Below the pieces are notes generated by a model that worked only from the letters and a program-made list of their open reading frames with translations, ran no database searches and was not told the origin of the DNA. This document shows, in pieces, positions 1 through 64,000 of a DNA stretch of 64,000 nt. The position numbers and the translations under genes are program-made. How positions within the stretch are numbered: the stretch's first letter is position 1; each line of letters begins with the position of its first letter. Origin of the DNA: Patescibacteria group bacterium. Lineage in GTDB: Bacteria > Patescibacteriota > Minisyncoccia > Phycocordibacterales > Phycocordibacteraceae. Where the stretch lies: contig JBBUDY010000019.1 of NCBI GenBank assembly GCA_038057055.1, positions 25,101-89,100 of the forward strand. Direction: 5' to 3'.

Positions 1-456
1 GCGTTTGTCGATGCTCTCCGGGTGGGGAAAGAAATCTCCCTAGCAACACACCTTGCGGTCAAACAGGACGGTATGGAGCTCTATGGTTTCGTTGACACTG
101 CTGACCGCGATTTCTTCGAGCTCTTGCTTTCTGTCTCAGGCGTGGGGCCGAAAACAGCGCTCTCGGTCTTGCGCCGCGCGCCGCGCGAGGCACTCATTGG
201 CGCAATCAGCAAACGCGATTTGAGCTATCTTACGAAAGTAGTCGGGCTCGGGAAAAAGAGCGTAGAAAAAATGTTGGTTGAATTGTCGGAAAAAGTTGGT
301 GATGCCGCACACGATGACGCAGATGGTGATGTCTTCGACACCCTCGTCGCGCTCGGCTACACCGAGCGCGAAGCACGCAAAGCGCTCCAAGCGATACCTG
401 AGACAATTGTTGGTAAAGATGCGCGGCTCAAAGCAGCTCTTTCTTCTCATACATGA
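1..456 (+). CDS. ruvA: Holliday junction helicase subunit RuvA (N-terminus cut by window edge)
   Basis: Frame is open from nt 1. HhH motifs LLLSVSGVGPKTALSVL and LTKVVGLGKKSVEKM, and C-terminal domain III LVALGYTEREARKAL. Stop overlaps the next start (ATGA). Confidence 0.9.
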   Translation, partial: AFVDALRVGKEISLATHLAVKQDGMELYGFVDTADRDFFELLLSVSGVGPKTALSVLRRAPREALIGAISKRDLSYLTKVVGLGKKSVEKMLVELSEKVGDAAHDDADGDVFDTLVALGYTEREARKALQAIPETIVGKDARLKAALSSHT

Positions 457-1682
457 GGCGACTACGACGAATCCTCCTTGCTCCGTATCACTACGCGTGG
501 GCACTTCTCTCAGCGCTGTGGTATCGCTTCCCTGCTAAACAACTCGTCGTCATTGGTGTCACCGGAACAAAAGGAAAATCTTCTGTGGCAGAAATGCTCT
601 ATACGATACTCACGGCGGCGGGACACAAAACCGCGCTCGCAGGCACCATTCGTTTTGTTATTGGAACAGAATCGCGACCGAATCTTTTCAAAATGACCCT
701 GCCCGGCCGAGGATTCATACAAAGGTTCCTCGCAGAAGCGCTCGCAAAGAAATGCACCTATACGATTGTCGAGATTACAAGCGAGGCGGCTCTGCAGTAT
801 CGGCATCTTGGTCTTGAACTTAATGGACTCATTTTCACAAACCTCCAGAAAGAACATGTTGAGTCTCATGGCTCATTAGAGAATTATTTTCGTGCCAAGT
901 TCGCCATTGGTAAAGCACTTGTCCGTTCACCGAAACGACCTCTGAGCGTCGTAGCTCATGCTCATGATACCTACGGTGCAAAATTTCTCACACTTCCCGT
1001 CGAGAAACAAATTCCATTCTCACTTGCTGATAGTACCGAAGTAAAAACAAATGAGAATGGTGTGTCATTTTCGTATGGGGGTCAGCATTTTACCCTTCCT
1101 CTCCCTGGAGAATTCAATATTTTAAATGCTCTTGCTGCAATAAAAATGGCAGAGGTATGTGGAGTCCCGCTCACAACGTGTGCAGAGGCTTTGAAAGGAC
1201 TTGTACGCATACAGGGTCGTGTCGAGCGTATCGAGGCTGGTCAAGATTTTATTGCAATCGTTGACTATGCACACACGCCAGACTCTCTCAAAGCGCTCTA
1301 CAGTGCCTTCCAAACACAAAGAAAAATCTGCGTCCTTGGCAACACCGGTGGTGGGCGCGACACGTGGAAGCGCCCGGAGATGGGTCGTATTGCAGACGAA
1401 ATGTGCGATGAAGTGATTCTTACCAACGAAGACCCGTATGACGAGGACCCACGCACTATCGTCGACGCGATGGCAAATGGAATGAAGCGCGCGCCGGAAA
1501 TTATCATGGACCGTCGAGAGGCGATACGTGCCGCGCTCCGCGCGGCACGTCCGGGTGACGCTGTTCTTATCTCCGGCAAAGGCACCGACCCGTTCATAAT
1601 GGGTCCAAGGGGAACAAGGATGCCGTGGGACGACGCAAATGTTGTCCGCGAGGAACTAGAGCGACTTCTCGCTAAACTTTGA
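453..1682 (+). CDS. Mur ligase family protein (MurE-like, short N-terminus)
   Basis: ATP loop GVTGTKGKSS plus DYAHTPDSL and NEDPY motifs typical of Mur ligases. Substrate cannot be assigned from sequence. Confidence 0.75.
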   Translation: MRRLRRILLAPYHYAWALLSALWYRFPAKQLVVIGVTGTKGKSSVAEMLYTILTAAGHKTALAGTIRFVIGTESRPNLFKMTLPGRGFIQRFLAEALAKKCTYTIVEITSEAALQYRHLGLELNGLIFTNLQKEHVESHGSLENYFRAKFAIGKALVRSPKRPLSVVAHAHDTYGAKFLTLPVEKQIPFSLADSTEVKTNENGVSFSYGGQHFTLPLPGEFNILNALAAIKMAEVCGVPLTTCAEALKGLVRIQGRVERIEAGQDFIAIVDYAHTPDSLKALYSAFQTQRKICVLGNTGGGRDTWKRPEMGRIADEMCDEVILTNEDPYDEDPRTIVDAMANGMKRAPEIIMDRREAIRAALRAARPGDAVLISGKGTDPFIMGPRGTRMPWDDANVVREELERLLAKL

Positions 1683-1694
1683 TACTATTCTCCT

Positions 1695-2639
1695 ATGGAG
1701 ATGCATGATGCGTGGTTTTTCATCGGCGTATTTGTCTTCATATTCCTCATCTGGGTTTCGACTGGCGGTCCACTTCACCCGCTCGCGTTTACTGGTCCAC
1801 GACTTTCCCTGCCACAAGAACTTGGTGGCGGCACGTACCTGCAATTCCCTCGAGCATCGTTCACCATTGGTGATGGTTCTACATCTCTATCAGGCCCCTC
1901 AAGTGGTTCGAGAACTGATACTCCGGTTCCTACCTTTGTCGGTGGGAGCACATTTGGAACTCCATCTCCCTATCGCGGCATCGTCACAATGAGCCATTAC
2001 GTTTCGGGCGCCGGTTCTACCGACCCAAAGAATGAATATATCGAAATATCCGTCCCCCAGAACGTCAGTGTGCCTGTCGATCTTTCTGAATGGAGACTGA
2101 TGAGTGAGGCAAGTGGAAATTCAGTACCTATTCCAAAAGGAACAGAGACACCCTTTGCCGGTACGGTGAATGCGGCACAAGATATCGTGTTGTCACCTGG
2201 GATGAGAGCAATCATTGTATCGGGGTCATCGCCCATCGGCGCATCGTTTCGTGAGAACAAATGCATCGGATACTTCAGTACATTCCAAACTTTCTACCCA
2301 ACACTCCCCCAAAATTGTCCCGTGCCGTCTGACGAGCTTGCTGCTTTCTACGGTAGTGGTTACATCCGCGATCCATTTTGTATCGACTATGTAAATAAAC
2401 TCTCACGTTGCCAAGTGACACTTACACCTCCAGTTGGTGCTTCAGGCTCTTGTCAGAACTTCTTGGTGAAATATCTCAACTATAATGGCTGCGTCGACGC
2501 ACACAAAAATGATGCTGATTTTATGGGCAATACCTGGCGCATCTACCTCGGCCGTTCCTCTTCAATGTGGCGTACGAAGCACGAGCTCATAAAGCTGCTC
2601 GACGCGAACGGTAAAACGGTGGATGCGTTCAGCTACTAG
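1695..2639 (+). CDS. Membrane-anchored secreted protein with lamin-tail-domain-like segment and Cys-rich C-terminus
   Basis: N-terminal TM helix FFIGVFVFIFLIWV. NEYIEISVPQNVSVPVDLSEWRL resembles the LTD signature. Several Cys in the C-terminal third. Confidence 0.5.
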   Translation: MEMHDAWFFIGVFVFIFLIWVSTGGPLHPLAFTGPRLSLPQELGGGTYLQFPRASFTIGDGSTSLSGPSSGSRTDTPVPTFVGGSTFGTPSPYRGIVTMSHYVSGAGSTDPKNEYIEISVPQNVSVPVDLSEWRLMSEASGNSVPIPKGTETPFAGTVNAAQDIVLSPGMRAIIVSGSSPIGASFRENKCIGYFSTFQTFYPTLPQNCPVPSDELAAFYGSGYIRDPFCIDYVNKLSRCQVTLTPPVGASGSCQNFLVKYLNYNGCVDAHKNDADFMGNTWRIYLGRSSSMWRTKHELIKLLDANGKTVDAFSY

Positions 2640-2674
2640 AAGAAATGTGCTGTAAGTGGTAGAAATAGCAGTAT

Positions 2675-2747
2675 GCGCCCCTAGCTCAATTGGTAGAGCA
2701 ATTCCCTTTTAAGGAAGAGGTTCTGGGTCCGATTCCCAGGGGGCGCA
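2675..2747 (+). tRNA. tRNA-Lys (anticodon UUU)
   Basis: 73-nt cloverleaf. Acceptor GCGCCCC/GGGGCGC, D arm GCTC/GAGC, anticodon loop CTTTTAA, T arm CTGGG-TCCGATT-CCCAG, discriminator A. Confidence 0.93.
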
Positions 2748-2827
2748 CAAAATATTTTTGACACTTCCTGATCTTTGACCTATCATCCACTCGGGTAGTA
2801 AATCTATCAATCAAACAGGAGAAATCC

Positions 2828-3526
2828 ATGAACGTCAGAGGCATTCTGATGGATCTCGATGGAGTCCTTCTGGACTCCTTCCGAGAAGGACTGCGGCGTA
2901 TTCGTATATTATGCGTCCTTCACGACATTCGGTTTGAGCGGGATACACGGGCAAAACTCTTCAATAGCTGGGGCTTGCCCGGGGTGGAACTGCTCATCCA
3001 GTGTCTCGGCGTGAATGATGCGCTTGCGCGTCGTATGTACATTGAATGGGAGAAGCTCGATAGAGTAATTCCACCACCGCTCATTCCTGGTGCTCGCGAG
3101 GTACTCGTATGGCTTCGTCGGAATGGTTTCAGGACAGCTCTTATCACTTCGCGTCATCGTCCGAATTTACTCGAGGTTTTGGATCAACTTGATCTTGAGC
3201 GCGAATTCTTGGTCATAACGGCGAAGGAGGACGCGAGTCCGTACCACAAGCCAGACCCACGAGTCTTCCGATACGCCCTTGAGACTCTTGATACGAAATG
3301 CGGAGTCAAGAAGGATGAATGCATTTTTATCGGGGATACACCGAGTGATACGACCGCTGGACACGCTGCACAGATAGAAACGTTGGTCGTCCAGACAGGT
3401 CCATACTTGCTCGAGCATATGGTGCAATACCCGGTCCCCCTTTGGAATGTGCTTAAGTCGATCGATGACCTACCGTATTGGGTAGAGAAGCATCACGACG
3501 GAACGCTCAAAGAAACTTACGGTTAA
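2828..3526 (+). CDS. HAD-superfamily hydrolase (phosphatase-like)
   Basis: Motif I MDLDGVLLDS, motif IV IGDTPSD, SD-like GGAG upstream. Confidence 0.8.
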   Translation: MNVRGILMDLDGVLLDSFREGLRRIRILCVLHDIRFERDTRAKLFNSWGLPGVELLIQCLGVNDALARRMYIEWEKLDRVIPPPLIPGAREVLVWLRRNGFRTALITSRHRPNLLEVLDQLDLEREFLVITAKEDASPYHKPDPRVFRYALETLDTKCGVKKDECIFIGDTPSDTTAGHAAQIETLVVQTGPYLLEHMVQYPVPLWNVLKSIDDLPYWVEKHHDGTLKETYG

Positions 3527-3557
3527 CCCCGGTGCTTCGGCACTGGGGTCTTTCGTT
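3527..3557 (+). terminator. Rho-independent terminator
   Basis: 9-bp stem CCCCGGTGC/GCACTGGGG with TTCG loop, followed by a T-rich tract, immediately after the HAD stop. Confidence 0.7.
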
Positions 3558-3611
3558 ACCCCTTTCATCTCTATGAAAAGTGCGGTGGATGCGAGAGAGG
3601 ATCAAGAACAT

Positions 3612-4061
3612 TTATGATCTTTTTATGTAGAACTTCCTTTGCAGATAGTTCTCTAGAACCTCGCGGCTTGGGAAATAAAGCGGGGATGGTAAATTGTGGA
3701 GATCAAATGATTGCCATTCGGTGATTTCATTGGGTTCCATAACTTTTGCTTCACCCTCCCATGAGTGAGAGACGAGGCCGACAGTCAGGAAGTGGGCGTG
3801 CTCGTTTCTACAGTTGTGTACAGAAATAACCTGCGGATCCTGGATATCGATGCCCGTTTCTTCTTTGGCCTCTCGAACTGCTCCTGCTTCAATAGACTCT
3901 CCCCATTCGAGTTTTCCCCCGGGTAAACACCATTCTCCGGCACTACGGAAAGCTGAGTCAGCTTTGTCAGGATCGGGGTGGCGTCGCCCAAGAACAATGT
4001 GGCCATTCTTCTCTAAAATGACCCCGAATCCGGCACCTACTCTTTTCTTTTCTTCAGACAT
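3612..4061 (-). CDS. NUDIX hydrolase
   Basis: Nudix box GGKLEWGESIEAGAVREAKEETGI. Confidence 0.88.
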   Translation of the reverse strand: MSEEKKRVGAGFGVILEKNGHIVLGRRHPDPDKADSAFRSAGEWCLPGGKLEWGESIEAGAVREAKEETGIDIQDPQVISVHNCRNEHAHFLTVGLVSHSWEGEAKVMEPNEITEWQSFDLHNLPSPLYFPSREVLENYLQRKFYIKRS

Positions 4062-4092
4062 AGCAAATTAGTTTTTTTGTTCCATATCTATA

Positions 4093-4482
4093 TCATTCCC
4101 CCTTCATTCGGTGCTCTTTTTTTATCTTCCAGTAAATATCTTCAGACCCCGGATCAACATTTTTGTCCCGATTTTTGAACAAGTGCGCAGGATACTTTTG
4201 CTTCACTTTCTTAAGTTTATCTTTCAGAATCTTTTCCGTATCGAGATCTAACAAAACGCTCATATCGAAACAGTAATTCAATACGTCAGCAAGTTCTTTT
4301 TTAATCGCTTCGACCTTCTTCGCGTCTTTCTTAACCTCCTCAAGACTTTCATTCGTCCACTGGAAGATCTCAAGCAGTTCCGATGCCTCGATAGCAATGG
4401 ACTTCGCCACGTTTACTGGACGGAGCGTATCCCAGCCTCGCTCTTTTAAATATTTCCGGATGCGTTTCTCGTGCTCTTTCAT
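4093..4482 (-). CDS. MazG-like nucleotide pyrophosphohydrolase
   Basis: EASELLEIFQW and ELADVLNYCF helices typical of the MazG/dCTPase family. Start moved to internal ATG 4482 (MKEHEK) to remove the overlap with holA. Confidence 0.7.
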   Translation of the reverse strand: MKEHEKRIRKYLKERGWDTLRPVNVAKSIAIEASELLEIFQWTNESLEEVKKDAKKVEAIKKELADVLNYCFDMSVLLDLDTEKILKDKLKKVKQKYPAHLFKNRDKNVDPGSEDIYWKIKKEHRMKGE

Positions 4483-4499
4483 ATTTTGATTATAAGGGT

Positions 4500-5192
4500 C
4501 TACAGAGATAAAGCCCAGCGCTCGAGAGACAACGCCAGGCCGAGACCTCCCCGACGGGAGTTTTGCAAAAGTTCGATGAGAGAAATCGATAGTTGCCGTG
4601 ATTCTTTCGGCGTCCACGCGTGACTCCCCTTCTCCATTAGGTCACGTGCCTTCCAGTGCAGAAGGCCATGGATCATTTCAGGCGCGTCGCCCGCATAGAG
4701 CGCGCGATTGATTTCAAGCCAAAGCTTTTCTCGACTTCGTGCAGAAAGTGCATTTACTAAGTTGCCATTGAAGCCGTGCTTGTCCTCAAACGTAGCTGGT
4801 TTATCGTAGGTGTATGTCAGCTTCGCTTTCGCCGCAATCTTTTTTACTTTCGCCGCAGTAAGTTTGGGCGCGAGAATGATAATTGCATTATCGGATGTGG
4901 CGAGAGCGTCCAGATGTTCTTCAAGAATACTTCCTCCATTTTCTTCTTTTTCATCACTTTCTTCCTCACGTATCGAACGTGTGGCCGAAAAAGGATCGTC
5001 GATAAGTATCAGAAGCCGCTTTACGAAAAGTCCGCCTGAAAGCGAGGCGTCTTCAAGAACCGCGTTCGTGAGCTCCTCGCGTGCAAGACGTATATACGCG
5101 AGATTCGGCTCCTTCGTGCGCGCTTTCGCCACCCATTCAAACGCTTTACTGCGCGTCTTCTCAACATCAGAGCCGTAGAAAAGGTAGATCAT
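4500..5192 (-). CDS. holA: DNA polymerase III delta subunit-like (HolA)
   Basis: N-terminus MIYLFYGSD and the size fit HolA. ATG 5192 overlaps the polA stop (ATGA). Confidence 0.6.
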   Translation of the reverse strand: MIYLFYGSDVEKTRSKAFEWVAKARTKEPNLAYIRLAREELTNAVLEDASLSGGLFVKRLLILIDDPFSATRSIREEESDEKEENGGSILEEHLDALATSDNAIIILAPKLTAAKVKKIAAKAKLTYTYDKPATFEDKHGFNGNLVNALSARSREKLWLEINRALYAGDAPEMIHGLLHWKARDLMEKGSHAWTPKESRQLSISLIELLQNSRRGGLGLALSLERWALSL

Positions 5193-7567
5193 AGTAGCTT
5201 CATCGTACCCCAATCGGGTCCAGACTTCATCGTTGCAATAATCGGCACACCACGGGTCTCTTTAGTTGGCAAGACAGACTCCATAATGTTTTTTATTTTC
5301 GCACCCAACATCCCAACACGCTCATTGCGAATTTCATACACAAGCTCGTCATGCACTTGTAGGAAGAGATATGCATCAGTCTGTGCTTCTTCTTTCTTCA
5401 GCATGTCATCGACACGCACCATGGCGAGCTTGATGATATCCGCCTGCGTTCCTTGGATTGGTGCATTGATAGCCATGCGCTCGGCTTGTGCACGGACGTA
5501 TGGGAGTGATGATTTCATCTCAGGAAATTGGCGGCGGCGACCGAAGAGCGTCTCGGTGTAGCCGTGCTTACGCGCGAAGCCGCGTGTGCTCTCAAGATAT
5601 TCTGAAAGAATCTTGAATGTGCTGAAATAGTCGTCAAGAAATTGATGTGCTTCGGCGGTGGTGCTCCCCAATTGTGCGCGCAGTGCATTCACTCCCATAC
5701 CGTAGAGGATGCCGAAATTAATGACCTTCGCACGACGACGCATCTCTGCATCAACTTTCTCTGGCTCAACACGAAAGACCTGTGCTGCAACTTCTTGGTG
5801 CACATCACGACCGCTTTTGAAGATATCGCAGAGTTTTTTGTCGCCCGAGAGAATAGCGGCAATACGCAATTCTATTTGAGAATAGTCGAGCGCGAGGAGC
5901 GTAAAGCCTTTTGAAGCAACAAAAGCATGGCGTATCGCCCTTCCACGTTCCGAACGTAGCGGAATGTTCTGAAGGTTCGGATTCTGGCTCGCCATGCGCC
6001 CCGTTACCGCACCCGTCTGGAGAAATTCAGCATGGAGACGATTCTCGCTATCAAGCATCGGCGGGAGGTTTTCAATATAGGTTCCGAGAAGCTTCTTCAA
6101 CTCGCGATATTCGAGGATATCATTCACAATCGGGTGCGCGTCGCGAATCTTCTCCAACTCGCTCTCACGCGTCGAGCGCTGCCCTCCCGCCGTTTTCTTC
6201 TGTCGTTCGGGAATTATCTTCAGCTCATCAAAAAGGATTTCACCGAGTTGTTTCGGAGAACTCACGTTGAACTCGCGTCCCGCCGTTCTATAGATACGTT
6301 TCTCTATCTTTTCAAGTTCTATCCGATACTCTTTCGCAAGAGATGTAAGAACGGCGGGATCAATAAGAACACCGTGCTCACTCATCCGACGTACAATCGA
6401 GATGAGCGGTTTCTCAATCTGTTCATACACTTCTTTTACTCTTTCTGATTCAACGAGTTGTTTCTCGAGCACACGGTATGCAAGATCAAAAGTTCGTTCC
6501 TTGGCAAAAGCGAGAATGTCATCAAGGGATGGGTTTGTAAATTCAGATGAAATGAGCCAGAGCATGACTTGTGCCTCGGCGAGACGCACAGAATCTACTA
6601 TTTCTTCGGGAGCAGTTTCAAAGAGTCCTTCAGTTTCTGATTTGCTTTCAAAGAGTGTCTTAATCCTTTCTTTAAGCGTTCTGAATCCGAACTCATTGCA
6701 CATTTCGAGCATTTTTTGTACTTCGATGTTCTCGTTCCATACTCGCTCGGGGAGAGTAAACGCAATCGGTGCGTCAAGACGTATAGTCGCGAGCGACTTC
6801 GAGAAACGCGCATCCTCTTCGTGCTCTCTTAAGAGAGCTATCATGCGCGCTTTGATTCCTTTTTTCAGAAATGCTGTATCGCCTTTTTTAAGCGCTGTAT
6901 ATATTTTCTCGATAGAGCCGAAACCCGTGATGAGTTCAGTTGCTGTTTTTTCTCCAATGCCAGGGACGCCCTTGATGTTGTCGGAAGGGTCACCACGAAG
7001 CCCCTTCCAGTCTGGAATAAGCGCAGGGAGAAACCCGAATCGCTCCACCACGGCCTTCTCATCGTAGAGAATTGTGTCGTTAATGCCCTTCTTCAACGTA
7101 TAGACGCGTACACGTTCATCATCGACAAGCTGGAGTGTATCCATGTCGCCCGAGGCGATGATGATGTCAACACCTTTCTCTTCCTTCATCTCGTGTGCGA
7201 TGGTGCCGAGCAAATCATCAGCCTCGAATCCTTCTCGCGAATACATCGGAATCGAGAATGCTTCAAAGACTTTATGCGATTCTCCAAGTTGGAGTGCCAG
7301 CGCGTCATCGGTTTTTACCCGTGTCCCCTTATAATCAGCATACGCTTCATGACGAATGGTCGGCTTCGGCAGATCGTAGCACGCGGCAATGTAATCCGGC
7401 TTGAGGTCCGTAATAATTTTAAGCAGCATCGCGACGAGCCCATAGAGTGCGCCCGTCGGTGTCCCAGTAGGCCCCGTAAAATCTGGCAGTGCATGATACG
7501 CGCGATGAATAATCGCATGGGTGTCCAAGAGTACAACTCTCTTTTTTGTCGAAACTTTTTTAGCCAT
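5189..7567 (-). CDS. polA: DNA polymerase I (5'-3' exonuclease plus polymerase domains)
   Basis: 5' nuclease motifs (LLDTHAIIHRAYHA, GDPSDNIKGVPGIGEKTA). Polymerase motifs DYSQIELR, RRRAKVINFGILYG, QVHDELV. Confidence 0.95.
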   Translation of the reverse strand: MAKKVSTKKRVVLLDTHAIIHRAYHALPDFTGPTGTPTGALYGLVAMLLKIITDLKPDYIAACYDLPKPTIRHEAYADYKGTRVKTDDALALQLGESHKVFEAFSIPMYSREGFEADDLLGTIAHEMKEEKGVDIIIASGDMDTLQLVDDERVRVYTLKKGINDTILYDEKAVVERFGFLPALIPDWKGLRGDPSDNIKGVPGIGEKTATELITGFGSIEKIYTALKKGDTAFLKKGIKARMIALLREHEEDARFSKSLATIRLDAPIAFTLPERVWNENIEVQKMLEMCNEFGFRTLKERIKTLFESKSETEGLFETAPEEIVDSVRLAEAQVMLWLISSEFTNPSLDDILAFAKERTFDLAYRVLEKQLVESERVKEVYEQIEKPLISIVRRMSEHGVLIDPAVLTSLAKEYRIELEKIEKRIYRTAGREFNVSSPKQLGEILFDELKIIPERQKKTAGGQRSTRESELEKIRDAHPIVNDILEYRELKKLLGTYIENLPPMLDSENRLHAEFLQTGAVTGRMASQNPNLQNIPLRSERGRAIRHAFVASKGFTLLALDYSQIELRIAAILSGDKKLCDIFKSGRDVHQEVAAQVFRVEPEKVDAEMRRRAKVINFGILYGMGVNALRAQLGSTTAEAHQFLDDYFSTFKILSEYLESTRGFARKHGYTETLFGRRRQFPEMKSSLPYVRAQAERMAINAPIQGTQADIIKLAMVRVDDMLKKEEAQTDAYLFLQVHDELVYEIRNERVGMLGAKIKNIMESVLPTKETRGVPIIATMKSGPDWGTMKLL

Positions 7568-7994
7568 AAGAGATAGTGTGAGAACCGTCAGGACATGCGG
7601 CAAGAGAAACTTTCACTGCAGGTGAAGGGAGAGCACCAATAACTTTTTCTGGCCATTCAAGTAAAATAAGATTGTCTTTGTCTTGCATCAATTCATCAAA
7701 ACCGAGCGGTGCGAGATCGCTACCTTTTTCTAAACGATATGCGTCAATGTGAACAAGTCGTGCAAATTTTTGCCTGTTGAGTATATAAATCTTTTCGAGG
7801 ACAAAAGTCGGGCTAGTAACAGTCTCTTCAACTCCGAGCACTTTCGCAACCGCTTTGGTAAAGGCCGTCTTCCCTGCCCCAAGCTCGCCTCTGAGCGTGA
7901 CGAGCGTTGCTCCGTGACTACTCGGTGTGAGCGACGTTATAAAGCGCGCAGCCTCTTCTTCAAGTTCTACGATTGTCCGAATCACCTTCTCCAT
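7560..7994 (-). CDS. tsaE: tRNA t6A biosynthesis ATPase TsaE
   Basis: GELGAGKTAFTKAVAKVLGV...VTSPTFVL signature. Start at MEKVIR. Confidence 0.85.
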   Translation of the reverse strand: MEKVIRTIVELEEEAARFITSLTPSSHGATLVTLRGELGAGKTAFTKAVAKVLGVEETVTSPTFVLEKIYILNRQKFARLVHIDAYRLEKGSDLAPLGFDELMQDKDNLILLEWPEKVIGALPSPAVKVSLAACPDGSHTISYG

Positions 7995-8059
7995 CCAGCC
8001 AATTGTACCGCTGAATGTAAAAGTGCGCCTGCTCCGAAGAGACAGGCGCACTGGACGAC

Positions 8060-8449
8060 TTACCACCGGCGATAACCGCCACGATTGTACCCGTGACTAT
8101 GACCACCGCGATAGATACTCTGGATGATCGCTACTCCGACCACCCCGGCCACCACCCCCCATCCAAAACTGGGGTTGTAGGTGTAGGCCACCGCCTGTGA
8201 TGCACAGACGACCTGCCCATAGTACACCGCGGGATACGTCCCATACGGACACGGCGCGGGTACGTAGACAACCGCTGGTGCCACAGACGCCGGTGCGGAC
8301 GGTGTTCCGCCCGCCGCCTGCGGATAAGCCGGCGCCTGATTCGACAGCACTGGCGCCGGATAGTAATACACCTGCGCCGGATCAATCGCACAGCCGCCGG
8401 CGAACAAGACAAAAATTGAAATGAAAAGAGCAGAAAATTTAGTTTTCAT
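8060..8449 (-). CDS. Small lipoprotein with Pro/Tyr/Ala-rich region and glycine-zipper C-terminus
   Basis: Signal peptide plus lipobox LFAGGC. GWGVVAGVVGVAII glycine-zipper-like segment. Confidence 0.6.
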   Translation of the reverse strand: MKTKFSALFISIFVLFAGGCAIDPAQVYYYPAPVLSNQAPAYPQAAGGTPSAPASVAPAVVYVPAPCPYGTYPAVYYGQVVCASQAVAYTYNPSFGWGVVAGVVGVAIIQSIYRGGHSHGYNRGGYRRW

Positions 8450-8557
8450 GACTACCTCCTAGATTGGGGGATGCCATCACTGAAGCCGATGGTCTGTGGA
8501 GAGTATAACACTACTTACAGTATTTTGTCAAGCCCCTCCAAAAAGCCTGTATTCTGG

Positions 8558-8566
8558 TGGTAGTAT
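8558..8566 (+). promoter_or_regulatory. Extended -10 promoter (TGgTAGTAT) 6 nt before pilB ATG
   Basis: TGnTAnnnT element ends 6 nt upstream of ATG 8573. No SD, so a leaderless-type design. Confidence 0.45.
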
Positions 8567-8572
8567 AGCGTT

Positions 8573-10243
8573 ATGGACCTACCGTTTGATGTTACCCATG
8601 AGGAGGGAAAGCTTGCAGAGATACGTGAGCGAGAAGAGGAGGATGTGGCGCGCATCCTCTCTGACAAATATGGTATACCCTACGTCGACCTCGCATTAAA
8701 GCAGATTGACAACGATGCACTTCGCATTATTCCTGAAGCGCAAGCCCGTGCCGCCGAGGCAGTTGCCTTCGCAAAAACCGCAAAGGTACTTTCGCTCGCT
8801 ATCCATAATCCAAATAATCCAGCTCTCGAAAAACTTTCTGCCGACCTCGCTGAACGCGGGTTCTCCACCCATACCTCCCTTGCCTCAAAGAAAAGTTTAG
8901 ATAAGGCATTTGCGCGCTACAAAGAACTCTCCTTTGCTACCGAATCAAAACCGGGTGTTTTTACTATCACCCAAGAAACATTCACAAGAGTCATAAATAA
9001 AAGTAATACACTTGCTTCTTTCACTCATGAACTCGATGTCGCGGTCTCCGAGAAATCACTTGATCGCGTCTCGCACCTGCTTGAAGTCATTCTCTCCGGT
9101 GCATTTGCGCTTCGTGCGTCTGATATTCACTTTGAGCCGGAAGAAACAAAGACTCTTCTGCGCTTGCGTATTGACGGCGTCTTATTCGATACTCTATTTT
9201 TTGACCCCGCGACATTCCATCAGCTCAACTCTCGCATCAAACTGCTCTCGGGCATAAAGTTGAATGTGAGCAATCAGGCGCAGGACGGTCGCTTCAGTGT
9301 TGAAAGGGACGGATTGCAAATCGAGATGCGTGTCTCCTTTATTCCGAGTAATTATGGCGAAACTATTGTGATGCGTATTCTAAATCCTGAAGCAACAAAA
9401 AAATCTACAAAAGATCTTGGTATTCACCCAAAACTTCTTGCACGACTTGAGACAGAAATACATCGACCAAACGGTATGCTTCTCAACACGGGACCAACCG
9501 GAAGCGGTAAGACGACCACGTTGTACACTTTTCTCCGAGAGATACACACACCAGAAATAAAAATCATCACGATTGAAGACCCGGTCGAGTATCATCTCGA
9601 GGGTATCGTGCAGACGCAAGTTGAAGGAGAAAAATATACGTTTGCCGAAGGGCTCCGCTCAATTGTGCGCCAAGACCCAGACATCATCATGGTCGGCGAA
9701 ATCCGCGACGGCGAAACGGCCAATATCGCTATCCAGGCAGCGCTCACTGGCCACTTCGTCTTCTCTACCCTTCACACCAACGACGCCGCCGGCACCTTCC
9801 CACGCCTCGTCGACCTTGGTGCAGACCCAAAGTCCTTTGGTTCGGCGGTCACTGTGTCAATGGCACAGCGACTTATGCGCACTCTTGATCCTGACAGAAA
9901 GAAAGAGCGATCCCTTACTGACGAAGAGAAAAGAATGATTGAAAAAGTGTTTGCCCCGCTTGCTGATAAATCACTTGTCCCTAAAAAAATAGAGACGGTA
10001 TGGGATCCTTCTCCCATAAGTGCAGATGAAACAGGTTATAAGGGGCGAGTCGGCATCCATGAAGCTATTTTTATGGACGATGAACTCGCTAACTTCATCC
10101 GTGATAATCCTCCCGAAAACGAGATCGCCAAATTGACGAGCAAGCAGGGCTACCTCACCCTCGCACAGGACGGTATTATCAAAGCACTCGCCGGCATCAC
10201 CTCCCTCTCCGAAGTCGCCGCCACCGTCGACCTTCCTCGATAA
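8573..10243 (+). CDS. pilB: Type IV pilus / type II secretion assembly ATPase (PilB/GspE family), copy 1
   Basis: Walker A GPTGSGKTTTLY, Asp and His boxes (VGEIRD, TGHFVFSTLHTN), N-terminal T2SSE_N-like region. Confidence 0.9.
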   Translation: MDLPFDVTHEEGKLAEIREREEEDVARILSDKYGIPYVDLALKQIDNDALRIIPEAQARAAEAVAFAKTAKVLSLAIHNPNNPALEKLSADLAERGFSTHTSLASKKSLDKAFARYKELSFATESKPGVFTITQETFTRVINKSNTLASFTHELDVAVSEKSLDRVSHLLEVILSGAFALRASDIHFEPEETKTLLRLRIDGVLFDTLFFDPATFHQLNSRIKLLSGIKLNVSNQAQDGRFSVERDGLQIEMRVSFIPSNYGETIVMRILNPEATKKSTKDLGIHPKLLARLETEIHRPNGMLLNTGPTGSGKTTTLYTFLREIHTPEIKIITIEDPVEYHLEGIVQTQVEGEKYTFAEGLRSIVRQDPDIIMVGEIRDGETANIAIQAALTGHFVFSTLHTNDAAGTFPRLVDLGADPKSFGSAVTVSMAQRLMRTLDPDRKKERSLTDEEKRMIEKVFAPLADKSLVPKKIETVWDPSPISADETGYKGRVGIHEAIFMDDELANFIRDNPPENEIAKLTSKQGYLTLAQDGIIKALAGITSLSEVAATVDLPR

Positions 10244-10248
10244 ACTCT

Positions 10249-11622
10249 ATGGGTCTCTCGCTTATATTTTTTCTTTTATTCATAACAATCGTTGTTAGTA
10301 TCGGTTTTGTTTCCTCTCGAGAAGAAACCGAAGATGGTTTTATGATTGCTGAACGTAAGGTGGAGGGGGTCCAGGTTGCTGCCACAATGAGCGCTGCTTT
10401 CTTTGACGGGTTTATGTTGTCTGTCTACATAGCCTATATCTATCAATATGGTTTTTCTGCTATCTGGATGTTTGTCGGCTTAGCGCTCGGGCTGTTGTTA
10501 CTCAAGAAATATGCGTGGCGAATTAAACAGAAAGCGGATGAGTTGAAGGTGTATTCGATGCCGGAATATTTTTATAGGATGTTGGGAAAGAGAAATGGGC
10601 TCATGTTTTCGTTGTTTCTCGTACTCCAATTTTTTCTTATACTGATTGTTAACCTCATAGTCAGTAGTAAGGTCTTATCGGCTATTTTTCCCATTTCATA
10701 TGTATTCGCTTTGAGTATCGGAGGGGTAATCGTTTTATCGTATCTTTTGCTCGCAGGATTTAAGGCGGTCGTAAGGACGGATTTCTTTCAAGTCATCATT
10801 GGGCTTATTATGGCGTTCACGGTATCCGTTTATCTGTTTGGTAAAACCCACATCCCGGCTGCAGAGTTTAGTCTCGGGGCACTCGGTCTTGGGGACACTC
10901 TCGGTTTTGTGATCCTTGGTGGTCTCGGAATGATGGCCGCTCCTGATTTATGGCAACGAATATTTGCAACAAAGGATGAAAAGAATTTGCGGCGGGGGCT
11001 CAACTATTCAGTCGTTATACTTATGGTATTCGCGGTTGTGGTTAGTGTCATTGGACTCGTTACAAAACAATTTTTTCCGGGCATCCTCCCTGAAGATGCC
11101 CTCGTCACCGGGTTTTCCCAACTGCTGCCTTTCGGACTTAAAGAACTTGGTATGATACTTTTGTATGCGGTGACACTCTCGTCAACGGATACCGTCACCT
11201 TTGTCGTCTCATCAATCTTTACGCGCGACCTCAATAACTACACAGAGAAATATAGCGCGACCTCCATGCGGAGGCTCACCCGCTTCTTCATGGTTGCTTT
11301 TATCATTCTCGCGCTCATCGTCGCTGTTTCATATCACGACATCATGCAGCTCGGGTTTTCGCTGGCGAGTTTGAACCTTGCGCTCTTCCCCGTGGTATTT
11401 GGATCACTCTATTGGAAGCTGAAACAAAAAGCGGTGTTTTGGAGCTTGGTTCTTGGGTTTCTAAGCATTCTTATACTGTTTGTCACGAGTCAGCTGAACC
11501 CACAAAACGCAATCATCTCATTGCCGGTTGTCTTATTCTCACTAATTATTTTTCAAAAACTTCTCAAGGCAGATTCTCCGCCTCTCGCCGAAGTCGCCGC
11601 CACGGTCGACTTGCCGAAATAA
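10249..11622 (+). CDS. Sodium:solute symporter (SSS) family transporter; C-terminus formed by a pilB-tail repeat
   Basis: About 12 TM helices. AGFKAVVRTDFFQ and PDLWQRIFATKDEK motifs are SSS-like. The last 14 codons duplicate the pilB tail. Confidence 0.7.
   Translation: MGLSLIFFLLFITIVVSIGFVSSREETEDGFMIAERKVEGVQVAATMSAAFFDGFMLSVYIAYIYQYGFSAIWMFVGLALGLLLLKKYAWRIKQKADELKVYSMPEYFYRMLGKRNGLMFSLFLVLQFFLILIVNLIVSSKVLSAIFPISYVFALSIGGVIVLSYLLLAGFKAVVRTDFFQVIIGLIMAFTVSVYLFGKTHIPAAEFSLGALGLGDTLGFVILGGLGMMAAPDLWQRIFATKDEKNLRRGLNYSVVILMVFAVVVSVIGLVTKQFFPGILPEDALVTGFSQLLPFGLKELGMILLYAVTLSSTDTVTFVVSSIFTRDLNNYTEKYSATSMRRLTRFFMVAFIILALIVAVSYHDIMQLGFSLASLNLALFPVVFGSLYWKLKQKAVFWSLVLGFLSILILFVTSQLNPQNAIISLPVVLFSLIIFQKLLKADSPPLAEVAATVDLPK
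11581..11622. repeat. pilB 3'-terminus repeat, copy 2 (PLAEVAATVDLPK*)
   Basis: Aligns to 10202-10243. Contains the identical 15-nt core CCGAAGTCGCCGCCA. Confidence 0.9.
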
Positions 11623-11632
11623 AGTAGGGGTG

Positions 11633-11641
11633 TGGTATAGT
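11633..11641 (+). promoter_or_regulatory. Extended -10 promoter TGgTATAGT, 6 nt before ATG 11648
   Basis: The motif TGTGGTATAGT is identical to the one upstream of hicB (49283-49293, minus strand). Confidence 0.5.
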
Positions 11642-11647
11642 TTATAT

Positions 11648-11863
11648 ATGAGCACCGTAACGATTCCCAAACAAGAATATCGAAGTCTGAAGCGTCAATC
11701 AGATGCGTATCGTGCTATTGCCGCCGGACGATTTGAATATGTGATCCGCGATAGCGTGGAAACCGTCATGAAAGATTTCGAAAAAACCGGGTTGTATAAC
11801 AAAAGATTCCTGGCCGATCTAGAAAAAGGACTGCGAAGGTCTTCTGTGTATAAGAATGCATGA
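11648..11863 (+). CDS. Putative antitoxin (partner of RelE/ParE-like toxin)
   Basis: 72-aa ORF whose stop overlaps the toxin start (ATGA). No recognisable family. Confidence 0.5.
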   Translation: MSTVTIPKQEYRSLKRQSDAYRAIAAGRFEYVIRDSVETVMKDFEKTGLYNKRFLADLEKGLRRSSVYKNA

Positions 11864-12108
11864 AAATCGCTCCGCTCCATGCGGACGTGACTGTGTATTT
11901 GCGTAAGCGTCAGTTGCTTCGTAAGTGGGATAAGGCGTCTAGACTTTTTGAGACAAACATTCGTCATCCGTCGTTAAATACGGAGCTTATGGAACCACAT
12001 TGGCGCGGCGTGTATTCTTTCAGAATCGATAAGAAATACCGTGCGATGTTTCTTCCAATCTCAAATGACAACGTAGAGATCATTGGAATTACAAATCATT
12101 ATAAATAA
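11860..12108 (+). CDS. RelE/ParE-superfamily toxin
   Basis: 82 aa. RHPSL...YRAMF pattern shared with the toxin at 30456-30701. Typical TA gene pair geometry. Confidence 0.6.
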   Translation: MKIAPLHADVTVYLRKRQLLRKWDKASRLFETNIRHPSLNTELMEPHWRGVYSFRIDKKYRAMFLPISNDNVEIIGITNHYK

Positions 12109-12147
12109 CGATTGACAGGATGTAACCGTTGTATATACTTCGGGTAT

Positions 12148-12432
12148 ATGAAAACTGCCATAAGCTTCAAGATAGACACAGACGTCCGCAACCGAGCACG
12201 AATTGTTGCTAAGAAAATCGGCGTGCCTCTTTCAATGGTCGTGAACCAGCAATTGAAGCAGTTTGCGAATAATCGAAGTATTGAGTTCTATGAGCCACTT
12301 ATCCCGAATGCGAAGACTCGAAAAATTCTCGATGAGGCCATGCGAGATATTAAAGAAGGTCGAGAGGACAAATTCTCTCCCGCATTTACGAATATAAAAG
12401 ATATGGACCAATGGCTTGATAGAAAGGCATGA
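12148..12432 (+). CDS. RelB/DinJ-family antitoxin
   Basis: MKTAISFKIDTDVRNRARIVAKKIGVPLSMVVNQQLKQF is an RHH/DinJ-like N-terminus. Overlaps the toxin start. Confidence 0.7.
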   Translation: MKTAISFKIDTDVRNRARIVAKKIGVPLSMVVNQQLKQFANNRSIEFYEPLIPNAKTRKILDEAMRDIKEGREDKFSPAFTNIKDMDQWLDRKA

Positions 12433-12692
12433 TTGTCATTTATTCTAAAAAATTCCGAAGGAATTACGAGAAGCTTCCACGTAAGCTGCAGGAAAAATTT
12501 AAGCACCGCCGAAACTTATTTCTTGAGAATCAGTTCGACTCGATTCTAAACAATCACCAATTATATGATCCATATGCAGGATGCCGAAGCATAAACGTAA
12601 CGGGTGATTACCGCGCCGTTTTCTATCACGAAAGCCCGGGTATCATCCAATTCATTGCTATCGGCACACATCACGAACTTTTTGGCACATAA
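12429..12692 (+). CDS. RelE/YafQ-family mRNA interferase toxin
   Basis: 87 aa. KKFRRNYEKLPRKLQEKF...GDYRAVF...IGTHHELF pattern. Confidence 0.7.
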   Translation: MIVIYSKKFRRNYEKLPRKLQEKFKHRRNLFLENQFDSILNNHQLYDPYAGCRSINVTGDYRAVFYHESPGIIQFIAIGTHHELFGT

Positions 12693-12693
12693 C

Positions 12694-12744
12694 AGCAGCA
12701 CCTCGCTTGCCGAAGTCGCCGCCATGGTCAACCTCCCGCGTTAA
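12694..12744. repeat. pilB 3'-terminus repeat, copy 3 (orphan; SSTSLAEVAAMVNLPR*)
   Basis: 17 codons align to 10193-10243. Starts 2 nt after the toxin stop and is not part of any ORF. Confidence 0.9.
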
Positions 12745-12817
12745 TTTATTTAGTCACTGTTTGTGTTCCATGTCTCTAACGGTCGTTAGACTTATGGAAC
12801 AGCTTAAAGGAACAATC

Positions 12818-12841
12818 TCCCGTTCATAGTCCTCAAGGCAA
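12818..12841. repeat. 24-nt direct repeat copy A (TCCCGTTCATAGTCCTCAAGGCAA)
   Basis: Matches 13668-13691 with one mismatch. Copy B forms the 5' strand of the closing stem of the candidate RNA. Confidence 0.85.
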
Positions 12842-12951
12842 AACCCTCAAATGAACGCGGGATGGGTATTGTGGCTGTACAGAACGGGCACTTGCGTATC
12901 TACAGGGGGGGGTAGGATTGGGGCATTAGAAACGGGACTAACCAATTTTGT

Positions 12952-13296
12952 ATGAATGAGACTCCCAGTAAAAAGATGGGTTTGGAACAGGGTCGAGATG
13001 GAAATTTGACCCATGAAAAAAAGAGAGAATATCGAAAAAGAAGAACACTGTACGAGAAAGCTATTAAGGAGGAATACAAAAATGGGAGACTGCTTGGGAA
13101 GCCCGATATCTTACTACCCGCTAATATAGATGCTATTTTTGAAAATTACTTTCGAGATAGAATAAAGGAGAGGGGTATTTCAGTTAGCGAAGAGGATTTA
13201 TTCAAGCTTATAGAAGATTTTGAAATGGCGGTAGCAGAGACAAAGGAATACGTCTTTGGGAAGATTAGAGAAGAACTTGATCATATGCCGCCATGA
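12952..13296 (+). CDS. Hypothetical protein (Lys/Glu-rich)
   Basis: 114-aa ORF in a cassette bounded by the 24-nt repeats. No recognisable motif. Confidence 0.5.
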   Translation: MNETPSKKMGLEQGRDGNLTHEKKREYRKRRTLYEKAIKEEYKNGRLLGKPDILLPANIDAIFENYFRDRIKERGISVSEEDLFKLIEDFEMAVAETKEYVFGKIREELDHMPP

Positions 13297-13350
13297 AGAA
13301 AACCATCGACGAATTGTAAAGTGTTTCACTACTAAACTAACATCACCACT

Positions 13351-13665
13351 ATGTCAGCAGAATTCCCAAAATCAGTTCTTCCTCCTCAAGTAGAAAAAAC
13401 TCCGGACGTAGACAAAGCTGAAGTACTGTCCGCCGCAATATCTCGAGTCGATGAAAAATTCGGTAATGTGCCAGATGATGCTTTTGTTCTAATAAAAAGA
13501 GAGAGCCCCTCCGAGGTTTCTGTGACTCTTTCAGATCGAAGGTACCACGCGCAGATTAATCTGTCGGAGACATTACATTTACCTGATGACATCGCTCTCA
13601 GGACAGAAACTGGAAGTGTGACAACTAGTTCAATGGGAGCACTAAGAAAGTTATTAAAACAGTAA
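13351..13665 (+). CDS. Hypothetical protein
   Basis: 104-aa ORF. Its stop lies 2 nt before repeat copy B. Confidence 0.5.
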   Translation: MSAEFPKSVLPPQVEKTPDVDKAEVLSAAISRVDEKFGNVPDDAFVLIKRESPSEVSVTLSDRRYHAQINLSETLHLPDDIALRTETGSVTTSSMGALRKLLKQ

Positions 13666-13667
13666 AA

Positions 13668-13908
13668 TCCCGTCCATAGTCCTCAAGGCAATAATCCAGC
13701 CCCAGTTTTGTAGCGCGATCGCTATTACCGGTTTCCCTCGTTTTGCTTCGTAGATTCCAAGTAAAATTGGTACCCGTCACAAAACTGGGGCTGGAGGGGA
13801 CGAAACACCTGAGGAGTTCCACAGCAACACGACCGAAATCGTGGAACCAAAGAGTCCTTGGGGAAACGCCCGAAGCCGTCAAGCCTTGCCTAGAGGAGTA
13901 TGAACAGG
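13668..13908 (+). ncRNA. Candidate structured RNA of unknown class (~240 nt)
   Basis: Perfect 16-bp stem 13696-13711/13779-13794. Closing stem 13669-13689 with 13883-13908. Hairpins 13816-13822/13841-13847 and 13857-13875. A separate ruvB promoter-like TGTGATAGAAT lies at 13954-13964. Strand is not proven. Confidence 0.4.
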
Positions 13909-13984
13909 ATTAAGGGAACACTTATGTCGCGGCACATGCTGCGACCTGGAAACTGTGATAGAATGTTAGCACTACAACATTTTT

Positions 13985-14980
13985 ATGTCAAGCTTGTCGA
14001 ATATCAATCCTGCCGCTCCTACCTCGCTCGATTCGGCACTCCGCCCTGTCAATTGGAATGAATACGTCGGACAGAAGCAGGTAAAAGCGAATGTCCGCAT
14101 CTCTCTTGATGCGGCAAAAAAGCGCGGGAGCATGCCCGAACATATCCTCTTCTACGGTCCACCGGGCGTCGGTAAGACAACACTCGCTCACTTGGTCGCC
14201 ACAACTCTCGAGTCGCCCTTAAAAAGCACATCGGGGGTTGCTATCGAGCGTGCGGGCGACCTCGCCGCTATTCTTACCAACCTTGAACCAAACACGGTTC
14301 TTTTTATCGATGAAATTCATCGGCTTTCACGAAAGATAGAGGAGCTTCTCTACCCTGCACTTGAATCGGGACATCTCGACATTGTGCTCGGGAAAGGCCC
14401 TTCGGCGCGCACCGTCGAGCTCTCACTCCCCTCTTTCACCCTTGTCGGTGCGACGACCCGTGTTGCGGAACTCTCGGGACCCTTGCGTTCGCGCTTTGGT
14501 GGCGGCGTGTTCCAGCTTGATTTCTACAATGACGAGGATTTGCGCGACATCATTCGCCGCTCGGCGTTTCTGCTTAACTTGGAAGCGCCCGAAGAGGTAA
14601 TCGAGCGTATCGCCGCAAGAAGCCGCGCGACGCCGAGAGTCGCGAACGCGCTTCTGAAGCGCGTTCGCGACTTCTCTGAGGTACATGAACGGGCGCTTTC
14701 TGAAGAGCTGTGCGATGAGGCGTGCGAACTCTTCGGCATCGACGCCCACGGTCTGACCAAAGATGATCGGCGCTATCTCGAGACGCTTCTGAAGAGCTTC
14801 CGAGGCGGCCCCGCCGGTGTTCAGGCACTCGCGGCTGCGCTCCACGAAGACTCTGACACCGTCGAACATGTCTATGAGCCCTATCTGCTCCGTCTCGGCT
14901 TCATCGAGCGCTCCTCGCGCGGCCGCATCCTCACTCCCGCCGGCCGCGCCTATCTTCAGGGTGACACGCTTCCAGTGTAA
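13985..14980 (+). CDS. ruvB: Holliday junction helicase RuvB
   Basis: Walker A GPPGVGKTTLA, Walker B LFIDEIHRL, sensor TTR. Confidence 0.96.
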   Translation: MSSLSNINPAAPTSLDSALRPVNWNEYVGQKQVKANVRISLDAAKKRGSMPEHILFYGPPGVGKTTLAHLVATTLESPLKSTSGVAIERAGDLAAILTNLEPNTVLFIDEIHRLSRKIEELLYPALESGHLDIVLGKGPSARTVELSLPSFTLVGATTRVAELSGPLRSRFGGGVFQLDFYNDEDLRDIIRRSAFLLNLEAPEEVIERIAARSRATPRVANALLKRVRDFSEVHERALSEELCDEACELFGIDAHGLTKDDRRYLETLLKSFRGGPAGVQALAAALHEDSDTVEHVYEPYLLRLGFIERSSRGRILTPAGRAYLQGDTLPV

Positions 14981-14992
14981 GCTGTCTCGTAT

Positions 14993-15547
14993 ATGTCCGG
15001 GCACAGTAAATGGTCGCAGATTAAGAGACAGAAGTCGGTAACCGATGCAGCGAGGAGCCGTGTGTTTTCTCGTTATGCGAGGCTTATCGCGCTTGAATCG
15101 AAAAAGGCGAACGGTATTCTCACGACCCCTTCTCTCGCTGCGGTGATTGCACGTGCGAAGGCGGTCAATATGCCGAAGGAGAACATCGAACGTGCCATTA
15201 CTAAAGGCATTTCAAAAGATTCTGGCTCGCTCGAACAGGTGGTGTATGAAGCCTATGGCCCGGGCGGTGTCGCCATTCTCATTGATGCCCTCACCGACAA
15301 TAAGAACCGTACGACACAAGAGATAAAACATTTACTCGTTCTTCAAGGGATTGAACTCGCGGCGCCGGGCGCCGCGAGTTGGGCTTTCACTAAAACGAGC
15401 CTTGTTTATACACCAAACGAACCTTTTATAGACGTCGTGGGAGAAGATGAGGAGAAGCTTGGTGCGGTGCTGGAAGCGCTCGACGAACATGAGGACGTAC
15501 AACAAATATTCACGAACGCGCGTGGCTATGAGGATACTGGCGATTGA
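14993..15547 (+). CDS. yebC: YebC/PmpR-family transcriptional regulator (short form)
   Basis: MSGHSKWSQIKRQK N-terminus and NMPKENIERAI motif. Confidence 0.85.
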   Translation: MSGHSKWSQIKRQKSVTDAARSRVFSRYARLIALESKKANGILTTPSLAAVIARAKAVNMPKENIERAITKGISKDSGSLEQVVYEAYGPGGVAILIDALTDNKNRTTQEIKHLLVLQGIELAAPGAASWAFTKTSLVYTPNEPFIDVVGEDEEKLGAVLEALDEHEDVQQIFTNARGYEDTGD

Positions 15548-16004
15548 TCCAGGGTATGACCGACTTGGTGTCGCAGTCATCGAGGGGAACTCGTCCCGGC
15601 CAATCCTAGTGTGGAGTGAGTGTATTCTCCCTGATAAGGGTACACGCGAGAAACGTCTTGCACATGTGTGGAGAGCAGTTACTGCTGCCATAAAAAAATA
15701 TTCGCCTGATGCTCTTGCTCTCGAGACTCTTTTTTTCAGTATCAATAAGAAGACAGCTATTGGGGTGGCGGAAGCGCGCGGGGCAATCTTGGCCGCTGCC
15801 GGTATTGCCTCTCTTCCGGTCATAGAATGTTCGCCACAACAGATAAAGCTCGCAGTGACTGGTTATGGCGGGGCTGATAAAATTGCGGTCGCACGTATGA
15901 TTCCACAGCTCCTCACACTATCTAAAAAGAAACGTCTGGACGACGAATTAGACGCAATAGCTATTGGTATCACAGCGCTTGCTCGCGGTCCCCTACGACA
16001 CTAA
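15528..16004 (+). CDS. ruvC: Crossover junction endodeoxyribonuclease RuvC
   Basis: MRILAIDPGYDRLG catalytic N-terminus, LALETLFF, DELDAIAIG. Start overlaps the yebC end. Confidence 0.9.
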   Translation: MRILAIDPGYDRLGVAVIEGNSSRPILVWSECILPDKGTREKRLAHVWRAVTAAIKKYSPDALALETLFFSINKKTAIGVAEARGAILAAAGIASLPVIECSPQQIKLAVTGYGGADKIAVARMIPQLLTLSKKKRLDDELDAIAIGITALARGPLRH

Positions 16005-16154
16005 TCCACAGTACACATAAGAAGTACTTGCGTGAATATAAATTTTTGGTACATATACCACTATGATGGACGAAGATGAAGAAATTCATGATGAAATTCT
16101 CCATGATGAGTTGGATGAATTTATGGATGAGGAGGAAGAAAGATACTAAATAAG

Positions 16155-16163
16155 TGTTAGCAT
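16155..16163 (+). promoter_or_regulatory. Extended -10 (TGtTAGCAT) 6 nt before PBP ATG
   Basis: Same TGnTAnnnT-N6-ATG geometry as the other genes listed. Confidence 0.4.
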
Positions 16164-16169
16164 AACGCT

Positions 16170-18314
16170 ATGAAACAGCAGCGCGCCCACTGGCGTCACA
16201 CGCTTGTCGCTTCCATCCTTACTCTCCTCGGACTCGGCTTCTTGTTTGTGGGCGGTGTTTTCTTTGTTGTGGTATTAACACCGGTCCCTGATATTGGTTC
16301 ATTCGCCTCTCGCCAGGTCGATCAATCAACAAAGATTTATGATCGCACCGGGCAAATTCTTCTCTATGACTATAATCGAGATGCGAGAAGGGAAATTATT
16401 CCTATCGCGAACATATCGCCAAATACCATCAACGCAACCATCGCAATAGAGGACTCAAGTTTCTATGAACATGGGGGAATTCGTTTCACCTCTATTTTTC
16501 GAGCTATGCTCACCGACGCTATAGGGGGGTCCCTTTCCCAAGGAGGTTCAACCATCACACAGCAAGTGGTTAAAAATACTCTCCTCACAAATCGAAAAAG
16601 TGTTATACGAAAAATCCATGAGTGGGTGTTAGCTATAAAAATGGAGCAGACATACTCGAAGGAACAGATTCTTGAAACATATCTCAATAACATCCCGTAT
16701 GGAGGAACACTCTATGGTATCGAAGCGGCGGCAGAATCATATTTTGGTATCCCTGCAAAAGACCTCACTCTCGCTGAGGCCGCATATCTCGCTTCAATGA
16801 TTCAAGCTCCTTCATATTATTCTCCGTATGGCATTCATCGAGCAGAACTTGATGCACGAAAAAACTTGGTTCTCGAGAGGATGCGCACATTAGGGTTCAT
16901 AGACGCCACGACCTATACCCACGCCATGGCTGAGAAAGTATCTTTCGCTACCGCGGGTCAGAATTCTATTATTGCTCCCCACTTTGTTTTTTATATTCTC
17001 AATCAACTTGAGACATTGTATGGTTCAAAAGCTCTGGTGTCTGGATTAAAAGTGACCACATCACTTGATGCAGACCTTCAAGTAAAGGCTGAATCAATTG
17101 TACATACGCATGCATTACAGAACGTAAAGAAATTTAATGCATCAAATGCTTCACTTATTGCTGTCGACCCTTTGACGGGACAGATCCTTGCAATGGTTGG
17201 TTCTCGGGACTTTTTTGATACCGCGATTGATGGCCAATACAATGCCTCCCTTTCATTACGACAACCCGGTTCCACAATGAAACCTTTTGTGTATTCGCTC
17301 GCCCTTATGCGCGGATATACACGCAATACAGTGATTTTCGACACGCCGACACAATTCTCAACCGCATGTAAACCATCAGATAATTTCAATAACGAATCTC
17401 CTTGTTATGCCCCTTCTAATTATGATGAAAAGTTTCGTGGTCCTATGACTTTTGAAACGGCACTCGCTCAATCTATCAATATCCCCGCTATTAAAACTTT
17501 GTACTTGGTGGGAATACAAAATGCCATAAATTTTGCAAAATCGTTTGGACTCACGACGCTTGGAGATCCAAACCAGTATGGACTCACTCTTGTACTCGGC
17601 GGCGGTGAGGTACGTCTTCTCGATCTTGTGAGCGCATATGCGGTATTCGCAAATAAAGGAGTACTGAACACTTCTACCGGCATACTTCAAGTTGATGATG
17701 CAAAGGGGAATGTGTTGCTTTCTTTTACTCCTCAACCCTCTCAGGTCCTCCCAGAAAATATCGCGCACGATATGTCTGCCATGCTTTCTGATGCTCCTGC
17801 TCGTTTACCAGAATATCCTCTTGATTCTCCTCTTTCTTTTAAGGGCTACGATGTTGCCGTAAAGACAGGTACGACCGATGATACTCGTGATGCATGGGTT
17901 GTTGGGTATACCCCCTCCATAACAATCGGCGTATGGGTTGGTAATAATGACAATACGCCAATGGTAAAATCTGTCGCTGGTTTTATTGCTGCACCTATGT
18001 GGCATGAAGTTATGGCATACGCACTCTCAAAATATCCAAAAATGTATTTTGGAGAACCGACTCCCATCCTTTCTTCAGTCCCCCCTCTCTTACAAGGGAA
18101 TTGGTACATTCCAGACCGCGAAGGAAATATTATTCCTCACGATTTATTGTATTGGACTAATAAGAACAATCCTCAAGTACCTCTTGTACATGACCCTTCG
18201 CAAGATCCACAATTCGCATCATGGGAGTATGGTGTATCGATGTGGTATGAAAGACACCCGGAACTTTTTTCGAGTGAAATACTGTTGCCAGTTCCGCTCT
18301 CAAACACTTTTTAA
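16170..18314 (+). CDS. Class A penicillin-binding protein (glycosyltransferase plus transpeptidase)
   Basis: GT51 motifs EDSSFYEHGG and GGSTITQQ. TPase motifs STMK and KTGTT. N-terminal TM anchor. Confidence 0.93.
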   Translation: MKQQRAHWRHTLVASILTLLGLGFLFVGGVFFVVVLTPVPDIGSFASRQVDQSTKIYDRTGQILLYDYNRDARREIIPIANISPNTINATIAIEDSSFYEHGGIRFTSIFRAMLTDAIGGSLSQGGSTITQQVVKNTLLTNRKSVIRKIHEWVLAIKMEQTYSKEQILETYLNNIPYGGTLYGIEAAAESYFGIPAKDLTLAEAAYLASMIQAPSYYSPYGIHRAELDARKNLVLERMRTLGFIDATTYTHAMAEKVSFATAGQNSIIAPHFVFYILNQLETLYGSKALVSGLKVTTSLDADLQVKAESIVHTHALQNVKKFNASNASLIAVDPLTGQILAMVGSRDFFDTAIDGQYNASLSLRQPGSTMKPFVYSLALMRGYTRNTVIFDTPTQFSTACKPSDNFNNESPCYAPSNYDEKFRGPMTFETALAQSINIPAIKTLYLVGIQNAINFAKSFGLTTLGDPNQYGLTLVLGGGEVRLLDLVSAYAVFANKGVLNTSTGILQVDDAKGNVLLSFTPQPSQVLPENIAHDMSAMLSDAPARLPEYPLDSPLSFKGYDVAVKTGTTDDTRDAWVVGYTPSITIGVWVGNNDNTPMVKSVAGFIAAPMWHEVMAYALSKYPKMYFGEPTPILSSVPPLLQGNWYIPDREGNIIPHDLLYWTNKNNPQVPLVHDPSQDPQFASWEYGVSMWYERHPELFSSEILLPVPLSNTF

Positions 18315-18333
18315 TTTTTTATATACTGTATTT

Positions 18334-19434
18334 CTATTGATTCATTGGAGAAACAAGATATAAGAGGGATGTATCACCTACCCCTTTTATAATGAGTGGT
18401 CGACCAACACCTGCCGCGAGAAGAGAAATACTTTCTGTGGTTGTAAGGGAAAGAGCTGTAGTAAGATATCGATGATTAAATGAGAGATCAAGTGCACTTC
18501 CTGATATGTGTGCTGGTATTGTCTCTGATGACTCACCAATATCTGTATTTCGTGCAAAAAAAGAAAAAGAATTCTTTTTTGGATCGAAACTGATACGTAT
18601 TTTTTGAAATGAATCAGAAAATATAACTGTTCGTTTTAAAGCTGTTTCAAAATCTTTTCGTAATATAACAGCTTCAACAATCGATTCTTTTGGAATAATT
18701 TGTCGATAATCGGGATAGGTGGCATTTGTCAATCTTGAAACAAGCATACCTATACTACTCACAAATGCACATTGATGATCATCAAAAGAAACAATAATAT
18801 CATCATCCGGTAATGCTTGAGCTATCTCAAGTGCATTTTTTGCTGGGATAAGAAATTTTCCTTGAGTTCCTTTATTTGAGAGTGGTACTTTTTTTTCTGC
18901 GAGTCTGAATGAATCTGTTGCAACCGCAGTGAGTACCCCTCCTTCTATAGATAAATATAGACTTGCGAGCTCTGGACGAACTACTGAAGATGATGCACAA
19001 GACGCTATGGTAGTGAAAAGAGTACGGAGAAGAACACCAGGAACTATAATTCTATTTTTTGCATTTTCTGGAAATGGTATTGAAGGAAAATCATCATATG
19101 GAATGGTTTTTATTGAACTTTTCCCTGTACCGCTTATAAGGGTAATAACATCACCTATATGTTCGAGATTAATTTTTCCCTCATAAGTAAGGGAACTTGC
19201 TATTTGTTGTAATACACTAGCAGGAATAGCAACAACCCCGTTAGAAATAATTTGTCCTTCTAGTTTTAAATCAATACCGGTCTCAAGATTTGTCGCCCTC
19301 ATTTTTATACCTTCATCGCTCGCAATAAGTAATACTGAAGAGAGAGCTGGGAGTGTCCCTATTTTTTTCTCAGCAAAACGAGAAACAATATGTACTGCAT
19401 CTGAGAATTTCTTTTTTTCAATTGAAATATTCAT
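18334..19434 (-). CDS. dnaN: DNA polymerase III beta sliding clamp
   Basis: 366 aa, position immediately downstream of dnaA, three-domain length, N-terminus MNISIEKKKFSDAV. Confidence 0.9.
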   Translation of the reverse strand: MNISIEKKKFSDAVHIVSRFAEKKIGTLPALSSVLLIASDEGIKMRATNLETGIDLKLEGQIISNGVVAIPASVLQQIASSLTYEGKINLEHIGDVITLISGTGKSSIKTIPYDDFPSIPFPENAKNRIIVPGVLLRTLFTTIASCASSSVVRPELASLYLSIEGGVLTAVATDSFRLAEKKVPLSNKGTQGKFLIPAKNALEIAQALPDDDIIVSFDDHQCAFVSSIGMLVSRLTNATYPDYRQIIPKESIVEAVILRKDFETALKRTVIFSDSFQKIRISFDPKKNSFSFFARNTDIGESSETIPAHISGSALDLSFNHRYLTTALSLTTTESISLLAAGVGRPLIIKGVGDTSLLYLVSPMNQ

Positions 19435-19546
19435 ACAAGCTCTATTAGGACTGTTGATAAGGGGAAAAGTGAAGAAAAGCTATATACATATTGGTTATTT
19501 TCATAGGAAGAAAATATATAAAATGTTGATAAGTCTTCATATAGAT
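19435..19546. promoter_or_regulatory. Candidate oriC segment (dnaA-dnaN intergenic)
   Basis: Two identical 9-mers TGTTGATAA (19452-19460, 19524-19532), which are TTATCAACA on the other strand, one mismatch from the DnaA box TTATCCACA. AT-rich tract AAAATATATAAAAT. Confidence 0.5.
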
Positions 19547-20899
19547 TCATATAAGGAGTGTTCGTATATTTTGTATTTCCTTTGCAAGCTCACTATCCAC
19601 AATTACTTCACGCTTTATCTTCTCACATGAGTGGATAACCGTCGTGTGATCACGTCCCCCAAGTTTCGTACCAATAGTGGGGTAAGAAATACTAAAATCC
19701 TCCCGAAGAAGGTACATAATCACCTGTCGAGGACGTACTACTTCCCTCCTCCGTGTTTTTTCATAAATACTTTCTTCATCAATACCGTAATATTCAGCAA
19801 CTTTATCAACAATATTCTTCACTGATATATTTTTTTGCGGTCGGGTGAATGAACGTAATGATTGACGCACTTCCGCTATATTAGGGGCAAATCCTTTCAC
19901 TTGAGCATTACAAATAATACTATTTACCATACCCTCTAATTCACGAATAGAACCGGACATAGAGGTTGCAACATACTCAACAACCTCATCTGAGAGAATA
20001 ACCCCATGACTTGCCGCCTTCTTCTTCACAATAGCCATACGCGACTCAGGATCGGGCTCCCCAATATCGATAGTCATACCACTCGCCAAACGCCCTTTTA
20101 AACGCTCGGTAATATCGGGAATAGCGAGTGGTGCGCGGTCAGAAGAAAATATGATTTGTTTGTTTGTGTCGTGGAGGGCATTAAATAAATGGAAGAGTTC
20201 CTCCTCACTCCGCTCTTTTTTTGAAAGAAATTGTATATCATCGATAATAAGAAGATCATAATGACGATATTTTTCTTTAAATCGATTTGCAGTACCTGCT
20301 TGTACTGAATCAGTGTAATCAACCACAAATTTTTCTGACGTGAGATAAAACACCTTTCTTCCTTGATACAATTTTTTAAATTGGTTTCCTATTGCTTGGA
20401 TGAGATGCGTCTTACCACGTCCAGTATCGCCGTAGATAAAAAGAGGATTATACGTAATACCCGGACGCGTCAGTACTGCTTGTGCAGCAGCATACGCAAG
20501 ATTATTAAATGAACCAATAACAAAGGTATCAAAGGTATAACGCGGATTTAAATTATCACTTTTATTTATATAGAATTCATTTAAAGGAAGTTCTAAAGCG
20601 CCGCTCCGTGTATTTTTTATTTCCTTCGGTATTTTTCTGTTTTCATTTTTTACAATAAGATATTCGATGTTACGAAACTCATATGATACACCACGAACTA
20701 TTTTTAACAAAAGTGAATGAAACTTTTTTAAATACCATTCTTTAAAAAACTGACTTGGTACACCAATATGTATGACCCCGTCCTCCACCTTTACAATAAA
20801 GCTATTATGGAACCAGGTATTGAAATTTGCGGCGGATATTGAGAGTTCGACTTGGGTGAGGACATATTCCCATAATTCCCTTGAATTTCCTTTATCCAT
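19547..20899 (-). CDS. dnaA: Chromosomal replication initiator DnaA
   Basis: AAA+ Walker A GDTGRGKTHL, Walker B LLIIDDIQFL, C-terminal DNA-binding helix (GGRDHTTVIHSCEKI). Start at MDKGNS. Confidence 0.96.
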   Translation of the reverse strand: MDKGNSRELWEYVLTQVELSISAANFNTWFHNSFIVKVEDGVIHIGVPSQFFKEWYLKKFHSLLLKIVRGVSYEFRNIEYLIVKNENRKIPKEIKNTRSGALELPLNEFYINKSDNLNPRYTFDTFVIGSFNNLAYAAAQAVLTRPGITYNPLFIYGDTGRGKTHLIQAIGNQFKKLYQGRKVFYLTSEKFVVDYTDSVQAGTANRFKEKYRHYDLLIIDDIQFLSKKERSEEELFHLFNALHDTNKQIIFSSDRAPLAIPDITERLKGRLASGMTIDIGEPDPESRMAIVKKKAASHGVILSDEVVEYVATSMSGSIRELEGMVNSIICNAQVKGFAPNIAEVRQSLRSFTRPQKNISVKNIVDKVAEYYGIDEESIYEKTRRREVVRPRQVIMYLLREDFSISYPTIGTKLGGRDHTTVIHSCEKIKREVIVDSELAKEIQNIRTLLI

Positions 20900-20990
20900 A
20901 GTGTTTTGGAGTATACGCTGACTCAGAAAGAAAGGCACGGGTAGCATTTCGGGGAAAACCTGTTAGTATCATGTGTATAACCTATATTGT

Positions 20991-21128
20991 ATGGCAAAAC
21001 AGACATATCAGCCGAAAAAGAAGAAAAGAGCTACCACTCACGGATTCCTCGCGAGGACAAAGACAAGTGCGGGGCGTAAAATCGTGCAGAAGCGCCGCCG
21101 CATCGGGCGCAAGCGCCTTACGCCGTAA
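20991..21128 (+). CDS. rpmH: 50S ribosomal protein L34
   Basis: [45 protein letters not shown]. Below the ORF-track length cutoff; found by reading the sequence. Confidence 0.93.
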
Positions 21129-21135
21129 TATTCTT

Positions 21136-21435
21136 GTGTTTCCTCGCCGCCAGAGGCTCTCTCGGGCAGTATTTCCCTCAGGATTGAAAGGAAAACGCCT
21201 TATTTCCAAAAATCTGTCCGTGCTCCTCCCTCAAGAAGGAGTACAAGGGTATGCAGTCGTTCTACCAAAAAAAGTCGCTCGGCTGGCGGTGACCCGTCAC
21301 CGTATTAAGCGGCATATCCTTGCTGCGCTCCGAACACTCTCCCTTCCTCCCTCCCTTATTGTTTTTCCCAAAATATCTGTACATAGTGTAAGCTACGAAG
21401 ACATTCGTACGGAATTAAAAAATCTTCTTTCGTGA
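21136..21435 (+). CDS. rnpA: RNase P protein component
   Basis: Position after rpmH. Basic N-terminus RRQRLSR and RHRIKRHILAALR motif. GTG start inferred. Confidence 0.75.
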   Translation: MFPRRQRLSRAVFPSGLKGKRLISKNLSVLLPQEGVQGYAVVLPKKVARLAVTRHRIKRHILAALRTLSLPPSLIVFPKISVHSVSYEDIRTELKNLLS

Positions 21436-22163
21436 TATCTTCTTTCTTTAACACCGCTTTCTACGATCCTATTTATAATGCGCTCGTCGCGCTCGTCTCA
21501 TTTATTCCTGGCGGAGATGTGGGTGTCGCAGTCATTCTTGTGACGATTGTTATACGCCTCCTCCTCCTCCCCTTCTCTCTTTCGGCGGCGCGCACCCAAC
21601 GGGCAATGAAAGTGCTTGAACCGAAGATTAAGGACCTGAAGGAAAAACATAAAGGTGATAAAGAAAAAGAAGCGCTTGAAACCCTCTCACTCTATCGAGA
21701 AGCAAAAGTGAACCCATTTGCAAGTATTCTGACCGTTTTTATTCAAATTCCTATTCTTCTCGCTCTCTACTTTGTCTTCTATTATGAACCATTTCCGGCT
21801 ATCAATGCTGCGCGACTGTACTCATTTACCCCGACTCCGGACATAGCATCACTTGAATTCCTCGGGCTAATTTCAGTTGCAAGCAAAAGTATGGTACTGG
21901 CACTTCTCGCAGGGATAACGCAGTTTTATCAGGCACATCTCGCACTCTCGGGGACAATGAAGCCATCAGACACAAAAAGTATGCAGAACGATTTTCAAAG
22001 GATTATGGGTCTGCAGTTGAAATATGTGTTTCCGTTCCTTATCGGAACCATTGCATACACCACCTCCGGTGCCATTGCGCTGTACTTTATTACCACAAAT
22101 CTTGCTGGCTCTTTGCAGGAAATATATGTGCGCCGAGCGCTTACGGCAGAAGAATCACAATGA
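21432..22163 (+). CDS. yidC: Membrane protein insertase YidC (short type)
   Basis: rpmH-rnpA-yidC synteny, 5 TM helices, LLLLPFSLSAARTQRAMKVLEPKIKDLKEKH. Confidence 0.88.
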   Translation: MISSFFNTAFYDPIYNALVALVSFIPGGDVGVAVILVTIVIRLLLLPFSLSAARTQRAMKVLEPKIKDLKEKHKGDKEKEALETLSLYREAKVNPFASILTVFIQIPILLALYFVFYYEPFPAINAARLYSFTPTPDIASLEFLGLISVASKSMVLALLAGITQFYQAHLALSGTMKPSDTKSMQNDFQRIMGLQLKYVFPFLIGTIAYTTSGAIALYFITTNLAGSLQEIYVRRALTAEESQ

Positions 22164-23348
22164 GTAACTCCAGAGTGAGAGATCATTTTTATTCACAAAT
22201 ACAAGCGTTGAATTAAGTTGATCGACAACGAGCGATTCAGCATCAAGTAAAGTGTTCGTTTCTTTCGTAAAGTCGAGTACCAGCTGTGCGTAGCGCCCAG
22301 ACACCTGTACCTTCCATATCCGATCAGAGAAATGTACCGCACCCTGATACCAGTCATCAGGGTAGGATCCAAAAGGAAATTCTAATGGGACACCACAGTA
22401 AATAACTGAATCATCGGCTGACCATACGCATTTGTCTGTGATGGTGGAAATAGGAAGGGAGAGAACCTCGTTTGTTGTTGTATTTACCAGCCCCATTTGC
22501 ATAGACCCATTGAGTGAATAACTCACGAGTACCCATTTTCCTGAAGGGCTTGCGAGAGCAGTGAGCCCCATGCGCGGACCGAATATGCGAGAAAAGATGC
22601 CAGCACTATCAACGAGATAGGCGTTGCCCAGGAGGAGAGATGATGGTTTTGTATAAACGAGATACTGATTTTTCCCTGCGAAAGAAGCATGAATTGCAGA
22701 TAAGGGTGTAGTGAATATTTGAGTTGCATGTGAGCCGTCAACATTCGTGAGTGAACCAATTGAACCATTGACTCCAGAGGCAAGAATAAGAACGCTCGTC
22801 GAGGACACGGCGATGTCAGCAAGATTTTGAGATAAAAAGAAACCTCCGGAACCACTAAGAGGGAGTGCATAGGTGTTGATAGTGGAAGAATTGTCTCCAG
22901 AGAGATAGCGCACAAAAGCAAGTGAGGCGTTCGGGAGCCAAGAGGCAGACTGGATACCCGGAATAGTTTTATTGGAGGTGCGTGTTGTTGCTCTTGAAGC
23001 GGTACTGTATGAGAAGATGTTGCCACTTTCGCGATCGATATAATTCACGGTCGTTTCTGGGGTAGAACTTGTGCTCACAGTCTTGCTGACGACACTTTCG
23101 CCGAGCGCGACCGGTCCCACACTGATACGTACTAATCGTGGTGAGACAGTAGTCGGGGTGTTAGGAGAGACGATGGTACCACCACCCTCGGGTATACCTG
23201 TCTGCGACGTTCCCTGCCCTGCTATCGGGAGACCTACCCCGGGAGTGGTCGTCACCACTGGCTTTTTGGCAAGGAATAAGAAATAAATAATCACCCCCAC
23301 TCCGAGGAGAAGTATCACCACTGCCGCAATAAGTAAGTACCGTCGCAT
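22155..23348 (-). CDS. Membrane-anchored extracellular protein of the T4SS-like cluster
   Basis: N-terminal TM (LLIAAVVILLLGVGVIIYFLFL), Ser/Thr-rich beta-rich body. Start at MRRYLL, 8 nt after the upstream stop. Confidence 0.55.
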   Translation of the reverse strand: MRRYLLIAAVVILLLGVGVIIYFLFLAKKPVVTTTPGVGLPIAGQGTSQTGIPEGGGTIVSPNTPTTVSPRLVRISVGPVALGESVVSKTVSTSSTPETTVNYIDRESGNIFSYSTASRATTRTSNKTIPGIQSASWLPNASLAFVRYLSGDNSSTINTYALPLSGSGGFFLSQNLADIAVSSTSVLILASGVNGSIGSLTNVDGSHATQIFTTPLSAIHASFAGKNQYLVYTKPSSLLLGNAYLVDSAGIFSRIFGPRMGLTALASPSGKWVLVSYSLNGSMQMGLVNTTTNEVLSLPISTITDKCVWSADDSVIYCGVPLEFPFGSYPDDWYQGAVHFSDRIWKVQVSGRYAQLVLDFTKETNTLLDAESLVVDQLNSTLVFVNKNDLSLWSYSL

Positions 23349-23355
23349 AGTTATT

Positions 23356-24069
23356 TTACTGGCAAGAGCCGTGTGCTTTTGAAGCGTCATATAATAATCC
23401 TCCTGGAGGATCTAGTACCACCTTCTTGTCAGGAGGACAGGTTTGGCACACATATTTATTTACGCCGCCCAATACTGGTAAAATGAGACCAGGACCACCC
23501 GTTGCTGCGGTACACTCTGTCTGTTTTTGCTCAAGAACGGATCTCACAGTTCCTTTGAGGGTAACTAGATTAATTTCGAAACCATACAAAACTCTTCCTC
23601 CTTGCGATTCTCTTATCTCCCGATCTTCAGCTGGGAGTGTATATGTCGATGTTGTTGGCGTATACGGTGTGTACTCAAGATCAAGCGGGGGGAGATTGAG
23701 TGAAAGATTTAAGATACGCGGGTTGATGATAGAGAAGACAAGGACGGGCGAGAGGACAAGTACGAGACCGAAGATGGCATTTAGTATCTTCTCTTTTCCC
23801 GCGCCCTTCGCTCCCGGCACGTCCTGTGTTGCATACTCAAGCCCGCCCCAGATAATCATAATGACGGCGAGCGCCGCGGCGAGACCGACGCAATACTTAT
23901 AGAGATTATTGAAAAAGTTTCCGAAGTCAACAGAACCATTCACCATCTTTACTACTCCCACTTCCGTTAGTCCTGGAATAGGAGCAAGTGGCACAAATCC
24001 TTGTGCGAAGACGTGTGGGGCGACACTAAAGAGAAAGAAGAAAGCAGACACGAAGATTAGTTTTTTCAT
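23356..24069 (-). CDS. Putative T4SS pilin-like protein (TrbC/VirB2-like topology)
   Basis: Signal peptide ending FAQG, then two hydrophobic helices (LAAALAVIMIIWGGL; AIFGLVLVLSPVLVFSII). C-terminal extension with Cys. Confidence 0.45.
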   Translation of the reverse strand: MKKLIFVSAFFFLFSVAPHVFAQGFVPLAPIPGLTEVGVVKMVNGSVDFGNFFNNLYKYCVGLAAALAVIMIIWGGLEYATQDVPGAKGAGKEKILNAIFGLVLVLSPVLVFSIINPRILNLSLNLPPLDLEYTPYTPTTSTYTLPAEDREIRESQGGRVLYGFEINLVTLKGTVRSVLEQKQTECTAATGGPGLILPVLGGVNKYVCQTCPPDKKVVLDPPGGLLYDASKAHGSCQ

Positions 24070-25049
24070 AAGCCAAAGAAGTTAGAGCTTTCTGTCGCAC
24101 CAAATAGAAGTGAGAGGTCCATCGATGCGGTCAGAGTACTCCCTGAAGAGGCGGTGAGCGAGAGTGACGCAGTCCCTTGCCCGTCTCCTGTGGGACGTAG
24201 CGTGATAGAGCTTCCTGTTTGCGCGGGAGAACCATTGACGAACCACTGGAGAAAAGGAGCTCCCCGAGCTGTCGGGAGTGAGAAGGGCGCTCCGTAGAGT
24301 GTCGATTCTGCGCCAGTGATAGAGAAGGAACCTATAAGTGCGCGATCGAAGCGAATGCCGAGAAGCGGATCATTCTCATATATTCGCATCGAGGGCTCTT
24401 GCGGAGAGAGGGAGACAGTGCTGCCGCCGACGAGAGTTCCACCCTGGTTCGTGACTTCGACTGAGACGTCGCGAGCGCGATATTGGAGCGGCGACGCGAC
24501 GATAATGGCGCTTTTGCCGATGCCTGAAGAGTTTGCGATACGAGTATCATCGACGACCCATTTATAGGTGAGGGTAGAGGAGTCGACTGATACACCACCT
24601 GCAGTTCTAAAATTTGCCACAGCAACGACGCGCGCACTCCCCTCGACTGGTACCGAGGGTTTGCCGGGGTAGAGTGGTGGCGCCGAAGAGATTGGTTCAG
24701 CGACGAGGGAAACATCTTGGGGTTGAATTGAGACCGTCTGTCTGTAGTTTGTACCGCCGACCACTATCGTTACTTCCACCTGGGTGACACCCCCGGCTTT
24801 CCCGAGAGAGAGAGCAACAGGACGTACACTCCCCTGATAGACATTCTTTCCCCCACTCGTGACAGTCATCGTTGCGTTTGCGAGGTCGAGTGAACTTGAC
24901 TCAATAGAGAGGGTCATTCGACTATACGGCGCTGGATATTGAGGATTGATTGAGACGGTGAATGGCGCGGTGTTTCCTATCGATCCCATAAACTGTGCCG
25001 TAACCACAGCTGGAAGGAGGAGAGAGAGAGTAAGAACAGCAAGACGCAT
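24066..25049 (-). CDS. Secreted protein of the T4SS-like cluster
   Basis: Signal peptide MRLAVLTLSLLLPAVVTAQF. Repetitive beta-rich sequence. Translationally coupled to its neighbours. Confidence 0.55.
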   Translation of the reverse strand: MRLAVLTLSLLLPAVVTAQFMGSIGNTAPFTVSINPQYPAPYSRMTLSIESSSLDLANATMTVTSGGKNVYQGSVRPVALSLGKAGGVTQVEVTIVVGGTNYRQTVSIQPQDVSLVAEPISSAPPLYPGKPSVPVEGSARVVAVANFRTAGGVSVDSSTLTYKWVVDDTRIANSSGIGKSAIIVASPLQYRARDVSVEVTNQGGTLVGGSTVSLSPQEPSMRIYENDPLLGIRFDRALIGSFSITGAESTLYGAPFSLPTARGAPFLQWFVNGSPAQTGSSITLRPTGDGQGTASLSLTASSGSTLTASMDLSLLFGATESSNFFGL

Positions 25050-25078
25050 ACTTCTAGTATAGCGCCTACGCGAGGTAG

Positions 25079-25756
25079 CTATGCTGCCTTATCCATCCGT
25101 TGGGTATATTCGTCATCATTTGCCGCTTCTACTCTCTCTTGTTCGTATGCCGCATCGTTTGCCGCCCCCTGCTGCATTGATATAGCTCCTTGAGCTGCTT
25201 GAATTTGTGCAGCCTGTGCCATTTGTTCGTTTCTCTCCCGCAGTCGAGCGTCTGCCGTATCCTTCTCCCATTTTTTGAATGCTGCTGTCTCGACTTTGAT
25301 TTGATTTCTGTACATTCGCCATGTGGTGAAAGTCAATGCGGGGAGGGCATTGACAAAAGGAACTTCGCTCACCGCGAGACTAACAACGAACGAAAACAAG
25401 TTTTCTTTAAATATGCGCGCATTGGTCATCACCATCTTCATTCCAATCACCAGCCATCCGATAAGGCCCGTCGCCATAGCCATTACCACTCCAATGGGAG
25501 TAGTTGCTTCTACCGCTGCAGTTCCCACCACCGCAGCGACACCAGAACAAACTATTGCCGCGGTTTTCATTCCGAGCCATCCAAATGTCCATGACGATAA
25601 GACACCACTCGCTTTTGCTGTGCAATACAGAGCGGCAAGTGCTGGTCCCAAAAACCAAAAGAAGGTGAAAAATAGACGCACAGTATCAAAGGTTCCAGAC
25701 ATGACAATAGTTGGCATCGCCTTCGACCAGGTCATCAACGGGGGTGGTTCGGTCAT
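25079..25756 (-). CDS. Polytopic membrane protein (possible VirB6/TrbL analogue) with Gln/Ala-rich C-terminal coil
   Basis: About 5 TM helices followed by AQAAQIQAAQGAISMQQGAAN. Start at MTEPPP, downstream of the virB4 stop. Confidence 0.45.
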   Translation of the reverse strand: MTEPPPLMTWSKAMPTIVMSGTFDTVRLFFTFFWFLGPALAALYCTAKASGVLSSWTFGWLGMKTAAIVCSGVAAVVGTAAVEATTPIGVVMAMATGLIGWLVIGMKMVMTNARIFKENLFSFVVSLAVSEVPFVNALPALTFTTWRMYRNQIKVETAAFKKWEKDTADARLRERNEQMAQAAQIQAAQGAISMQQGAANDAAYEQERVEAANDDEYTQRMDKAA

Positions 25757-25781
25757 TTTGCCGCGGCGGAGCCGCGGCAAA

Positions 25782-27602
25782 CTAGGTGTTCTTTTCGGCG
25801 GCATATCGTTGCTTCTCCGCTTTTATTGCCATGAGTTGTGAGGGGTCGGAGGTGATAATCTGGTCTTCGGTATAACTTGCGACGACCTTAATCGCGACGT
25901 GTTTGAGACCCGCGAAGAAGAGCCCCTCCCCTACTCCCGCCTCAAGCAATAGATATTTTTCCTCGTCGGTGAGATTAAATGTTTTCTGCAGTACATCAAT
26001 CGTTGTCGAAGACTGTTTCAACAAGAGTTGCATTGAAGAGTTGGTGAGAATCGGTCGACCGTACGGGCTCTTTAAGAAGTCTTCAACGTCTTGGGTGATG
26101 GTGCAGACGCCGAGATAATATTTGCGGCCACGTTTCGCGAGAGAGTAGAGAAATGACGCGGTGTCGTCGCTCTTCATCATCCACCACGCCTCATCGACAA
26201 TGAGCAGACGTTTCTTGATGTCATGGCGCACCTCGTTCCACACGTAGTGGGTGAGGATATACATCGCGACCGGCTTTAATTCGTCCTCCATATCGCGTAC
26301 CGAGAAGACGGCGAATTGCTGTTTGATATCGATATTCGTCGGTTCATTGAGAAATCCAGACCACGTGCCGCGGGTGTATTTTGAAAGGCGCTCAAGGAGT
26401 GAGGTACTTCCCTCCATACCGGAGAGCACTTGTTCAAAGTCTGAGAGGAGCGGCGGTTCTGCACCCGTGAAGTCGGCGTCACCGGTAATATCTTTGAGCG
26501 CATACGTCTCGCTGATGGCGCGGTCGATGATAGCGTCTTCTTCAGGCGAAAGGCCGGAGAGCATAATGCGGAAGAGTCCAACGAGCGCGATGATGTTGGA
26601 GCGCAAAATATCCTTTGGGTCCTCATCCTCTTTGACCGGCGGGAGATCAAATGGATTGATATGGTGCTCAGAGGAGAGTGAGATGTTAAAGGAGCGGCCG
26701 CCAGTCGCTTCAGCGAGTTGCTCATATTCGCGTTCTGGATCGATGACAATAACATCGGTACCGAACATAAGTGCGCGTATGATTTCAAGCTTCGTCGAAT
26801 AACTCTTACCAGAACCGGACTTTGCGAAGACGACTGAATTGTAGTTTTCGAGCGAGAAGCGGTCAAAGAGAATAAGCGAAGAGTTATGGCGATTGATACC
26901 GTAGAGAATGCCGCGGTCGCTCGTGAGGTCGAAGGAGACAAACGGGAAAATAGAGGAGAGCGGCGAGGAGTTTAATTTCGTATTCACGAGGAGCTCGTCA
27001 GTGCCGAGTGGGAGGCACGAACGGAATCCTTGCTCCTGTTGGAAGAGTGCCGGTTTTGTATAGACGAGTTTTGAATCAAGGATGCCGCGGATATTACCCT
27101 CGGTCTTTTCTATCTCTTCTTTTGTATCGCCATAGAGTGCAAGATACAGACCAACATCAAAAAGCTTTTCTTGCGCTTGTTGGAGACTGTCGCGCAAACT
27201 CTCAAGATCTTGGTAGCCCGTGTCGAGAAGCGGGTCACGTACAAGACCCTTCTCCTCCCTTTCATTAATCTGACTCTGATACTCCGCGACTTTTTTCTGG
27301 AAACCGCGGAGTGCTTGTTCAGTGTCTATTGGGTGGATGAAGATGGATACATCGAGCACTTTATCGAGATTGATGACCGGCGAGAACCAGCTATCAGAAA
27401 GATAGCGCGGGTATGAGATGGTGTAGAAGGCACGGACGAACTTTTCACCAAGCTCGAGCTCACGCGGGCTTATTTTGAGCGCGGTCGGAGAGATGGTGTC
27501 GACAAGGTCGAGAGCGCCCTGTTTATAGATATCTTTCGGAAGCACCGGCATAACCGATGGAGCTTCTTCTTTTTTGCGATGGAGAAAATCGAGAAGGGAC
27601 AT
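25782..27602 (-). CDS. virB4: VirB4/TrbE-family T4SS ATPase (C-terminal ATPase part)
   Basis: Walker A FAKSGSGKSY, Walker B LLIVDEAWWMM, conserved GVCTITQ. Confidence 0.85.
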   Translation of the reverse strand: MSLLDFLHRKKEEAPSVMPVLPKDIYKQGALDLVDTISPTALKISPRELELGEKFVRAFYTISYPRYLSDSWFSPVINLDKVLDVSIFIHPIDTEQALRGFQKKVAEYQSQINEREEKGLVRDPLLDTGYQDLESLRDSLQQAQEKLFDVGLYLALYGDTKEEIEKTEGNIRGILDSKLVYTKPALFQQEQGFRSCLPLGTDELLVNTKLNSSPLSSIFPFVSFDLTSDRGILYGINRHNSSLILFDRFSLENYNSVVFAKSGSGKSYSTKLEIIRALMFGTDVIVIDPEREYEQLAEATGGRSFNISLSSEHHINPFDLPPVKEDEDPKDILRSNIIALVGLFRIMLSGLSPEEDAIIDRAISETYALKDITGDADFTGAEPPLLSDFEQVLSGMEGSTSLLERLSKYTRGTWSGFLNEPTNIDIKQQFAVFSVRDMEDELKPVAMYILTHYVWNEVRHDIKKRLLIVDEAWWMMKSDDTASFLYSLAKRGRKYYLGVCTITQDVEDFLKSPYGRPILTNSSMQLLLKQSSTTIDVLQKTFNLTDEEKYLLLEAGVGEGLFFAGLKHVAIKVVASYTEDQIITSDPSQLMAIKAEKQRYAAEKNT

Positions 27603-27604
27603 AA

Positions 27605-28264
27605 TTAGGTGTCGAGACGGATAGGATTCTCGAGTTCGCCCGGGTTGAAAGAGCGATACAGAAGCTCGATGACCTCTTCAGTACCGAGCGGGACCGCACG
27701 GACGCCGACGCCCGCGAGCCCGCTCCCGACGAGCGTCATCCTTTGTTCGAGTTGCGCCTGCTCCTCTGCAAAAGAGGTTTCAGAATTAGCATCTTTCTCC
27801 GCGGCATTTTCATGACGCAGGAAATTCACTGTTTTTGTAGCAGAGAAGTGAGGGGAGTACGGCACGATGACATAAAAAGATTTTGTCATGATATTTGCCT
27901 GGTCGGCAAAAGAACGGATGAACTCAATATATTCATGAAGCTGGACTCGCATAAGCTCGGTTTTTTGCTCCGTCTCTTTTTCAGCGAGGAGCGCGAGGTA
28001 CGGACGCAGGTCCATCTTTCGTGAATTGATAACGATTTGAATTGAGAAATCGAGCGTATTGAGGAAATTCTGAAAACCGAGAATGATTGCGTGCTGCTCC
28101 TCAGTCGACTTAAGACCGAAATTAATCGCGGAACAAATCAGGACACCGCGGTAACTACTGTCTTTGAGGATAATAACGCCATTCCGGATTTCCTTCACCG
28201 GGACGAATTGTTGCGTTGCATTTGCAGAGGCGAGTGCCATATCAGGATGTTTTTTGCATACCAT
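27605..28264 (-). CDS. VirB4 N-terminal-domain-like protein (split from the ATPase)
   Basis: QFVPVKEIRNGVIILKDSSYRGVLICSAINFGLKSTEEQ resembles the N-terminal region of VirB4/TraC-type ATPases. Stop lies 2 nt before the ATPase start, in a different frame. Confidence 0.5.
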   Translation of the reverse strand: MVCKKHPDMALASANATQQFVPVKEIRNGVIILKDSSYRGVLICSAINFGLKSTEEQHAIILGFQNFLNTLDFSIQIVINSRKMDLRPYLALLAEKETEQKTELMRVQLHEYIEFIRSFADQANIMTKSFYVIVPYSPHFSATKTVNFLRHENAAEKDANSETSFAEEQAQLEQRMTLVGSGLAGVGVRAVPLGTEEVIELLYRSFNPGELENPIRLDT

Positions 28265-28658
28265 TTGAAGGATTCTGCACGTCGAGTGACCACGCGAGCT
28301 CGGTGAGTTTCCCTCGTGTGAGCTTGGGCGTATGGCGGACCACCGGTGCAGTGACCATCTCTTTCTTTACGTTTTTTGGTTCCTCATGCTTCCAGAGGAA
28401 GAGCTTCGGACGTATATAATAGTTGAAACCGGATTCCACCATTTCAATAAAGGGCTTTCCATTTATTTTGTAGAACGCGAGCGCCGCAACAAAGCCTGCG
28501 ACCGGTAGTGAGAGGAGTACCGCGAAGATGATTGGTACATATGAAAAGAACACGACACAGAGCCCTGCCCCACCGGCGAGATAGATGAATTGCTTTAAGG
28601 TCAAAGGGCCAATAATCTTGTCCTCAACCCCGATGAATTGCGGAACCTGGTATTCCAT
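28242..28658 (-). CDS. PrgI/VirB3-like small membrane protein
   Basis: MEYQVPQFIGVEDKIIGPLTLKQFIYLAGG N-terminus plus two TM helices, as in PrgI-family proteins next to VirB4. Confidence 0.6.
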   Translation of the reverse strand: MEYQVPQFIGVEDKIIGPLTLKQFIYLAGGAGLCVVFFSYVPIIFAVLLSLPVAGFVAALAFYKINGKPFIEMVESGFNYYIRPKLFLWKHEEPKNVKKEMVTAPVVRHTPKLTRGKLTELAWSLDVQNPSNGMQKTS

Positions 28659-28765
28659 TACTCATTAGTATAGCAGTAGTGCATAACGAAAATGTGGAAT
28701 TATACAGGGTGTATCGTTATAGTGTGCGACCTGTTCTTTGGGTTGGGTTAGGTAGGGAGACCAAT

Positions 28766-28969
28766 ATGGGCATGTCCGGTGGTTTTGGTTCAATCGTTAT
28801 CTCGCACGAAGGAGGAAGAGAGACGTGTAGGAAGTGTGGAGCCCTGATTAATTTTGGGAATTCAGAAAGTTATCACGAGTGCACACAGGCGGTCGGCAGT
28901 TCTTATGTTGTCATCGGGTACATGTGCCTCGATCCTTGCTGGACACCATTATCAGAGCTTGATGCCTAG
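28766..28969 (+). CDS. Small Cys-containing hypothetical protein
   Basis: SD AGGGAG 7 nt upstream of ATG 28766. CRKCG...HEC possible zinc-ribbon. Hairpin 28971-28990 downstream. Confidence 0.4.
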   Translation: MGMSGGFGSIVISHEGGRETCRKCGALINFGNSESYHECTQAVGSSYVVIGYMCLDPCWTPLSELDA

Positions 28970-29011
28970 GGGGCGATGATGCTATCGCCCTCTGCGTTTG
29001 TCCGAGCAACA

Positions 29012-29272
29012 CTATTCCCCACTCCCTTTAATATCTTTTGACTGAATCGGGCTCTCGATACCGGGCGACCACTTGGCAGCGATAGCGCCAAATTTCTTTT
29101 CATACTCCTCGACTTGGTGCGAGAGGCTCTGCACGAGTCGCTTCATGTGAGCCGGTGTGAGTGCATAGGCAGTCGCAGTTTCTCCGACACTCATCAGCAT
29201 GACGAAATTCTCTTGGGAATGCCCCGCAACAACGTTCTCGCAAAACTGCTTTGGTATTTTATTGAAGTCCAT
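29012..29272 (-). CDS. DUF3467-like small protein
   Basis: 86 aa. NVVAGHSQENFVMLM...ALTPAHMKRLVQSL pattern recalled from DUF3467; not searched. Confidence 0.45.
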   Translation of the reverse strand: MDFNKIPKQFCENVVAGHSQENFVMLMSVGETATAYALTPAHMKRLVQSLSHQVEEYEKKFGAIAAKWSPGIESPIQSKDIKGSGE

Positions 29273-29279
29273 AAGTCTA

Positions 29280-29915
29280 CTATATGCTCCCGCCGGTTAG
29301 AAGTCCAAAGAGCCACACAACGAGTTTGAAAAATGGCCCCGCGAAAATATAAGAGAAGAACAATAAGAAAAGAATGAGTGAGAGCATGCCGGCGCCATGA
29401 ATCTGCTGTTCAAGACGCACAAGACCACTCGCAAGATGCCACGGGAGTATCGTGCGAAGCACCGTGAAGCCATCAAGTGGAGGGAATGGAATGAGATTAA
29501 AGAGACCCAAAAAGAGATTAATAAATGCAATGGTTGCGGCGAGATAGAGCATATTTGCATCAAAGCCGAGTATGGGACCAAAGCGTACGATGAGTCCAAA
29601 GATGATTGCAAGAAGTAAGTTGGTCGCCGAACCCGCGACGGCGACGAGGGTCTCGCCCCACCGCTGATTCTTGAGATTGTAGGGGTTATAGGGGACCGGT
29701 TTTGCCCACCCGAACATAATTGGTGAGCCGGTGAAGGTAAGGAGGGCGGGAATAATGACCGAACCCATTGGGTCAATGTGCGGGAGTGGATTGAGGGTGA
29801 GGCGGCCGGCAAGGCGGGCGGTCGGGTCGCCGAGAGAGTTGGCGGCGTAGCCGTGCGCCACCTCGTGGGCAATGACGGAGAGGATAAGGACAACGAGTGA
29901 GAGAAAGACAATCAT
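29280..29915 (-). CDS. Site-2 protease family (M50) membrane metalloprotease
   Basis: HEVAHGYAA (HExxH) and NLIPFPPLDG motifs, multiple TM helices. Confidence 0.85.
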   Translation of the reverse strand: MIVFLSLVVLILSVIAHEVAHGYAANSLGDPTARLAGRLTLNPLPHIDPMGSVIIPALLTFTGSPIMFGWAKPVPYNPYNLKNQRWGETLVAVAGSATNLLLAIIFGLIVRFGPILGFDANMLYLAATIAFINLFLGLFNLIPFPPLDGFTVLRTILPWHLASGLVRLEQQIHGAGMLSLILFLLFFSYIFAGPFFKLVVWLFGLLTGGSI

Positions 29916-29955
29916 GTTTGCTCGTTCAGAATCTTATGCTACCATGGGGCGACTT

Positions 29956-30198
29956 ATGGCACGCGCCTGCGAAATCACCGGCAAGAGCACGCAAATCGGC
30001 GGGCGGTACTCCAACCGTACCCGCGCGACGCAATTCAACCCAACCGGCAAGGTACGCCGCAAGGCCAATCTCCAGAAACGCCGCATCTATGTCCCCGAGC
30101 TCGGCAAGACCGTTATCGTGGACGTCTCGGTTAAGGGCCTAAAAACTATCAAAAAAAACGGCGCCTTCGCCGCGCTTACAAAAGCCGGAGCAATTTAA
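29956..30198 (+). CDS. rpmB: 50S ribosomal protein L28
   Basis: MARACEITGKSTQIGGRYSNRTRATQFNP is a typical L28 N-terminus. Confidence 0.88.
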   Translation: MARACEITGKSTQIGGRYSNRTRATQFNPTGKVRRKANLQKRRIYVPELGKTVIVDVSVKGLKTIKKNGAFAALTKAGAI

Positions 30199-30204
30199 CG
30201 TTTG

Positions 30205-30213
30205 TGATATAAT
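30205..30213 (+). promoter_or_regulatory. Extended -10 promoter TGaTATAAT, 6 nt before ATG 30220
   Basis: Perfect TATAAT with an upstream TG, starting 7 nt after the rpmB stop. No SD. Confidence 0.55.
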
Positions 30214-30219
30214 CGCGCT

Positions 30220-30459
30220 ATGGCAACCGCGACACTCAATAAGACAGACAGACTGCTCATAGAAGTGCTTCGCGAGGTGCGCGAGGTACGTTCTCTTGTA
30301 GAATATCCTTCACGCCCAGTCAGCACACGGAAAAAGAGTATAAAAAAACTCCCCAAATGGCTACAAGAGAGCCTAAGAGATGTTGAGGAAGGGCGAGTAT
30401 ATGGTCCGTTCAATACGGTTAAAGAATTGCGTGCATCTCTGGAGTCGGACGGTGAATGA
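30220..30459 (+). CDS. Putative antitoxin
   Basis: 79 aa, overlaps the toxin start by 4 nt. Confidence 0.55.
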   Translation: MATATLNKTDRLLIEVLREVREVRSLVEYPSRPVSTRKKSIKKLPKWLQESLRDVEEGRVYGPFNTVKELRASLESDGE

Positions 30460-30701
30460 AACTTGAACACACGAAAAAGATCAGACGTGCGCTCCGCGAA
30501 TTTCCAAAAGAAATTCGAGAAATCTTTTACAAACAAATAGAATATCTCAGAAAAGATTTGCGTCACCCCTCACTTCGTGCAAAGAAGTATGGCGGGACAA
30601 CCGATGTGTGGCAAGCAAGGGTCACGGATACTGTAAGATTTTATTTTCAAATAGCAGGAGACACGTATCGCCTCTTAAACATCAGGAAACATCCTAAGTA
30701 A
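30456..30701 (+). CDS. RelE/ParE-superfamily toxin (paralogue of 11860-12108)
   Basis: 81 aa. Shared LRHPSL motif and C-terminal beta pattern VRFYFQIAGDTYRLLNI. Confidence 0.6.
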   Translation: MKLEHTKKIRRALREFPKEIREIFYKQIEYLRKDLRHPSLRAKKYGGTTDVWQARVTDTVRFYFQIAGDTYRLLNIRKHPK

Positions 30702-30702
30702 A

Positions 30703-30762
30703 GCCTCAACCATCAAGAAGAACAGCGCTTTCATTGCGCTCTCGAAAGCCGGAGCTATTTAG
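30703..30762. repeat. rpmB 3'-terminus repeat, copy 2 (orphan; ASTIKKNSAFIALSKAGAI*)
   Basis: 20 codons align to 30139-30198. Starts 2 nt after the toxin stop. Confidence 0.9.
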
Positions 30763-32023
30763 GTTTTAATGTAGCTATACGCTCCGGATTGAATCCATAT
30801 TCATCGCCAAGTTCTTTAATGTAGATTTTTCCACCTGAATCAGCATCAACTTTTTCATAAGGAGGTCGTAAATGATATTTCTCTGCTTTCTCATTGTCCC
30901 CTCTCCAAACTTCTTCTGTAATTCCTATCTTCTTAATTGCCACTCCATCTACTATTTTCCGAATAAAAGCAGGACTTGCTTTTATTTCCGCCATAATTTT
31001 CAAAGCTTCAGACTCCGGTAGTAAGACTTCTATACACAAGATATTACCAGGACGACCAACATCATCTCTATATGCCAAGTCTTGGCTACCATTATCATCG
31101 GTATTAGATTGGAATGCATACCACAATTTCAAAAGAGGTTCATTTTTACCATTTGTGACGGCTTCATTATGTAGAATAGGCTGCTCACCGACCTTTACTT
31201 TTTTCTTTTCAACAACCGTCTTTGACGAGAATCCACCCCAACTTTTTTCTTTCACAGGCACCTCAATTTCATTATAGATGTCTTGCACAGCTGGGACGAG
31301 CGCGACAAACTCGCGCACATGTGCCCCATCATATTTATTCTTCAAATCTCTATCGCCAAGACCGAAAAACCCCCGCATATCTCTAGCAAATAGAGACTCA
31401 TCTTTCTTAGCTCTTTCGACTCTTCTACTATCTAGCATCCCTCCGAGTCCGCCCGGCAACGAAGCATAAAGCCCAACACTTCCTTCTGCCATTATTTTCA
31501 GCATTAACTCAGTTTCTTTTATTTCCTGATCGTTTTTAGCACGCTCTACTTTTTGTGCTTCTGATTTTTTCTCAACAGATTTTACACCTTGTGCGCTTTG
31601 CCACTCTAGAAAACCTCTCTGTTTTAGTTCACCGAGATTGAAATGTTCGACGAAATATTTTGTGTCTTCTATTTGTTGTAATACTTTTTCAATACGTTTA
31701 ATTTCTACTGCGTCTTTACGAGAACCAGCAGCATCCGAATCTTGATTAGAAACATTCTCAGTCTGATTTAAGGAAGCAATCATATCGTCTGTACCGCCAT
31801 TTGACGGTAGTGTGCTAAGCATTTGGGCTATGCCGACAAATTTTTCTGCAGTTGGTCTTTTTCTTGCTCTATCTTTTTCGTCCGTTGCTTCTGATACAAC
31901 TTTTTGGGTACGGTCTATCATATACTGGGCATACATTGAAAGGTCGCGTATTTCGATAGGTCGTTCGCTCGCTTCTTTAGTTTTTTCTGGAGAAGAGGTC
32001 GTTTTGGGCTTGCCTTCGGACAT
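30755..32023 (-). CDS. Hypothetical 422-aa protein (AT-richer cassette cargo)
   Basis: Long ORF, charged and coiled N-terminal half, no recognisable catalytic motif. Its stop overlaps rpmB repeat copy 2. Confidence 0.6.
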   Translation of the reverse strand: MSEGKPKTTSSPEKTKEASERPIEIRDLSMYAQYMIDRTQKVVSEATDEKDRARKRPTAEKFVGIAQMLSTLPSNGGTDDMIASLNQTENVSNQDSDAAGSRKDAVEIKRIEKVLQQIEDTKYFVEHFNLGELKQRGFLEWQSAQGVKSVEKKSEAQKVERAKNDQEIKETELMLKIMAEGSVGLYASLPGGLGGMLDSRRVERAKKDESLFARDMRGFFGLGDRDLKNKYDGAHVREFVALVPAVQDIYNEIEVPVKEKSWGGFSSKTVVEKKKVKVGEQPILHNEAVTNGKNEPLLKLWYAFQSNTDDNGSQDLAYRDDVGRPGNILCIEVLLPESEALKIMAEIKASPAFIRKIVDGVAIKKIGITEEVWRGDNEKAEKYHLRPPYEKVDADSGGKIYIKELGDEYGFNPERIATLKPK

Positions 32024-32051
32024 AGAATCTTAGTATATAACAAAATCCGAC

Positions 32052-32091
32052 CTCGCTTTGCTTGCACTCTACAAAAGCCGTGGCTATTTAA
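32052..32091. repeat. rpmB 3'-terminus repeat, copy 3 (degenerate orphan)
   Basis: CTCGCTTTGCTTGCACTCTACAAAAGCCGTGGCTATTTAA aligns to copies 1 and 2 with a 1-nt indel. Confidence 0.75.
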
Positions 32092-32144
32092 ATCGGTTTT
32101 TCGTAGACACACCCGCCTGAATGGGTGTGGTACATTTTATATCT

Positions 32145-32753
32145 ATGACCTACACCGCAAAGACATTTAACCTGCCAGCGCTCGAGGGGATTTCAGAAAA
32201 GCAAATCAAAGTACATCTCGCGCTCTACGAGGGTTATGTGAAAAATATAAATCTGATGATGGAAACGCTTCATGGCTATGCAGCATATGGCGACAAAGCA
32301 ACTGAAGGCGACAAGCTCGCAATCGCGGAACTGCGTCGGCGATTCGCGTTTGAATTCGACGGGATGCGCCTTCACGAATTTTATTTTGAACAGTTCGAGG
32401 GAGAAAAAGGCGGGAGTCCAGAATCAGGGCTTGCAAAGGTGGCGGCAGAGAAATATGGCAGCGGAGAAAATTTCTTGAAGCACATTCGAGAAGTGGCAGG
32501 AAGTCGCGGTATCGGTTGGGTCGTCGTCTATGCTGATCCGATTGCAAAAACAATTCACACTACCTTTGTGGGCGACCATGAAGTCGGTCAGCTCGCCGGG
32601 CTCCCAGCACTCCTTGCACTCGACCTCTGGGAGCACGCATATATGGTGGACTATGTGCCGGCAGAGAAAAAGAATTATATTGATGCTTTCTTCGCGAACT
32701 TGAATTGGTCAGTCGTCGAGAAACGCTTCGACACGGCGATGAGCGCCGCATAA
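32145..32753 (+). CDS. Fe/Mn superoxide dismutase
   Basis: HLALYEGYV, FEFDGMRLHEFYF and C-terminal DLWEHAYMVDY metal-ligand motif. Confidence 0.9.
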   Translation: MTYTAKTFNLPALEGISEKQIKVHLALYEGYVKNINLMMETLHGYAAYGDKATEGDKLAIAELRRRFAFEFDGMRLHEFYFEQFEGEKGGSPESGLAKVAAEKYGSGENFLKHIREVAGSRGIGWVVVYADPIAKTIHTTFVGDHEVGQLAGLPALLALDLWEHAYMVDYVPAEKKNYIDAFFANLNWSVVEKRFDTAMSAA

Positions 32754-34165
32754 GCGACGAGGACAAGCACAAATGGGAACTGCTCGATTGTGAATGCTGC
32801 GAATGGGAGCGCGGAACTCTTTTCTGCAATAAAGATGAAGTAGCGGGTGATAATAAAGACCGGATAGCCGACGATAGTAACAATGACTGGGAAGAAAGGG
32901 CCAACCGTCATACCGACGACGCCCGCGATTACCGACCACGCCATCGCGAGCGGTACGAGTGGGTTCACGAGCAGGTTCGCCGGTAGAGCGACGAGCGAGA
33001 AGAGCCCGATGTCATAGAGTAAGAGCGGCAATACCGAGATTTGTGCGGCGAGCGTTGTCGCAACGACATTTTTCCAAAAAGGCCATAAGCGAGTCATGCG
33101 CGCTTCAAAGATTGGTGCAAGCCAGATGATGCCTGCGGTTGCGGCGACCGAGAGACCGAAGCCGGGGTCGAAGACGAGATAGAGCGGATTCCACATGAGC
33201 ATGAGGAGGACGGTGAAGAGGAGTGCGCGACTCGCGGCATAGCTCTTGCCGGTCGCACGCGCATAGAGCGCGATGACCGCCATAATCGCGGCACGCACGG
33301 CCGTGGCAGAGATGCCAGCTATCCCGACAAAGAGCAAGAGCGCCGCCCCGCCGGCAAAGAACTGCAGCCGGCGGGGCATGAGTAAAAATGCGAAGAACGC
33401 CATGATCCATTCGGCGACGATCATCACGTTGTAGCCGGAGAGCACAATGATTTGCACGAGCCCGGAGCGCGTGAACGCCTCTTTGAGCTCGGCACCAAGC
33501 CCCTCCTTCCCTCCGATCACGATGCCGCCTGCGAGTGCCGCATCAGGATTCGGCAGTGCACGATTGAGGCCGTCGAGGAATACATGTTTAATACGAGCGA
33601 GTGCAGCCGGTACCGAGTACCATGGTGCCGGTTCGACAGTGTAGATCGAGCCATATTGGATAAGGAAGCGGACACCGCGCGCCTGCAGGTATTTGTCATA
33701 GCGGAAGGTGCGGCCGCCGTCTGTCTCAAATGCATGCGGGAGCGAGAGCGTCCCATACACGCGCACGCGGTCGCCAACGCGCACGTCTGCAGAGAGCGGC
33801 ATCACTGCGAGTACGCCAACCTCCTCACTCCCCTTTTCCACCGAGAGCGCAATACGCTGATTCTTCTCGCGTACATCAGGATCACTCACGACCACTCCCT
33901 CATATTGCACACGATGTTTCAAATCCCCCACGAACGCTTCCGGCAGTGGCGTATCAGCAACCGTCGAGCGCACCATTCCAAGTGCAACAAAAATAAAAAA
34001 CACAGCGACGAGTGAGTACACTCGCCGCTCTTTTAAAAAAGCCGCGGCGCCAAGAAGCGCCACGAGGAGCATTACAAACACAATCGGTTCCCACCCAAAA
34101 CTAAAAACCGACCGCACCCCCACCCCACTCGCAAATCCCGAAACAACAGCAAGGAGCGCGCTCAT
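32675..34165 (-). CDS. comEC: ComEC/Rec2-family DNA internalisation channel (membrane domain form)
   Basis: Polytopic protein. RSGLVQIIVLSGYNV competence-domain motif. N-terminal OB-like region. Confidence 0.8.
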   Translation of the reverse strand: MSALLAVVSGFASGVGVRSVFSFGWEPIVFVMLLVALLGAAAFLKERRVYSLVAVFFIFVALGMVRSTVADTPLPEAFVGDLKHRVQYEGVVVSDPDVREKNQRIALSVEKGSEEVGVLAVMPLSADVRVGDRVRVYGTLSLPHAFETDGGRTFRYDKYLQARGVRFLIQYGSIYTVEPAPWYSVPAALARIKHVFLDGLNRALPNPDAALAGGIVIGGKEGLGAELKEAFTRSGLVQIIVLSGYNVMIVAEWIMAFFAFLLMPRRLQFFAGGAALLLFVGIAGISATAVRAAIMAVIALYARATGKSYAASRALLFTVLLMLMWNPLYLVFDPGFGLSVAATAGIIWLAPIFEARMTRLWPFWKNVVATTLAAQISVLPLLLYDIGLFSLVALPANLLVNPLVPLAMAWSVIAGVVGMTVGPFFPVIVTIVGYPVFIITRYFIFIAEKSSALPFAAFTIEQFPFVLVLVAYAALIAVSKRFSTTDQFKFAKKASI

Positions 34166-34413
34166 TTATAAATATCTCGTCGGTGACCAACGCCTTCGAT
34201 ACTTACCAGATCATTACTGACTGTATAGGTCGTACGATAGTTACCAACACGGAGCTTATAGAGGTTCCTCAACTCCCTATGCAATTTCTCATGCTGGAGG
34301 TGCTCAAAATTTTCTTTAAGCCAGGTTACTTTTTCTACAACTCTCTCTGCAATGACAGAGTCGAGCTTATCTAGATTCGCAAGAGCGGTGGTACTCCATC
34401 TAACGGAGACCAT
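34162..34413 (-). CDS. RelE/ParE-family toxin
   Basis: NLYKLRVGNYRTTYTVSNDLVSIEGVGHRRDIY is a classic RelE/ParE C-terminus. Stop overlaps the comEC ATG. Confidence 0.8.
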   Translation of the reverse strand: MVSVRWSTTALANLDKLDSVIAERVVEKVTWLKENFEHLQHEKLHRELRNLYKLRVGNYRTTYTVSNDLVSIEGVGHRRDIYK

Positions 34414-34588
34414 ATTTTTTCATCACTTCAGCATGCGAAATATATTTTTGTTTTCCCTGCATCCTCTTGCGCAGTTTCAACAAGAAACTTCTTTTGAGTT
34501 GAAGCCCTTCATCAGGATCACCAAGGAACTCGAGCAATTTCTGCTCGACGATGGCTCCTATTTGTTTATTGAGTTGCGCAGTGGTCAT
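34400..34588 (-). CDS. Antitoxin of the RelE/ParE pair
   Basis: 62 aa starting MTTAQL. Overlaps the toxin start. Start chosen because TGGTATAAT lies 7 nt upstream. Confidence 0.6.
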   Translation of the reverse strand: MTTAQLNKQIGAIVEQKLLEFLGDPDEGLQLKRSFLLKLRKRMQGKQKYISHAEVMKKYGLR

Positions 34589-34595
34589 GCGGAAT

Positions 34596-34604
34596 ATTAT
34601 ACCA
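34596..34604 (-). promoter_or_regulatory. Extended -10 promoter TGGTATAAT (minus strand) with TTGAAA -35
   Basis: Minus-strand reading: TTGAAAtaagtgattaTGGTATAATattccgcATG. Confidence 0.6.
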
Positions 34605-34633
34605 TAATCACTTATTTCAACAGGTATCAAAGA

Positions 34634-34653
34634 CTTGTCGCTATAGCGACAAG
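34634..34653. promoter_or_regulatory. Perfect 20-bp palindrome CTTGTCGCTATAGCGACAAG (likely TA operator)
   Basis: Lies just upstream of the TA promoter. The core CGCTATAGCG recurs at 34690-34699. Confidence 0.5.
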
Positions 34654-34719
34654 TCGTGGATAGGTACTTCTCGTGTGTACCTTAATTAACGCTATAGCGT
34701 AAAACAAGGTACATGAGAT

Positions 34720-34740
34720 TGTAGACACCGGGTGTCTACA
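34720..34740. other. Perfect hairpin TGTAGACAC-CGG-GTGTCTACA abutting the orphan comEC fragment
   Basis: 9-bp stem. Marks the exact junction between the orphan comEC 5' fragment and the TA cassette. Confidence 0.5.
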
Positions 34741-34803
34741 GAAAAACGACTGCACCCCTACCCCACTCGTAAATCCCGAAACAATGGCGATAAGGACGCT
34801 CAT
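34741..34803 (-). repeat. comEC 5'-terminus repeat (orphan; MSVLIAIVSGFTSGVGVQSFF)
   Basis: 21 codons align to 34103-34165 (MSALLAVVSGFASGVGVRSVF). Retains the ATG. Confidence 0.9.
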
Positions 34804-34825
34804 ATATCTTTATGGTAGCGCGAGG

Positions 34826-35305
34826 CTAAAGTGTTTTCTCAAGCTCCTCGACATCGACTCTATCTACTTCGCGGTTGAGTTTCTTCTTGTATTCGATAAG
34901 AGTTGCTTTGAGAATTAATGGGACCTCAACCCCATATATTTCCATCAGTTGAAAATTCTTCAAATCGACACGAGCCGAAACCCAAGTTTGTGAAGTTTCG
35001 TCAAACTTTTTTGCATCATATGCGCCGCTTATATCAATCCGTTGCCCTCCATACGAAAGTGTAAGCAGAATCAAATCCCAATGATCATCTTTGTATTGAG
35101 TTGGTCCATGAATTATATAAGGACGAACTTCAGGTAATATTTTTTCAAAATCTGCTTCTGGAATATCAAAATCTATATCGTGCAACTCACGCTGTACTCC
35201 ATACGCACGAGCCGCAAATCCCCCCGCGATTTGAAAAGGTATTTGATGTTTCTTAAATAGTCCGACAATCCATCGAAATGCTGCTTCAGTATCTCGTGTT
35301 TCCAT
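34826..35305 (-). CDS. Nucleotidyltransferase-fold protein (ANT(2'')/lincosamide-NT-like)
   Basis: AGGFAARAYGVQRELHDIDFDIPE fits the GG-x(n)-DxD NTase motif. Confidence 0.55.
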   Translation of the reverse strand: METRDTEAAFRWIVGLFKKHQIPFQIAGGFAARAYGVQRELHDIDFDIPEADFEKILPEVRPYIIHGPTQYKDDHWDLILLTLSYGGQRIDISGAYDAKKFDETSQTWVSARVDLKNFQLMEIYGVEVPLILKATLIEYKKKLNREVDRVDVEELEKTL

Positions 35306-35314
35306 ACGGAATGA

Positions 35315-35731
35315 TTATGTTCCACGATCCATCGCTTCGTTGGCGAGGGCGTCGGCGTCACTATTTTCAGCACGGAAGACGTGGTTGAAAGAAACAACGC
35401 CGAATTGTTCGATGACTTTTTTCAGACGCGCGTGCTGTTCTTTAAGAACTGGATGCTTCACTTTGTACTGGCCCTTCATCTGCTTCACCACCAGCTCGCT
35501 GTCCATTTTGACTGTCACCTCTACTGCATCCGTTTTCTTTTTTAGAAGTTTCGCCAATGTTTCGAACGCAAGAATCACCGCTTCGTATTCGGCGAAGTTG
35601 TTGGTCTGGTGACCGAGAAATTTTGAAACGCTCGCGACCGAATTGCCGAGCTCGTCGCGTATCATCGCCCCTGCCCCACTCGGTCCCGGGTTCCCCCGCG
35701 ACCCCCCGTCAGCATGGATAGTGAATTTCAT
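35315..35731 (-). CDS. rnhA: Ribonuclease HI
   Basis: HADGGSRGNPGPSGAG and NNFAEYEAVILAFE catalytic DEDD context. Confidence 0.85.
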   Translation of the reverse strand: MKFTIHADGGSRGNPGPSGAGAMIRDELGNSVASVSKFLGHQTNNFAEYEAVILAFETLAKLLKKKTDAVEVTVKMDSELVVKQMKGQYKVKHPVLKEQHARLKKVIEQFGVVSFNHVFRAENSDADALANEAMDRGT

Positions 35732-35825
35732 TCCGCCTACTATACGTGGATTTGACTCCAGTAACAATCAAAAGTAAGATGTCTCCAGAGTTCCCCAGGC
35801 ACCAACCAGTTTTGGAGGAGGCATC

Positions 35826-36311
35826 GTGGCGTTCAATCCTTACGTTTTCAACATCCTTGCTCTTTTGAGGATGTGCAGCAATAGCCCGTCTGCACAGTTC
35901 ATAGCAACTCATTTCAAGGACCGCGTGGAGGAGTTTCTCGGTTTCATCGAACTCTCACCGGACCGCGTTGTCGATTTGGCAGAAGGCGATGAAGAAACCG
36001 CAGAGAAGACTTGTCTGTCAGTATTCCGCTATGGCTGGCTCAACCCCGAAGGAGAGTTCATTTCAGTCGGATTCGCACAGCATGATTCGACGGTTCAGCA
36101 AATAACAGGCTTTGATGGGTGCGACAAAGCTTGTGCAGCAGGTTGGGTAAAGTTCACCGTCGGGCTTCCCTATAACCAACACGGCGAATGTCTCTTTGAG
36201 CCGGGGGCTGACAAGAAGTCACTTTCATTGACCCAGCGAAACTGGCTCAACACATGGTTGGAGACCATTGCGCAAGAAGAAACCAGACCTCGTTTCTTGA
36301 GAGCGGTTTGA
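35826..36311 (+). CDS. Hypothetical protein
   Basis: 161-aa ORF (GTG start in the track) followed by a strong terminator. No motif recognised. Confidence 0.45.
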   Translation: MAFNPYVFNILALLRMCSNSPSAQFIATHFKDRVEEFLGFIELSPDRVVDLAEGDEETAEKTCLSVFRYGWLNPEGEFISVGFAQHDSTVQQITGFDGCDKACAAGWVKFTVGLPYNQHGECLFEPGADKKSLSLTQRNWLNTWLETIAQEETRPRFLRAV

Positions 36312-36326
36312 AGTACTCCCTCGCCG

Positions 36327-36367
36327 AGCCCACGATAGCCCACACGCTACATCGTGGGCTTTTCGTT
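36327..36367 (+). terminator. Rho-independent terminator
   Basis: 10-bp stem AGCCCACGAT/ATCGTGGGCT, then TTTCGTTT. Confidence 0.6.
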
Positions 36368-36368
36368 T

Positions 36369-38141
36369 CTATACCAAGCGGATATCTAAAAGACGTAGGC
36401 GGACGGGAGAAGAGCGCGAGAAGGTGTCGCGCTCGAGGTGCGCGAGGAGATTCACAAGGGTGCCCCTTGTAAGTGAGTTCGCGACGCGCGCGATAGGACC
36501 TTTTACAAAAAAGGTCACCGCGTCGACACTCTTTTTTCCATCACCTGCCTGCGCAGGCAGGTGTGAATCAATTTTTAATTTCAAATGCTCTTCTGACTTT
36601 CCGAAACGTGAAATCTCTCGTATCGAGACATCACGCAATAAAAACACGGGCTTTTCGTTCGACATACCAAACGGGGCGAGCTTCTCTACTTTTGTGAGAT
36701 ATGAAAGCGTTGCTTCTTCGGGAGTGAGCACCGCGTCCGCGCGCCCCATTAGAGAATCGCCCTCCTCTAACGGGGCAAGCTCTGCATACGATTTATTCAA
36801 TCTGTCTTCGAGAAAAAATACTTCAGTATCAAGCACGGTGAAACCGCCCGCGGCTGCGTGCCCACCAAATTGTGCAAATGTTTTTTCAGTCGCACGTATG
36901 AGTTCCATAATTTGTGTGAACCCGCCACTGCGAAATGAACCTTTGAGCGAATTGTTCCCTTCTCTCCCCCAGAGGAACACTGGCCGCTCATATTCTTCTG
37001 CAATCGTATTTGCAACAAGACCGAGGAGTGATGGCCGCCACTCGGGGTCGCCAAGTGCGATGATGTCGCGCATCTCACCACGCTCTTTTAATCGCGCGTG
37101 CACCGCGCGCGTGATAGCACCTGCTTGTGCTTTACGCTCACGATTTAATTTCTCCAATTTCTTTGTGAGTAAATCTGCTTCGCTTTCGTCAGTGGTAATA
37201 AAAAGTTGAAATGCATCACGCGCCTCACCCATGCGGCTCGCCGCATTCACCCGTGGCGCAATCATAAAGCCGATATCGTCTTCTGTGAGCTGGCGCTGCT
37301 CGACTCTCATTCCGCGGAGCAATTTCTGGAGACCGATGCGTGGGGACTTCCTCATCACGAGGAGCCCATAGGTCACGAGGAGCCGGTTCTCATCCATAAG
37401 CGGGACCATGTCCGCGACAGTTGCGAGCCCCACCATATCAAGGAGCCATTTCTCCCAACCGAGCGGTATCTGCTCGGTTGCCCTTCGTAGCCTTGGCGAA
37501 GTAGGGCTCGGATTTCGTAGTACGTCCAAAGTGGCGCACATAAGCTTCCACGCGACGCCCGAGCCGCACAAACTCTTGAACGGATATGTTTCTTCTGGTC
37601 GCGCGTTTGGATTCAAGATTGCAAAAGCAGGCGGCAATATTTCTTGTGGTAAGTGATGATCAGTAACGATGACCTCCATACCCAATTCGTTTGCGCGTTT
37701 GATGGGCTCTACGTCTGTGATACCAGAATCCACCGTGACAATAAGTTGCACGCCGTTTTTTGCTAATTTTTCAATTCCCGCGATGTTCATCCCATACCCT
37801 TCTTCATGGCGATGTGGAATATAATTTTCAAAGTTTGCCCCAGCTTTTTTCAAGAAGTCGTGGAGGAGCACCGCGCCCGGGATGCCGTCGCAATCATAAT
37901 CGCTCCACACCGCTATCTTTTCTCCGTTTAGAATCGCACGCGCAAATCGTTCTGCCGCTTTCTGCATATCAGTCATCAAGAATGGATCGTGGAGGTGCAA
38001 GTCGTAGGAGGGATTCAGAAATTTCTCTGCCGCTTCTTTTGTCACTACGCCGCGGCGCGCAAGCAGCGCCGCGGTGAGGTCGTCGTAGTGCGAGAGTTCT
38101 GCGCGCAAAACATCAGTCAAAGGATCGTGCAATGGAAACAT
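36369..38141 (-). CDS. recJ: Single-stranded-DNA-specific exonuclease RecJ
   Basis: DHH motifs (DYDCDGIPG, VTVDSGI, IVTDHH) and DHHA1 GGHAAAGG. Start at MFPLHD. Confidence 0.92.
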   Translation of the reverse strand: MFPLHDPLTDVLRAELSHYDDLTAALLARRGVVTKEAAEKFLNPSYDLHLHDPFLMTDMQKAAERFARAILNGEKIAVWSDYDCDGIPGAVLLHDFLKKAGANFENYIPHRHEEGYGMNIAGIEKLAKNGVQLIVTVDSGITDVEPIKRANELGMEVIVTDHHLPQEILPPAFAILNPNARPEETYPFKSLCGSGVAWKLMCATLDVLRNPSPTSPRLRRATEQIPLGWEKWLLDMVGLATVADMVPLMDENRLLVTYGLLVMRKSPRIGLQKLLRGMRVEQRQLTEDDIGFMIAPRVNAASRMGEARDAFQLFITTDESEADLLTKKLEKLNRERKAQAGAITRAVHARLKERGEMRDIIALGDPEWRPSLLGLVANTIAEEYERPVFLWGREGNNSLKGSFRSGGFTQIMELIRATEKTFAQFGGHAAAGGFTVLDTEVFFLEDRLNKSYAELAPLEEGDSLMGRADAVLTPEEATLSYLTKVEKLAPFGMSNEKPVFLLRDVSIREISRFGKSEEHLKLKIDSHLPAQAGDGKKSVDAVTFFVKGPIARVANSLTRGTLVNLLAHLERDTFSRSSPVRLRLLDIRLV

Positions 38142-38163
38142 GTGAGCACTATTGTATACTCTA

Positions 38164-38529
38164 ATGATGGAAAGCTGTATTTTCTGCAAAATAGTGAGTG
38201 GCGAAATTCCGGCGCACAAGGTCTATGAAGATGAAGATTTTTTTGCATTTCTCGATATTCATCCGCAAACGCCTGGACACGCACAAGTTATCTCAAAACA
38301 ACACTACCGCTGGGTCTGGGACGTTCCGAATATTGGGGAGTATTTTGAAGTAGTGAAGAAGATTGCTCTCGCACAACGAAAAGCATTTACTACCGACTGG
38401 ATACTATCGAAAATAATCGGGGATGAAATTGCGCACGCGCACATTTGGGTCTTCCCGAGCAATGAGGCGAAAGGAGACAAAAACGATTTCGAGCAAAACG
38501 CAGAAAAAATTCGTCAGGCTCTCCAGTGA
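38164..38529 (+). CDS. HIT-family nucleotide hydrolase
   Basis: CIFCKIVSGEIP N-terminus and histidine triad region AHAHIWVFP. Confidence 0.85.
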   Translation: MMESCIFCKIVSGEIPAHKVYEDEDFFAFLDIHPQTPGHAQVISKQHYRWVWDVPNIGEYFEVVKKIALAQRKAFTTDWILSKIIGDEIAHAHIWVFPSNEAKGDKNDFEQNAEKIRQALQ

Positions 38530-39704
38530 TGGTCGAGAGCTTCGATGCCGGGGAGCGTGCCGCGCGCCAGGAAGTCGAGCATCGCGCCGCCGGCTGTGGA
38601 CACAAATGAAAACTTCGATAAAAGACCAAGTTCTTCAATAGCAGCAATGGTGTCCCCGCCGCCCACAACCGAACGAGCTTTTGCAACAGAGATAGCGCGC
38701 ACAAGAGCGCTTGTCGCTGCCGTAAATCCCCCTTCGTACTTCCCCAAGGGACCGTTCCACAGAATAGTTTTTGCTTTCTGCGTGAGGTCGGCGAGAAGCG
38801 CGATGGTGCCCGGACCATGATCGAGAATAATTTCATTCGGGAGTACCTGCCCCATCGGTGAAATGCGCGATGCTGAATTAACGCGGAAGGTATGGCGGCG
38901 CACCTCTCCTTGCGTGTACCCGGCTCCGGCCGTACGTGCAGTAAGTGAATCTACCGGCAAGACAAGCTTCGGGCTCGCGAGCAGTTTCTGCAAGGCATTC
39001 TCGTTTCCGTGGGAGACGAGCGACTTCCCCACCTCTTGCCCTGCCGCTTTCAAGAAGTCATTCGCGAGTGCACCACCGACAAACACGTGGTCATACACAG
39101 TGAGTAATGTAGTAAGCACCTCTTCTTTCGTATTAAATTTTGCTCCGCCGATAATTGCAACCGCAGGATGCTTCGGCGTGAGCGCGTGCGAGAGTTCTTC
39201 TATTTCTTCTTCAAACAAAAGTCCTGCGTACGAAGGGAGCAGTTTCGACACGCCGACGATGGACGCGTGCACTCGATGACACGTATCGAGTGAGTCCTGG
39301 ACAAAGATGTCTGCCAGCGCCGCGAGTTCCCGTGCAAATACCGGATCGTTCCGCTCCTCGCCCTTGCTGCGGCGCAAATTTTCTAACACCAGCACATGCC
39401 CCGGTGCAAGACTACGGACCGCGGCGCGAGCCCGCTCCCCTATTGTTTCTGGAAAGAATGAAACATGTTGGACGAGTTCTCCCAGTGCCGCTGCGACCGG
39501 TGCGAGAGTCTCGGTGCCCATCTGTCCGATATGGCTCGCAAGCAGTATCTTTGCACCGCGCTCCTGCAAATAGCGGATGGTGAGGAGAGCACGACGAAGC
39601 CGATAGGTATTTACGACCTTGCCATTTACAACCGGGACATTAAGCGGAGCGCGTACGAGTATGGGGATATTCTCGAACAGCTGTATATCGCGGATAGTTT
39701 GCAT
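38514..39704 (-). CDS. pgk: Phosphoglycerate kinase
   Basis: N-terminal VRAPLNVP, SHIGQ-type basic patch, C-terminal STAGGAMLDFL. Confidence 0.93.
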   Translation of the reverse strand: MQTIRDIQLFENIPILVRAPLNVPVVNGKVVNTYRLRRALLTIRYLQERGAKILLASHIGQMGTETLAPVAAALGELVQHVSFFPETIGERARAAVRSLAPGHVLVLENLRRSKGEERNDPVFARELAALADIFVQDSLDTCHRVHASIVGVSKLLPSYAGLLFEEEIEELSHALTPKHPAVAIIGGAKFNTKEEVLTTLLTVYDHVFVGGALANDFLKAAGQEVGKSLVSHGNENALQKLLASPKLVLPVDSLTARTAGAGYTQGEVRRHTFRVNSASRISPMGQVLPNEIILDHGPGTIALLADLTQKAKTILWNGPLGKYEGGFTAATSALVRAISVAKARSVVGGGDTIAAIEELGLLSKFSFVSTAGGAMLDFLARGTLPGIEALDHHWRA

Positions 39705-39707
39705 GTC

Positions 39708-40472
39708 TCACGCAAGTTGCTGTACGAGAAGCGAAAACGTATCAGGAGTGACCGATGCGTGTCCAACAAGGAAGCCATCGACGTCTGAATGTGCCGCAAG
39801 ACCGCGTATATCGCTCGGATCGACTGAGCCGCCATAGAGTACCAGGCTTTTCTGCGACGTTTTCCCCGAGAGCAGTTCTGCGAGCACCTTACGGATATAC
39901 AGCACCATTTCAGCGAGGTCACTTGGTTGAATTGCAGCATCAGCCGTCTTCCCGATTGCCCACAGGGGTTCATAGGCGACGATAACTTGTAATCGTTCTT
40001 TCGGTGTGAGCGACTCGAGAGCAAGCGTGAGCTGTTCGCGCACGATAGCGAGATAGCGCCCCTCACTGTCTCGTTCGCGCTCGCCGATACAGAGGATGGG
40101 AGTAAGTCCGTGTGCAAGTGCGTGTGCACATTTCTCTATCACAATAGAATCGGTATCTCCCGCCGCTCGCCGCTCTGAATGGCCGATAATGGCGTATGTC
40201 GCACCCGCCGTAACATACGTTTGTGCAGTGACTTCACCCGTGGAAGCGCCGCCGGTTGTACGAGATATGTCTTGTGCGGCGAAGGCGACTGATGACGTGT
40301 TTCGAACCGCAAGCGCACCAAGAAGTGGTGCGGGAGGCGAGAGAACAATGGTGATGTGGGTCGTACGTGCGAGCCGCTTCGCGACAGCGAAAAGTTTTTT
40401 TGCTTTTGAGAGTTCCTCCACATACGCCTTCCAATTCGCGACAATGAGCATACGCACAGTATACCAAGCCAT
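39708..40472 (-). CDS. tpiA: Triosephosphate isomerase
   Basis: ANWKAY, IIGHSERR, YEPLWAIGTG-like (YEPLWAIGKT) and LYGGSV motifs. Alternative start ATG 40451. Confidence 0.92.
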   Translation of the reverse strand: MAWYTVRMLIVANWKAYVEELSKAKKLFAVAKRLARTTHITIVLSPPAPLLGALAVRNTSSVAFAAQDISRTTGGASTGEVTAQTYVTAGATYAIIGHSERRAAGDTDSIVIEKCAHALAHGLTPILCIGERERDSEGRYLAIVREQLTLALESLTPKERLQVIVAYEPLWAIGKTADAAIQPSDLAEMVLYIRKVLAELLSGKTSQKSLVLYGGSVDPSDIRGLAAHSDVDGFLVGHASVTPDTFSLLVQQLA

Positions 40473-40509
40473 ACATTCGAATGGGCAGTCCTCTTGGTAT
40501 ACTTACATC

Positions 40510-40896
40510 GTGATTCGCACAAGCAATCAGCGTGGTTTTTCTCTCATCGAAATAGTCGTTGCACTTTTTATTATGAGTGTGGGGGTTGTATTTGCGACGA
40601 TGGTAACCGGAACGATGAAAGTAACGCGCGATTCGGCGTTTGAGAACAGTGCGTTCCATATTGCAGACAATAAACTGAACGAATTACGTGCTCTCGGGTA
40701 CGCCGCGCTTCCCGAGGATGGCATTTTTTCCGACCCACAGCTTGCGAGCCTGCCGCAAGGCACAGCGAGTACCACGATTACGGTGTGGAACGCTAAGACA
40801 AAACAGGTGGTGATAGGGGTTTCGTGGCTTGGCACGGGAAGCACCACGCGCATAGTGTCTCTCACAACGCTCATTACCGAGTCCGGCGGTCTCTAG
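40510..40896 (+). CDS. Type IV pilin-like protein (prepilin leader, GTG start)
   Basis: Leader MIRTSNQRG followed by FSLIEIVVALFIM (class III signal, Gly-Phe cleavage site, Glu+5). Confidence 0.75.
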   Translation: MIRTSNQRGFSLIEIVVALFIMSVGVVFATMVTGTMKVTRDSAFENSAFHIADNKLNELRALGYAALPEDGIFSDPQLASLPQGTASTTITVWNAKTKQVVIGVSWLGTGSTTRIVSLTTLITESGGL

Positions 40897-40897
40897 T

Positions 40898-41446
40898 ATG
40901 CAGCGCGCCTTCACTCTCATTGAAATAGTTATTGTTATCGGCCTTTTTGCAATTATGGTGCTTGGGATTGCACAGTTGTATATCGTGTTCGGGCGGGTTA
41001 TCACGATGCAAAGTTCGTCTATTAGTGTCACTCTCGGCGGAAGCGCCATTGTCGACACTGTTCGTGTTGCAGGTCTCCAAGCTGCTCATGTGGTTCAGTC
41101 CCACACGTTCTCTGGTGTGAGCTACAACTCGGGGACAACAACGGCGATCTTCGAACTCCCTGCTATTGATGCATCAGGCGCGATTATTGTTGGCACATTT
41201 GATTACGTCGGCATTTACGTGTCAAGCACAACCGTATACCGCACAGTTGATGCTGCAGTCGGCAGTTCGCGTACCTCCGGCACCAAAGTGTTAACGGATT
41301 CTTTGGGTGCGCTCACCTTTACCTACGATACTGCAAGCTTCCCTTCCGTCACAAGCGTTATAGTGGATGCAACGACCAGTGCCGTCGTGAAAGGACAGAC
41401 GACCCAGATGCATTTACGCAGTCACACCTACCTCCGAAACTTATGA
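40898..41446 (+). CDS. Type IV pilin-like protein
   Basis: MQRAFTLIEIVIVIGLFAIMVLG N-terminal methylation-type motif. Confidence 0.75.
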   Translation: MQRAFTLIEIVIVIGLFAIMVLGIAQLYIVFGRVITMQSSSISVTLGGSAIVDTVRVAGLQAAHVVQSHTFSGVSYNSGTTTAIFELPAIDASGAIIVGTFDYVGIYVSSTTVYRTVDAAVGSSRTSGTKVLTDSLGALTFTYDTASFPSVTSVIVDATTSAVVKGQTTQMHLRSHTYLRNL

Positions 41447-42825
41447 ACCACAATCCCTATCGCTTTGCCCGTGGATACATTGTCGTTTTTGCACTTATTA
41501 TCAGTGCAGCTATTATGGCGATAACCGTCGCGTTCTTCGGGTATTACGGGAGCGCAGTACATGCAGAACGTTTTGCACTCGCCTCGACACAAGCGCAAGC
41601 GCTCGCGGAGGCGGGTATTGATAAGGCGGTCTACGAACTCAATCAGAGCGCTGGGTATTCGGGAGAGAGCGATAGTGCACTCGGGAATGGAACGTATAGC
41701 GTGTCGATTGTAAGCATCGATGGCAACACAAAACGAGTGATTGCCACGAGCTATATACCGAACAGCACGAACCCGATTGCGACGAGAGAAGTGCAGGCGA
41801 CTATTGGTATAGATGCGTCTGTGGCATCATTTTATTATGGTGTTCAAATCGGACAGGGCGGTCTAGAGATGAGTAATTCATCAAAAATCATTGGTAATGC
41901 GTATTCAAATGGAAACATCATCGGCACCAATTCGGCCAGAATTCAGGGCGCCGCGATTGTTGCCGGGCCAATCGGCATTATTGATGGTATGGATATCGAC
42001 GGTGATACCTGGTCCCATACCATACGAGGAACTTCAACGGTCGGAGGGAACGCAACGAGTTCCGTGCTTCGAAATACAACTGTCGCCGGTAATGTTGTGG
42101 CTGATTCCATTTCCAATTGCACAATCGGGGGCACAGCCACCTATGATACAAGTTCAAGCTGTACGGTGACTGGAACCACGATTACCCCCAATCCCAACGT
42201 TTTTGTTCCAGCGGATGTGTTACCTTTGCCAATCTCGGAGGCTCAAATTGATGTGTGGGAATTGGAAGCGACCAACGGAGAGAGTGTGGGCTTCCAAACC
42301 TTCAGTAGTGGTACCAGAAGCATGGGACCAAAAAAGATTAACGGGAATTTGATTATGAGTGGTGATGCAGAATTAGTAGTCACCGGGACTTTGTGGGTTA
42401 CGGGAGAGATTGAATTGAGCAATAACTCAAAGATCAAGTTGGACGCCAGTTATGGTAGCTCAAGTGGCGTAATCATAGCCGGCATCGATGAAAGTGCGAC
42501 AGCGGGCGAGATCGAGATCTCCAATTCCGCTCAAATATTAGGTTCAGGCTCCGCAGGCAGTTACATTATGCTTCTCTCACAAAGAGAAATGGGTTCGAAT
42601 GCGATTAAAACTTCTAATAGTTCTGCGGCCGCAATTCTGTACGCGGGTGAAGGTCAAATTGAAATCGGCAACAGTGCAGCTCTTAAAGAAGTCACAGCTT
42701 ATAAGCTCAAGATTATCAACACTGCTACCGTCACCTATGAAAGTGGACTACAAAATGCCAGTTTTTCCAATGGACCGGGAGGATCATGGGGCGTCGTGCC
42801 CGGTACGTATGCGATCATTCAATAA
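41443..42825 (+). CDS. PilX-N-terminal-like large pilus-associated protein with beta-helix-type repeats
   Basis: TM anchor then AQALAEAGIDKAVYEL (PilX-like). Middle region has repetitive G-N/A-x motifs (GNAYSNGNIIGTNSARIQGAAIVAG). Confidence 0.55.
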   Translation: MNHNPYRFARGYIVVFALIISAAIMAITVAFFGYYGSAVHAERFALASTQAQALAEAGIDKAVYELNQSAGYSGESDSALGNGTYSVSIVSIDGNTKRVIATSYIPNSTNPIATREVQATIGIDASVASFYYGVQIGQGGLEMSNSSKIIGNAYSNGNIIGTNSARIQGAAIVAGPIGIIDGMDIDGDTWSHTIRGTSTVGGNATSSVLRNTTVAGNVVADSISNCTIGGTATYDTSSSCTVTGTTITPNPNVFVPADVLPLPISEAQIDVWELEATNGESVGFQTFSSGTRSMGPKKINGNLIMSGDAELVVTGTLWVTGEIELSNNSKIKLDASYGSSSGVIIAGIDESATAGEIEISNSAQILGSGSAGSYIMLLSQREMGSNAIKTSNSSAAAILYAGEGQIEIGNSAALKEVTAYKLKIINTATVTYESGLQNASFSNGPGGSWGVVPGTYAIIQ

Positions 42826-44040
42826 TTAAAATGCCGATGAGAGTGAATAGATTGGTGCAATCATCGAGACGGCGAAGATACCAACAACGGTACCGATGAA
42901 GAGCATCAGGACCGGCTCGATGATCGTTGAGAGGTCTTTTGTTTTCTGGGCGACATCCTCTTCATAAAATTCTGCAATTTGTTTTAACATTTCTGCAACC
43001 TTACCGGTCTCCTCCCCCACCGTGAGCATATCGCTCATGAGAATCGGATAGAGTTTCGTATGTGTCGCAAATGCTTGTGAAAGCAACTCGCCCTTTCTCA
43101 CGTGCACCTCTGCTTCCCCCACTACATTGGCAAACACCTCTGCATGCACGACCTCTTTTGTTATCGAGAGCGCGTCGAGCACGGGGACGCTGGATGAGAG
43201 GAGTGAAGAAAGAGTGCGAGACGTACGCGCAGAATAGGTCTCGCGTACGAGCTCACCTATCACCGGTAGATGGAGCGCGATGGCGATTATGATTCTATTT
43301 CCTATCCGTGATCGCAGGAAAGTAATTCCACCGACGATGACCGCAATAATTCCGGCGAGCACAATAGTGACGTTCGTAATCATGAAGTTCGACATGCCGA
43401 CGATGATTCGAGTGGCGAGCGGCACCTGCACCCCGAGCTGGTTAAAAGTCCTCGTCAGTGTCGGCACGACGTAAATGAGCATCAGGATGCCGACGATGAC
43501 AACAGCAACCATAACGATGATGGGATAAATCATCGCGCCTTTTATTTTCCGGGTGAGTTCCTCTGAACGCTCCATCTGAAGTGCGACGACCGTGAGAGAT
43601 TCTGAAAGAGAGCCAGATTCTTCTCCTGCGCGTGCCATCGCGACGAATACCGCAGGAAATATGGCTGGGTAGAGAGCGAGTGCTTCGTGGAAAGAAGACC
43701 CCTTTTTTACTGATTCAGAAATACCGACGGCGATTTTTTTCAGATTTTTATTGCTTGATTGTCGCTCGATGACCGAAAGTGCACGTGAGAGTGAGAGACC
43801 GGCAGAGAGCATCGCGGAAAGATTCTTCGCCACACGAATAATTTCATCGCGCTTTACACCGGTACCAATATTGATAAAGAGCCACGCGGGGAGTTTCAAA
43901 ATACTGATGTTCTCTGTGAGTCCGGTGACCACACCGCCCTCTTTTTGTATTTGTTCGTACACTGCAAAACGCGAGTCGGCCTCGATAGTCCGTTTCTCAT
44001 CCGGTGCTCCCTCTTTGTGTATCGTGACGCGGTACTTCAT
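42826..44040 (-). CDS. pilC: Type IV pilus platform protein PilC/GspF
   Basis: Two GspF repeats and 3 TM helices. Start at MKYRVT, adjacent to the pilB stop. Confidence 0.88.
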   Translation of the reverse strand: MKYRVTIHKEGAPDEKRTIEADSRFAVYEQIQKEGGVVTGLTENISILKLPAWLFINIGTGVKRDEIIRVAKNLSAMLSAGLSLSRALSVIERQSSNKNLKKIAVGISESVKKGSSFHEALALYPAIFPAVFVAMARAGEESGSLSESLTVVALQMERSEELTRKIKGAMIYPIIVMVAVVIVGILMLIYVVPTLTRTFNQLGVQVPLATRIIVGMSNFMITNVTIVLAGIIAVIVGGITFLRSRIGNRIIIAIALHLPVIGELVRETYSARTSRTLSSLLSSSVPVLDALSITKEVVHAEVFANVVGEAEVHVRKGELLSQAFATHTKLYPILMSDMLTVGEETGKVAEMLKQIAEFYEEDVAQKTKDLSTIIEPVLMLFIGTVVGIFAVSMIAPIYSLSSAF

Positions 44041-44041
44041 A

Positions 44042-45790
44042 TTATTCCGATATCGCGCGGAGGACTTCTTCGACAGAGGTAATGCCGCGAGCGGCTTTGT
44101 AGAGACCGTCTTCGAGCATCGTGAGCATACCTTCTTTCTTTGCTTGTGCTTCGATCGCGTCGCTTGTGCTCGTGTGGAGGATGATATCGCGGATAGCGGG
44201 AGAGACAGCGAGCACTTCGTGGATGCCGATACGGCTCTTGTAGCCGTCGGCGCAATCGGCACTCGGTACTGGTTTGTAGAAAGAGAGGTCGTCAAGCGTT
44301 GATCCTGCTTTTACTAATTTTTCTTCCTGAAGTGCCTTAAACGAAGCATCAAACGCTGCTTTTTCAGCGATTTTTGCGCGCGTGGCGGCATCTATCGAAT
44401 ATGATTCTTTCGGGTCGCACAATCTGCGCACCAAGCGCTGGCCAATGATGACGCGAATCGTCGAGACAAGGAGAAATGGTTCAACGCCCATATCGATAAG
44501 GCGTGGGATAGCGCCTGCGGCGCTGTTGGTGTGGATGGTCGAGAGCACAAGGTGGCCAGTGAGCGCGGCATTAATTGCGAGCGAGGCAGTTTCGCCGTCG
44601 CGGATCTCGCCGACCATGATGATGTCCGGGTCTTGACGCACGAGTGAGCGGAGTCCGTTGGAGAAGGTAAAGCCAATTTGCGGATTGACTTGCGTCTGGT
44701 TCACCCGCTTCATCTGGTACTCGATAGGGTCTTCAATGGTGGAGATGTTCACATCCGGTTGGTTCAGGATATCGAGCATCGTGTAGAGCGTGGTCGTTTT
44801 CCCGGAGCCAGTTGGTCCAGAGACAAGGATGATACCCGTTGTCTGTTTGAGCGCATGGTGAATATGCTCCATGTTGTAGCCGTGGATGCCGAGTACATCA
44901 AGCGTGAATCCTTCTCCCGTCTCGCGCAGAAGGCGCATCACGGTCTTCTCGCCGAAGAAGGTTGGGAGGATAGACACGCGGAAGGAGACGCGGTCGGCTT
45001 CAGTCTCCATTTTGAATCGGCCGTCTTGTGGGAGGCGTTTTTCATCAAGTTTTAAGTTCGAGAGCACCTTGATGCGCGCGACAATGCCCGCTGTTGCCGT
45101 TTTCGGCAGGGTCATCGCGTCGTGGAGGATACCGTCGATACGGTAGCGCACGAGAACCTCGTTTTCCATCGGCTCGATATGGATGTCAGAAGCGTCTTGC
45201 ACGATAGCGTGGCGGAGCAGGGTGTCGACGATGCGCACAATCGGCAAGTCCTCCGCCATTTTCTTCAGGTCATCACCGGAAAGGTCTTTATTCCCTTCTG
45301 CAATCACGCGTATCTTGCCCGCTTCAGAAGAGATGATGTCGCCAAACTCGTCCTTGAGTGACTTCTGATACTGCAGGAGCGCGTGCTTAATGCTGTCGGT
45401 GTCGGTGAGCCGCGAGAGTATTTTGAGCCCTGTCTTTTTGCGCATTGAGTCGATAGAAGCAAGGTCTTCGACGTCGAGCATCGCCACCTCAAGTGAGTCG
45501 TTCTCCTTTTTGAAAGCGATGATGTTGTGGGTGCGCGCGATCGGCTCTGGGATAAGCGCGAGGACATCGATTGGGATGCGATGTTCCTTGAGATTCACAA
45601 ACGGGATACCGAGCACATACGCCTGGATGCGTCGAAGTGCATCCTCGGTCAGGTGGCCGCGCGAGACGAGGATATCGCCGAGCGACTGCTTGCGTTTTTT
45701 CGCCTCTTCATCGGCCGCGTCGATATCCTTCTTGGCGACAAGGCCAGAGTCGATAACAAACTCTTTCAGCTCCCCTTCCGAAACGTGCAT
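44042..45790 (-). CDS. pilB: Type IV pilus assembly ATPase PilB/GspE, copy 2
   Basis: Walker A GPTGSGKTTTLY, VGEIRD, TGHLVLSTIHTN. Cys pair in the C-terminal domain (C..C). Confidence 0.92.
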   Translation of the reverse strand: MHVSEGELKEFVIDSGLVAKKDIDAADEEAKKRKQSLGDILVSRGHLTEDALRRIQAYVLGIPFVNLKEHRIPIDVLALIPEPIARTHNIIAFKKENDSLEVAMLDVEDLASIDSMRKKTGLKILSRLTDTDSIKHALLQYQKSLKDEFGDIISSEAGKIRVIAEGNKDLSGDDLKKMAEDLPIVRIVDTLLRHAIVQDASDIHIEPMENEVLVRYRIDGILHDAMTLPKTATAGIVARIKVLSNLKLDEKRLPQDGRFKMETEADRVSFRVSILPTFFGEKTVMRLLRETGEGFTLDVLGIHGYNMEHIHHALKQTTGIILVSGPTGSGKTTTLYTMLDILNQPDVNISTIEDPIEYQMKRVNQTQVNPQIGFTFSNGLRSLVRQDPDIIMVGEIRDGETASLAINAALTGHLVLSTIHTNSAAGAIPRLIDMGVEPFLLVSTIRVIIGQRLVRRLCDPKESYSIDAATRAKIAEKAAFDASFKALQEEKLVKAGSTLDDLSFYKPVPSADCADGYKSRIGIHEVLAVSPAIRDIILHTSTSDAIEAQAKKEGMLTMLEDGLYKAARGITSVEEVLRAISE

Positions 45791-45845
45791 ATACATATAA
45801 GTATAGCGCGCCCCTCCCTTCTCGGGATGCACTTTTCACACATTG

Positions 45846-46715
45846 TTATGCCGCTGCCGTCGGTGCGTTAAATGAAGCGAGGTTCCTTCGTATCTCTTCA
45901 AAGACTTTATCCTGTTTAACGCTTTTAATACCCGCCTTTCTCTTCTCTTCAAGAAGCTCATTTATTTTTTGCAACTCACGCTCGAAAAGCGCCTGAGCGT
46001 AGGTCTTCCCCTTCGTCGCTGCATAAGCTGCATATGCCTTCAATTGTTCAGCGCACTCCTCGAGAAGCGTTACTTGAATGGGATGTGCCGCGAGTTCTTT
46101 ATTGCGACGGTTCATCCACAAAAGACCGAGCTCTTTCACACGTTCGATTTCTACGCCGACGACGACCATCGGGACTCTGCGCAACCGCCCAGTCATTTGT
46201 TGACGGTCCGAATGGAAGTACTTTATCTCGCCGAGTTCTCCACTATCGATTTTTGCACGGATATTGTCGAATTTTCTGTGCAAATCTCGGCTGCCGAAGG
46301 TGATGTCGAGTCCGAGTGCAAGATGGGAGAATCGTTTGTCAGCGTCCTCTGTCTCGACGACCATGTCGATTTTGTTCACAATGTCGTCATAGGGCGCCGT
46401 CTTGATCACTTCCGTGTTCGATCCAAACCAGTTCGAAAGTTCTCCATGTTCGAGTGCGACTGCTTCTAAAATATCTCCATATATTTTTGCTGGCACCTGC
46501 TCGAACGATTCTTTGCGGCGGGATACTTCTACGGCATCGCGTTCGAGCATGGCTGCGCTATAGAGACCAGTAAACGTTTCTGGTTTTATCTCACACTCAA
46601 CAATGGTTTCCTTAGCCCGAGCATGCGTTTCTTCTGGCTTGAAGTGAGTACTCTCAAAAGCACGTTCGTCCGCGGTGCTCCGATAGATGTGTTGTTCTCC
46701 AGGCATATTCCTCAC
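45846..46715 (-). CDS. Hypothetical 289-aa protein coupled to a TrmB-like regulator
   Basis: Start overlaps the regulator stop (ATGA). No motif recognised. Confidence 0.55.
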   Translation of the reverse strand: MRNMPGEQHIYRSTADERAFESTHFKPEETHARAKETIVECEIKPETFTGLYSAAMLERDAVEVSRRKESFEQVPAKIYGDILEAVALEHGELSNWFGSNTEVIKTAPYDDIVNKIDMVVETEDADKRFSHLALGLDITFGSRDLHRKFDNIRAKIDSGELGEIKYFHSDRQQMTGRLRRVPMVVVGVEIERVKELGLLWMNRRNKELAAHPIQVTLLEECAEQLKAYAAYAATKGKTYAQALFERELQKINELLEEKRKAGIKSVKQDKVFEEIRRNLASFNAPTAAA

Positions 46716-47488
46716 ATAGTATCACTACAGAGATTCCAGAGCGATTCAAAAAAGGTTCTATAGTCCCGCGCAATCTGTTCGCTCTTTATCTTGAACACCA
46801 ACACCGGGTCGCCATATATTTGAAACTGTATGTGTTTCGGGTAAATCGAAGTACTGACACTGCTTCTATTAAAGCCGGGCATGATTCTGAAATCAAAATT
46901 CTGCCGCTTCTTTTTCGTTTCCTCCAGATAGTTCTTTTGATCGATTGTTCCTATAAATCTGACCATGATATTTTTAGCAAGACTTTTCTCGTTGTAGAGT
47001 CCCCTCTCCTCTCCGAGAAGTTCTCGGAATCTACTCCCCTCTCCACCGATGATATCTATGAAACTGTCTTGTTCCGCCTCTTCGATCATCTGAAACTCAT
47101 TCGTTACGAATTGATCGTTGCCTTGGTATACTTCAAATTCTTGCTCGCGCTGATGCGTAAACATCCTCTCAAGCGTGTCGCGTGCCTCGTTGGCGACCAT
47201 CCTTTTCTCCTCAATAAGCGAGTCGAGACGGGCGGGCGGGTTCGCGCTCCACTTCTTCCGCCCATTTTTAATCACGTGTTTGACTAACCCCTTTCCCTCA
47301 AGGGACCCAAGAGCGGTATAGACGTATTGTCCGTGGAGCTTTGTGGCGGCAACGATCTTTGAGCTGCCGACCTCCACTTCTCTCCCAATCAAGTAGAGAT
47401 ATATTCTCGATTCTTTCTCAGACAGGCCTATCTTTTCGAGATTCTGAAGGAGACGTCTGTTTCCTTTTTCGTCATATATCTTGTCCAT
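46712..47488 (-). CDS. TrmB-like transcriptional regulator
   Basis: N-terminal wHTH LEKIGLSEKESRIYLYL...VYTALGSLEGKGLV, C-terminal TrmB-type domain. Confidence 0.7.
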   Translation of the reverse strand: MDKIYDEKGNRRLLQNLEKIGLSEKESRIYLYLIGREVEVGSSKIVAATKLHGQYVYTALGSLEGKGLVKHVIKNGRKKWSANPPARLDSLIEEKRMVANEARDTLERMFTHQREQEFEVYQGNDQFVTNEFQMIEEAEQDSFIDIIGGEGSRFRELLGEERGLYNEKSLAKNIMVRFIGTIDQKNYLEETKKKRQNFDFRIMPGFNRSSVSTSIYPKHIQFQIYGDPVLVFKIKSEQIARDYRTFFESLWNLCSDTM

Positions 47489-47638
47489 ACTGTATATAAA
47501 GAGTATATTCTATATAGTCTTTCTGTCAAGTTTTTGTCATAAAAATCATTGACAAATCGCTTGACAATCTGAAATATATAGGCTATCCTTTCTGCATCGA
47601 TAAGCAATTCGGCTTATCAAGCACTTTGGGAGAAGGCA

Positions 47639-48022
47639 ATGAAAACGTACTTCGGTTTTGCCCTTGGGGACAGTATGTTCTCAGGGGATGTGGTGATTCG
47701 GCGTCAAGAGCTTACGCCGGAGAAGGTGAAGTTGGCGGTTGCTCGGGGAGCTATTCCCTGTTGTAACCCGAGCCACTCGGCGACGATTCACGCGATGACG
47801 AACCGGTTCGGGATCGAAGTTGAGATCCCTTCCGAGCCGCCGCGCGTGTCGCTCGAACCGGGCGATTCCGTCATTGTGATGGGTGTTCGCGGCTTGCCGC
47901 GGATGACGGATCGGCATGAGTACACTGCCGAGGAAGTCGCACGAGCGACCTTCCAGTTTGCCGCGTATACCGTTATGTCCCCCGAAATGGGACTTCGGGA
48001 AACGCTTCGTCAAACTTTGTGA
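47639..48022 (+). CDS. DUF1874-like protein (AcrIII-1/Crn2 ring-nuclease family candidate)
   Basis: FALGDSMF...NPSHSATIHAMTNRFGIEVEIPSEPPRVSLEPGDSVIVMGVRGLPRM parallels the family pattern (A.S.NM...GH.ST...NR..I.L..GD...V......L.EG). From memory; no search run. Confidence 0.4.
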   Translation: MKTYFGFALGDSMFSGDVVIRRQELTPEKVKLAVARGAIPCCNPSHSATIHAMTNRFGIEVEIPSEPPRVSLEPGDSVIVMGVRGLPRMTDRHEYTAEEVARATFQFAAYTVMSPEMGLRETLRQTL

Positions 48023-48207
48023 TGACCAGATCAGTGACAGTGCACCAAGGAAACACAGGTCATTCCGTTTGAGCTTAGCTCGATGTACTGCTCGAAAAAC
48101 CACGCCACTTTTCAGTAAAACGAAATGAGTAGCGGGTGAGTAGAGGGTGAATTAAGCCGGATTGATTTGTTGGGTTGAGAAACCCAGAAAACTTCTCCAC
48201 TGTCCAA

Positions 48208-48273
48208 GGGCGAGTCATTGTGGCTCGCCTTTCTTTCAGAGATTATGAAATCAATCGTGATTTCTGAAAGGAA
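48208..48273. repeat. ~66-nt intergenic module, copy A (terminator hairpin plus CTTTCAGA/TCTGAAAG inverted repeat)
   Basis: GGGCGAGTCATTGTGGCTCGCCTTTCTTTCAGAGATTA...ATTTCTGAAAGGAA. Copy B is at 48767-48833. Confidence 0.85.
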
Positions 48274-48414
48274 ACAATTGGGTTTCCATGCTCTGCTCTT
48301 TTTATAGGAGGTCCTTCATGGATCTAATAGTTCCGCTTGTGATGTTAGTGGTTCTTGCGTACGCATACGCACTCAAGAACTTTCCAGAACTTTTTCAGGA
48401 AAAAAGGAGAAAAA

Positions 48415-48741
48415 ATGAGCAAGTTCAACAAACGGCCAGAATTCGAGGCTGAATACAATCGAATTTCCCTGGCAATCCTTAAGTTGGAGCAGGAGCGCAC
48501 CAAGCTTCTCGCTTCTTACAGGGACAGTTTGGGACTCACGGCTGAGGAGCGTGTGCTGGTGGTGAAGGAGTTGTGGCCGAACAAAGAAGAGATACTCAGA
48601 AGAACCGGGTTATCCATCACAACCATCAAAGCCACCGCTTCCTCGCTCGGATTGACTGCTCATCCTAAGAAGCTCGCGAGGGAAACAGTCAGAAACAAGT
48701 TGTACGTTCAAAGGCTTGGTGGAGTTGTAGACCCCGACTGA
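48415..48741 (+). CDS. Hypothetical 108-aa protein
   Basis: SD AAGGAG 7 nt upstream of ATG 48415. Lies between the two copies of the 66-nt module. Confidence 0.55.
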   Translation: MSKFNKRPEFEAEYNRISLAILKLEQERTKLLASYRDSLGLTAEERVLVVKELWPNKEEILRRTGLSITTIKATASSLGLTAHPKKLARETVRNKLYVQRLGGVVDPD

Positions 48742-48766
48742 ATTTCCTGAGGCGGTGTGTTTTTGA

Positions 48767-48833
48767 GGGCGAGTCTGTTGCTCGCCTTTCTTTCAGAGAT
48801 TACGACGAATTGAGTTGCTATTTCTGAAAGGAA
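48767..48833. repeat. ~66-nt intergenic module, copy B
   Basis: GGGCGAGTCTGTTGCTCGCCTTTCTTTCAGAGATTA...ATTTCTGAAAGGAA. Confidence 0.85.
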
Positions 48834-48837
48834 TGTA

Positions 48838-49047
48838 TTAAAGATGGTCAGGCGTGAGACCGGTATGTTTCGCGATACGTGTGAGCATACGCGGACCGAT
48901 TTCTTCACGATCGTGAAAAGCAAACGTGTAATCAGGCCAATCGGCTCTTGAAAGAGTCCGATGTGAACCCTTTTGTCGTTTAATACTCCAACCAATGGAG
49001 AGAATCGCTTTCAATACTCGTGGCGCTTTAACCGCGCGCCACTCCAT
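48838..49047 (-). CDS. hicA: HicA mRNA interferase toxin
   Basis: LKAILSIGWSIKRQKGSHRTL...HDREEIGPRMLTRIAKHTGL HicA signature. Confidence 0.85.
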   Translation of the reverse strand: MEWRAVKAPRVLKAILSIGWSIKRQKGSHRTLSRADWPDYTFAFHDREEIGPRMLTRIAKHTGLTPDHL

Positions 49048-49276
49048 AGCCAAACATACGAGAGACAGGAATGAAGAATGACCCTTGTTCGACACTGTCA
49101 GCGATGGTGCGGAGTGCGATAGCATATACACGCTGTTGAGCCTCGCGCTTTGTTGCACCATAGGCCATAACACCCGGGAGCTTCGGGATTTCAGCAATCC
49201 AGCGGCCATCTGCCTCGCGGTCAAATTCGACGGCAAGTGAAGAGAGTCGTGTTGGTTGTTTGGTGCTCTTTTTCAT
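49028..49276 (-). CDS. hicB: HicB-family antitoxin
   Basis: WIAEIPKLPGVMAYGATKREAQQRV is HicB/UPF0150-like. Overlaps the hicA start. Confidence 0.8.
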   Translation of the reverse strand: MKKSTKQPTRLSSLAVEFDREADGRWIAEIPKLPGVMAYGATKREAQQRVYAIALRTIADSVEQGSFFIPVSRMFGYGVARG

Positions 49277-49282
49277 AAAAGT

Positions 49283-49293
49283 ACTATACCACA
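49283..49293 (-). promoter_or_regulatory. Extended -10 promoter TGTGGTATAGT, 6 nt before hicB ATG
   Basis: Minus-strand reading TGTGGTATAGTactttATG-type geometry. Identical 11-mer to 11631-11641. Confidence 0.5.
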
Positions 49294-49391
49294 AAACATT
49301 GCATATACCCATGGCGTCTGCTATACTTTTGAATACCTGAATGCCTGCGATGCAGGCCTTCTTTTTAAAAAGTGCGACATACACAATCCAT

Positions 49392-50789
49392 ATGATAGAC
49401 CTTAAAACAATCAATGCAGTCTTGGGGGAGTTTGAGGACAGGGGCATTAGCCGCGCGACGATGGTCGAGGCCATCGAGAGCGCGATGGCAACCGCCTACA
49501 AGCGCGAATACGGCAAACGCGGACAAGTGGTCCACGCCAAGCTCGACCTCAACACCGGCATCATCTCCTTTGAACAAGTGAAAACCGTCGTCGACGACAC
49601 GACGGTGCGCTTTCCTCTGGAAGAGCCGGAGACCGGAGACCGGAAGCTAGAAACTGGACATGCAGGATGGCATGGTCACGATGAGGAACATTTGGCTGAA
49701 GGTGAGCTCCCCCGCTTTGACCCGGAGAAACATATTCTCCTTGAGAATGCGAAGTTGATGAAGCGCGGTGCGGCTGTGGGAGAGGAAATTATCTTCCCAC
49801 TTGAGCCGCAGGACGACTTCGGTCGTATCGCCGCACAGACAGCCAAGCAAGTGGTAATCCAGAAAGTACGCGAGGCCGAGAAGCTCTCAATGATGGAAGA
49901 ATTTGGCGAGAAGAAAGGGCAGATCGTGGGCGGTATCGTGCAGCGCATGGAGCGCGGCGCGATCTTCGTCGACCTTGGTCGCACGACCGGCATCATCCCC
50001 TACGAGGAGCAGATTCCAGGTGAGCGCTACCGCATGGGCGAGCGGATTCGCGCGTATCTCTATGCAGTGGATGAAGGATTCCGCGGTGTGTATCTGCGCC
50101 TCTCTCGCGCACATCCAAAGTTCGTCGTGAAGCTGTTTGAGATGGAAGCACCGGAGCTTGCTTCTGGCGCTATCGAGGTAAAGGCGCTTGCAAGAGAGCC
50201 AGGGAGCCGTACTAAGATTGCGCTCGCCTCGCTGGACCCGCACGTCGACCCGGTCGGCTCACTTGTTGGCCAGCGCGGCGTGCGCGTCTCGACCGTGATG
50301 AGCGAGCTCGGCGGCGAGCGCATCGACATTATTGAATGGAGCGATAACGCGAAAGAATTTGTGAAGGAAGCTCTCTCCCCGGCGACACCACTGGAGGTCG
50401 TGCTTGATGAAGCCGACCATCGTGCGACGGTCACGGTAGCGGAGGATGAACAGTCGCTCGCGATCGGTCGCGGTGGGCAGAACGTACGGCTTGCCGCAAA
50501 GCTTACGGGGTGGAACATTGATATCGTTTCTACTGGTGGTAGCGAAACGATTTCAATTACTGCTGATACCCTCGAGATGCCCGCCCCGATGTCAGAAGTC
50601 GGGGAGCCGACCGAAAGCGTCGGCTCTGAAGAGGCCGGCGTGATGCCAACTGAAAGTGTTGAGCTCGTTACCGATGAAGCACCGCAAGTGACTGAACTCC
50701 CTGCCGAAGAGGAACTCACCCCCCTTCCCGCAAGTGACGAGACAGCTGCCGATAGAGAAGAAGACCGCGACAAAGCAAAAGACGAATAG
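49392..50789 (+). CDS. nusA: Transcription termination/antitermination factor NusA with acidic C-terminal extension
   Basis: N-terminal domain, S1 (GGIVQRMERGAIFVDLG), two KH (GSRTKIALAS; AIGRGGQNVRLAAKLTGW). Confidence 0.93.
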   Translation: MIDLKTINAVLGEFEDRGISRATMVEAIESAMATAYKREYGKRGQVVHAKLDLNTGIISFEQVKTVVDDTTVRFPLEEPETGDRKLETGHAGWHGHDEEHLAEGELPRFDPEKHILLENAKLMKRGAAVGEEIIFPLEPQDDFGRIAAQTAKQVVIQKVREAEKLSMMEEFGEKKGQIVGGIVQRMERGAIFVDLGRTTGIIPYEEQIPGERYRMGERIRAYLYAVDEGFRGVYLRLSRAHPKFVVKLFEMEAPELASGAIEVKALAREPGSRTKIALASLDPHVDPVGSLVGQRGVRVSTVMSELGGERIDIIEWSDNAKEFVKEALSPATPLEVVLDEADHRATVTVAEDEQSLAIGRGGQNVRLAAKLTGWNIDIVSTGGSETISITADTLEMPAPMSEVGEPTESVGSEEAGVMPTESVELVTDEAPQVTELPAEEELTPLPASDETAADREEDRDKAKDE

Positions 50790-50801
50790 TATAATCGTTG
50801 T

Positions 50802-51326
50802 ATGAATCTATTACACGATATTGATTCGGGAACGAAGGAAGCGATGAATGTCATCATCGAGATCCCGAAGGATTCGCATAACAAATACGAGATCGATAAA
50901 AAGACGGGACTTATTAAGCTCGACCGCGCGAACTATTCTTCTGCGGCGTATCCCTTTGATTATGGCTTCGTGCCGCAAACGCTCTGGGACGATGGTGATG
51001 CGCTCGATGTCATCGTGCTCACGACCTATCCGCTTGATGTGGGCGTACTCGTCGAAGTGCGTCCAGTCGCAATTCTGACCATGATTGATGATGGTGAATC
51101 TGACGATAAGGTTATTGCTGTGCCAGTAGAAGATCGAAGATGGGAAGATGTGCAAGAGCTACAGGATTTGAACAAGCATACGCTGCGGGAGATTGCGCAC
51201 TTTCTGGAGAACAATAAAAAATTGAAAAGTAAGCCCGTGAAGATCGAGATCGGTGAATATAAGGATCGTGCCAGCGCAGAGACAGCGTTCGAGCGCGCGC
51301 GGAAGCTGTATAATGATTCGAAATAA
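50802..51326 (+). CDS. ppa: Inorganic pyrophosphatase (family I)
   Basis: IEIPKDSHNKYEIDK, YPFDYGFVPQT, DGDALDVIVL motifs. Confidence 0.93.
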   Translation: MNLLHDIDSGTKEAMNVIIEIPKDSHNKYEIDKKTGLIKLDRANYSSAAYPFDYGFVPQTLWDDGDALDVIVLTTYPLDVGVLVEVRPVAILTMIDDGESDDKVIAVPVEDRRWEDVQELQDLNKHTLREIAHFLENNKKLKSKPVKIEIGEYKDRASAETAFERARKLYNDSK

Positions 51327-51327
51327 T

Positions 51328-51627
51328 ATGGAACAACTACCTGCTGATGAAAAATTGCTCCCCGAGGGTGAAGAAGGCATCGAAGTAACAGCACTCCCAG
51401 TGCTGCAGAGCTACGCGACAGCAAGCAAGCCGCTCCCAAAGGAAGCGCCCCCGGCAGCTCCTATCCAACCCGGGGTCCCTTCACCGCAGGCGCAGTCGTG
51501 GGGTACGGTCATTTCTATTATTATCATTGTGCTCATGATTATCATTGGTGCATTCTATGCGTGGGGGAAGCGAGTAGCACAAAATCAAGTTTTCACTGAA
51601 CCAGCAACAGCCCCAACAAGCAACTAA
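51328..51627 (+). CDS. Small membrane protein (Pro/Ala-rich, one C-terminal TM)
   Basis: ATG 2 nt after the ppa stop. [24 protein letters not shown]. Confidence 0.5.
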
Positions 51628-51637
51628 ATTCTACCGT

Positions 51638-52273
51638 ATGAACAAATATACACAGCCCTTTAGCCAGCACCAAAACAGCTTTGGTGCTAGGCAAAACTCG
51701 ATGCTTGTTCCGATGGTGATTGAAAAGAGTCAGTTTGGCGAGCGCGCCTACGACATCTACTCGCGCCTCCTGAAGGAGCGCATCGTCTTTCTCGGCGGCC
51801 CTATCGACGACGATGTCGCAAATCTTGTCATCGCGCAACTTCTCTTTCTTGAAGCAGAAGATCCGAAAAAAGATATTTCGCTCTATATCAACTCGCCGGG
51901 CGGCTCGGTGACTGCCACGCTCGCAATGGTCGACACGATGAATCATGTGAAGCCGAATGTCTCAACGGTCTGTGTGGGCATGGCGGCCTCTGGTGCAGCG
52001 ATACTCCTCTCTGCTGGGCAGAAGGGCAAGCGCTATGCGCTCCCGAATGCTGAAGTGATGATTCACCAGCCGCACGGCGGCGCCGAGGGTCAAGCAACTG
52101 ATATTGAAATTACCGCAAAGCAAATCATCAAGCTCCGCGCGGTACTCAACCGCATTCTTGCAAAAAATACCGGTCAATCACTTGCGAAGATTGAGAAAGA
52201 TGTCGAGCGCGACTTCTTCATGACCGCCGACGAAGCGAAAAAGTACGGGCTGGTTGATAAGGTGTTTAATTAA
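51638..52273 (+). CDS. clpP: ATP-dependent Clp protease proteolytic subunit
   Basis: [20 protein letters not shown], catalytic [11 protein letters not shown] and MIHQP. Confidence 0.95.
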
Positions 52274-52291
52274 ATAGACTCAATATGAGGG

Positions 52292-52324
52292 AAACGCGCC
52301 GGCTTCGCCGGCGCGTTTTGTTTG
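52292..52324 (+). terminator. Rho-independent terminator after clpP
   Basis: GC stem CGCGCCGGC/GCCGGCGCG followed by TTTTGTTTG. Confidence 0.8.
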
Positions 52325-52447
52325 TGGTAGAGTCCCCTCATACCGTCCCACCGATTGACTGATTCGAAAGCACGACCGATCATCTTCTTACTTTGTACTT
52401 AATCCGTCCGTTATCTGGCGGCCGGAATCTTTGGAACCCGAAGTTAT

Positions 52448-53977
52448 ATGTCACTCAAAATCATATTGCTCATGCTTGCGCTCTCGGGCGTCGGCGGAGT
52501 TGTGCTTGGGTATGTGCTACGTGTCCTTATTGGTCTCGCTCAGCGTGGCTCCATCGAGCTTGAGATTAAGCAAAAAATGCTCCAGGCCAAGGAGCAGGCG
52601 GCGAAGATTATCACGGATGCCGAATTCCGCAGTGCAGTCGTCGAGACCGAGCGTCTTGCGCCAGTCGAGGAACGTGAGGAGAAGATAAGTACACGGGAGG
52701 AACGCCTCGCCTTGCGCGAGGAATTTCTCGATTCACGCCAACGTGATGTAGATGAAAAAGAAGTTGAGGTGCGCTCGCGGGAGCAAGCTGCGGTGCATGC
52801 AAAAAATGAAGCGGAAAAATTGACTGCACAGCGTTCCAAAGAACTTGCGAAAGTCGCACACCTCTCCGAAGATAAAGCGCGTGAAGAACTTTTTTCTGAA
52901 ATTGAGCATGCTCATGAGGACGCGATACTTCTGCGTCTCCAGAAACTTGCCGCGAATGGTCGTGAACGCCTTGAGGACAAGGCGCGCGATATCCTCACCA
53001 CCACCATTCACCGACTCGGGAATGCCGTGAACGCCGAGGTAATGTCGCTCTCGGTTGTGCTCCCCTCCAACGAGACAAAAGGAAAGATTATCGGCAAAGA
53101 GGGTCGCAATATAAAGGCGTTTGAGCGCGCGACCGGCGTGGACGTGCTCATCGACGACGTGCCCGATCGCATCACTCTCTCCTCGTTTGACCCGCTCCGT
53201 CGTGCAATCGCGAAAATCGCGCTTGAGAAGCTTATCGTCGACGGCCGCATCCAGCCCGCAAAGATAGAAGAAACGGTCGAGAAGACACGTGCAGAAGTTG
53301 CTGAAATTGTGAAGCAGAAGGGTGAGGCCGCGGCATATGAGGCGGGGGTAATCGGGCTTGATCCCAAGCTCACTGCCCTTCTCGGCCGCCTTCACTTCCG
53401 TACGAGCTTCGGCCAGAACGTACTCACTCATTCTATTGAGATGGCGCACCTCGCCGGTATGCTCGCGACCGAGCTCGGCGCAGACGCGACCATCGCGCGC
53501 ACTGCCGCTCTTCTGCACGACATCGGCAAAGCAGTTGACCACGAGGTGCAAGGAACGCATGTAGAGATTGGTCGCCGCATCCTTGAGAAATTTGGCGTCA
53601 ACAATCGCGTCATCCTCGCGATGCAGTCGCACCACGACGAGCACCCGTACGAAACGCCGGAGGCAGTCATTGTGCAGGTGGCAGATGCTATCTCGGGCGG
53701 TCGCCCGGGCGCCCGCCGCGATACCGTGGACCGCTATCTTGAGCGCCTCGGCGACCTCGAGCGCCTCGCCACTACCTTCCCCGGCGTTGAGAAGGTCTAC
53801 GCCATCGCGGCAGGTCGCGAGATACGTATCTTCGTGAACCCCGGCAAGGTCACCGACCTCGCGATGCACAAGCTCGCGCGCGACATCGCGAAGCGCATTC
53901 AAGAAGAGCTCAAATACCCGGGCGAGATTAAAGTGAATATAATCAGAGAAAACAGAGTTGTAGAATTTGCCCGGTAA
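52448..53977 (+). CDS. rny: Ribonuclease Y
   Basis: N-terminal TM, coiled coil, KH (GKIIGKEGRNIKAFE), HD domain (LLHDIGKA...HH). Confidence 0.95.
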   Translation: MSLKIILLMLALSGVGGVVLGYVLRVLIGLAQRGSIELEIKQKMLQAKEQAAKIITDAEFRSAVVETERLAPVEEREEKISTREERLALREEFLDSRQRDVDEKEVEVRSREQAAVHAKNEAEKLTAQRSKELAKVAHLSEDKAREELFSEIEHAHEDAILLRLQKLAANGRERLEDKARDILTTTIHRLGNAVNAEVMSLSVVLPSNETKGKIIGKEGRNIKAFERATGVDVLIDDVPDRITLSSFDPLRRAIAKIALEKLIVDGRIQPAKIEETVEKTRAEVAEIVKQKGEAAAYEAGVIGLDPKLTALLGRLHFRTSFGQNVLTHSIEMAHLAGMLATELGADATIARTAALLHDIGKAVDHEVQGTHVEIGRRILEKFGVNNRVILAMQSHHDEHPYETPEAVIVQVADAISGGRPGARRDTVDRYLERLGDLERLATTFPGVEKVYAIAAGREIRIFVNPGKVTDLAMHKLARDIAKRIQEELKYPGEIKVNIIRENRVVEFAR

Positions 53978-53980
53978 CCA

Positions 53981-54271
53981 TTATTCAGCCTCTTGCATAT
54001 ATTCAGTCACGATAGTGATTACTTTTTGAATTGTTGCATTACAGTTTTTGAAGCTTATGAGCGAGAGGATTTCATTTCCGTGGATTCGGAATAATTCACT
54101 TATGAGAGCGTGTATGAACGACTGCGTCGCACCGCTTACTCCAGAGAAGTCTATTGTTACTTTTTTACCTTTAGAAACTCTCGGGGTTAACATTTTTATA
54201 CGGATATCTCTGGCGATATCCTTATTTTCAGCAAAATCGCCTATGAGTGGTTTAAGATGAATGATTGTCAT
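53981..54271 (-). CDS. STAS-like (DUF4325-type) small protein
   Basis: 96 aa. KVTIDFSGVSGATQSFIHALISELF matches the STAS-like pattern (hxxDFxGVxxxxxSFxxE). Overlaps the ATPase gene stop by 4 nt. Confidence 0.6.
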   Translation of the reverse strand: MTIIHLKPLIGDFAENKDIARDIRIKMLTPRVSKGKKVTIDFSGVSGATQSFIHALISELFRIHGNEILSLISFKNCNATIQKVITIVTEYMQEAE

Positions 54272-55266
54272 ACAAAAATTGGTTTCTTGTAACGCGCATG
54301 TTTGCGCGCTCGAACAGCTTTCGCATATACATTTCGTATATGTTCCAAGAGTGCAGTAAATTGCTCATTTACGTCAAGCGCGAGGTCGATTCCAATGACA
54401 GTTCCTTGCCAGTGCGGGTAGTCGTTCCCGGCGGAATGCCTATCTTCAAGAGGATCGGCCTGAAGCGGATTTTTGTTCTCGGTTTTTTGTTTCAATAGTT
54501 TATAAAAAGCTGTACCACTATAGATAACAAAGAAGTCACTATTAACCGCAGCGATCGATTTCACGAAAAAAAGTCCAGCCCCAGCATTCTGCTCGGTGCC
54601 GCCCTCACGGTCCGTAGTTCCAGTTATTCCCGGAGTTAATGCAAGACGAATTGACTGAAGATCGTCTGTCGAGTGATGAGATTTCCTGATAGTTCTACTG
54701 ATACCGACTCCTACGTCACTGATTCCTATACGGACAGTATTGCTTTTCGAATAGTATTGGGCGGCAACGAATGCCCCGCGAGAAGAATCAGCGTGTTCCA
54801 ATACGTTTCGAACAAGCTCACTCACGATATATTTAAGAGGTTCTGCATGAATTGGTGCGAGATGAAGGAGAGGAATCATTTCTGTAATGAAACGCGTTAA
54901 GGAAGTAGAGTCTTTTATCTGAGTAAGGGGAATGAAACGTCCACTCGAATCGTGTTCAGTCATGATGATTCCTGAGTCAATCTCCAAAAACTCAAACAAT
55001 CGCATCCGTTCGAAATAATGACGCGATTTCGCTTCAAGTGCTTCGCAATCAATTTTCTCTCTCGGCACTGTTTGTCCTAGAGCTGCGATCATAGTGAGCA
55101 CAATTGGATGTACGGAAATCCATTTCTTGTTTGCGGTTATGAGAAGTTCTTTTGGATTACTCGGATCAAATCTCCGTAAAAATGAATCGAGATTTCCTAA
55201 GAAAGCGCTATTGGGGAGATTTATCCTCATACGGCTTATATTACCGGGAATTATAGATTTATGCAA
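54268..55266 (-). CDS. GHKL-superfamily ATPase (anti-sigma/Ser-kinase-like) with unknown N-terminal domain
   Basis: N box SELVRNVLEHA, G1 ISDVGVGI, G2 GAGLFFVKS. TTG start in the track is uncertain (alternative ATG 55230). Confidence 0.6.
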   Translation of the reverse strand: MHKSIIPGNISRMRINLPNSAFLGNLDSFLRRFDPSNPKELLITANKKWISVHPIVLTMIAALGQTVPREKIDCEALEAKSRHYFERMRLFEFLEIDSGIIMTEHDSSGRFIPLTQIKDSTSLTRFITEMIPLLHLAPIHAEPLKYIVSELVRNVLEHADSSRGAFVAAQYYSKSNTVRIGISDVGVGISRTIRKSHHSTDDLQSIRLALTPGITGTTDREGGTEQNAGAGLFFVKSIAAVNSDFFVIYSGTAFYKLLKQKTENKNPLQADPLEDRHSAGNDYPHWQGTVIGIDLALDVNEQFTALLEHIRNVYAKAVRARKHARYKKPIFV

Positions 55267-55292
55267 TTCCCGGTAGTGTGTGGTACTATGTA

Positions 55293-55361
55293 TTGAAGTG
55301 TCCGGGTGAAATCAAGGTCAACATCATCCGCGAAAACCGCGTGGTTGAATTTGCCCGCTAA
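55293..55361. repeat. rny 3'-terminus repeat (orphan; LKCPGEIKVNIIRENRVVEFAR*)
   Basis: 55302-55361 encodes the same 19 aa plus stop as 53918-53977, with 14 nt differences, all synonymous. Confidence 0.95.
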
Positions 55362-55408
55362 CTTTATAAGATTTCTATAACTTGCATAACTTTATAAAGT
55401 TTGGTAGT

Positions 55409-56350
55409 ATGGGTTTTATGACCATACGGCAGAAATTAGAAATTATCCAGAAGATGCTGGGACTAACCCAGACGAAGCTCGCCGCGAAGTTCGGCGTATC
55501 TTTTGCCGCCTTCAACAGTTGGTGGACTGATAAATCCACACCGCGGTCAAAGATGCAGACCGCTATAAATGAGCTTTTTTTGGAAGTGACGGGGCAAAAA
55601 ATAATTCCTGCCGACCAGCTCACCGCAAAGAAGCAGGTGTTACAACAAAGGTCGAAAGCACACAGAAGCCTCATTAATAGAATTCTGGATAATCCAGATA
55701 TTCGGGATCAATTTATTCTTAAGCTTACCTACCACAGCAATCGCATCGAGGGGAGTACGCTCTCCGAACCTGATACTGCTGCGGTTCTTTTTGACAACGT
55801 TGCACTGCCAAACAAAAGTTTGACCGAACAACTGGAAGCAAAGAACCACCAAACCGCTTTGAATTATCTGTTTGATCACGTTGCAAAAAAAGAAAAAATT
55901 AACGAAGCATTGGTACTAAAACTTCACAGTATCCTCATGAACGGTATTCGTTCGGACGCCGGCACATACCGCAATCATGCAGTGAGAATCATCGGCGTTC
56001 ATTTGCCGACGGCGAATTATATGAGCATTCATACATTGATGCCAAAAGTAATGGCTTGCGCCGTCAGAAAGACGAAAGATATTGTCGCGCTATCCGCTAG
56101 TGTCCATAGCAGATTTGAACAGGTGCACCCTTTCTCTGATGGCAATGGCCGTGTCGGTCGTCTACTTATGAATGCAATGCTTCTTAATGCAAATTTTGCT
56201 CCAGCGATAATTCGCCAAGAGAATAAACAACTGTATTATACATATCTCTATAAAGCGCAGATTAAAGAAGACCAAAGCCAGTTAGAGGATTTCTTTTGTG
56301 AAGCGGTCATAGACGGCTTCAAAATTCTGGAACGGACGGACACACGTTAG
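55409..56350 (+). CDS. Fic-domain protein with N-terminal XRE-type HTH
   Basis: HTH LGLTQTKLAAKFGVSFAAFNSWW. Fic motif HPFSDGNGRVGR. Confidence 0.88.
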   Translation: MGFMTIRQKLEIIQKMLGLTQTKLAAKFGVSFAAFNSWWTDKSTPRSKMQTAINELFLEVTGQKIIPADQLTAKKQVLQQRSKAHRSLINRILDNPDIRDQFILKLTYHSNRIEGSTLSEPDTAAVLFDNVALPNKSLTEQLEAKNHQTALNYLFDHVAKKEKINEALVLKLHSILMNGIRSDAGTYRNHAVRIIGVHLPTANYMSIHTLMPKVMACAVRKTKDIVALSASVHSRFEQVHPFSDGNGRVGRLLMNAMLLNANFAPAIIRQENKQLYYTYLYKAQIKEDQSQLEDFFCEAVIDGFKILERTDTR

Positions 56351-56404
56351 TCGCCACACAAGTCGGGCTGTCTCTCAAAGATTTTCTGAAGCTGTAAGAG
56401 TAAT

Positions 56405-56429
56405 AAAAACCCGGCGCGTACGCGCCGGG
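56405..56429 (-). terminator. Rho-independent terminator (minus-strand operon end; possibly bidirectional)
   Basis: Stem CCCGGCGCG/CGCGCCGGG with a U-tract on the minus strand. Confidence 0.8.
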
Positions 56430-56445
56430 GCCCCAAGAGTCGAGG

Positions 56446-56583
56446 CTATTCCACTCGTGCCGACCTGCGGACTTGCAGGTCATGTGCCCGGATCTCCGTC
56501 CGCGCGGCCCGTTTCACAGGCAGTGGGCGCACTCGTGGCGGGTCCTTCTCCCGCTTTTTCTGCGGGACATTTGTGGCTACCAT
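56446..56583 (-). CDS. 45-aa Arg/Pro/Lys-rich peptide co-transcribed with the radical SAM gene
   Basis: MVATNVPQKKREKDPPRVRPLPVKRAARTEIRAHDLQVRRSARVE. SD GGAGG 8 nt upstream of the ATG, 25 nt after the rSAM stop, terminator right after. Confidence 0.5.
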   Translation of the reverse strand: MVATNVPQKKREKDPPRVRPLPVKRAARTEIRAHDLQVRRSARVE

Positions 56584-56608
56584 TACTCTCACCTCCTTTC
56601 TCTTGCAG

Positions 56609-58342
56609 TTAGACTTCTTTGAGAATAAGTTGATCGAGATCTTCGAGATACTCCCCCACCTTGATGTTGAAGCCGAGCGAGGGGAATGGTTCCGTCGGCT
56701 GCGGATAGTAGTACCAGCGTTCCGGCTGTGTTGAAGCGACGATACCGAGCCATCCGGCGGATTCAATGCGTTCTCCTGCCAGCCCACTTTCAAGCGTAGC
56801 CACGAGCTCTGTAACCACAGCTCTCGCATCCGGCTCGGACAGTCCAAGCACGAGTGGCAACTTCTGTTCTGTTTCGACAATCGTGTAACCGACCCGAAGG
56901 AATCCAAGCGCCATTCGTTGCGACAACTCCAAGCCCGTAGAATCAGCCTGTGCCGCAAGGAGCCAGATTCTGAAACCAGATCCCATAAGTCTTGATTGCA
57001 GATCCGTGTCCCCGCCCTCTCGGTCAACACTTGTGGAAGGAAACGCGATGTTGGTGACCAACCAACCCAGCATCGACGCGTCGGTGTCGAGCCCTATACG
57101 GCGAGCGTCGACCTCGACATCCCACTCCCGAAAATCTATCTCGCCTCTCCCGGCATTGACCATTGCGTTATACAGCGGTCGAAGCATGGAGGACTGAAGG
57201 ATAAACGGGAGGTTCTTTTGCTGCTGCTCGGATAAGAACCGAGCGGTTGCGACGTCGTGAGAGTTCGGGAAATGCATGAGCAACAGACGCGCGTTAATGC
57301 CGGCTTCTCCGAGCACTTGCACTGCGTTCTTGCTTGCGCTTGATACGGCGCGTTTCTGCACTGCATCGAGCACCTCCTGGTCCATTGTCTCCACGCCGAT
57401 TGACAGCGTGTGGCAACCGGCCACCGTAAGACGCGGCGCAATTTCCCTCGTTACGTGGTCACAACGTGTGATCCCCCACCACCCAAACTCCGGATGACGA
57501 GATTTGACTCCCGCAAGCAGTTCCAGAAGCACCGCGGTCTTTTTCTTATGCAACCCGAGAGTCGAGTCGATGAGGTAGTTATTAGTGACGCCGTGCCGGA
57601 GCAGAAACTCCGCCTCATCTGCGACTGTACGTGGCTCGCGATACCGCACACCGACAAGCTCACCGCGGATGGCACAGTAGGTACAGCCATACGGACATCC
57701 CCGCATCATCTCGAGGAGCCCCATCGGCTGTAGGCCGAGGTAACGGTACTTCTGCACGTAGCTCGCGAAGTCAAACGTGCCATTGACCGTGTACAACGCT
57801 TCCGCGCTGTACCCGTCAAGCATTTCGCGCTGTGTGCTCCCGACGACTCCTTCTCTGGTGCACATGCCGGGGACGTCCCGTTTGCCGGAGTCGAGTGCAG
57901 AAAGTAGCTGGGGTATCTCAACGCCGTCGCCAGCATAGAAGATATCTGCGGTGATCTGTTCGAGCGCATTTCCCCGAACGAGATTCATCGCCCCACCACC
58001 AACCACAATCGGTACCGAAGAGATCTTTCGTATCGACTTGGCGACATGCCGGACGATATTCCCTTGTGCCACCGTTGGCCAAATAAGGAACACTGCCGTG
58101 TGTGTGCCGCCGAGACGCCGTGCGACCGCCTCTTCAACCGCTCGCTCGGGATTTTCAGGATTGCTGAAGGCCACGAGGTTGCAATCAAGAAGCTCTACAC
58201 TGACTCCGGCGACGATGAGCCGGTACGCAACTTCGAACAAAACTCGAGGAACCATCAGTCCTTCGAGTGACCCCGGCCCCGACAACTTTCTGACATCCGC
58301 ATAGCTAGATGTATTGCACGCCAGGACGCATAAGATTCGCAT
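56609..58342 (-). CDS. B12-binding-domain radical SAM enzyme with long C-terminal extension
   Basis: CxxxCxxC cluster MRGCPYGCTYCAI. N-terminal Rossmann-like B12-type region. SD AAGGAG 6 nt before ATG 58342. Confidence 0.8.
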   Translation of the reverse strand: MRILCVLACNTSSYADVRKLSGPGSLEGLMVPRVLFEVAYRLIVAGVSVELLDCNLVAFSNPENPERAVEEAVARRLGGTHTAVFLIWPTVAQGNIVRHVAKSIRKISSVPIVVGGGAMNLVRGNALEQITADIFYAGDGVEIPQLLSALDSGKRDVPGMCTREGVVGSTQREMLDGYSAEALYTVNGTFDFASYVQKYRYLGLQPMGLLEMMRGCPYGCTYCAIRGELVGVRYREPRTVADEAEFLLRHGVTNNYLIDSTLGLHKKKTAVLLELLAGVKSRHPEFGWWGITRCDHVTREIAPRLTVAGCHTLSIGVETMDQEVLDAVQKRAVSSASKNAVQVLGEAGINARLLLMHFPNSHDVATARFLSEQQQKNLPFILQSSMLRPLYNAMVNAGRGEIDFREWDVEVDARRIGLDTDASMLGWLVTNIAFPSTSVDREGGDTDLQSRLMGSGFRIWLLAAQADSTGLELSQRMALGFLRVGYTIVETEQKLPLVLGLSEPDARAVVTELVATLESGLAGERIESAGWLGIVASTQPERWYYYPQPTEPFPSLGFNIKVGEYLEDLDQLILKEV

Positions 58343-58502
58343 GATCATCTCCTTAGTTTTGAAAAGGTCTTCCAACAGCATTAGGCATCTTTTACGAAGG
58401 ACAGTCAAAAATATCTTACATAAACGGAAAGATATCTCTATTATGTTGCGTATTCAGTAACTTTATGTAATATAGAAGTTGTAAGAGATTTACGACAATT
58501 TC

Positions 58503-59234
58503 ATGGAGATAAAAGATGTCCTAGCGCAGTTTAGCCTTACCGAGAAAGAGTCCTCGATCTATCTTGCTGCGCTTGAGTTGGGTACTACGACCGCGGCGGC
58601 TATTGCAAAAAAGGCCGGAATCCAGCGCACGCACTTCTACGATATATCCGAAAGTCTTATTACTGCAGGCTTTTTGCAACGAGTTTCTAAAGAGAACAGA
58701 CGACTCTACTCTGCTGCTGATCCCGAAACGCTTATTGAAATTGAGGAAAAGAAAATTGAAAAACTGAAGAAGACTCTTCCCGAGTTTAAGGCGCTCTACA
58801 ACACCTCCGGCAAGAAGCCGAAGATAACCTACTATGAAGGGCGAAGTGGCATCGAACAAATTAACGACGATACGTTACGGTATAAAGGCGAATCGGTCGC
58901 ATTCACAACTCCTCGGTTCGTCTCCTTCCCGAGTAGGAGTACGGGGAAAGCATATATCGAGAAGCGTGTTGCTATGGGTAATCATGTGCGCGTGATTGGA
59001 GAGGACGCTCCAGAGATTCGCGAACTACAGGGGAAAGATGAAGAAGAACTAAGAGAGACAAGGATATTATCTAAGGACATATTTCGTTCGGAAATAGAAA
59101 TTGGCATGTATGGAAGCAAGGTTTTCATTATTGATTACAAGGAGCAATTTGGATTCATCATTGAGGACACAGAAATTGCCCGCGTTATGAAGATGATTTT
59201 CGAGATTGTCTGGGGCCGATGGGAGAAATCGTAG
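58503..59234 (+). CDS. TrmB-like transcriptional regulator
   Basis: wHTH LTEKESSIYLAALELGTTTAAAIAKKAGIQRTHFYDISESL. Divergent from the rSAM operon. Confidence 0.7.
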   Translation: MEIKDVLAQFSLTEKESSIYLAALELGTTTAAAIAKKAGIQRTHFYDISESLITAGFLQRVSKENRRLYSAADPETLIEIEEKKIEKLKKTLPEFKALYNTSGKKPKITYYEGRSGIEQINDDTLRYKGESVAFTTPRFVSFPSRSTGKAYIEKRVAMGNHVRVIGEDAPEIRELQGKDEEELRETRILSKDIFRSEIEIGMYGSKVFIIDYKEQFGFIIEDTEIARVMKMIFEIVWGRWEKS

Positions 59235-59350
59235 TGATTTCGCGTTATCCACGTGAGGTTGGCAAGGGTATTGCGTAATATGGCGCATTTCCTATACTTC
59301 TTTGCAACCCGCCCTCTGTAGGCTGCGGGATTAGCAGCTAGCAGATATTT

Positions 59351-59623
59351 ATGAACAAAGCAGATATCGTAGACAAGGTACATGGCGTTCTCGGCACCAC
59401 CAAGGCCGACGCCGAGCGCGCTGTCGAGACGGTCATTAACTCTATCGTTTCCAGCCTCAAGGGTGGGGACGAAGTGTCGGTTGCCGGTCTCGGCATCTTC
59501 GCGACGAAGGCGCGCCCAGCGCGCCAGGGCAGGAATCCCCGCACCGGCGAGACGATTCACATCAACGCTTCTCGCACCGCGAAGTTCCGCGCCGCGAAGG
59601 CGCTGAAGGACGCGGTGAAATAA
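59351..59623 (+). CDS. hup: DNA-binding protein HU
   Basis: MNKADIVDKV...GRNPRTGETIHI arm motif. Confidence 0.95.
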   Translation: MNKADIVDKVHGVLGTTKADAERAVETVINSIVSSLKGGDEVSVAGLGIFATKARPARQGRNPRTGETIHINASRTAKFRAAKALKDAVK

Positions 59624-59642
59624 GTTTTTCGTGCCAAACACA

Positions 59643-59672
59643 GCGCGGCGCCTCTGGCGCCGCGTTGTTTTC
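59643..59672 (+). terminator. Rho-independent terminator after hup
   Basis: Stem GCGCGGCGCC/GGCGCCGCG, then TGTTTTCTT. Confidence 0.8.
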
Positions 59673-60077
59673 TTATATCAACCAAGGAACACCGACTATT
59701 TGGGCGTTTGCCTCCTCTACCTCGCTCTTGATTTTTTCAAAAGTAACAAGCAACGCCCGGTATCTCTCCAGTTTTTGTGTAGGGGTGTCTCCACTTGTGT
59801 CTATCTCGGCAACATTGAAATCGAAAAAATATCGAACAGCGAGCTCTCCTCCCGGTGAGCCAAGCTGCAAAAGCTTCCCGAGCTCTGGGTAACTTATAGA
59901 CAATCGTCTACGTACTTCAGAAGTTTGTTCCTCCAATAGTGCCACACGAATCTGATCAAAAGGCTTGCTCGCCTGCCTCGCTATTTTCTCAATCTGCTCC
60001 CTTATGGCGGAAATTTTCTCTTCGTCGCTCTGTTCTCCTGACGGAGCCCGTGTCCCCCCTGGCGCGTTGATGCTCAT
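59673..60077 (-). CDS. Hypothetical 134-aa protein
   Basis: ORF downstream of the TrmB-like gene remnant. No motif recognised. Confidence 0.5.
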   Translation of the reverse strand: MSINAPGGTRAPSGEQSDEEKISAIREQIEKIARQASKPFDQIRVALLEEQTSEVRRRLSISYPELGKLLQLGSPGGELAVRYFFDFNVAEIDTSGDTPTQKLERYRALLVTFEKIKSEVEEANAQIVGVPWLI

Positions 60078-60095
60078 AATGGTATTACTGTACCA

Positions 60096-60242
60096 CTATT
60101 TAATTTCTTTCGCGTTCCCCCACACAACATCAAAGATTGGCCGCAAAGCGGCTACGATATCTGCCGACTCTATGACCACAACAAAAGGTTTTTCTCCGAG
60201 GCTGGTAATCGCGAGCTTGTTTTCATAGATCGAGAAGTCCAT
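60096..60242 (-). pseudogene. Remnant of a TrmB-like regulator (C-terminal 48 codons only)
   Basis: MDFSIYENKLAITSLGEKPFVVVIESADIVAALRPIFDVVWGNAKEIK aligns to the C-terminus of 58503-59234 (IEIGMYGSKVFIIDYKEQFGFIIEDTEIARVMKMIFEIVW). An in-frame stop lies 17 codons upstream of its ATG. Confidence 0.6.
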
Positions 60243-60305
60243 CTGCGCCCCACGGAGTGCCGACCATATGCGCACCTGATAGAGAGACCTCTAACGGCAG
60301 AACAA

Positions 60306-60506
60306 GTGCGGCAATTTGCCAAAGAACTTGGATGCAAGGAAAAGAATGAGCTTGTTCTCGGTAATTATTATCTTGGAGCCAGGTTACCGGACAGGACGAT
60401 ATTCGAATGCAATGACGTGATGGTTAATGAATTCCACATGCGCTTCTTGTTCGCGAGAAAGCACGAAGACGAGTGGAAGCCGATAATCAACGAACTGAGG
60501 AGATAG
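60306..60506 (+). CDS. Hypothetical 66-aa protein
   Basis: GTG-start ORF coupled (2-nt gap, SD GAGGAG) to the next ORF. Confidence 0.4.
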   Translation: MRQFAKELGCKEKNELVLGNYYLGARLPDRTIFECNDVMVNEFHMRFLFARKHEDEWKPIINELRR

Positions 60507-60508
60507 TC

Positions 60509-60961
60509 ATGTCGCAAACGAGTGCAGAATCCCGGGAGAGCTGGGTGGCGGTGGGAGCGGACGGAGAAGAACATCTGTTCGTGCATTGCGGGAGCTGTAA
60601 TCAACCGTATGAATCGTCACGGAAAGTACTTCGGGTGAGTGAGGAGGATTACGCAAAGCTAGAGAGGCTGAATAGTTTGGCTACAGAGGAGGCCATAAAT
60701 GGCAGCTCTGTGATCGCGGCTTTATTCCTACTCACGTTTGTGGAACTTTTTTGTGTTCTGGAACTATTCTCGGACCTCAAAGTCCAACTTATGATATCGG
60801 GTGGTACGATTTTACTTTTGGTCATGCTCCTGTGTTGGTCCCGTGTGTGTTCGCAGCAACAAGAAAAAAAGTGGCAACAGAAAGAAGAGATTCTCTTTCG
60901 CTACGGAGCAAAAATCGAGGATAATTATCTCACCCTGCCACCGAAGTCCGAATACGACTGA
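60509..60961 (+). CDS. Hypothetical membrane protein (2 TM) with CxxC
   Basis: HCGSCNQ motif. TM helices VIAALFLLTFVELFCVLELF and GGTILLLVMLLCW. Terminator follows. Confidence 0.5.
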   Translation: MSQTSAESRESWVAVGADGEEHLFVHCGSCNQPYESSRKVLRVSEEDYAKLERLNSLATEEAINGSSVIAALFLLTFVELFCVLELFSDLKVQLMISGGTILLLVMLLCWSRVCSQQQEKKWQQKEEILFRYGAKIEDNYLTLPPKSEYD

Positions 60962-60978
60962 TGTCAGGTCGAACTTCA

Positions 60979-61004
60979 AGCCCGCGCTACGCGCGGGCTT
61001 TTTC
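60979..61004 (+). terminator. Rho-independent terminator
   Basis: Stem AGCCCGCGC/GCGCGGGCT followed by TTTTT. Confidence 0.8.
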
Positions 61005-61070
61005 TATCTCAAATATCTCTTCTTTAACTCCTATGCTATATTACATTGTATTATGAGATAATATATTATT

Positions 61071-61316
61071 ATGGCGACCACGGAAATTGAGAAGGACACG
61101 GTAACATTCCGAATCCCAACACAAAAGCGCACGGAACTTGACCGAGTTGCAGACGGATTATTGCGCGACCGAAGCTTTGTGTTAAACGAAGCGGTAGATG
61201 CCTATCTTGATACGAAACGTTGGCAAATAGCCCATGTCGAAGGAGGACTCAAGGACGCAAAAGCTGGCCGATTTGCAAGCGCGCGAGATGTCGAGCGTGC
61301 CTACAAGGGTGAATAG
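61071..61316 (+). CDS. RHH (CopG/ParD-like) antitoxin
   Basis: TVTFRIPTQKRTELDRVA ribbon-helix-helix start. TGAGATAAT -10 lies 8 nt upstream. Confidence 0.7.
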   Translation: MATTEIEKDTVTFRIPTQKRTELDRVADGLLRDRSFVLNEAVDAYLDTKRWQIAHVEGGLKDAKAGRFASARDVERAYKGE

Positions 61317-61320
61317 AATC

Positions 61321-61611
61321 ATGCGTATACGGTATACAGAGACGGCATTAGCTGACATACATTCGGCATTTAATTATCTCGCGCGAGAAGCAGATGGGCG
61401 TATTGCAATAAGTGTTCTTGTGCGCGTGCAGAGTGCCATACAATCTCTCGGTGATTTCCCGGAACAAGGTCGAGACGGACGAGTCGTCGGCACGAGAGAA
61501 TTGGTTGTCCATAAAACTTCCCTGATTACCGCATATCGGATCGTGAAGAATGAAGTGCAGATTCTCGCGCTTATCCATAGTTCTCGCCGTTGGCCGGACA
61601 CCTTTAAGTAA
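61321..61611 (+). CDS. ParE/RelE-family toxin
   Basis: MRIRYTETALADI...GRVVGTRELVVHKTSLITAYRIVKNEVQILALIHSSRRWP is a ParE-type pattern. Confidence 0.8.
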   Translation: MRIRYTETALADIHSAFNYLAREADGRIAISVLVRVQSAIQSLGDFPEQGRDGRVVGTRELVVHKTSLITAYRIVKNEVQILALIHSSRRWPDTFK

Positions 61612-62743
61612 GATACTTCTTTTTGTTTAACTTTGTCGGCAGGTAACTTTCGTCATCGTACTTTTCGTACCCTTTGCCGTAATCCAATTCCTTCATCAGC
61701 TTGGTGACGGCATTACGGACTTTTTTTGGGATGGGGAGATTGCCGTGTGTTTGCACATCGGCTTGGGCCGCGCGGAGCGCGTCGTAGGCGGAGCGGTCTT
61801 TCTTCGCGCCTGCGAGATAGGCGACGCCGTGGGCGAGATTGATGGCACATTCTGGGTAGCCAATAGTCTCGCAGGCGCGGAATACCGCGTTTGCTACTAC
61901 GAGCGCGGTGGGCTGGGCGAGCCCCACATCTTCAGAGGCGAATATGACCATTCGGCGCGCGATAAAGAGCGGGTCCTCTCCCGCCTCCACCATCCGTGCG
62001 AGATAATACATCGCCGCGTCCGGCTGTGACGCACGCATGCTTTTTATAAATGCAGAAATAGTGTCGTAGTGCTCCTCTCCCTTCTTGTCATACCGCAAGT
62101 GCGGCGACTCGAGCGCTTGATTCAATGTCTCGACGGTCACTGCTCCATACAAACTTTGCGCCCCCTCCATCATCCCGAGCGCTTTGCGTGCGTCTCCGCT
62201 TGCATAGCCCATGAGCCAATCAAAAGCATCTTTATTCACCTTTATCTTCGTGCGCTTCACAATCGCGCGGAGCGCTTCTTCAGAGAGTGGCTCGAGTACG
62301 AATACGCGACAGCGTGAGAGAAGTGCAGAAATAATTTCGAACGACGGATTCTCGGTCGTCGCGCCGATGAGTGTTAATTCCCCACTCTCGACATACGGTA
62401 ACAGGAAATCCTGCTGGCTTTTATTGAACCGATGTATCTCATCTAAAAACAATACTTTGTTTTTACCCTTCGTAGCCTTTGGCGAAGTAGGGCTCACTAT
62501 CTTTCTGATATCGTCTTTCCCAGCAGAGACCGCCGAGAGCTCAAAGAGTTCTGCGTCAAGCGCACGCGCATAGATTCTAGCGATGGTCGTCTTGCCTGTC
62601 CCCGGCGGGCCCCACAGGACAAATGAGAAGAGATGTTTCTTTTCTACCGCAACTCGGAGCGGCTTCCCTACTCCCACAAGGTGTTCCTGCCCGACGACAT
62701 CATCAAGCACCTGCGGTCGTATTCTCGCGGCGAGAGGTTCCAT
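61604..62743 (-). CDS. rarA: Replication-associated recombination protein A (RarA/MgsA AAA+ ATPase)
   Basis: LAARIRPQVLDDVVGQEHL, Walker A GPPGTGKTT, LFLDEIHRFNK, C-terminal MgsA domain (AMYYLARM). Confidence 0.92.
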   Translation of the reverse strand: MEPLAARIRPQVLDDVVGQEHLVGVGKPLRVAVEKKHLFSFVLWGPPGTGKTTIARIYARALDAELFELSAVSAGKDDIRKIVSPTSPKATKGKNKVLFLDEIHRFNKSQQDFLLPYVESGELTLIGATTENPSFEIISALLSRCRVFVLEPLSEEALRAIVKRTKIKVNKDAFDWLMGYASGDARKALGMMEGAQSLYGAVTVETLNQALESPHLRYDKKGEEHYDTISAFIKSMRASQPDAAMYYLARMVEAGEDPLFIARRMVIFASEDVGLAQPTALVVANAVFRACETIGYPECAINLAHGVAYLAGAKKDRSAYDALRAAQADVQTHGNLPIPKKVRNAVTKLMKELDYGKGYEKYDDESYLPTKLNKKKYLT

Positions 62744-62774
62744 CTGTCTATGGTACTCCTCTCTCGAAATTTTG

Positions 62775-62845
62775 TGCGGACGGCGGGAGTCGGACCCGCG
62801 CTGATTGCTTGGAAGGCAACCGTCATACCGTTAGACCACGTCCGC
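62775..62845 (-). tRNA. tRNA-Gly (anticodon UCC)
   Basis: 71-nt cloverleaf on the minus strand. Acceptor GCGGACG/CGTCCGC, anticodon loop CTTCCAA, T arm GCGGG-TCCGACT-CCCGC. Confidence 0.92.
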
Positions 62846-62879
62846 TGATAATGCAAAGATACCATTTTTGGGTTAGCGT

Positions 62880-64000
62880 ATGAAGATGAAGCGCTTTGTC
62901 CCGCACTTGGGTATTGTCGCCGCTCTGGCGGCCAGTCTACTCGCGGTTGCCTTCGCAAACAGAGTCTCTCTAGGATTGTTGCCTACCCCGAGTATCTCCA
63001 CAGTACCCCCGACCCTTTCTGTAGTGCCCGGACTCGCATTGCCCCTTATCGCGCTCTCAGGTACTGAATCCACGACAAACGTATCGGCAGCTCCTGAAGT
63101 TCAGAATATACCGGCACCGGAAAAGACAGCTTCAACGTTTAAAAAATCGACACCCACCGCCTCATCTGTGCCGGTCGCAACGCCGGTTTCTGCGCCCACG
63201 AACCCCGCACCCCATGCGAAATCACAGGCGCAATTAAATGCAGAATTGGATGCAGCCGCATCGACCGTGCGTAGCGCGCTGGTAAACATCATTTGCTATA
63301 CCCCTACGGGAAGCCGCCTACACTCTATTTCAGGCAGCGGAGTATTCGTCGATTCGAAAGGGATTATTCTCACCAATGCGCACATCGCGCAATACTTCCT
63401 CCTCGCAGACCGTAGCGTAGAATGTACAATTCGCACAGGAAGTCCGGCAGTAAATAAATACGAAGCGGCGCTCATCTACATTTCGCCCGCGTGGCTCAAG
63501 GCGAATCCAAATGTGCTCACAAAAACTGCACCAAGTGGGACTGGTGAATACGACTTTGCGCTCATTGCGATTACAAAGAATGTCGACAGGAATCCTCTCC
63601 CCGATATATTTCCCTCAATACCACTCGCAACACTTCCCCCCATGACGGGTACTCCAGTAGTGATCGCTTCCTATGGTGCTCAGTTTCTAGAGCAAAGCCA
63701 AGTACAATCTGCCCTTTTCCCTACTGTCGTCTTTGGATCAGTGAAGGATATCTTCACCTTCGCAACGAATACGATTGATGTGCTCGCGCTCGGTGGCTCG
63801 GCCGCTGCACAAGAAGGTTCTTCTGGTGGCGGTGTTGCAAGTGCGTCTGGCGAGCTTGTGGGTACTATCACGACGAGCACGACCAAGGGCACCACCGACA
63901 CCCGCTCTCTAAGTGCCATCACCGCGTCCTATATCCGTGCCGAGTACGCAAGCGAGACAGGGAGCGCACTTGACCTCCTGCTTGCCCAACCAACCGCAAC
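62880..64000 (+). CDS. Secreted trypsin-like (S1) serine protease, C-terminus beyond window
   Basis: Not in the ORF track because there is no stop in the window. Signal/TM LGIVAALAASLLAVAF, His region GSGVFVDSKGIILTNAHI, Ser region QEGSSGGGV. Confidence 0.75.
   Translation, partial: MKMKRFVPHLGIVAALAASLLAVAFANRVSLGLLPTPSISTVPPTLSVVPGLALPLIALSGTESTTNVSAAPEVQNIPAPEKTASTFKKSTPTASSVPVATPVSAPTNPAPHAKSQAQLNAELDAAASTVRSALVNIICYTPTGSRLHSISGSGVFVDSKGIILTNAHIAQYFLLADRSVECTIRTGSPAVNKYEAALIYISPAWLKANPNVLTKTAPSGTGEYDFALIAITKNVDRNPLPDIFPSIPLATLPPMTGTPVVIASYGAQFLEQSQVQSALFPTVVFGSVKDIFTFATNTIDVLALGGSAAAQEGSSGGGVASASGELVGTITTSTTKGTTDTRSLSAITASYIRAEYASETGSALDLLLAQPTA

Follow-up and report, generated by a model that had tools for sequence, protein, structure and literature searches.

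The locus studied here raises the question of why the beginning of comEC should occur twice in succession, with a toxin-antitoxin (TA) pair between the copies. The genomes of Patescibacteria (CPR) are tiny and contain few elements that can be recognised as mobile, and these bacteria are believed to rely on DNA uptake through ComEC. The original prediction, made for the 64,000-nucleotide stretch of patescibacterial DNA analysed here (hereafter, the window), was that a TA module had been wedged, in a single insertion, between comEC and its original 5' end and promoter, leaving the competence channel likely transcribed from a TA-autoregulated promoter. Comparison with related loci, which are cited below by number (L001 and so on), indicates instead that the window contains one instance of a cassette slot that recurs throughout the clade, between RNase H and comEC, in Kaiserbacteria-type Patescibacteria. 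We found no description of this locus in the literature, including a paper on horizontal gene transfer in aquifer Patescibacteria, some of whose nzgw MAGs were used here. The features on which the argument rests are the following, with coordinates given within the window.

32675-34165, minus strand: comEC, the functional gene, 496 aa (Pfam Competence, 4.7e-42, plus DUF4131)
34103-34169, minus strand: functional R, comEC nt 1-63 with 4 nt upstream, joined to the gene body
34162-34413, minus strand: RelE/ParE-family toxin, 83 aa (PF05016 ParE_toxin, 1.6e-10, 41.8 bits; cutoff 23)
34400-34588, minus strand: antitoxin candidate, 62 aa, upstream of the toxin, start ATG at 34588
34596-34620, minus strand: TA promoter region, with an extended -10 TGGTATAAT at 34604-34596 and TTGAAA at 34620-34615
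34625-34662, no strand: I2, a 38-bp near-palindrome with a perfect 24-bp core at 34632-34655
34676-34713, no strand: I1, a 38-bp near-palindrome; the core CGCTATAGCG is common to I1 and I2
34720-34740, no strand: junction hairpin TGTAGACACC-C-GGTGTCTACA, directly 3' of the orphan R
34741-34807, minus strand: orphan R, a displaced comEC start of 21 codons with its ATG intact
34826-35305, minus strand: nucleotidyltransferase-like accessory gene, 159 aa, the upstream cassette (weak PF10706 match, 2e-3)
35315-35767, minus strand: RNase H (Pfam), the conserved left border of the slot

The duplication itself is as predicted, with the first 21 codons of comEC recurring upstream as an orphan that keeps its ATG. 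The two copies form a direct repeat (34104-34169 versus 34742-34807, 66 nt, 82% identity); the orphan lies 638 nt upstream of the functional copy and shares 51 of 63 nt with it over the 21 codons. Since the best of 200 shuffles reached 34/63, a chance origin of the pair is ruled out, and no other pair of copies of the comEC start exists within the window. The counts first given for the codon changes, four synonymous and six conservative, also stand, the six being non-synonymous and the differences as a whole mostly synonymous or conservative. From this point on, we refer to the repeat as R, which across the relatives consists of an optional leaderless promoter and the first ~63 nt of comEC. 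In the window, the functional copy is of 'type A' (SGVGVRSVF) and has no internal terminator-like hairpin, and a -10-like TACCAT (34817-34812) is found near the orphan. R was also considered as a DNA-uptake sequence and rejected, there being no further copies in the window, nor any outside the slot in other loci.

What lies between the copies is, as had been claimed, a TA pair of RelE/ParE type. In addition to its PF05016 domain, the toxin has RelG/Rv2866 as its nearest solved relative (PDB search, 1e-4), and both matches place it with type II TA toxins. The candidate antitoxin overlaps the toxin gene by 14 nt, precedes it at every locus examined, and occurs together with it in the window, L059, L062, L066, L157, L159 and L160, as expected of a type II partner that is co-inherited with its toxin. 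The unit is therefore like known type II RelE/ParE operons in its toxin, its small overlapping upstream partner and the retention of the pair across lineages. It is unlike them in that the antitoxin, which matches nothing in Pfam, NCBIfam or the PDB, fits no described family, and a search of it for a recognisable DNA-binding domain found none; the predicted structure has three helices (pLDDT 72, with a low pTM of 0.29) and no fold match in the PDB. Because of these two features of the antitoxin, autoregulation of the TA unit is an assumption. A further difference from type II operons is the presence of a third gene, comEC, which is joined to the pair in five lineages by an overlap of 4 nt (ATGA) between its ATG and the TGA stop of the toxin, the overlap having been correctly noted from the outset.

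The promoter assigned to the TA unit holds in part. The extended -10 TGGTATAAT is a good match, and TGTTATAAT or TGGTACAAT is found at the same distance before the antitoxin ATG in L059, L066, L157 and L158. TTGAAA, in contrast, lies only 13 nt upstream of the -10, too close to serve as a properly spaced -35. The -10 ends 7 nt before the antitoxin ATG, which suggests that the TA mRNA is leaderless. Leaderless promoters also appear to be usual for comEC in the relatives. A -10-like motif lies 5-8 nt before the ATG of 30 of 47 comEC genes at occupied sites, 19 of these having the extended form TGnTAnnAT. At empty sites it precedes 5 of 20, and the R copies linked to the TA pair all lack it. The comEC of the window likewise lacks the arrangement usual in its relatives (TGnTAnnAT, 6 nt, ATG). 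This absence, together with the overlap with the toxin stop and the conservation of the junction in five lineages, makes it plausible that comEC is transcribed by read-through from the TA promoter, and the gene is probably co-transcribed and translationally coupled with that of the toxin.

Three hairpins are predicted on folding the spacer between the orphan and the TA pair (z = -5.65). The one at the junction, described earlier as perfect and now confirmed as such, also follows the orphan R in L056 and L158, and in L158 its stem carries one compensatory change from A-T to G-C. I1 is found in relatives directly 3' of the RNase H stop codon (L152, L066, L136 and L056). I2 contains the perfect palindrome reported earlier at 34634-34653, although its perfect part is really 24 bp (34632-34655) rather than 20. 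Its proposed role as the operator of the TA unit is not supported from either side: copies of I2 with 91-97% identity are present in L024, in L136 and, twice, in L011, each without this TA pair, and I2 is absent upstream of the TA pair in L059, L066, L157 and L158, whose antitoxins are about 76-95% identical to that of the window. In L136 the stem is conserved and the centre is variable. On this distribution we regard I2 as a generic intergenic hairpin of the slot, not specific to the TA pair. Two other identities for the palindrome were set aside, that of a dispersed MITE or REP element, as it is unique in the window and slot-restricted in the relatives, and that of an operator for the PaaX-like regulator that it flanks in L011, as the window contains no PaaX-like homologue. 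No Rfam family was found between 32.5 and 36.5 kb at E <= 1.

Orthologues of comEC were found in 48 + 80 loci, and the order RecJ-RNaseH-[slot]-comEC-SOD is kept in all relatives. A census of the slot comprised 67 distinct related Kaiserbacteria/Paceibacterota loci, all from metagenome assemblies, so that a few junctions could be chimeric. The slot is empty in 20 of the 67, with the RNase H stop and the comEC ATG overlapping, contains 71-400 nt in 9, and exceeds 400 nt in 38. Occupied slots hold 0.1-3.6 kb of shuffled cassettes, from one to several per stack, and many of these are TA modules. Their TA modules are of the RelE/ParE, HicAB, MazF/PemK, HigB-like and PIN types, and the other cargo includes NUDIX, ASCH, nucleotidyltransferase-like and methyltransferase-like genes, among others. 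The majority of added cassettes end in a fresh comEC start, and with some of them the previous start persists as an orphan. Orphan R copies occur in 15 of the 67 loci, twice over in 2 of them, and are missing from the remaining 52; L066, which lies outside the census, also has two. No R copy lies outside the slot, and all are on the same strand as comEC. R closes with a hairpin resembling a terminator, followed by a U-tract, in about half of the genomes; of the functional copies, about half have a 10-bp GC hairpin and then U5-6, ending at nt ~62-68 of comEC. Most untruncated orphans end at the same place, directly after hairpin and U-tract, while several others are truncated at nt 14-57. On the opposite border, copies of the RNase H 3' tail (the last ~45 nt, hereafter T) occur in 9 loci, mostly as in-frame fusions to the ends of cassette ORFs, with two just upstream of comEC. 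The comparison with relatives that had been called for thus bears out the TA pair as accessory DNA between copies of the comEC start, and makes of it one of many cassette states.

Several loci show the cassettes in different combinations. The cassettes of L056 are ordered R-A-R-B-R::comEC, as against B-R-A-R::comEC in L086 and PIN-R-A-R::comEC in L087. PemK follows RNase H in L041, NUDIX-R in L035 and TA-R in L066, and a gene for a 110-aa membrane protein is found in L027, L046 and L059. L037 shows a before state, in which the functional R comes after a 153-aa gene; L021 shows the after state, in which the same gene and its R (91.5% identical, and now an orphan) are followed by a NUDIX cassette with a new R. 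L076, a relative that co-occurs with the window, has HicAB between its orphan R and comEC, in the very place of the window's TA pair, and shares with the window a 256-nt block of 100% identity that starts in the RNase H tail, with flanks at ~80%. The R copies are mosaic, and in L056, L012 and L046 the orphans are of type A while the resident comEC is of 'type B'. Two strains that were compared differ over the 1491 nt of comEC by only 2 SNPs, both within R. No donor tract within comEC could be mapped by sliding-window identity, since all relatives are 65-88% identical throughout. The junction of toxin stop and comEC ATG is identical in the window, L059/L088, L066-69, L157 and L158/159, which represent five lineages. 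L066-68 go a step further: there the R linked to the TA pair is an orphan too, and a PemK cassette separates it from the real comEC. These arrangements indicate that the TA pair and the comEC start downstream of it travel as a single unit. Vertical inheritance of TA-R::comEC with repeated losses is not separable from horizontal spread. A search for an 'excised' strain without the TA pair, by way of the 90% ComEC protein cluster, returned TA-linked variants only.

We therefore favour, at a probability of roughly 0.65, a slot that is filled by recombination with R, T and the flanking core genes serving as portable homology. By this mechanism, cassettes would recombine on these sequences, probably after DNA uptake, and so pass from one lineage, or one place in the stack, to another. 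An incoming cassette with its own R would push the resident comEC start upstream, so that comEC would be intact after each insertion, only the R joined to its body would work, and the adjoining cassette would set its expression signals. In the window, the three hairpins after the orphan would insulate the TA promoter from upstream transcription, and the toxin would act against any cell in which the 63-nt repeats recombine and the cassette is lost. Plain double-crossover homologous recombination produces no duplication by itself.

A dedicated site-specific system, resembling an integron or att accretion, is possible as an alternative and in our view unlikely. Cassettes would then excise as circles and insert just past the hairpin and U-tract, at comEC nt ~63, by means of a recombinase encoded elsewhere, the sites being R with its hairpin, the neighbouring hairpins, or both. 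The recurrence of orphan ends at nt ~62-68 across independent cassette types would follow from this, and it is just there that a hairpin and U-tract end in about half of the functional R copies, yet several orphans are cut at nt 14-57 and the type A copies of the window have no hairpin at all. The junction hairpin behind the orphan in three loci, with its compensatory change, and the I2 stem kept around a variable centre in L136 have the look of such sites. The cassette order is shuffled in the manner of integrons, and there are the type A orphans beside type B comEC genes. Against this, no integrase or transposase family was present among the cassette proteins scanned (none of the Pfam/NCBIfam recombinase families in roughly 35 proteins), viral contigs scanned for the R core and for I2 contained chance 17-18-mers only, attC-like R''/R' cores are absent, and several of the examined cassettes have a promoter-like extended -10 of their own. 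Nor would a single att site in R explain the duplicated RNase H tails. The recurrent orphan ends do hint at a site preference over random breakpoints.

It is distinctly improbable that the orphans are functional in themselves, as silent cassettes or micro-genes that either donate A/B variants of the ComEC N-terminus or act as small regulatory promoter-to-terminator units. The majority of those inspected do still have their ATG and stay open for ~21 codons, the changes in them being conservative; many retain the promoter motif, and type B orphans retain the terminator hairpin. The functional R of one strain variant has the orphan's allele at nt 34. The copies are, however, direct repeats, so that a crossover between them deletes the cassette instead of switching the start. 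Orphans are moreover truncated or without ATG in L011, L027, L035 and L059, and are missing from 52 of the 67 genomes.

The idea that a mobile TA module inserted once, locally, at the 5' end of comEC, with target-site duplication and separation of the original start and promoter, has very little left in its favour. Direct repeats of the target do flank the TA pair, and members of the same TA family occur in unrelated contexts in L062 and L160, so that the module can move. Repeats of 63-66 nt with 81-82% identity are, however, unlike a target-site duplication, and their mostly synonymous or conservative differences are those expected of copies that diverged as functional gene starts. An IS element or transposon was rejected on the length and divergence of the repeat and because neither a transposase ORF nor terminal inverted repeats were found. 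The window reads, in order, RNase H, nucleotidyltransferase-like gene, orphan R, junction hairpin, I1, I2, the promoter-antitoxin-toxin block, and R joined to comEC. The orphan thus follows an accessory gene, one that is missing in most relatives (present in L050, truncated in L076), and not the ancestral neighbour RNase H, and so does not mark the original position of the comEC 5' end, as had been supposed. Nor does a single wedge agree with a TA-R junction that is the same in five lineages and whose R is, in L066-68, orphaned behind a further cassette, or with the unrelated cargo that shares this architecture in at least 15 loci. An assembly artefact (a chimeric contig or collapsed repeat), which the original prediction had itself named as a refutation and to which metagenomic data and the breaking of Logan contigs at the I2 palindrome might point, can be dismissed as far as assemblies can tell, as different samples, assembled independently in ENA, Logan and NCBI (L001-L010), show the identical arrangement, with the orphan-to-comEC stretch spanned in L001, L003 and L005-L009, and homologous arrays are found in MAGs from other sites.

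If recombination on portable homology is indeed what fills the slot, the locus would be a recurrent way for Patescibacteria to gain, stack and swap accessory genes with an important gene undamaged, each cassette bringing its own replacement start for the gene, with an extra RNase H tail kept on the other side. The slot is a defined place in which to seek accessory genes, especially TA modules, in uncultured bacteria, and its arrays offer natural before and after states for the study of recombination. It also suggests a connection, open to experiment, between TA promoters and how the DNA-uptake channel is expressed. Where R closes with a terminator-like hairpin, this structure lies inside codons 1-21 of a comEC mRNA that is probably leaderless, and may represent a new attenuator. 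A more speculative and rather doubtful extension is that the slot is a cassette-capture platform with no need of an integrase gene beside it, whose recombination site is the promoter-to-terminator 5' module of comEC. Each captured cassette would therefore rewire expression of the uptake channel through which it may have entered, and the TA-bearing lineages would have placed competence under TA control. That the repeat spans from transcription start to the end of the U-tract would then be explained by a hairpin-recognising enzyme that acts in trans, or by a mechanism linked to transcription.

Four known systems share features with this slot. Chromosomal integrons frequently contain TA cassettes, which have their own promoters and are thought to stabilise the array. 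Like them, the slot holds an ordered stack of small, shuffled cassettes, frequently TA modules, with boundary repeats that contain hairpins. Unlike them, it has no attI/attC consensus and no common Pc promoter, its cassettes carry promoters, and its boundary repeat is a functional gene start. No IntI lies beside the array, all loci being flanked by RecJ-RNaseH and comEC-SOD, and attC cores (RYYYAAC/GTTRRRY) are by inspection absent from I1, I2 and the junction hairpin, structures that are themselves missing at many boundaries. Elements of att-flanked CIME/ICE arrays and of islands at tRNA 3' ends bring a replacement gene end that leaves the gene intact, and partial copies mark their borders. 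Here too, direct repeats of the end of the target gene flank the element and the gene is restored. The elements of the slot are, in contrast, only 0.1-1 kb long, with no integrase family among those scanned; the target is a 5' end that includes the promoter, and the repeats are diverged and mosaic rather than identical cores. Neither an integrase among the scanned slot proteins nor a free or viral attP form was found, the two scans of viral contigs (R core and I2) yielding chance matches only.

The minimal mobile elements of Neisseria have a variable gene content between fixed, conserved neighbours and are exchanged through transformation and homologous recombination. By the definition quoted in PMC3787668, their gene organisation can be the same in distant genomes and different in close ones. 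The slot is like them in its variable content between the same two conserved genes, in the lack of mobility genes among the scanned cassette proteins, and in a host presumed to take up DNA; the pattern of organisation in close and distant genomes is also alike, as in L076 versus the window. To our knowledge, no description of minimal mobile elements has them stacked in arrays or bordered by internal repeats of duplicated gene ends. The orphan modules of rhs and cdi loci, known in arrays of up to about eleven, are fragments of the main gene with a short conserved coding piece that are stacked beside it, enabling homologous recombination (PMC3967940). In the orphans of the slot, too, part of what is conserved in the coding sequence of the main gene stands beside variable cargo, and it is to these rhs and cdi modules that we liken the arrangement, albeit at the 5' end and with unrelated cargo. 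In rhs and cdi, the part exchanged is the 3' toxin tip of the same gene, with an immunity gene, and the orphans have no start signals; in the slot, the cargo is unrelated to ComEC, what is displaced is the 5' start, with its ATG and often its promoter, and the end of a second gene, the RNase H tail, is duplicated as well.

On the minus strand of window positions 33900-35100, which was read and its ORFs listed, comEC is preceded by a RelE/ParE-type toxin-antitoxin (TA) pair and, beyond it, by a second copy of its own start:

32675-34165, minus strand: comEC (Pfam Competence 4.7e-42, DUF4131 1.8e-15)
34162-34413, minus strand: RelE/ParE toxin, 83 aa (PF05016)
34400-34588, minus strand: upstream partner of the toxin (antitoxin candidate), 62 aa
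34627-34803, minus strand: 58-aa ORF whose first 21 codons repeat the comEC start

The same listing places the toxin TGA stop over the comEC ATG (ATGA). The direct repeat extends over 66 nt at 82% identity (34104-34169 versus 34742-34807); its coding part matches at 51 of 63 nt, the codons that differ being 4 synonymous and 6 non-synonymous, and shuffled controls (n=200) reach at best 34/63. A hairpin (34720-34740) and I2, one of two near-palindromes between the orphan start and the TA pair, are each unique within the window. ORFs, Pfam and repeat alignment thus confirm the orphan start, the intervening TA pair, the hairpin and the palindrome of the original prediction, although the perfect part of I2 is 24 bp (34632-34655) rather than 20 bp, within a 38-bp near-palindrome (34625-34662). 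The interpretation placed on these elements is partly supported overall. Independent assemblies of groundwater samples from Hainich (ENA, Logan and NCBI) show the arrangement again, which rules out an assembly error. ENA contigs pass through I2; Logan contigs from different runs (L002, L004, L010, L073, L074) start or stop within it (34632-34654), on either side, which may reflect population heterogeneity or a palindrome-linked artefact.

The 3' ends of comEC and a convergent Fe/Mn superoxide dismutase gene overlap by about 79 nt (window 32675-32753), as they comparably do in most relatives, and no metallo-beta-lactamase domain was detected in the window ComEC (496 aa). About 5.5 kb from comEC, at about window 28200-28700 (position taken from L001:6478-6974), lie PrgI/TcpE-like and TraC/VirB4-like genes, components of type IV secretion. 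Three copies of a 50-nt repeat at 10194-12744, 68-80% identical, 1.1-1.4 kb apart and each with a terminal TAA, probably represent the 3' termini of paralogous genes in tandem.

A ComEC scan led to 48 Kaiserbacteria/Paceibacterota genomes and 80 metagenome contigs (loci are given L-numbers), and all retrieved loci share the synteny RecJ, RNase H, gap, comEC and convergent superoxide dismutase. In a census of the 67 loci that include the end of RNase H as well as the start of comEC, duplicates removed, the gap measures at most 70 nt in 20, 71-400 nt in nine and 0.4-3.6 kb in 38. In several small-gap loci the stop codon of RNase H and the ATG of comEC overlap, as in L018 (...GGAGCATGACG). Cargo of the gap includes ASCH, HIT, PIN, histidine phosphatase, tRNA-binding/CsaA, a P-loop kinase-like gene, a PaaX-like regulator and a DUF2878 membrane protein, NUDIX-like and methyltransferase-like genes assigned by sequence motifs only, PemK/MazF toxins (L035, L041, L066), HicAB (L076, L136) and Gp49/HigB with an HTH partner (L020); a nucleotidyltransferase-like gene is part of the window's gap content. 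Given this diversity, the window TA pair is accessory cargo of a hypervariable slot, as is that nucleotidyltransferase-like gene, which encodes 159 aa and lies upstream of the orphan.

All-against-all comparison and alignment of the gaps revealed stacked, modular cassettes with duplicated gene ends at their borders and a shuffled order, and this comparative pattern is robust. For instance, with R denoting a copy of the comEC start, cassettes A (159 aa, minus strand) and B (232-250 aa) are arranged R-A-R-B-R::comEC in L056 and B-R-A-R::comEC in L086, and in L087 cassette A stands behind PIN (PIN-R-A-R::comEC). PemK lies directly 3' of RNase H (L041), after NUDIX-R (L035) or after TA-R (L066). 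L037 carries a 153-aa gene followed by the functional R, and L021 has the same gene and R (91.5% identity), now orphaned, then a NUDIX cassette and a new R; the two form a before/after pair. In L076, from a neighbouring well, RNase H is followed by the nucleotidyltransferase-like gene, an orphan R, HicB, HicA, a promoter and R::comEC. Its copy of that gene ends after codon 75, fused to the orphan. A 256-nt block (L076:201-456 versus window 35336-35081), made up of the RNase H tail and codons 1-75 of that gene, matches the window at 100%, and the sequence on either side at about 80%; its left edge is inside the RNase H tail. The block is a sign that co-occurring lineages exchanged DNA recently.

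With a profile spanning the start of comEC from -10 to +70, extra R copies were found in 15 of the 67 census loci, two of which hold two orphans, as does L066 outside the census. Every copy lies on the comEC strand inside the slot, with none elsewhere in the loci or the 64-kb window. Most orphans inspected are directly 3' of a plus-strand cargo gene, and most retain the ATG with an uninterrupted reading frame. Where they are not truncated, orphans run to comEC nt ~62-68; the others are cut to nt 14-57, apparently by later internal deletions; before one membrane-protein cassette, R ends at about nt 66 (L046), 47 (L059) or 45 (L027). The copies are also mosaic. To illustrate, the two L056 orphans are alike at nt 20-57 and unlike at nt 1-20, and the orphans of L056, L012 and L046 are of type A where the resident comEC is of type B. 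A strain variant of the window comEC (L156:51-1541 versus 32675-34165) differs at 2 of 1491 nt, both within the 63-nt R (G>A at nt 34, the orphan's allele, and G>A at nt 49), which could reflect gene conversion between the repeats or read mixing in assembly.

The type B start contains a hairpin, found in about half of the clade's functional comEC genes, with a 10-bp GC-rich stem and U5-6 in codons 12-21 (nt 34-63; L056:4034-4064, L024:4034-4058 and 3874-3898, L030, L043, L086); it is absent from the type A start of the window (34103-34135). In one stem pair A-U gives way to G-C, a covariation that goes with I/V and F/L codon changes. The element looks like a textbook intrinsic terminator in a probably leaderless mRNA and may act as a translation-dependent attenuator of comEC. 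Two more terminator-like hairpins lie in sense orientation in comEC codons ~34-54 (34065-34042 and 34029-34004, minus strand), and over 1.5 kb a scan counts 6 terminator-like sites where 1.3 would be expected.

The second duplicated end, T, copies the final ~45 nt of RNase H (...DALANEAMDRG*). It occurs in nine loci and in at least five forms an in-frame extension at the end of a cassette ORF, so that unrelated cassette proteins terminate in ...ALANEAMDRG*; elsewhere it lies just upstream of comEC. Copies include:

L027:2719-2766, fused to ASCH
L094:4367-4399, fused to HIT
L136:5333-5374, fused to a 168-aa ORF
L081:2523-2557
L098:5959-5999, abutting comEC
L148:2253-2295, 12 nt from comEC

We infer that R and T are portable homology arms: a taken-up [R-cassette-R...comEC] segment would insert by homologous recombination at any R, and the nearest cassette would supply the comEC start and its expression signals. 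No recombinase family was found in any cassette protein scanned. A site-specific mechanism directed by the hairpins is a less likely rival: in its favour, untruncated R stops at the end of the hairpin and U-tract. A single attachment site within R leaves the T copies unaccounted for. Duplication of T fits recombination by homology to the conserved junction instead.

Relatives of the toxin family (47-83% identity) include several placed in the slot:

L059/L088: RNase H, SET, two ORFs, R, 163-aa ORF, R, membrane-protein gene, 14-nt R remnant, TA, R::comEC
L157: RNase H, TA, comEC, the gap otherwise empty
L158/159: RNase H, two ORFs, orphan R, hairpin, TA, R::comEC
L066-68: RNase H, I1 (the other near-palindrome), R, TA, orphan R, PemK (minus strand), R::comEC

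The junction ...CGACGAGAT(A/G)T(T/C)TATAAATGA... is common to all of them, and in L066-68 the TA-linked R is itself orphaned. The ATGA fusion was therefore not made by a wedge insertion within the window's lineage, as first proposed; it belongs to a cassette with a comEC start at its own 3' end. The same TA family occurs without R away from comEC (L062, L160). Its antitoxin is an undescribed 62-aa family (42 clusters, all annotated hypothetical) with invariant E15, K17, E20, F21 and G23-D26 (EF.GDPD motif) and no Pfam, NCBIfam, PDB or fold match; autoregulation is assumed. By analogy with the TA cassettes of chromosomal integrons, loss of the pair by recombination between the 63-nt direct repeats around it would be penalised.

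A TA-operator role for I2 is not supported, each occurring without the other. I2-like sequence, 91-97% identical, occurs without the window's TA pair in L011, L024 (between orphan R and comEC) and L136 (before HicAB, the stem retained and the centre TATA changed to TACC), and is absent upstream of the TA in L059, L066, L157 and L158, whose antitoxins are ~76-95% identical to the window's. In L011 it flanks a PaaX-like regulator gene (L011:3249-3959; PF20803, 2e-19), the second copy preceding comEC; L026 has a homologue in the interval from RecJ to RNase H, and the window contains none. I1 (34676-34713) recurs directly 3' of the RNase H stop in L152 and L066, and the junction hairpin 3' of the orphan R in L056 and L158, where the L158 copy carries a single compensatory change of A-T to G-C. 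Folding of the spacer between the orphan and the TA pair gives three strong hairpins (-77.6 kcal/mol, z = -5.65), which we read as generic terminator/insulator-type slot elements; I1, I2 and the junction hairpin are also possible recombination sites.

TGGTATAAT is a good extended -10, ending 7 nt before the antitoxin ATG, and TTGAAA, only 13 nt upstream, is not properly spaced as its -35; the extended -10 and the 7-nt distance are the only upstream sequence conserved in all TA copies. In occupied slots comEC is usually preceded by TGnTA(C/G/A)GAT, 6 nt and ATG, a geometry that suggests a leaderless mRNA. A -10 motif precedes comEC in 30 of 47 occupied sites (19 with the TG extension), and 15 of 20 empty sites, where comEC abuts RNase H, lack one. 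The TA-linked R has no such motif, the toxin 3' end taking its position, and the window offers only a weak GATATT, not conserved in L059 or L066. Since the TA-linked R lacks a promoter motif, we infer that comEC would be expressed by read-through from the TA promoter and translational coupling via ATGA, the most economical reading.

No description of the RNase H/comEC slot was found in the literature, and it goes unmentioned in a paper on horizontal transfer in aquifer Patescibacteria whose data include some of the nzgw MAGs analysed here. In behaviour the slot is like a Neisseria 'minimal mobile element' hotspot (as defined in PMC3787668), it is similar to the arrays of displaced orphans in rhs/cdi loci (PMC3967940), and its resemblance to an integron array is superficial. 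Several traits set it apart from all three systems: one boundary repeat is a functional 5' gene module that often comprises a promoter and 21 codons, with a terminator in some cases and none in others; the other boundary repeat is the upstream gene's 3' tail; the cargo bears no relation to comEC, the anchored gene; and no integrase is associated among the cassette proteins scanned. The slot is a variation on the known architectures of recombination hotspots and cassette arrays, seen here in CPR bacteria with a DNA-uptake gene as its anchor.

Follow-up and report, generated by a model that had tools for sequence, protein, structure and literature searches.

The window, that is, the whole 64,000-nt stretch of DNA analysed here, derives from a Kaiserbacteria-like bacterium of groundwater and contains the essential gene for RNase Y (rny) and, downstream of it, the HU gene hup. 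Synteny between the two was recovered with tblastn in 75 of 80 loci, usually with a gap of 98-190 nt. In unoccupied relatives, a spacer beginning at a TGA directly follows the rny tail, and the rny stop adjoins a conserved element that precedes hup. The window carries an insert of 5.26 kb (53978-59234) between rny and the hup spacer. Many independent insertions have their right-hand limit precisely at TGATTTCGC. A literature search on Patescibacteria hot spots found nothing relevant. The insert consists of two slots split by a second copy of the rny end (tail B; the copy that terminates the gene is tail A): the first holds a cassette of a STAS-like gene and a GHKL ATPase gene, the second the Fic, radical SAM and TrmB-like genes (Table 1). 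A preliminary description of this DNA had proposed comparing the rny-Fic interval in relatives and had regarded tail B as the native end, displaced downstream. The native neighbour is hup, at 59351, and not Fic, and tail B does not occupy the native position, as the native spacer starts at 59235, with three inserted genes intervening. Since tail B is not contiguous with the native spacer and, together with about 45 nt after it, forms a shared module present also in loci L026 and L081, it is better described as the end of a previous resident. The displacement of an earlier end downstream, as originally proposed, does stand, and recurs in relatives.

Table 1. Features of the rny-hup interval in the window.
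Feature	Position	Strand	Evidence
rny (RNase Y) body, codons 1-490, GC-rich	52448-53917	+	Pfam RNase_Y_N, KH_1, HD; 80 equal-length orthologues
Tail A: final 19 rny codons and TAA, AT-type (ATA, AGA), functional, recoded	53918-53977	+	Codon comparison
STAS-like DUF4325 gene, 96 aa	53981-54271	-	Pfam PF14213, E=6e-14
GHKL/HATPase_c gene	54268-55266	-	Pfam HATPase_c; weak SpoIIAB-like NCBIfam match
Palindrome TACCGGGAATT-N12-AATTCCCGGTA over the cassette promoter	55242-55275	.	Read from sequence
Tail B: stranded earlier rny end (LKC, then PGEIKVNIIRENRVVEFAR and stop), GC-type, outside any long ORF	55293-55361	+	
Tail B-linked module (CTTTATAA...AGTTTGG; 28-nt internal duplication)	55362-55404	+	Also in L026 and L081
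HTH-Fic gene, first of slot 2	55409-56350	+	Pfam Fic; PADLOC PDC-S04, SoFic
B12-binding radical SAM gene, slot 2	56609-58408	-	Pfam Radical_SAM; NCBIfam B12-rSAM families
TrmB-like regulator gene, last inserted	58503-59234	+	NCBIfam TrmBL1, E=2e-13
Native rny stop (TGA) and conserved rny-hup spacer (TGATTTCGCGTTATCCACG...GGCGCATTTCCTATACTT)	59235-59350	+	
hup (HU), ancestral neighbour downstream of rny	59351-59623	+	tblastn synteny

The STAS-like gene is convergent with rny, with 3 nt between the two stops, and a junction of 0-3 nt is also found in L017, L054, L082 and L083. The longest ORF of the GHKL/HATPase_c gene runs from a TTG at 55266, the likelier start being the ATG at 55230 (MRINLP...). 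Homologous HATPase-STAS pairs number 80 in metagenomes. PADLOC placed the cassette in no known defence system, its sole match being a partial DrmA profile on the ATPase domain, and the literature on DUF4325 is nearly absent, with only three incidental mentions. The palindrome is kept in every copy of the cassette family (L054, L081, L082 and L083, and as TACCGGGATTCCCGGTA in L133), and the homology between copy 2 of L009 and the cassette begins inside its spacer. Given its overlap with the -35 and -10 boxes of the cassette promoter and its conservation wherever the cassette occurs, it is probably an operator, and its candidacy as a recombination site was set aside on the same grounds. In slot 2, the HTH-Fic protein resembles the NCBIfam mobile mystery protein B and carries an N-terminal repressor-like HTH; its gene is missing from L081, the shared block with which has its right border at the tail B-linked module. 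The TrmB-like gene has a 79% nucleotide match in L082, and its stop adjoins the native rny stop, at the junction of ...AAATCGTAG with TGATTTCGCG.

The peptide PGEIKVNIIRENRVVEFAR, followed in both cases by a TAA stop, is encoded at 53918-53977 and again at 55302-55361. Recomputation agreed with the preliminary description: 14 nt differ, changing 12 of the 19 sense codons, all 12 synonymously (AGA/CGC twice, ATA/ATC, AAT/AAC and GTA/GTT among them). The repeat spans 60-69 nt and is 77% identical, that is, diverged at 23% of its nucleotides, with a longest identical run of 11 nt at the extreme 3' end. Over the preceding 9 nt, which read LKY in tail A and LKC in tail B, only 4 of 9 nt are the same; stranded copies in relatives start LKY, MKY or FKY, so that the weak upstream homology noted earlier is real. 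No other peptide repeat of at least 11 residues was found in a six-frame scan of the 64 kb. In 300,000 simulated sets of 14 random substitutions, with a synonymous share of single-nucleotide changes of 23% here, the peptide was never kept (chance below 3e-6). The divergence of the two tails took place with both copies under coding constraint (14 of 14 changes synonymous), which points to two functional rny genes as their sources and not to a drifted local duplicate.

With tail A as its functional end, rny encodes 509 aa, as in 80 orthologues, and tail B is stranded; the gene end is duplicated and the target gene restored. An exact-protein look-up of the window's RNase Y returned zero records. 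Tail B was rejected as the end of a translated ORF, given an in-frame stop 18 codons upstream and no start codon. L082 has an in-frame antisense ORF of 88 aa, which looks fortuitous. The source is evidently a metagenome-assembled genome, and its mosaic relationship to L081, described below, shows that strains are mixed, so a chimera of cassette-bearing and cassette-less strains was considered. The tail-cassette-tail order is present, however, in L081, L082 and L083, independent metagenome assemblies from different projects, each with its own sequence variants, and remnants of it occur in the GTDB genomes L054 and L017; moreover, a 77%-identical repeat is not a product of a De Bruijn assembler. 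The three independent assemblies rule out an assembly artefact as the origin of the arrangement, and the chance that a chimera explains it is negligible.

At about 53910, where the preliminary description had placed a compositional break, GC content falls from 0.59-0.62 to 0.39-0.46. The GC3 of tail A is 8/19, versus 0.80 over the 100 codons before it (p=3e-4), and the share of AGA/AGG among Arg codons is 0/42 in the rny body, 2/3 in tail A (both AGA) and 8/25 in the cassette genes. Tail A is therefore cassette-like in codon usage and tail B rny-like, bearing out what had been read from the sequence at first sight. The two are also unequal in their likeness to orthologue tails, as the same description had implied: against the nearest orthologue tails (60 nt), tail B has 50-53 matches and tail A 43-50 in nine of the 11 closest genomes, the other two having AT-type tails themselves. 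Tail B is like the GC-type tails found in relatives, whereas tail A clusters with AT-type ones (52/60 with L036, 51/60 with L021 and L025). All seven differences between tail B and the family GC-type consensus lie at third codon positions, as do 32 of the 35 differences between stranded tails and the family consensus, a bias indicating that functional tails were lately displaced or lately refreshed. In an identity matrix, with concerted evolution considered, GC-type tails are 49-53/57 alike, whether paralogous or orthologous. The AT-type core AAAGTAAATATAATYAGAGAAAAYAGAGT is common to species whose rny bodies match codons at only about half of identical residues, which points to a spreading allele.

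These data bear on a purely local origin, in which the tail was copied when the cassette inserted and the functional copy was later recoded synonymously, with no foreign donor. Near-identical repeats do exist at other loci: in L037, a clpP tail is duplicated around a RelBE-like cassette (repeats 46/48), L135 has 45/47, and those of L126 and L085 are perfect, so the process may begin with identical repeats. Diverged pairs would be enriched by survivorship, since identical repeats delete the cassette, and the GC-type tail has a terminator-like hairpin that the AT-type tail lacks. Local recoding would, however, need about 12 synonymous changes within 19 codons, including two double steps from CGC to AGA, next to 100 codons that hold their GC3 and in a gene whose body has no AGR codons, and AAAGTAAATATAATYAGAGAAAAYAGAGT recurs across diverged rny bodies. 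We consider such a local duplication, with recoding by AT-biased mutation or by selection against inter-repeat deletion, decidedly unlikely.

Stranded rny tails recur in about ten relatives, with three of them in the single locus L009, between different cassettes. Their length is 0 codons at the right edge in the window and L081; 7 codons in L016, L021, L022 and L025; about 16 in L026 and L036; 21-24 in the window, L082 and copies 2 and 3 of L009; and 34 in copy 4 of L009. Each displaced unit opens with a piece of the anchor gene (tail B in the window, three units in L009, and those of L026, L036, L016, L021, L022 and L025), and the tail peptide is invariant across loci. The pattern extends to a second gene, since L037 has its clpP tail duplicated on both sides of a cassette. 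In L025, the 7-codon remnant runs straight into the native spacer. Small hairpin inserts, present in the stranded tails of L016, L021, L022, L025 and L036, matched no Rfam family. An AT-type functional tail was found in 6 of 10 loci with a downstream stranded tail versus 2 of 70 without one (Fisher p=2e-5, over events that are not all independent).

Tails, cassettes and downstream DNA occur in different combinations. The junction upstream of the stranded tail is common to the window, L081, L082, L083, L054 and copy 2 of L009, which differ in the DNA downstream, and tail B with its downstream module is shared with L026, whose upstream cassette differs. AT-type tails are found with other or nearly no cargo (L021, L022, L025, L029, L036 and L016), while the same cassette and junction go with a functional tail that is GC-type in L082, L083 and L054 and hybrid in L017; the tails of L017 and L005 are mosaics, GC-type on the 5' side and AT-type on the 3' side. 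The earlier proposal that the cassette arrived with its own surrogate rny end is thus upheld in part: tail A is foreign to the rny body and cassette-like, but an AT-type tail is not obligatory. As a self-contained carrier of the rny tail, the cassette fails, since the tail is absent from the 77 HATPase-STAS loci of other contexts and is therefore not carried everywhere. Among the rny genes compared, none combines an AT-type tail with an AT-rich body; the AT-poor rny genes of the set use CGT/CGA, not AGA.

Comparison of the window with L081 revealed a recombination mosaic. Positions 53726-55369, covering the rny 3' end, tail A, the cassette and tail B, show one mismatch in 1644 nt, whereas the rny tracts beside this block are 18-20% diverged from L081, and the rny body as a whole alternates between tracts of about 0% and 18-20% divergence. 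The genes of slot 2 differ between the two loci, and homology returns at 59229. The near-identical block, its diverged flanks and the differing second slot place crossovers in rny, at tail B and at the spacer.

We hold, with moderate confidence, that the locus is an insertion hot spot bearing a displacement scar, left by recombinational displacement in which one illegitimate join was followed by spread via homologous recombination. As the rny stop adjoins the hup upstream element, there is no neutral spacer between the genes, and incoming DNA would be kept only if it joined exactly at the stop codon, or within the rny tail while bringing a replacement tail. Tail A would be such a replacement, derived from another functional rny copy, with a codon usage matching that of the AT-rich accessory gene pool, and tail B the earlier end, shifted 1.4 kb downstream and still joined to its former downstream DNA. 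Each junction would have had a single origin, an illegitimate join with a one-sided homology anchor in rny, arising by homology-facilitated illegitimate recombination or an equivalent circle integration; the spread of stranded-tail lengths appears compatible with the former. Later spread among relatives would have been by ordinary homologous recombination, with RecA-type recombination as the engine and homology arms supplied by rny (its body or its tail), by the stranded tail and by the hup spacer. Because the stranded tail can serve as an arm, the island would be split into two independently exchangeable slots. No element-encoded recombinase would be involved.

Recombinases were sought with Pfam, motif scans and jackhmmer with one Xer-like seed in all ORFs of the window and of 160 loci, the serine recombinases by a simple motif only. 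None was found in the 64-kb window or in 79 of the 80 cassette loci; in the remaining one, L157, a tyrosine recombinase gene directly follows the STAS gene, and relatives have a housekeeping Xer-like gene some 7 kb downstream of rny. Both would suit a trans-acting recombinase (an integrase, Xer or integron-like enzyme) that used the rny tail as attachment site, the att site of the cassette mimicking the tail and so restoring rny. Such site-specific integration would also account for recombinase-less cassettes between direct repeats and for tandem stacks such as that of L009. Elsewhere, HATPase-STAS cassettes lie between perfect 25-43 nt repeats, the repeat in L126, beside a tRNA-Glu gene, being present three times. 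Five stranded tails share the LKY/PGE start and about 40 nt upstream, although this may reflect one ancestral junction. In several species, moreover, the switch from GC-rich to AT-type sequence comes at almost one and the same codon, which a defined site would explain too.

Several observations are at odds with site-specific integration, which we regard as improbable. The stranded tails range from 0 to 34 codons (starts at 0, 7, about 16, 21-24 and 34 codons from the stop), so a common crossover point is absent, and no identical crossover core occupies a fixed position in both repeats; tails A and B are identical for 11 nt at most, at the far 3' end, and the repeats at other targets have no common sequence. 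As for a transposon or MITE, no terminal inverted repeats join 53978 and 55292, and a repeat of 60-69 nt at 77% identity, varying in length among loci, does not match a target-site duplication of that type. A search with a degenerate DNA pattern found no viral contigs bearing the rny tail. The mosaic of the window and L081, in turn, documents homologous recombination in this very region.

A self-propagating minicircle was also considered. Recombination between the two tails would loop out the cassette with one tail, and a Campbell-type single crossover in the rny tail of a relative would recreate the tail-cassette-tail order with one donor and one native tail. This would account, with no further assumptions, for donor/native pairs, hybrid tails, the constant upstream junction of each cassette family, the stacks and the missing recombinase; it is compatible with all the observations behind displacement. 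However, the block shared by the window and L081 reaches 190 nt into the rny body, which suits a linear double crossover more than it does a circle carrying only 69 nt of rny, and natural transformation delivers linear single strands. We judge this route unlikely.

Recombinational displacement has difficulties of its own. The genomes compared contain no donor with an AT-type tail on an AT-rich rny body. In model bacteria, RecA works poorly with homology arms of 60-70 nt and 80-90% identity. The GC-type functional tails accompanying the same cassette in L082 and L083 require a secondary conversion or another donor. It is also conceivable that a serine recombinase acted, or some novel enzyme whose gene lies elsewhere in the genome.

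Some integrative elements enter a gene end and rebuild it: SCCmec does so at the 3' end of rlmH/orfX (where composite islands and ccr-less SCC-like cassettes also occur), certain islands at tRNA and tmRNA 3' ends, and SXT at the 5' end of prfC. As in these systems, the rny insert lies between direct repeats of the target gene end, an element-borne end keeps the gene intact, and tandem stacks with several repeat copies and recombinase-less members occur. Such elements, though, need a site-specific recombinase and a fixed crossover core; at rny, no recombinase or common core was found, the stranded tails vary and the repeat is 23% diverged. At capsule, O-antigen and defence-island hot spots, islands are exchanged through homologous recombination between the conserved core genes on either side. 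The rny-hup island resembles them in its variable accessory genes between core genes, its mosaic flanks and its whole-island allele swaps, and differs in having an internal, non-functional core-gene end as an extra homology arm, hence two slots. Integrons stack small, often promoter-bearing toxin-antitoxin or defence cassettes beside a fixed gene. Small cassettes at one site beside a fixed gene, separated by a recurring sequence, are seen here too, but the 64-kb window contains no IntI tyrosine recombinase gene, the recurring sequence is a coding tail and not an attC hairpin (the cassette is bounded by a stop codon at one end and by the promoter palindrome with a coding tail at the other, and the tail folds at most into a weak hairpin of 35 nt, against 55-140 nt for attC), and the boundaries do not lie at a GTTRRRY core.

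The same parallel to integrons appears in PMC5361080. In Rhs, CdiA and T6SS effector loci, C-terminal displacement leaves orphan 3' tips stacked downstream, and the proposed origin is homology-facilitated illegitimate recombination, with spread by homologous recombination (PMC5361080, citing Jackson et al. 2009 for rhs). The likeness to rny lies in several features: incoming DNA is anchored on a conserved part of the gene upstream, the resident end moves downstream with a short piece of the anchor, stacks grow by successive events, finished arrays move between strains by homologous recombination, and neither system has a known dedicated recombinase. What is displaced in those arrays, however, is a variable toxin tip together with its immunity gene, and they serve to diversify the protein end, whereas at rny the anchor is a housekeeping RNase whose end is protein-invariant and differs only synonymously, and the cargo, which has no relation to rny, follows the stop.

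How bacteria of the candidate phyla radiation gain accessory and defence-like genes is poorly understood, given their tiny genomes and the scarcity of recognisable mobile elements in them. The rny-hup locus offers a concrete route: a spacer-less hot spot at which the last 20 codons of a housekeeping gene are repeatedly replaced and stranded. If this is general, stranded copies acting as internal recombination arms would explain recombinase-less cassettes with gene-end repeats in several lineages. We tentatively suggest that in these bacteria, with their small genomes and probable natural competence, essential genes might lend their conserved coding ends as portable homology arms, with host homologous recombination alone inserting, stacking and swapping cassettes. 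The rny and clpP tails would be possible examples, as might, in other lineages, the 3' end of a YgjP-like gene and the 5' ends of glycosyltransferase and membrane-protein genes. It is likewise conceivable, though speculative, that such a locus is an integron-like platform without an integrase, in which AT-type recoding guards the stack from self-deletion and travels with the cassettes. A gene end that is identical in peptide yet synonymously diverged is an annotation signature of recent gene gain, and a warning that a few dozen codons within an essential gene can be foreign.

The end of rny is encoded twice in the window. The functional end (tail A) and a non-functional copy stranded downstream (tail B) both read PGEIKVNIIRENRVVEFAR*, while differing at 14 nucleotides in 12 of the 19 sense codons, with all 14 changes synonymous; the preceding 9 nt encode LKY in tail A and LKC in tail B. 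Re-translation of the window reproduced the preliminary description of these twin tails exactly. The synonymous share of single changes in this stretch is 23%, and the peptide was kept in none of 300,000 simulations with 14 random substitutions. The pair is also the sole peptide-level repeat of at least 11 residues in the whole 64 kb. The rny tail duplication with synonymous divergence is real and far beyond chance.

Between the tails lies a 1.3-kb cassette of two minus-strand genes, encoding a STAS-like protein and a GHKL ATPase, a pair that no PADLOC defence-system model covers in full. The compositional break anticipated near 53910 was found there: GC falls from ~0.60 to ~0.40, and GC3 is 8/19 in tail A vs 0.80 over the 100 codons before it (p=3e-4). 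The AT-rich, cassette-like codons ascribed to the gene-proximal copy were likewise borne out, with AGA accounting for two of the three Arg codons in tail A, and AGA/AGG for 0 of 42 in the rny body and 8 of 25 in the cassette genes.

Features of the window and of compared loci (L-numbers)
Feature	Locus	Position	Strand	Basis or remark
rny, full-length RNase Y	window	52448-53977		Pfam
Tail A (AT-type codons)	window	53918-53977
STAS-like DUF4325 gene	window	53981-54271	minus	Pfam
GHKL/HATPase_c gene	window	54268-55230/55266	minus	Pfam; faint SpoIIAB-like signature
Palindrome	window	55242-55275		TACCGGGAATT-N12-AATTCCCGGTA
Tail B (GC-type codons)	window	55302-55361
Terminator-like hairpin, T-rich run	window	55328-55354		CCGCGAAAACCGCGTGG TTGAATTT
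Internal duplication	window	55362-55404		28 nt, edged by CTTTATAA
HTH-Fic gene	window			First gene 3' of tail B; PADLOC candidate PDC-S04/SoFic
B12-type radical SAM gene	window			3' of tail B; Pfam, NCBIfam
TrmB-like regulator gene, 243 aa	window			Third gene 3' of tail B; NCBIfam
hup upstream sequence	window	from 59235
hup	window	start 59351		Native rny neighbour
Repeat	L135	1630-1676/3064-3110		47 nt of YgjP-like 3' end; two differences, both synonymous
Repeat	L133	2269-2312/3687-3730		First 15 codons, GT4 glycosyltransferase (5' end)
Repeat	L085	2262-2345/3694-3765		First 24 codons, membrane protein (5' end)
Repeat	L126	4845-4887/6261-6303/10534-10576		43 nt, abutting tRNA-Glu gene, three copies
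clpP repeat	L037	4586-4633, 5786-5833		Last 16 codons; 46/48 nt identical
Hairpin insert	L025; L022; L021; L016; L036	9510-9561; 9531-9582; 9495-9640; 4956-5000; 9550-9585
TGA/TrmB-like junction	L036; L022; L010; L026; window	11516-11521; 12324-12329; 5182-5187; 4265-4270; 59232-59237
TGA/TrmB-like junction	L081	~8391-8396	reverse
Tandem duplication, hup spacer	L026	4297-4482		Perfect, 93 nt
IS element copies	L042	1124-4680, 10463-11404		rve-type transposase
clpP-rny interval	window	52273-52325
clpP-rny interval	L081	2619-3055	reverse	~430 nt longer than in window

We fetched 80 rny loci from Kaiserbacteria and Paceibacterota assemblies, one genome per species. Their gene order is ppa-clpP-rny-hup, with an rny-hup gap of mostly 98-190 nt, and in unoccupied loci the conserved hup upstream region, TGATTTCRCGYTATCCACG...GGCGCATTTCCTATACTT, lies directly 3' of the rny tail. 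The native neighbour of rny is, then, hup rather than the Fic gene of the rny-Fic interval in the preliminary description. In the window, the hup upstream sequence begins directly behind the TrmB-like stop codon; therefore, all of 53978-59234 (5.26 kb) is an insert, here called the island. The native rny-stop TGA is the right end of many independent insertions (for example, in L022, L026, L036, L010, L046, L049, L079 and L081), and the island's right edge is nucleotide-exact. On this sequence comparison, rny and the hup control region adjoin without a neutral spacer between them. Insertions can persist only at the rny stop codon, or within the tail if they bring a substitute tail. TrmB-like genes of two very different kinds (243-254 aa and 270-274 aa, ~25% identical) stop at, or just before, this TGA.

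Scanning metagenomes with the ATPase as protein query yielded 80 loci, three of which (contigs L081, L082 and L083) carry the cassette at the rny end together with a stranded tail. Their ATPases are 100% (L081, from a Hainich groundwater assembly), 90% (L082) and 88% (L083) identical to the query. The other 77 HATPase-STAS loci have unrelated contexts and none contains an rny tail, nor was one found on viral contigs. Two GTDB genomes also hold the cassette, as a copy 57-65% identical (L017) and as a deletion remnant (L054). In all rny-end cassettes (window, L081, L082, L083, L017 and L054), 0-3 nt separate the STAS stop from the rny stop. Despite the cassette, L082, L083 and L054 have GC-type functional tails; therefore, an AT-type tail is not obligatory to it. 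The view that the cassette carries its own AT-type tail needs correction in that this type is a recurrent allele tied to insertions generally and is not fixed to this cassette. AT-type functional tails, with the common core AAAGTAAATATAATYAGAGAAAAYAGAGT, occur in 10 of the 80 rny genomes, and a stranded tail is present in 6 of these 10 vs 2 of the 70 others (Fisher p=2e-5, with some events common by descent). Hybrid tails, GC-type on the 5' side and AT-type on the 3' side, exist in L017 and L005. The break from GC-rich to AT-type sequence at the rny end falls at a nearly identical codon in several species. No donor lineage of the AT-type tail was found among the sequences compared. The tail peptide is near-invariant across all 80 rny genomes, so a donor copy should match the recipient's at 100% of its amino acids.

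Around ten relatives have stranded tails, of varying length. L009 has three, set between its MNT-like cassette, its HicAB cassette and a block with a TrmB-like gene at the end; the last of these tails is 34 codons long. Others span ~16 codons (L026 and L036) or 7 (VVEFAR*; L016, L021, L022 and L025). The 7-codon remnant of L025 runs directly into the native spacer, and L054 retains a degenerate stranded copy. Between stranded tails and the family GC-type consensus, 32 of 35 differences fall at third codon positions, while the 25 nt of non-coding DNA beside the stranded tails has diverged freely among the window, L082 and L083. Because of this, stranded tails are judged young, either functional ends displaced recently or ends recently overwritten through recombination with functional ones. 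Small imperfect hairpin inserts (TGCCCCGTAG...GGGG, 34-44 nt) break stranded rny tails, at AACCGCG^TGGT in four loci and at a different point in L036; the one in L021 is longer and nested. They have no Rfam match and may represent either a miniature mobile element or the footprint of recombination.

Within rny (52900-53725), tracts with ~0% mismatch between the window and L081, genomes otherwise almost identical in this region, alternate with tracts 18-20% divergent, a patchwork which indicates that homologous DNA is often imported from relatives a species-level distance away. A single mismatch in 1644 nt follows across 53726-55369, a block that opens with the final 190 nt of the rny body and runs through tail A and the cassette to 8 nt past tail B. 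Beyond this block, gene content differs: the window has the Fic, radical SAM and TrmB-like genes, and L081 has a TrmB-like gene of 274 aa and two small genes on the minus strand. Homology restarts at the TGA and spacer. The mosaic shows that crossovers have occurred within rny, at tail B and within the spacer, with tail B parting the island into two slots exchanged independently. Tail B and the following 45 nt are common to the window and L026, whose upstream cassette is different; the junction directly 5' of the stranded tail is common to the window, L081, L082, L083, L054 and L009 (copy 2), with differing downstream DNA. These two linkage patterns are consistent with stranded tails as candidate homology arms (60-70 nt) upon cassette entry into a new background.

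No recombinase was found in the window or the cassettes (Pfam, motif scan and jackhmmer with an Xer-like seed), nor were terminal inverted repeats, and stranded tails showed neither a common crossover core nor a fixed length. For these reasons, we favour recombinational displacement over the main rival, a site-specific enzyme acting in trans, which we consider unlikely. Under displacement, incoming foreign DNA would consist of an rny end plus the genes behind it. It would have been joined by homology to rny on one side and by an illegitimate join on the other, or would have integrated in circular form. Its entry would strand the resident rny end, and the structure would later spread by ordinary homologous recombination. 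The proposal of an arriving surrogate end holds in its core, namely a foreign functional end and the displacement of an older one; however, tail B is that older resident end and does not occupy the native place. This reading matches a displacement model put forward to explain the orphan arrays of T6SS, Rhs and CDI loci (PMC5361080). In contrast to those arrays, the anchoring gene is a housekeeping one with an end that has to keep its protein sequence, so the event is recorded at synonymous sites only.

Several HATPase-STAS copies in unrelated genomes (L135, L133, L085 and L126) are also bordered by repeats, mostly of another gene's end, with coding-sequence differences mostly synonymous. In L037, the clpP end is repeated around a 1.2-kb insert, whose genes are a RelB/RelE-like pair plus one of 136 aa, and the distal copy is continuous with the native clpP-rny spacer. 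The clpP-rny interval, longer in L081, is a second variable point beside the island. In L042, there are several IS copies, some of them tandem and partial, and a related transposase gene lies within its own rny-hup island. The hup upstream spacer of L026 holds a tandem duplication.

Within the GC-type tail lies a terminator-like hairpin with a T-rich run behind it; the synonymous changes of the AT-type tail A destroy this hairpin. The palindrome overlaps the ATPase promoter at its -35 and -10 boxes, with variants kept 5' of the ATPase gene in the distant cassette-family members L086, L126 and L133, and is a probable operator of some regulator. Directly 3' of tail B, the 28-nt duplication has its long form also in L026 and a short form in L081; together with the TTGCAT-17 nt-TAGTAT behind it, it looks like a Fic gene promoter.
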